Assembly: GCA_963700145.1 (NCBI GenBank)
Contig: OY969474.1
Coordinates: 384,001-448,000, forward strand
DNA: 64,000 bases
DNA from: an uncultured Acidobacteriota bacterium
Lineage (GTDB): Bacteria; Acidobacteriota; Thermoanaerobaculia; Multivoradales; UBA5704
Reading direction: 5' to 3'
In this document: in pieces, positions 1 through 64,000 of the stretch
Layout of the letters: each line of letters opens with the position of its first letter
Numbering within the stretch: position 1 is the first letter of the stretch
Made by a program: the position numbers and the translations under genes
The notes under the pieces: generated by a model
Told to the model about the DNA's origin: nothing
Databases searched by the model: none
What the model saw: only the letters and a program-made list of their open reading frames with translations

Positions 1-19807: not shown

Positions 19808-20202
19808 GGGCCCTCCTCGACACACATGTCCTCCTCTGGTGGCTCGAGCCCAGCCGCCGCCTCTCGCCGGCGCAACGGGAAGTGCTCGACCGCGCCGGCT
19901 CCCCGGACCCTCTCTGGGTGTCCGATATCTCCCTGTGGGAGATCGCGACGCTCGTGGAGCTCGGTCGCATCCGGCTGCAGCTCCCGCTGCGTGAGTGGCT
20001 GGAGCGGGCCACTGCGCCGCCGCTGGTGCGCCGAGTGGGGATCTCGCCGGCCATCGCCGCCGAGCTGGCCGCCCTACCGGCGAGCTTCCACCGCGATCCC
20101 GCCGACCGCATCCTGGTCGCCACGGCGCGGGTCTTCGGCGCCACGCTCCTCACCCAGGACCGGCGGATCGCCGACGCCGGACTGGTGACGACGCTCGGCT
20201 GA
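19804..20202 (+). CDS. vapC: VapC PIN-domain toxin
   Basis: LLDTHVLLW, ISLWEI, HRDPADRIL, LLTQD; GTGA overlap with antitoxin. Confidence 0.9.
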   Translation: MRALLDTHVLLWWLEPSRRLSPAQREVLDRAGSPDPLWVSDISLWEIATLVELGRIRLQLPLREWLERATAPPLVRRVGISPAIAAELAALPASFHRDPADRILVATARVFGATLLTQDRRIADAGLVTTLG

Positions 20203-20221
20203 CGTTCCGTGGTGCCGCTTC

Positions 20222-20998
20222 TCAGCTCCTCGCCACCGCCAGCGCAACGGCTCTCACGAGCTCGTCGTCGCTCGGGGCGAGAGCCTCGGCGGCGGGCTCG
20301 ACGCCGAGGCGGCGGAGAGCGCTCGTGGTGACGCCGCCGATCGAGGCGGCGCGAAGTGTCGTGCGGCGAGCCTCCCAGTCCTCGCCGAAGAGTCCCGCGA
20401 AGTGGCGGGCGATGCGCGGGCTGGTGAAGGTGACCCAGCCGAGCGGGCCGGCGGCGAAGAGCGCGGCGGCGCGGGCGGCGGCGTCCGCGGGCAGCCGCTT
20501 GTCGTAGGCGGTGACCGCCACCGCCTCGGCCCCCGCCGCCGCCAGCCCCTCCGCCAGGGTGCCCGCGGCGTCGGCGGCCTGCGGCAGGAGAACCCGCCGG
20601 CGGCGCCCGACCCGCGGCGCCAGGTCGGCGAGCAGGCCGGCGGTGTCCGGCCCGCCCACCAGCGCCGGCTCGACCTCCCAGGCGCGCAGGGCGGCGGCGG
20701 TGGCGCTGCCGACCGCCGCCGCGTGCACCCGCGCCGGCAGCGCGCCGCCCGCCGGCCCGAGCAGCGCCTCGACGGCGTTGGCCGAGGTGAAGACCACCCA
20801 GTCGTAGAGCGGCAGCTCGGCGGCGGCGCGCTCCAGCGGCCGCCGGTCGGCCGGCGGCACGACCTCGAGGAGCGGCAGGCGCTCGACGGCGGCGCCGGCC
20901 GCGGCGAACGCGGCGGCCAGCCCCTCGGCCTGGTGGGCGGCGCGGGTCACCACGACGCGCAGGCCGGCGAGGGGGGCAGGGGGGCTCGGCGCGGTCAC
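20222..20998 (-). CDS. hemD: Uroporphyrinogen-III synthase
   Basis: VVVTRA, WVVFTSANAV, FTSP, SIGGVT; follows hemC. Confidence 0.88.
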   Translation of the reverse strand: MTAPSPPAPLAGLRVVVTRAAHQAEGLAAAFAAAGAAVERLPLLEVVPPADRRPLERAAAELPLYDWVVFTSANAVEALLGPAGGALPARVHAAAVGSATAAALRAWEVEPALVGGPDTAGLLADLAPRVGRRRRVLLPQAADAAGTLAEGLAAAGAEAVAVTAYDKRLPADAAARAAALFAAGPLGWVTFTSPRIARHFAGLFGEDWEARRTTLRAASIGGVTTSALRRLGVEPAAEALAPSDDELVRAVALAVARS

Positions 20999-21912
20999 CG
21001 GCTCAGCTCCGCCAGCAACGCCTCGGCGCCAGCAGCGCGCAGGGCGGCGATGCACGCGGCGGCGGCCGCGTCGCCGGTCCCGGCGCCGCGCACCAGCCGC
21101 CGCCCGTCCGGCGAGGCGATCAGCGCGTCCAGCCGCAGCTCCCCACCCGGCTCCTCCCGCGCCCAGGCGGCGAGGGGCAGCGTGCAGTCGCCGCCGAAGG
21201 CCGCCACGACCGCCCGCTCGGCGGCGGCGGCGCGCGCCGTCGGCGGGTGGTCGAGCGCGCGGCAGAGCGCCTCCGCCTCGCCGCCTTGCCGGACCTCGAC
21301 CGCCAGCGTCCCCTGCCCCGGCGCCGGCAGCATCGCCTCCGGCGGGATGGGATGGGCGGGGAGCTCCGCGAGCCCCAGCCGGTCGAGCCCGGCCGCCGCC
21401 AGCACCACCGCCGCCGCCCCCGTCTCCCGCCACTTGCGCAGCCGCGTCTCGACGTTGCCGCGAACCGGCTCGACGGCCAGGTCCGGACGGCGGGCGAGGA
21501 GCTGCGCCCGCCGTCGCAGCGACCCGGTGAGCACGACCGATCCCTCCGGCAGCTCGTCGATCGCCGCCGCCAGCGCGCTCACCAGGACGTCGCGCGGATC
21601 GGCCCGCTCGGGGTAGGCGGCCACGATCAGCCCGTCCGGCAGCGCCGCCGGCAGGTCCTTGAGGCTGTGGACCGCGAGGTCGAGCGTGCCGTCCAGGAGG
21701 CCCTCCTCCAGCTCGCGGGTGAAGAGCCCCTTGCCGCCGTGCTGCGCGAGGTCGCCGGGAAGGACGTCGCCGGTCGTCGTCCGCGGCACCAGCTCGACCG
21801 CCAGGCCCGGGTGCGCGGCCTCCAGCGCCCGCGCCACCAGCCGCGACTGCGCGAGCGCCAAGGGGCTGCGGCGGGTGCCGAGGCGGAGAACCGGGAGGGG
21901 CGCCGCGGTCAA
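20995..21912 (-). CDS. hemC: Hydroxymethylbilane synthase
   Basis: GTRRSPLALAQ, GKGLFTRELE, VHSLKD, RGNVETRL, GGDC; TTG start overlapping hemA stop. Confidence 0.93.
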   Translation of the reverse strand: MTAAPLPVLRLGTRRSPLALAQSRLVARALEAAHPGLAVELVPRTTTGDVLPGDLAQHGGKGLFTRELEEGLLDGTLDLAVHSLKDLPAALPDGLIVAAYPERADPRDVLVSALAAAIDELPEGSVVLTGSLRRRAQLLARRPDLAVEPVRGNVETRLRKWRETGAAAVVLAAAGLDRLGLAELPAHPIPPEAMLPAPGQGTLAVEVRQGGEAEALCRALDHPPTARAAAAERAVVAAFGGDCTLPLAAWAREEPGGELRLDALIASPDGRRLVRGAGTGDAAAAACIAALRAAGAEALLAELSR

Positions 21913-23198
21913 GGCTCGTCGTCGAGCCGGAAGAGCTCGCGCACCAGGTCGAGGCGGGCCAGCTCCGAGCCCTCCTCGCGGGCGCGCAGCCGGGCGCTCG
22001 GGTGGTGGAGGATCTTCCGCACCAGCGCGCGGGTGAGCCGCTCGAGCTCCTCGTGGGTGTCGGCGGGGAACTGCGCCAGCGCGGCGGCCAGCTCCTCGCG
22101 GCGGATGCGCTCGGCCTGCTTCTGCAGGCCGGCGATCACCGGCTCGGCGTCGAGGCCGCGGTACCAGGCGCGGAAGCGCTCCAGCTCCTCGTCGATCACC
22201 CCCTCGACCCGCCCCACCTCCTCGCGGCGGCGCTTGAGGTTGCGCTGGATGATCTGCTCCAGCGAGTCGAGGGTGTGGAGGAAGACGTTGCCGAGCCGCG
22301 CCGCCTCCGGCTCGACGTTGCGCGGCACGCCGAGGTCGACGACCAGGAGCTGGCGGCCGCGCCGCGCCGTCATCGCGGCGTGGAGCTGCTCGACGGTGAG
22401 GATCGGCTCCTCGGCGCCGGTCGAGGCGACGACGACGTCGGCGGTCGCCAGCGCCGCCTCGCGCTCGGCGAAGGGGAGCGGCTGGGCGCTCGGGAACTCG
22501 GCGCGGAAGCGCTCGGCGCGCTCGGCCGAGCGGTTGGCGACCAGGAGGGCGGCGACGCCGCGCTCGACCAGGCTGCGCGCCACCAGGCGCGAGGTCTCGC
22601 CGGCGCCGATCAGCAGCACCTTGCACTCGCCGAGCCCCGAGAAGATGTTGCGCGCCAGCTCGACGACCGCGTAGCCGAGCGAGACAGCGCCGCCGGCGAT
22701 CTCGGTCTCGGCGCGGGCGCGGCCGCCGCTGACGGTGGCGGCGCGCAGCAGGCGGCGCAGGACCGGTCCGCACGCCCCGACCGTCTCGGCCAGGGCCGCC
22801 GCCTGCTTGACCTGCCCCAGCACCTCCGGCTCGCCGAGCACCATCGACTCGAGGCCGCTCGCCACCGCCAGCAGGTGGCGCGCCGCCTCGCCGTTGCGCT
22901 TGACGTAGAGCCGCCCGGGCCGCTCCAGATCCGGCGCGCGGCCGAGGAAGACCACCTCCAGCGCCGCGCGGTAGGCGGCCTCCTCGTCGCGCGGCTGGAG
23001 GAGCGCCTCGGTGCGGTTGCAGGTCGAGAGGAGGAAGGCCTCGCCCACCCCCGGCCGCGCCAGCAGGTGGACCAGCACCTCCTCGGCCTCCCGCGCGCCG
23101 TACGCCACCCGCTCGCGCAGCGCCAGCGGCGCGCAGCGGTAGTCCGTCCCCACGAGAAGGAGCGGCGGATCGGGGCGCGGCAGTAAGAGCTCGGACAT
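21909..23198 (-). CDS. hemA: Glutamyl-tRNA reductase
   Basis: STCNRTE, GLESMVLGEPEVLGQVK, GAGE, DLGVPRN. Confidence 0.95.
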   Translation of the reverse strand: MSELLLPRPDPPLLLVGTDYRCAPLALRERVAYGAREAEEVLVHLLARPGVGEAFLLSTCNRTEALLQPRDEEAAYRAALEVVFLGRAPDLERPGRLYVKRNGEAARHLLAVASGLESMVLGEPEVLGQVKQAAALAETVGACGPVLRRLLRAATVSGGRARAETEIAGGAVSLGYAVVELARNIFSGLGECKVLLIGAGETSRLVARSLVERGVAALLVANRSAERAERFRAEFPSAQPLPFAEREAALATADVVVASTGAEEPILTVEQLHAAMTARRGRQLLVVDLGVPRNVEPEAARLGNVFLHTLDSLEQIIQRNLKRRREEVGRVEGVIDEELERFRAWYRGLDAEPVIAGLQKQAERIRREELAAALAQFPADTHEELERLTRALVRKILHHPSARLRAREEGSELARLDLVRELFRLDDEP

Positions 23199-23201
23199 CG
23201 G

Positions 23202-24050
23202 CTAGAGGAAACCGTGGAAGTCGGTGAAGAAGAGATTCACCGCGACGATCGAGAAGAGGATCGCTCCCAGGCCGGTCAAGCTCACCAGCGCCGTCTGCCG
23301 CCCCTGCCAGCGGCGCAGACGTTTCAGTAACAGGGCGGTGGCGTAGAGCACCCAGGTGGCGAGGGTGAAGGCGATCTTGGGGTCGCGCACCCAGCCGGCC
23401 TGGCCCAGCCGCTCGGCCCAGAAGGCGCCCACGACGACGGCGCCGGTCAGGGCCAGGAAGCCGGCCCAGAGGGCGCCGGTCATCATCCGCTCCAGCACCT
23501 CGAGCGGCGGCAGCTTGCCGTAGAAGGTCGAGAAACGCCCGGCCTTGAGCTCGCGGTAGAGCTGCAGGAAGAGGAAGCCGTAGCCGGCGGCCACCACGAA
23601 GGCGGCGTAGCCCAGGAGCGCCAGCGAGACGTGGGTGGCGAAGAAGGCGTCGTGGAAGACCGGGCGCGGCGGCGGGTCGGGGCGGACGAGCACCGAGGCC
23701 AGGAGCTGGAAGAGGAAGGCGAGCGAGACCAGCCAGAAGCCGGTCGAGCGCTCCCGCCCGTGCCACTCGACGAAGAGGTAGACCGCGGCCACCGCGAAGG
23801 CGACGCACGACAGGGCCTGCGAGACGGTGGCGGCGGGGAGCTGCGCGTGGCGGGCGGTGAGCGCCGCGAGGTAGGCGAGGTGGAGGAGGAGCGTGCCGGC
23901 GAGGAGCGGCGTGGCGGCCCGCCGCGCCCGCTCGCGGTCCGGCCGCTCCCCCCGCGGCGGCGCGCCGAAGAAGAGCACGGCGTAGGCGACCGCGGCGGCC
24001 AGGTAGGCCACCGGCAGCAGGACGAGGGCGGCGCCGAGGAAGGTGTCCAC
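23202..24050 (-). CDS. ccsA: Cytochrome c assembly protein (CcsA/HemX-like)
   Basis: Multi-TM; conserved His residues, LPPLEVLE, WVRDPK; typical position upstream of hemA. Confidence 0.8.
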   Translation of the reverse strand: MDTFLGAALVLLPVAYLAAAVAYAVLFFGAPPRGERPDRERARRAATPLLAGTLLLHLAYLAALTARHAQLPAATVSQALSCVAFAVAAVYLFVEWHGRERSTGFWLVSLAFLFQLLASVLVRPDPPPRPVFHDAFFATHVSLALLGYAAFVVAAGYGFLFLQLYRELKAGRFSTFYGKLPPLEVLERMMTGALWAGFLALTGAVVVGAFWAERLGQAGWVRDPKIAFTLATWVLYATALLLKRLRRWQGRQTALVSLTGLGAILFSIVAVNLFFTDFHGFL

Positions 24051-24135
24051 GATGGAGGCCCTATGCTACTGTCCAGCGGCCTTTCCCGCACCCTTCGAGA
24101 GCGCCCGCCGGGACCCGCACCACGGATCGACCGCC

Positions 24136-25470
24136 ATGGCCAACGTCGTGATCGTCGGCATGCAGTGGGGGGACGAGGGGAAGGGCAAGATCGTCGACCT
24201 CCTCTGCCCGGCCTTCGATGCCGTGGTGCGCTACCAGGGGGGGAACAACGCCGGCCACACGGTCAAGTTCCGCGACCGCCACTTCGCCCTCAACCTGGTC
24301 CCCTCCGGCGTCCTCCACCCGGAGATGCTCTGCGTGCTGGGCAACGGCATGGTGATCGCCCCCGACGCCCTGCTCGCCGAGCTGGCGAAGCTCTACGAGG
24401 CCGGCGTGCGCTTCGACGGCCGGCTCTTCATCTCCAACCGCGCCCACGTCCTGCTGCCGCCCCACGCCACGCTCGACCAGGCGCGCGAGGGGGCGCGCGG
24501 GCAGACCAAGATCGGCACCACGGCGCGCGGCATCGGACCGGCCTACGAGAGCAAGGTCTCGCGCTACGGCGTGCGCATGGCCGACCTCTTCGCCCCCGAC
24601 CTCGACGACCGCCTGCGGGCGCTGCTGGCGCGCATCGAGGCGGAGCTGCAGAGCCTGGGGGTGGAGGAGTCGGTGGGCCACCCGTCGGCCCTCGCCGACC
24701 AGTGCCGCGCCTGGGGGGAGAAGCTGCGCCCGGCGCTGCGCGACACCGAGCGGCTGCTCAACGAATGGATCGCGGCGGGGAAGAGCCTGCTCTTCGAGGG
24801 AGCGCAGGGGACGCTCCTCGACGTCGACCACGGCAGCTACCCCTTCGTCACCAGCTCGAACACCACGGCCGGCGGCGCCGCCACCGGCACCGGCGTGCCG
24901 CCGTCCCGCCTCGACGGCGCGATCGGCGTGCTCAAGGCCTACACGACGCGCGTCGGCGCCGGCCCCTTCGTCAGCGAGCTCGAGGGCGAGGCGGGGGAGT
25001 TCCTGCGCCGGCGCGGCAACGAGTTCGGCACCGTCACCGGCCGGCCGCGCCGCTGCGGCTGGCTGGACCTGGTCGCCGCCCGCTACGCCCGGCTGCTCAA
25101 CGGCGTCGACGCCATCGCCCTGACCAAGCTCGACGTGCTCGACGACTTCGACGAGCTGCAGGTCTGCGTCGGCTACCGGGTGAACGGCGAGGTGCTGCGC
25201 GAGCTGCCGGCCTCGCGGCACGCCCTGGAGAGCGCCGCGCCGGTGCTGCGGGCGGTCAAGGGCTGGAAACGGAGCACCGGCGGGGTGCTCGAGGTGGCCG
25301 ACCTGCCGCCGGCGGCGCGCGACTACCTGGCGCTGATCGAGGAGGAGGTGGGGGCGCCGGTGGCCCTCGTCTCGACCGGCCCGCGCCGCGAGGAGACCGC
25401 GCTGACCGGCGATCCCGCCCTCGCGCGCCTCACCTCCGGCCGCCTGGCCGCCGTGCTCGCGCAGCGATAA
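24136..25470 (+). CDS. purA: Adenylosuccinate synthetase
   Basis: QWGDEGKGK, GGNNAGHT, FEGAQG, EFGTVTGRPRRCGW, TKLDVL. Confidence 0.97.
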   Translation: MANVVIVGMQWGDEGKGKIVDLLCPAFDAVVRYQGGNNAGHTVKFRDRHFALNLVPSGVLHPEMLCVLGNGMVIAPDALLAELAKLYEAGVRFDGRLFISNRAHVLLPPHATLDQAREGARGQTKIGTTARGIGPAYESKVSRYGVRMADLFAPDLDDRLRALLARIEAELQSLGVEESVGHPSALADQCRAWGEKLRPALRDTERLLNEWIAAGKSLLFEGAQGTLLDVDHGSYPFVTSSNTTAGGAATGTGVPPSRLDGAIGVLKAYTTRVGAGPFVSELEGEAGEFLRRRGNEFGTVTGRPRRCGWLDLVAARYARLLNGVDAIALTKLDVLDDFDELQVCVGYRVNGEVLRELPASRHALESAAPVLRAVKGWKRSTGGVLEVADLPPAARDYLALIEEEVGAPVALVSTGPRREETALTGDPALARLTSGRLAAVLAQR

Positions 25471-25528
25471 GGCGCGGCTTTCGCGCCGGGCTCCGATCGA
25501 CCGCGAGCGGGCCTTCTATACTCCATCC

Positions 25529-25604
25529 GGGCGGTTAGCTCAGCTGGCAGAGCAACGGGCTTTTAACCCGTGGGTCCAGGGTTCGATCCCCTGACCGCCC
25601 ACCA
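25529..25604 (+). tRNA. tRNA-Lys (anticodon TTT)
   Basis: 76 nt; GGGCGGT/ACCGCCC acceptor stem, ACGGG-CTTTTAA-CCCGT anticodon arm, GTTCGATC T-loop, encoded CCA; TATACT -10 at 25517. Confidence 0.97.
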
Positions 25605-25617
25605 CCGTTCCAGCTTT

Positions 25618-25975
25618 GCGGTCCTCAACCTACGCGCTTTGGCTGCCGAATGGAGCGCCGCGGTCCTCTACTTACGCGGTTCGGCGCTCCATTAGAGGGT
25701 CGCGGTCCTCAACCTACGCGGTTTGCCGGGCCGTTGGGCTGGGTTGCCTGCCGAAATGGCAGATTTTGTCCTCGGCTTACGCGGTTCGTCCGGCAAACCG
25801 ATAGAGTCTGTCCTCGGTTTACGCAGTTCGTCCGCAGACCCAGCCCAATCGGTCCTCAGCTTACGCAGTCGGCCGCGCGCGAAGGGCTCCGCGGTCCCCA
25901 ACTTACGCACTTGGCCCGCCGACCCGGTCCAATCGCGCGCCGCCGGAGCTTCGCCGGTCCTCAACCTACGCAGTC
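25618..25975 (+). repeat. 8-copy interspaced direct-repeat array with 21-bp phasing
   Basis: Core GTCCTC-NNYY-TACGC at 25621, 25663, 25705, 25768, 25810, 25852, 25894 (GTCCCC), 25957; spacings 42,42,63,42,42,42,63. Confidence 0.9.
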
Positions 25976-26006
25976 GGCCGCGGCGCGCTGCTACGCTGCC
26001 GCGCGA

Positions 26007-26879
26007 ATGAGCCAACCGGAGCTGGTGATCATGGCCGCGGGCATGGGCTCGCGCTTCGGCGGGGCCAAGCAGGTTGTGCCCGTCGGTCCCGGCGGCGAGA
26101 TCGTCCTCGACTACTCGGTCTGGGACGCGGCGCGCGCCGGCGTCGAGCGGGTGGTCTTTGTCATCCGGCGCGACATGGAAGAGGACTTCAACACCCGCCA
26201 CGGCAGCCGCTACGCGGGCCGGCTGGACGTCGCCTACGCTTTCCAGGAGCTGGAGGGGCGGCGGAAGCCCTGGGGGACGGCGCACGCGGTCCTTGCGGCG
26301 CGGCCGCAAGTCGGCGGGCCGTTCATGGTCGTCAACGCCGACGACTTCTACGGCGCCGAGGCGTTCGCCCGGATGGCCGAGTTCCTGCGCGGCGAGCCGC
26401 GCGACTACGCGATGGTCGGCTACGAGCTGGGGAAGACGCTCTCGCCGCACGGCCGCGTCGCGCGCGGCGTCTGCGCGGTGGAGCCCGACGGCACCCTCCG
26501 CGCCGTCGTCGAGCACACCGCGATCGAGCCGGCGGACGGCGGCGCGCGCGCGGTCGAGCCGGGCGGCGGCGAGGTCCGCTTCACCGGCCGCGAGCCGGTG
26601 TCGATGAACTTCTGGGGCTTCCTCCCCGACCTCTTCCCCCGCCTCGAGGAGCGCTTCGCCCGCTTCCTCGCCGAGTGCGGCGACGACCCCGCGGCTGAGC
26701 TCTACATCCCGTCGGTCGTCGACGAGCTCATCCACGAGGGACAGGCGCGCGTCCGTGTCCTCCCCACCTCCGGCCGCTGGTTCGGCATGACCTACCCCGA
26801 GGACCGCGACGAGGTGGCCGCGCGCATCCGCGAGCTGGTCGCCCGCGGCGACTACCCCGAGGAGCTCTGGCCGCGGTAG
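26007..26879 (+). CDS. Sugar-phosphate nucleotidyltransferase family protein
   Basis: MAAGMGSRFGGAKQ, KPWGTAHAV, VNADDFYG, VSMNFWGF, WFGMTY; ATG at 26007. Confidence 0.88.
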   Translation: MSQPELVIMAAGMGSRFGGAKQVVPVGPGGEIVLDYSVWDAARAGVERVVFVIRRDMEEDFNTRHGSRYAGRLDVAYAFQELEGRRKPWGTAHAVLAARPQVGGPFMVVNADDFYGAEAFARMAEFLRGEPRDYAMVGYELGKTLSPHGRVARGVCAVEPDGTLRAVVEHTAIEPADGGARAVEPGGGEVRFTGREPVSMNFWGFLPDLFPRLEERFARFLAECGDDPAAELYIPSVVDELIHEGQARVRVLPTSGRWFGMTYPEDRDEVAARIRELVARGDYPEELWPR

Positions 26880-28054
26880 CGCGCCGCGACGCGCGCGTAG
26901 GCCTCGCGGAAGGGCACCCCTTCGTCCAGCACCAGACGGTAGGCTTCCTCGGCGGCGTGGAGCTCCGGCGGCAGCTCGATGCGCTCGGGGTGGAAGCGCA
27001 CTTCGGGCAGGGCGGCGGCGAGGAGCGCCAGGGTGTCGGCCGCCAGGTCGATGCCGCGGAACAGCGGCGCCTTCAAGAGCTGGAGGTCGCGGTGGTAGCC
27101 GGAGGGGAGCTTAGCGGTCACCGCCAGCGCTTCGAGGAGGCAGGCCTGCGCCGTGGCGCCGCGGCCGCGCACCAGCTCGAGGAGGTCGGGGTTGCGCTTC
27201 TGCGGCATGATCGAGGAGCCGGTGCAGAGGGCCGGCGGCAGGCTGGCGAAGCCCAGCTCGCGCATGCTGAAGAGGATCAGATCGGCGGCCAGCCGCCCGA
27301 GGTCCTGCATCAGGAGCGCGATCTCGAAGAGGGCCTGCGCCTCCGCCTTGCCGCGCGAGAGCTGGACCGCCGTCACCGGCTCGTGCACCACGGCGAAGCC
27401 GAGCCGCGCCCGCGTCGCCTCGCGGTCGAGGGGCAGCAGCGGCACCCCGTACCCCGCCGCCGAGCCGAGCGGGCTCTTGTCGGCGCGGCGCAGCGCCGCG
27501 GCGAGCCCCTCGGCATCGTCGCGCAGCTCGGCCGCGAAGCCGCCGGCCCAGAGCGGCACCGAGCTTGGCATCGCCGGCTGCATGTGGGTGTAGCCGGGGA
27601 GCGGCGTGGCGGCTTCGCGCGCGGCCAGGCCGTCGAGCGCCGCCGCCACCTCGAGCGTCCCGTCGCGCAGCGCGGCGAGCGCGTCGCGCAGGTAGAGGCG
27701 GAGCGCCGCCAGCACCTGGTCGTTGCGCGAGCGGCCGAGGTGGAGGCGCCCGCCGGCGGCGCCGATCCGCGCCGTCAGACGCCGCTCGAGCGCGGTGTGG
27801 ACGTCCTCGTCGGCCAGCTCGATCGCCCAGCCGCCGGCGGCGTGCTCGGCGGCGAGGGCCGCGAGGCCGGCGCGGATCGCCGCCAGGTCGTGGGCGGCGA
27901 GGAGGCCGGCGGCGTGGAGCCCTTCGGCATGGGCGATGGAGGCTCGCACGTCGTAGGCGACGAGCCGCGCGTCGAGCCGGTGGTCCTCGCCGGCGGTGTA
28001 GCGGAGCACCCGCTCGTCGAGCGGCTCCCCCGCGTCCCAGAGGCGGCCGCTCAT
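26852..28054 (-). CDS. argH: Argininosuccinate lyase
   Basis: GRSRNDQV, GYTHMQ, GSSIMPQKRNPD, GYHRDLQ. Confidence 0.95.
   Translation of the reverse strand: MSGRLWDAGEPLDERVLRYTAGEDHRLDARLVAYDVRASIAHAEGLHAAGLLAAHDLAAIRAGLAALAAEHAAGGWAIELADEDVHTALERRLTARIGAAGGRLHLGRSRNDQVLAALRLYLRDALAALRDGTLEVAAALDGLAAREAATPLPGYTHMQPAMPSSVPLWAGGFAAELRDDAEGLAAALRRADKSPLGSAAGYGVPLLPLDREATRARLGFAVVHEPVTAVQLSRGKAEAQALFEIALLMQDLGRLAADLILFSMRELGFASLPPALCTGSSIMPQKRNPDLLELVRGRGATAQACLLEALAVTAKLPSGYHRDLQLLKAPLFRGIDLAADTLALLAAALPEVRFHPERIELPPELHAAEEAYRLVLDEGVPFREAYARVAARYRGQSSSG

Positions 28055-64000: not shown

Follow-up and report, generated by a model that had tools for sequence, protein, structure and literature searches.

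A helically phased repeat array behind tRNA-Lys of an uncultured Acidobacteriota bacterium and the linkage of its sister copies to genes encoding XRE-type helix-turn-helix proteins

Organization of the locus

The window analysed is a 64-kb stretch (positions 384001-448000) of the single 5.46-Mb contig, 71.5% G+C, that represents the genome of an uncultured Acidobacteriota bacterium, hereafter G000. A tRNA-Lys gene lies downstream of purA in the window and is followed by an element with eight copies of a short direct repeat (the core), beyond which lies a gene encoding a nucleotidyltransferase. The features of the locus, in window coordinates, are the following.

24043..25470, + strand, purA (adenylosuccinate synthetase; Pfam E 3e-168), upstream of tRNA-Lys
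25529..25604, + strand, tRNA-Lys, anticodon UUU (ARAGORN; Rfam tRNA, 70.1 bits), upstream neighbour of the array
25621..25971, + strand, eight-core element built from 21-nt modules, type I copy A2
25621, 25663, 25705, 25768, 25810, 25852, 25894 and 25957, + strand, starts of the cores of A2
25621..25635, + strand, core 1, GTCCTCAACCTACGC, typical of all cores, with the central four bases free
25720..25729, + strand, GGTTTGCCGG, complementary to CCGGCAAACC at 25790-25799 (candidate helix Ha)
25734..25744, + strand, TTGGGCTGGGT, reverse complement of the R module ACCCAGCCCAA at 25838-25848 (candidate helix Hb)
25748..25762, + strand, spacer module CTGCCGAAATGGCAG, a small inverted repeat
25921-25935, second R module of A2
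25989..25997, + strand, TGCTACGCT, extended -10-like by eye, ahead of the downstream gene
26007..26879, + strand, downstream gene, nucleotidyltransferase (Pfam NTP_transf_3 / NTP_transferase)

A pattern count confirmed the architecture described in the initial annotation, namely eight cores of the form GTCCTC-NNYY-TACGC at 25621-25971 with spacings of 42, 42, 63, 42, 42, 42 and 63. Seven exact matches and one match with a single mismatch to GTCCTCNNYYTACGC were found on the + strand, the core at 25894 reading GTCCCC, and the array starts just behind the tRNA as annotated, with 16 bases separating the CCA from core 1. No further exact core matches were present in the 64-kb window besides the array. 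When up to two mismatches to the core were allowed, 19 matches were found in the window versus 7.7 expected, a number reached in none of 100 shuffles.

Pfam searches of the immediate neighbours of A2 identified purA, the nucleotidyltransferase and a lyase. The promoter scan called no sigma-70 consensus in the region of TGCTACGCT; the corresponding position ahead of the Ku gene in two sister copies of the element, A1 and A4, is occupied by TGCTACACT. In agreement with the initial annotation, no convincing terminator was found between the tRNA and the array; the only terminator-like site is the weak hairpin at 25748-25762 within the array, followed by a T-run that is not conserved in sister copies. 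A sequence of ~35 nt following the purA stop codon (window 25469-25505) had dozens of matches at 83-100% identity, in all four congeners, and looks like a separate dispersed REP-like repeat family; a copy was also observed behind tRNA-Lys of the congener G003.

Copies of the element in the genome and in related genomes

The whole element of ~380 bp, spacers included, is present five times in G000, with fragments near 2.43 Mb. The copies, in genome coordinates, are the following.

32616-32988, - strand, element copy
409621-409971, + strand, copy A2 behind tRNA-Lys
904448-904777, + strand, degenerate copy, type II
1365061-1365412, + strand, element copy
1929150-1929500, - strand, element copy

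Two subfamilies were distinguished, type I that includes A2 and type II comprising the 904-kb copy and its relatives. Full copies in G000 contain eight cores in the spacing order 42, 42, 63, (42, 43 or 64), 42, 42, 63. The fourth interval is either 42/43 or 63/64 among copies, indicating that whole units have been gained or lost. Of 88 core spacings measured in 13 copies, 70 are exact multiples of 21, a further 17 deviate by one base and the remaining one is 88. Written in rows of 21 nt, the element has cores on every second or third row, and the rows between them belong to a few recurring module types such as CTGCCGAA(A)TGG, and GACCCAGCCCAATCG together with its reverse complement. The spacers are alignable across copies, indicating that the conserved unit is the whole ~380-bp element. 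The description of the sequence between cores as mostly unique was therefore incorrect, since the spacers are conserved between element copies and are made of recurring 21-nt modules.

A CRISPR array, discounted already in the initial annotation, is rejected on the finding that the apparent spacers are conserved across species as well as across the five copies in G000, and on a core of only 15 nt (about 21 with its tail) where repeats of ~23-50 nt are expected. A coding repeat was ruled out by spacings of 41, 43, 62 and 64 and by a 22-nt insertion between copies that breaks any frame; because of these one-base and 22-base length differences there is no single conserved reading frame. No terminal repeats or target duplications indicative of a mobile element were seen in the element alignments.

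BLAST searches covered 40 relatives, comprising four congeners (G001-G004) and 36 genomes of other genera. The element was found at orthologous loci in three of the four congeners (G001, G003 and G004) and in none of the 36 genomes of other genera. The search of the genome and its relatives for the core thus identified a multi-copy element with five copies in G000 and a presence in three of four congeners. Comparison of the orthologous purA-tRNA-Lys loci revealed the array in G001 and its absence behind tRNA-Lys in G003 and G002. A different neighbour, a convergent gene, is present in G003, and a putative integrase plus IS are the neighbours in G002, with no clean empty site at either locus. 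The low-G+C DNA behind tRNA-Lys of G002 (locus L214, G002:C28:1-425) appeared by eye to encode an integrase-like N-terminus and an IS3-like transposase start, which suggests that an island integrated at this tRNA-Lys instead of the array.

The pattern scan of public genome contigs returned 52 stretches with true arrays solely in Thermoanaerobaculia MAGs, a narrow distribution that is limited by the search pattern used. The corresponding scan of metagenomes returned at least 117 stretches; among the matches listed, the clear relatives were two loci (L096 and L110), with one further weak match (L104, E 7e-5). Sequencing runs containing part of the stretch were mostly soil metagenomes, with no RNA dataset among the 24 runs listed, and A2 and the paralogous arrays were present there (four DNA runs).

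Conservation of cores and spacers

The alignment of ten type I copies had a mean pairwise identity of 94.8% at the 11 specified core bases; the spacers, at 73.4%, and the central N4, at 63.3%, were less conserved. Similarly, comparison of the orthologous tRNA-Lys arrays between G000 and G001 gave identities of 99% for the cores, 78% for the spacers and 66% for the N4, while the four-fold sites of the adjacent purA are 91% identical in the same comparison. Within the core columns GTCC and TAC are nearly invariant and ten bases apart, a distance of one helical turn that would place them on one face of the DNA in consecutive major grooves. The sequence TGCCGAAATGGC is found unchanged in 10 of 10 type I copies, and some spacer modules are as conserved as the cores. 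These alignments thus show cores that are held in a fixed register, with intervening DNA that diverges no more slowly than silent sites, a pattern characteristic of binding sites rather than of a folded RNA or of a satellite homogenised by slippage.

Evaluation of an RNA function

Two readings were offered in the initial annotation, a phased protein-binding array and an array of RNA units cotranscribed with the tRNA. The former is favoured by the results presented here and the latter did not gain positive support. An array working as RNA would constitute the 3' trailer of tRNA-Lys, or the 3' UTR of HTH or DUF1801 genes at other copies, and would be either a structured RNA or a sponge presenting eight single-stranded motifs to an RNA-binding protein or another RNA. 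Consistent with transcription from the upstream gene, five of five G000 copies are co-oriented with that gene and start 13-21 bases past its end, with no convincing terminator in between. However, the orphan copy of G003 is divergent from its upstream gene, and sibling arrays of the GGTCCGAAA type are found in both orientations relative to their neighbours.

The conserved-helix scan yielded many chance-level candidates and two long ones, Ha and Hb. These two complementary pairs (13 and 11 bp) are maintained at ~90% pairing in the ten copies, with 91% of cells paired and two pairs with changes on both sides in helix Ha. Two-sided changes were counted at four pairs in the two helices together, and several U-A to U-G changes agree with the + strand. 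The shuffles gave 2.1 two-sided pairs and 46 of 500 reached four; ~10% of cells are unpaired and the two helices cross each other. Between 25 and 46 of 500 shuffles attained the level of covariation observed in the candidate helices. Compared to shuffles, the reverse strand gave a better fold (z -3.26) whereas the + strand did not (z -1.45, 8 of 100), and consensus folding of the ten copies produced no clean structure on either strand. A known structured RNA is rejected because there was no Rfam match and no significant covariation; the Rfam search over the region up to E = 10 returned nothing but the tRNA and chance-level rows. Furthermore, no partner complementary to the cores was found in the genome, and a register quantised at 21 nt has no obvious rationale for RNA. 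Taken together, these results make a function as RNA unlikely. The occurrence of GAGGA on the reverse strand of the array prompted the idea of a CsrA sponge. A type III toxin-antitoxin system (ToxI-like) was rejected on the identity of the downstream genes, which encode the nucleotidyltransferase, Ku, a convergent PIN protein and a convergent VWA-like protein.

Linkage of the arrays to genes encoding XRE-type HTH proteins

The genes surrounding the copies of the element in G000 were identified with Pfam and are in the following order.

A2: tRNA-Lys, array, nucleotidyltransferase
A1 and A4 (the same order twice): XRE-HTH, array, Ku, MerR-TPR, a duplicated block next to two tRNA-Phe genes
Type II copy: XRE-HTH, array, convergent PIN gene
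Fifth copy: TonB receptor, DUF1801, array, convergent VWA-like gene

Genes encoding XRE-type HTH proteins (Pfam HTH_3/HTH_31) are located directly upstream of A1, A4 and A3, with none adjoining A2. The initial annotation stated that the array has no partner gene, which holds within the window and fails genome-wide, where the HTH gene directly precedes sister copies and the arrays begin 13-21 bp behind its stop codon. The HTH proteins encoded upstream of arrays of the two types are homologues with ~50% identity. The two tRNA-Phe / XRE-HTH / array / Ku / MerR-TPR blocks span G000:C1:31632-33667 and 1364385-1366341 and contain arrays that are 88% identical. The order HTH-array-Ku was also observed in G003, G004 and G001, the array within it being of type II in G001.

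The G000 genome encodes six paralogues of the HTH protein and a 21-bp-phased array lies directly behind each of the six, with a core variant of its own: GTCCTC..TACGC, GTCCGC..TACG, GCCTC..TACTGG, GGTCCGAAAA, and GTCCTCGACGTACTGG, the last of which forms contiguous 21-mers behind its HTH paralogue. Phased arrays were likewise found behind 7 of 7 further paralogue loci examined in the congeners (G001 C408, C264 and C502; G004 C3, C23 and C29; G003 C157). Outside the genus but within the family, 12 of 27 loci encoding homologues had a lag-20/21 identity of at least 0.54 downstream within 1.1 kb, compared to 2 of 27 in the upstream control, and six more of the 27 scored weaker with the best lag at 20 or 21. 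The baseline for such a periodic window downstream is 4.6% of 3427 crude G000 gene calls. The lag-21 score alone detects two to three of the six G000 modules, arrays with 42/63 spacing being recognised by core phase. The unit consensus starts with GTCC on the sense strand of the gene in 14 of 27 modules as determined by script, and was seen by eye in others.

The cores at the HTH-array-Ku locus of G003 are GTCCTGGAYCTACTC, and those of the orphan copy at the VWA-like locus of G003 are GTCCTGGATCTAC(G/T)C; thus both the HTH-linked and the orphan array have GTCCTGGAYCTAC(T/G)C where G000 has GTCCTC..TACGC. The change from GTCCTC to GTCCTG is common to these two unlinked loci, and the recognition-helix region of the HTH protein has four differences between G003 and G000. 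The concerted change of the cores could also result from gene conversion between copies. The literature search found no published papers on these arrays in Acidobacteriota and no published link between 20-21-nt arrays and an XRE protein.

Predicted structure of the HTH protein

The HTH protein is ~130 residues in length and belongs to a family with 745 clusters at E <=0.001 in the global library. The predicted model is all-helical with a pLDDT of 71.3. The best Foldseek matches were to proteins of the Cro/C1 type (ClgR, C.BclI, lambda repressor, DdrO and SinR) with a probability of 1.0 and E values of at least 0.016, which are weak. The homodimer model scored 0.73 versus 0.00 for the best control, a result that may reflect likeness to solved XRE dimers; among proteins solved as pairs 20 of 30 attained this mark, and among those solved as single chains 1 of 23. 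The homodimer runs agreed in at least 89% of contacts with a partner pLDDT of at least 72. The symmetric dimer predicted by the model does not obviously fit the asymmetric site.

Comparison with known systems

Plasmid centromeres, such as those of F (sopB-sopC), R1 (parR-parC) and R388 (stbA-stbS), consist of a direct-repeat array beside the gene for the binding protein that coats it. The sopC repeats of 43 bp are close to the 42-bp spacing of the array. In contrast to plasmid centromeres, the arrays described here are chromosomal, with six paralogous modules per genome in addition to orphan arrays, and no gene for an NTPase of the ParA, ParM or TubZ type was detected among the scanned neighbours of the copies. 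The iterons of theta plasmids are direct repeats of ~19-22 bp in helical phase, and iteron systems also have orphan arrays, to which the protein binds at a distance from its gene, P1 incA being a titration locus. With its register of 21 bp the array resembles plasmid iterons, which are helically phased direct repeats of 17-22 bp in origins; no Rep initiator gene was found among the Pfam-scanned neighbours of the five copies and there is no plasmid context. The term iteron/centromere-like used in the initial annotation is therefore apt only for a way of working, there being no Rep, ParA, ParM or TubZ gene beside the copies examined.

The BIME/REP elements of enterobacteria are intergenic mosaics of a few recurring short modules located just behind stop codons, the units of which are palindromic hairpins. 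Unlike these, the cores of the array are without dyad symmetry and are in a strict register of two helical turns. As in the initial annotation, which set aside a palindromic REP, REP, BIME and REPIN are rejected on the grounds that there is no palindromic unit and that folding of the + strand is not above that of shuffles.

Tandem repeat families with a constant unit length of 20-21 nt and variable sequence have been described as enigmatic in other bacteria by Subirana and Messeguer (PMC8161180), with protein polymerisation on DNA or small RNAs proposed as explanations. The array qualifies as a member of these families. The likeness is in being non-coding, in a unit fixed at two helical turns, in several sequence families per genome with a short motif in every unit, and in a function that is unexplained (PMC8161180). 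The array differs in having cores on every second or third module of a ~380-bp mosaic conserved as a unit, and in being linked to a candidate family of reader genes, whereas the available parts of the paper name none (PMC8161180).

A precedent is the C protein of phage P2, a symmetric XRE-type dimer reported to bind cooperatively to direct repeats that are not palindromic and are spaced by two turns (22 bp), the repeat being recognised by one helix (PMC2995052). The likeness lies in the Cro/C1 HTH fold identified here by Pfam and Foldseek and in direct repeats that are non-palindromic and helically phased; as regards the proteins, it is limited to the fold class. P2 C has two half-sites at the promoter it represses (PMC2995052). 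In contrast, the present arrays have eight or more sites over ~0.4 kb that lie behind the gene for the protein or at orphan loci.

Proposed role of the array

The explanation judged slightly more likely than not is that the array is a phased DNA lattice of docking sites for the type I XRE-HTH protein, which would bind it in trans. This reading is favoured because of the two-turn register in 13 copies, the conserved cores among fast-evolving spacers and the cognate HTH family. Each site would be a bipartite non-palindromic core of GTCC, six bases and TAC(G/T)C, and sites 42 or 63 bp apart would be separated by four or six turns such that all lie on one side of the helix. The most likely reader would be the ~130-residue XRE/Cro-C1-type HTH protein, the gene for which is in the tRNA-Phe / HTH / array / Ku blocks at genome positions 32.6 kb and 1365 kb directly upstream of sister arrays. 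On this view, A2 would be an orphan array to which the protein binds in trans. In the manner of P2 C, dimers may bind cooperatively on successive units, touching along one face and coating ~0.4 kb of DNA. Candidate roles for the coated DNA include titration or control of a regulator, a transcriptional roadblock at gene ends, and structuring of the nucleoid. Half of the arrays lie between convergent genes, and simple promoter control of the downstream gene cannot therefore be the general role.

The conserved spacer modules and the two long complementary pairs are left unexplained by one reader protein and argue against the proposal. The conserved modules suggest additional readers, and the lattice could be bound by a reader other than the XRE-HTH protein, either a nucleoid-associated factor requiring two-turn spacing or another small protein. 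Two families encoded beside arrays are compatible with this alternative, an unannotated family of ~130 residues with a basic tail that adjoins arrays at seven loci and Pterin_4a-like proteins that adjoin arrays at six. However, these families flank arrays with unit sequences different from the GTCC type, and the GTCC motif tracks the XRE family across genera with a core variant that differs by paralogue. Binding by another reader is judged rather improbable, even with most arrays having no adjacent member of the HTH family.

Arrays with a 21-nt period throughout the genome

The genome of G000 contains 106 regions with a lag-21 identity of at least 0.58, totalling 35.9 kb, and 16 at lag 20. In windows of 168 nt with an identity of at least 0.54, 22905 were counted at lag 21 versus 297-331 at lags 19, 22 and 23, about seventy-fold fewer. 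The regions with a 21-nt period comprise many unrelated unit families, including palindromic types GGAAGCTTCC and GAGATCTATCTC. Most of the regions with a 20/21-nt period were observed to be 300-500 bp long, and the examples viewed begin right after stop codons.

These regions weigh against the HTH protein as the reader, since most of the more than 100 arrays with a 21-bp period in G000 are not beside a member of this HTH family, indicating a general array-forming process independent of it. A neutral or selfish minisatellite, the register of which is kept by slippage of whole units with neither a reader protein nor a function, would account for a genome full of 20-21-bp arrays with many unrelated unit sequences. 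It would also account for the gain and loss of whole units at the fourth interval (42/43 or 63/64) and for the lack of an array behind tRNA-Lys in G003 and G002, and is in line with the report of constant-length families as widespread and unexplained (PMC8161180). However, slippage homogenises whole units, yet the cores are 95% identical and the intervening bases diverge faster than four-fold sites. Moreover, paralogues older than the species splits have retained the different modules in their eight-core order, and linkage to one protein family in 6 of 6 cases versus a baseline of 4.6% is not expected of neutral DNA. A minisatellite of this kind is accordingly assigned a low probability for the array behind tRNA-Lys.

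With the phased lattice bound by the XRE-HTH protein retained as the preferred reading, a wider system may be envisaged in Thermoanaerobaculia, in which each of several small paralogous XRE proteins has its own two-turn-phased lattice immediately downstream of its gene, together with orphan lattices elsewhere, and forms protein-coated segments of DNA. This extension is tentative, possible with expectation leaning against it. If true, the coated segments would be a bacterial counterpart of satellite chromatin or of multi-site centromere-like bodies, and the protein would be the first named reader for the constant-length 20-21-nt tandem repeats of many bacterial phyla. One array type is now tied by gene linkage to a small DNA-binding family across paralogues, species and genera, and its core shifts in step with the paralogue, which turns a descriptive puzzle into one that can be addressed at the bench with one protein and one 0.4-kb DNA. 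For annotation, the arrays are to be regarded as selected elements and not as junk, CRISPR remnants or tRNA trailers.

Several other features were observed during inspection of the 21-nt arrays. The array at G000:C1:2593299-2593785 consists of ~12 units of GGCCGAATGGGCTGGGTCTGC followed by ~8 units of the reverse complement, the unit being the R spacer module of the element. The unannotated ~130-residue family is helical with a PRRRRKK tail and is encoded directly downstream of arrays at the seven loci mentioned above (among L254-L261, e.g. G000:C1:333598-333984); at three of the seven the opposite side is occupied by Pterin_4a-like (PCD/DCoH) paralogues, which adjoin arrays at six loci in total. 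An array of the GGTCCGAAA type with a 21-bp period (G000:C1:3453418-3453737) is located just upstream of rsmG (gidB) and ~1.4 kb from yidC. The rsmG/yidC neighbourhood is the replication-origin region in many bacteria; the GC skew of G000 revealed no clear origin or terminus. A tract of ~400 nt at G000:C1:2348040-2348440 consists nearly entirely of G, with a little A and C (357 of 550 bases are G), and may represent an artefact of assembly or sequencing or a genuine G-rich region of low complexity. ARAGORN reported several tRNAs of 90-100 nt, for example at G000:C1:2661046-2661140, and at least one of these calls, a tRNA-Ala(ggc) inside the 21-nt array at 2660791-2661277, is probably false.

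What the first reader, a model, noticed from the sequence alone, without database searches (positions are those of the whole stretch)
25649..25848. Spacers of the array are reverse complements of each other
Seen: AATGGAGCGCCG (25649-60) pairs with CGGCGCTCCATT (25682-93) and loops out exactly 21 nt containing core 2. CGGTTTGCCGG (25719-29) pairs with CCGGCAAACCG (25790-800). TTGGGCTGGGT (25734-44) pairs with ACCCAGCCCAA (25838-48). There is also a CTGCC-GAAAT-GGCAG hairpin (25748-62). The second and third pairings cross, implying a pseudoknot or alternative folds. Inference: a structured ncRNA displaying the conserved core in loops (protein-sponge or scaffold logic, as in CsrB-type RNAs), or spacers copied from the opposite strand of the array.
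Basis: partly seen in the sequence, partly recalled or inferred. Interest (0 to 1): 0.75.

Follow-up and report, generated by a model that had tools for sequence, protein, structure and literature searches.

The report
Helically phased DNA repeat array
The mutually complementary "spacers" are copies of one 21-base repeat unit lying in both directions inside a non-coding DNA array, which is more likely a row of docking sites for a lineage-specific DNA-binding protein than a folded RNA.

Summary
All three perfect inverted repeats (12, 11 and 11 nt), the 21-nt loop and the small hairpin lie at the stated coordinates, and together they exceed chance.

The RNA reading is not supported.
- The fold is no more stable than shuffled sequence on the + strand.
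- Eleven copies from four congeneric genomes and one metagenome contig show no covariation.
- The 12-bp stem is private to this copy.
- The stem arms drift about as fast as silent codon positions.

The true period is 21 nt. Several "spacers" are degenerate units of one repeat family, some forward and some inverted, so they are complementary by construction.

Selection acts on the eight cores (GTCCTC-N4-TACGC) and on one small palindrome. Cores diverge 2.5% between orthologues, against 17% for spacers.

New here: sibling arrays begin about 20 nt after the stop codon of an XRE-type helix-turn-helix gene.
- All six close paralogues in this genome are followed by a 21-nt-period array.
- So are about half of the homologous loci checked in other genomes.

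This copy, after tRNA-Lys, is an orphan. Protein binding is inferred, not shown.

The scan had noted 21-bp-period arrays before, in this genome and in other phyla, but without a candidate protein.

The parts
24043..25470 (+). Upstream gene, adenylosuccinate synthetase (purA). Context only.
   Evidence: ORF. Pfam Adenylsucc_synt, E 3e-168.
25529..25604 (+). tRNA-Lys (UUU). The array starts 16 nt after its 3' end. Only this copy of the element follows a tRNA.
   Evidence: ARAGORN. Rfam tRNA, 70 bits. Aragorn on the six paralogous loci found 1 tRNA.
25605..25985 (+). The whole element, about 380 bp. It is a mosaic of about 18 units of 21 nt: 8 strong cores (A units) at spacings of 42, 42, 63, 42, 42, 42 and 63, with degenerate units between them.
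   Evidence: It aligns over its full length with 10 other copies (alignment A1).
25621..25635 (+). Core A1, GTCCTC-N4-TACGC.
   Evidence: Exact pattern match.
25663..25677 (+). Core A2. This is the core looped out by pairing 1.
25705..25719 (+). Core A3.
25768..25782 (+). Core A4.
25810..25824 (+). Core A5 (one mismatch to the pattern).
25852..25866 (+). Core A6.
25894..25908 (+). Core A7 (one mismatch to the pattern).
25957..25971 (+). Core A8, the last core, 36 nt before the start codon of the next gene.
25641..25660 (+). Spacer S1. It is a unit of the G-rich type, in inverted orientation relative to the C-rich unit consensus. It carries the 5' arm of pairing 1.
   Evidence: 14 of 20 matches to the reverse complement of the unit consensus, shuffle p = 0.007. 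Arm confirmed.
25682..25693 (+). 3' arm of pairing 1 (tail of core 2 plus the start of spacer S2). Its complementarity is private to this lineage.
   Evidence: Arm divergence between orthologues is 19.4%.
25719..25729 (+). 5' arm of pairing 2 (tail of core A3).
   Evidence: 89% of cells pair across the 11 copies.
25725..25745 (+). Spacer S3a, an inverted-orientation unit that carries the 5' arm of pairing 3 (25734-25744).
   Evidence: 14 of 21 matches in reverse orientation, p = 0.016..
25748..25762 (+). Small palindrome or hairpin, CTGCC-GAAAT-GGCAG. Its centre GCCGAAATGGC is invariant in all 11 copies.
   Evidence: Orthologue divergence is 1 of 90.
25790..25800 (+). 3' arm of pairing 2, in spacer S4.
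25830..25849 (+). Spacer S5, a forward C-rich unit that carries the 3' arm of pairing 3 (25838-25848).
   Evidence: 16 of 20 matches in forward orientation, p < 0.001..
25914..25934 (+). Spacer S7a, a second forward C-rich unit. It is a diverged copy of the pairing-3 3' arm.
   Evidence: 18 of 21 matches in forward orientation, p < 0.001.
26007..26879 (+). Downstream gene, a MobA-like nucleotidyltransferase. The longer ORF 25650-26879 that runs through the array is an artefact of GC-rich sequence.
   Evidence: ORF list. Pfam NTP_transf_3, E 1e-10. The start region is 90-95% identical in orthologues.

Best explanation
The feature is a duplex-DNA element, not a folded RNA. It is a ~380-bp mosaic of 21-bp (two helical turns) repeat units. 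Eight units keep a bipartite core, GTCCTC-N4-TACGC, always at multiples of 21 bp and so on one face of the helix. The units between them are degenerate members of the same repeat family. Some lie forward (S5, S7a) and some inverted (S1, S3a, S3b), and that is why the spacers are reverse complements of each other.

I infer that the cores are docking sites for a lineage-specific XRE-type helix-turn-helix protein. Its paralogous genes sit immediately upstream of sibling arrays. The most likely candidates are the two paralogues at genome positions 1364606-1365037 and 33012-33443, whose own arrays carry the same core. On this reading, the copy after tRNA-Lys is an orphan array bound in trans.

What such a protein row would do is not known. 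My best guess is an operator, roadblock or insulator in front of the next gene, or a titration site.

Shown: the repeat anatomy, the selection on the cores, and the gene-array adjacency. Inferred: binding and function.
For: 1. Period 21.
- 75 of 76 core-to-core spacings in the 11 full copies are within 1 nt of a multiple of 21.
- Some copies carry plain 21-nt core spacings.

2. Orientation of the units. The unit consensus was built from 37 units of three pure inverted arrays elsewhere in the genome.
- S5 (16/20) and S7a (18/21) match it forward, p < 0.001.
- S1 (14/20, p = 0.007), S3a (14/21, p = 0.016) and S3b (12/20, p = 0.046) match it in reverse.

3. Selection pattern, summed over 6 orthologue pairs.
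- The 11 fixed core positions differ at 13 of 527 sites (2.5%).
- The N4 positions differ at 47 of 192 (24.5%), the spacers at 219 of 1282 (17.1%), and the pairing-1 arms at 19.4%.
- Third codon positions of the flanking genes differ by 5-16%.

4. The exact core pattern occurs 24 times in the genome, all in six arrays of the same architecture.

5. Gene-array link.
- An XRE-type HTH ORF (Pfam HTH_3 and HTH_31) ends 21 nt before the first core of the 1365k and 32k arrays.
- All 6 close paralogues in this genome have a best downstream autocorrelation lag of 21, 42 or 63. None of 5 distant ones does.
- In 30 loci, 28 of them from other genomes, 17 have at least 4 GTCC spacings of 20/21 nt or multiples downstream of the gene. 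The upstream control gives 2 of 30.
- Downstream, GTCC occurs 208 times on the coding strand, against 56 for its complement.

6. The protein's predicted fold is closest to XRE DNA-binding domains: HigA-DNA, SinR and lambda cI.

7. No conserved partner gene accompanies the pair.
Against: - No binding experiment exists.
- This particular copy has no HTH gene next to it.
- Only about half of the family's loci have an array: 17 of 30 and 3 of 12, plus one with lag 21 but no GTCC.
- GTCC-phased chains are not unique in this genome. There are 21, against 8, 52 and 24 for control tetramers, because the genome holds 119 arrays with periods of 21 bp or multiples, of many sequences.
- The link between recognition-helix residues (GHGR versus GHGN/S) and array type (20-nt GTCCC versus 21-nt GTCCT) is confounded by ancestry.
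- Unit-sized indels and core homogeneity could also come from slippage and gene conversion.
- Similarity of the A cores to the spacer unit is weak: 10-13 of 21 matches, p = 0.03-0.64.
- S2, S4, S6 and S7b do not match the unit consensus significantly, so pairing 2 and half of pairing 1 are only loosely explained by inverted units.
- Two substitutions specific to this genome in the pairing-1 arms both create base pairs. This hints at some force that perfects that inverted repeat.
- Foldseek found no match at E <= 0.001.
Confidence: 0.6

Rival explanations
1. Structured non-coding RNA. The array would be transcribed, for instance as the trailer of tRNA-Lys or as the 3' UTR of the upstream gene in sibling copies. 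It would fold through the spacer pairings and present the cores to an RNA-binding protein.
For: - Three perfect inverted repeats exceed chance.
- The register is specific: 80% of cells pair, against 27-46% when partners are slid by 1-3 columns.
- There are a few double changes: 4 pairs and 6 cells, for example G-C to A-U in pairing 3 of one copy and U-A to C-G in pairing 2.
- The hairpin tolerates a U-G change in 3 copies.
- No terminator lies between the tRNA and the array.
- In HTH-linked siblings the array is always co-oriented with the gene.
- Two derived substitutions in this genome perfect pairing 1.
Against: - The + strand fold has z = -0.99, and 16 of 100 shuffles fold as well.
- Covariation is indistinguishable from column shuffles on all five measures. 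The alifold covariation term is -0.31.
- Pairing 1 is not conserved: 65% of cells pair.
- GU versus AC mismatches are 9:6 in pairing 2 and 3:4 in pairing 3, so neither strand is favoured.
- The arms drift at 9-19% while the cores stay at 2.5%.
- Only 1 of 8 cores would sit in a loop.
- Many arrays of the same class elsewhere in the genome have palindromes with a 0-2 nt centre, which cannot form RNA hairpins.
- No Rfam match and no CsrA gene.
- Periods of 20 or 21 nt across genera fit the DNA helix, not an RNA requirement.
Confidence: 0.12
2. Functionless repeat DNA. A minisatellite-like array would spread by duplication, its cores kept alike by slippage and gene conversion. Its inverted repeats would be made or perfected by template switching during replication (quasi-palindrome correction).
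For: - Spacers and the N4 centres evolve at or above the silent-site rate.
- Whole 21-nt units are gained and lost between copies.
- Copies sit in unrelated contexts.
- One copy is split by an insertion of about 600 bp.
- The array is absent after tRNA-Lys in congener G003.
- Pairing 1 became perfect through lineage-specific changes on both arms.
Against: - Divergence is tenfold lower at exactly 11 core positions, with the 4 bases between them free. That is hard to obtain from conversion, which would homogenise whole units.
- An 11-nt palindrome centre is invariant in all 11 copies.
- The 8-core architecture is retained position by position in four genomes and a metagenome contig.
- The association with one gene family holds across at least 7 genera.
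Confidence: 0.13
3. A DNA secondary-structure element of the REP/BIME kind. The inverted units would extrude as hairpins or cruciforms and act on supercoiling, replication or transcription termination. No dedicated HTH partner would be needed.
For: - Units occur in both orientations.
- Three loci are pure inverted arrays with long hairpin potential.
- 91 of 119 arrays are intergenic by a crude ORF caller.
- Some arrays abut terminator-like hairpins.
Against: - The complementary arms are not the conserved parts.
- Pairings 2 and 3 carry mismatches in 7-9 of the 11 copies.
- No Y1 (RAYT-type) transposase was found in the genome.
- The most conserved parts are direct, non-palindromic cores.
Confidence: 0.07

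Closest known systems
Repeated centromeres next to the gene of their binding protein (F-plasmid sopB-sopC, P1 parB-parS). Recalled from general knowledge. Segrosome papers PMC5016525, PMC3074162 and PMC3130281 were seen only as search listings with abstract starts.
   Same: Tandem direct repeats in helical phase (here 42 and 63 bp; sopC is recalled as 12 x 43 bp). Each repeat holds a short protein-recognition motif. In sibling copies the array lies directly downstream of a small DNA-binding protein's gene.
   Different: The arrays are chromosomal and occur in many copies. No ParA-type or other conserved partner gene was found. The protein is an XRE-type HTH, not ParB or RHH. It has no homologue on 72,556 plasmid records. 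This copy has no protein gene beside it.
Iteron arrays of theta-replicating plasmids, and chromosomal titration sites such as datA (recalled).
   Same: Direct repeats of about 20 bp, spaced at about two helical turns, with conserved cores and free linkers.
   Different: No Rep initiator or origin features were seen. Eight cores alternate with degenerate and inverted units. There are dozens of arrays per chromosome.
REP / BIME / REPIN elements. PMC3733652 and PMC3116915 were seen only as search listings with abstract starts.
   Same: Intergenic mosaics built from a small set of short units in both orientations, in multiple copies per genome.
   Different: The period is a strict 21 bp. The conserved part is a non-palindromic direct core. 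No RAYT-type Y1 transposase was found. Copy number is low: six arrays with this core.
CsrB/RsmZ-type protein-sponge RNAs
   Same: A short motif repeated many times in about 400 nt.
   Different: There is no GGA motif on the + strand. Only one core lies in a stem-loop, and that stem is not conserved. No CsrA gene was found and no Rfam match.

Membership tests
CsrB/RsmZ-type sponge sRNA | Many GGA-containing motifs presented in hairpin loops | tested here: not met
   The + strand cores read GUCCUC..UACGC. GAGGAC exists only on the - strand. One of 8 cores is looped by a perfect stem, and that stem pairs 5-9 of 12 in the other 10 copies.
CsrB/RsmZ-type sponge sRNA | Cognate CsrA/RsmA protein encoded in the genome | tested here: not met
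   PF02599 was not found in the 95%-complete single-contig genome. The control genomes E. coli, B. subtilis and T. maritima were positive.
Conserved structured ncRNA (any family) | Base pairs supported by covariation beyond what sequence conservation gives | tested here: not met
   80.0% of cells pair, against 79.6% in column shuffles. The covariation score is 0.126 against 0.117, and 93 of 500 shuffles reach it. The alifold covariation term is -0.31. With only 11 related copies, power is limited.
Conserved structured ncRNA (any family) | Fold more stable than shuffled sequence | tested here: not met
   z = -0.99 on the + strand and -2.08 on the - strand.
Conserved structured ncRNA (any family) | Match to a curated RNA family | tested here: not met
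   The Rfam E-value scan of 24500-27000 found only the tRNA above threshold.
Conserved structured ncRNA (any family) | A transcript of defined ends | not testable with these tools
   No RNA data could be examined.
CRISPR array | Identical repeats separated by unique, locus-specific spacers | tested here: not met
   The spacers are conserved position by position across 11 copies at different loci and are related to one another. cas genes were not searched.
Repeated centromere / iteron-type protein docking array | Direct repeats with a conserved core at a spacing that is a multiple of the helical repeat | tested here: met
   The spacings are 42 and 63 bp. 75 of 76 spacings in 11 copies are within 1 nt of a multiple of 21. 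Cores diverge 2.5%, against 17-24% for their surroundings.
Repeated centromere / iteron-type protein docking array | Gene of the binding protein adjacent to the array | tested here: inconclusive
   Met for sibling arrays: 6 of 6 close HTH paralogues in this genome, and 17 of 30 loci overall. Not met for this copy, which has tRNA-Lys upstream.
Repeated centromere / iteron-type protein docking array | Partition ATPase or Rep initiator in the same locus | tested here: not met
   Clustering of all neighbouring ORFs of 30 loci gave no recurrent partner family.
Repeated centromere / iteron-type protein docking array | Demonstrated binding of the protein to the repeats | not testable with these tools
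   This needs gel shift, footprinting or DAP-seq.
REP/BIME/REPIN | RAYT (Y1) transposase in the genome | tested here: not met
   PF01797 was not found in the genome. 6 of 14 control genomes were positive.
REP/BIME/REPIN | Units are imperfect palindromes in alternating orientation | tested here: inconclusive
   Units occur in both orientations. But the conserved cores are direct and non-palindromic.

The most novel reading that the evidence does not exclude
One family-level lineage of Thermoanaerobaculia carries an expanded set of small XRE-type DNA-binding proteins (6 to 16 per genome where counted). Many of them are encoded as a two-part module with their own helically phased docking array directly after the stop codon. 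Further orphan arrays with the same cores are scattered over the chromosome, and the array in this window is one of them. This would be an undescribed chromosomal protein-plus-array system, acting for example as programmable roadblocks, insulators or titration sites. It would also give the first candidate binding protein for the 21-bp-period arrays that this scan has met in several phyla.
Probability: 0.45. Interest if true: 0.8.

Novelty: new variant of a known kind. Interest (0 to 1): 0.6.

Why it matters
For the finding itself, this shows how a convincing set of perfect stems can arise without any RNA function, simply because one repeat unit is present in both orientations.

Beyond that, the genome holds 119 tandem arrays with periods of 21 bp or multiples, mostly intergenic. 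Earlier notes of this scan describe similar arrays in this genome and in other phyla, with no protein attached. Linking one sequence class of these arrays to one gene family turns an unexplained repeat class into a directly testable protein-DNA hypothesis: one purified protein and one 380-bp DNA fragment.

If the binding holds, the paralogue-specific cores would be a natural set of orthogonal protein/array pairs. They are GTCCTC-N4-TACGC, CCTCGACGTACTGG and GGTCCGAA.

Tried and rejected
- RNA evidence: no RNA holder was listed for window 24000-27500. This says nothing about expression.
- Rfam: no family in the array.
- Coding repeat: 21 nt equals 7 codons, and ORF 25650-26879 is open through the array. 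I rejected a coding reading. Sibling copies are bounded by a stop codon upstream, and stop codons in two frames separate the array from the next gene. The four variable bases in each core are consecutive.
- The two Streptomyces hits of the collection scan: one is a coding heptad repeat inside an ORF, and both are chance matches.
- Phyletic test with five GTCC at exactly 21 or 20 nt: inconclusive. The window's own genome scored 0, and the reversed control pattern also hit many genomes. Arrays in genus g2, where the single-protein search had found no HTH, seemed to contradict the link. A profile search removed the contradiction by finding 9-16 family members in each of the 5 genomes tested.
- TRF on the downstream regions of homologues found few arrays because the units are diverged. 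Autocorrelation and GTCC spacing worked better.
- General rule "every array follows a related gene": not supported. 53 of 119 arrays have an ORF ending within 90 nt, but only two small protein clusters emerged. The second cluster has one Pterin_4a protein and two without a Pfam hit, and shows no DNA-binding domain.
- The HTH protein has no specific NCBIfam or PADLOC family, no close solved structure by sequence, and no plasmid or phage homologues. A word-based homologue search gave only 8 proteins.
- Promoter scan: no sigma-70-like site in 25300-26200. The motif TGCTACGCT before the start codon is only an eyeball lead.
- Literature: four full-text searches returned nothing on 21-bp-period chromosomal arrays tied to an XRE gene. 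I saw only listings and abstract starts, read no paper in full and opened no supplements.
- Complex prediction was not used, because no claim here depends on oligomerisation.

Full report
**What is there**

The window holds tRNA-Lys(UUU) at 25529-25604. It lies after adenylosuccinate synthetase (24043-25470).
- Sixteen bases after the tRNA comes an array of eight cores matching GTCCTCNNCYTACGC, at 25621, 25663, 25705, 25768, 25810, 25852, 25894 and 25957.
- A MobA-like nucleotidyltransferase gene starts at 26007.
- They exceed chance. Of 2000 dinucleotide shuffles, 110 had any perfect inverted 11-mer and 4 had as many hits as the real sequence.

**It is one of six paralogous elements, restricted to one genus**

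The exact core pattern occurs 24 times in the 5.46-Mb genome. All 24 lie in six arrays near 32k, 409k (this one), 904k, 1365k, 1929k and 2431k. These arrays share the same eight-core plan and the same spacings; two of them are degenerate or interrupted.

Distribution:
- BLAST found the element in 3 of 4 congeneric genomes and in none of 36 genomes from other genera of the order that were searched.
- A collection scan found it only in two MAGs titled Thermoanaerobaculia bacterium, plus two chance hits in Streptomyces.
- A metagenome scan added five contigs, one of them a new full copy.
- Only this copy follows a tRNA.
- At the orthologous site, G004 and G001 have the array. G003 has the tRNA without it. 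G002 has an insertion in the tRNA.

**The RNA-structure reading fails**

Folded as RNA, the + strand gives z = -0.99 (16 of 100 shuffles as stable) and the - strand z = -2.08.

- 80.0% of cells pair, against 79.6% after shuffling partners within columns; 169 of 500 shuffles are as high.
- Four pairs show double changes, against 3.1 expected. Sliding the partners drops pairing to 27-46%.
- So the complementarity is real and in register, but it is carried by sequence conservation, not by compensation.
- RNAalifold's covariation term is -0.31 kcal/mol.

Per helix:
- Pairing 1 is 12/12 here, 9/12 in the closest orthologue and 5-8/12 in the other nine copies.
- Pairing 2 pairs in 89% of cells, pairing 3 in 82% and the hairpin in 91%.

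G-U versus A-C mismatches are 9:6 in pairing 2 and 3:4 in pairing 3, so neither strand is favoured. No Rfam family matches and no CsrA gene was found.

**Where selection acts**

Third codon positions of the flanking genes differ by 5-16% between the three orthologous loci. The array as a whole differs by 10% and 19%.

Summed over six orthologue pairs:

| Class | Differences | Divergence |
|---|---|---|
| 11 fixed core positions | 13 of 527 | 2.5% |
| 4 free bases inside the cores | 47 of 192 | 24.5% |
| Core tails | 44 of 240 | 18.3% |
| Spacers | 219 of 1282 | 17.1% |
| Pairing-1 arms | 14 of 72 each | 19.4% |
| Pairing-2 arms | 6 and 10 of 66 | 9-15% |
| Pairing-3 arms | 7 and 6 of 66 | 9-11% |
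| CTGCCGAAATGGCAG | 1 of 90 | 1.1% |

The conserved parts are therefore the direct cores and one small palindrome, not the long-range arms.

**Why the spacers are complementary**

Laying the copies out unit by unit shows that the real period is 21 nt.
- 75 of 76 core spacings are within 1 nt of a multiple of 21.
- Some copies have plain 21-nt core spacings.
- Indels between copies are whole 21-nt units.

nhmmer then found three loci (near 258k, 2593k and 2661k) that consist of a run of G-rich 21-nt units followed by a run of C-rich units. The C-rich units are the reverse complement of the G-rich ones.

Against the C-rich consensus built from 37 such units:
- S5 (16/20) and S7a (18/21) are forward units.
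- S1, S3a and S3b are inverted units (p = 0.007-0.046).
- S2, S4, S6 and S7b are not significant.
- The cores resemble the unit only weakly (10-13 of 21), always in the forward sense.

Pairing 3 is therefore an inverted unit against a forward unit. Pairing 1 involves an inverted unit. Pairing 2 joins a core tail to a spacer that is not clearly classifiable.

One detail remains unexplained. The two substitutions in the pairing-1 arms that are specific to this genome both create base pairs. That could reflect template-switch correction of a quasi-palindrome, a mechanism I recall from the literature and did not test, or weak selection.

**The wider class**

Tandem Repeats Finder on the whole genome gave 1017 rows, 286 of them with period 21.
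- After merging, 119 arrays of at least 100 bp have a period of 21, 42, 63 or 84 (each within 1). Together they cover 24.9 kb.
- 91 are intergenic and 2 are clearly inside genes, by a crude GC3-based ORF caller.
- Many have a short palindrome at strict 21-bp phase with free linkers. Several of those palindromes have centres too short for an RNA hairpin.
- Earlier notes of this scan describe such arrays in this genome (e1-4446259, e1-750767) and in other phyla (e1-1886494, e1-2327288, e1-4866716), without a binding protein.

**A gene linked to this class of array**

The ORF that ends 21 nt before the first core of the 1365k array, and of its duplicate at 32k, is an XRE-type helix-turn-helix protein (Pfam HTH_3, HTH_31). 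The ORF before the 904k array is 51% identical to it.

In this genome:
- The six closest paralogues are all followed at once by an array whose best autocorrelation lag is 21, 42 or 63. Five distant paralogues are not.
- Only 1.45% of random 400-nt windows reach z >= 3 for lag 20/21.
- Their arrays differ in the second half of the core: GTCCTC-N4-TACGC, CCTCGACGTACTGG, TTACTGGG and GGTCCGAA. The last is the core of the arrays described in note e1-4446259.

In other genomes:
- The family was found in 21 of 33 genomes of the same taxonomic family and in 0 of 167 from other families of the order.
- In a phylum-wide sample it was found in 3 of 401 genomes, all from that family.
- In 30 loci, 17 have at least four GTCC spacings of 20/21 nt or multiples within 460 nt downstream of the gene, against 2 of 30 upstream.
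- In two further genera a profile search found 9-16 members per genome. Three of 12 loci had such arrays, each lying between two tandem HTH genes.

The protein:
- No partner gene recurs.
- The predicted structure (pLDDT 80) is nearest to XRE DNA-binding domains, though no match reached E <= 0.001.
- Proteins with GHGR in the recognition helix go with 20-nt GTCCC arrays, and those with GHGN/S go with 21-nt GTCCT arrays. Shared ancestry could explain this.

**Reading**

The array in the window is most likely a duplex-DNA docking array, bound in trans by the HTH paralogue or paralogues whose own arrays share its core. The spacer complementarity is a by-product of unit orientation.

My odds:
- About 0.85 that the complementarity comes from inverted units of one repeat family.
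- About 0.8 that no selected RNA fold is involved.
- About 0.55 that this HTH family binds the cores.

Function is open. The last core ends 36 nt before the next gene's start codon, so an operator or roadblock role is my guess. The promoter scan found no sigma-70-like site.

**Limits**
- No RNA data could be obtained.
- Eleven related copies give little power for covariation tests.
- The ORF caller is crude.
- Comparisons with sopC, iterons and quasi-palindrome correction are recalled, not taken from a call.
- The four literature searches returned nothing relevant. I saw only listings and abstract starts, and supplements were not available.

Noticed in passing
G000:C1 whole genome (window = 384001-448000): 119 tandem arrays with periods of 21 bp or multiples (24.9 kb in all), of many unrelated unit sequences. 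Most are intergenic by a crude ORF caller. Many have a short palindrome (for example GGATNNATCC, GGAAGCTTCC, CGGGAAAGCTTTCCCG) at strict 21-bp phase with free linkers.
   Followed up: partly
G000:C1:257871-258279, 2593360-2593733, 2660844-2661194: Three arrays built as a run of G-rich 21-nt units followed by a run of their reverse complement. They have long hairpin or cruciform potential. The three loci share no flanking sequence.
   Followed up: partly
G000:C1:3762243-3763350 (locus L082): An HTH paralogue followed by about 25 units with GGTCCGAA at strict 21-nt phase.
   Followed up: partly
G000:C1:31112-34491 and 1363558-1366921 (loci L016, L013): A segmental duplication of the module HTH gene - array - Ku gene. 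A MerR-type gene follows Ku in L013. The array also precedes Ku in congeners G004 and G001.
   Followed up: partly
G000:C1:2431253-2432101 (locus L025): A sixth copy of the element is split by an insertion of about 600 bp that carries a DUF4143 ORF fragment.
   Followed up: no
window 25986-26009: TGCTACGCT, which resembles an extended -10 element, lies 9 nt before the ATG of the downstream gene. It is conserved in the two orthologues (the stretch from array end to ATG is 90-95% identical). A similar TGCTACACT precedes Ku in the sibling locus. This suggests near-leaderless transcripts starting just after the array. The consensus promoter scan did not flag it.
   Followed up: no
locus L106 / L107 (G002:C28): In congener G002 the orthologous tRNA-Lys is interrupted. 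A second copy of its 3' part lies about 4 kb away, as expected for an element integrated into the tRNA gene.
   Followed up: no
window 25748-25771: The conserved palindrome is followed here by ATTTTG and scores as the only terminator-like site in 25300-26200. The T-run is absent in the sibling copies at 32k and 1365k.
   Followed up: partly
loci L109/L115, L108/L118, L110/L119 (genomes G023, G597, G015): Tandem pairs of HTH paralogues with a GTCC-phased array between them. These genera carry 9-16 family members per genome.
   Followed up: partly
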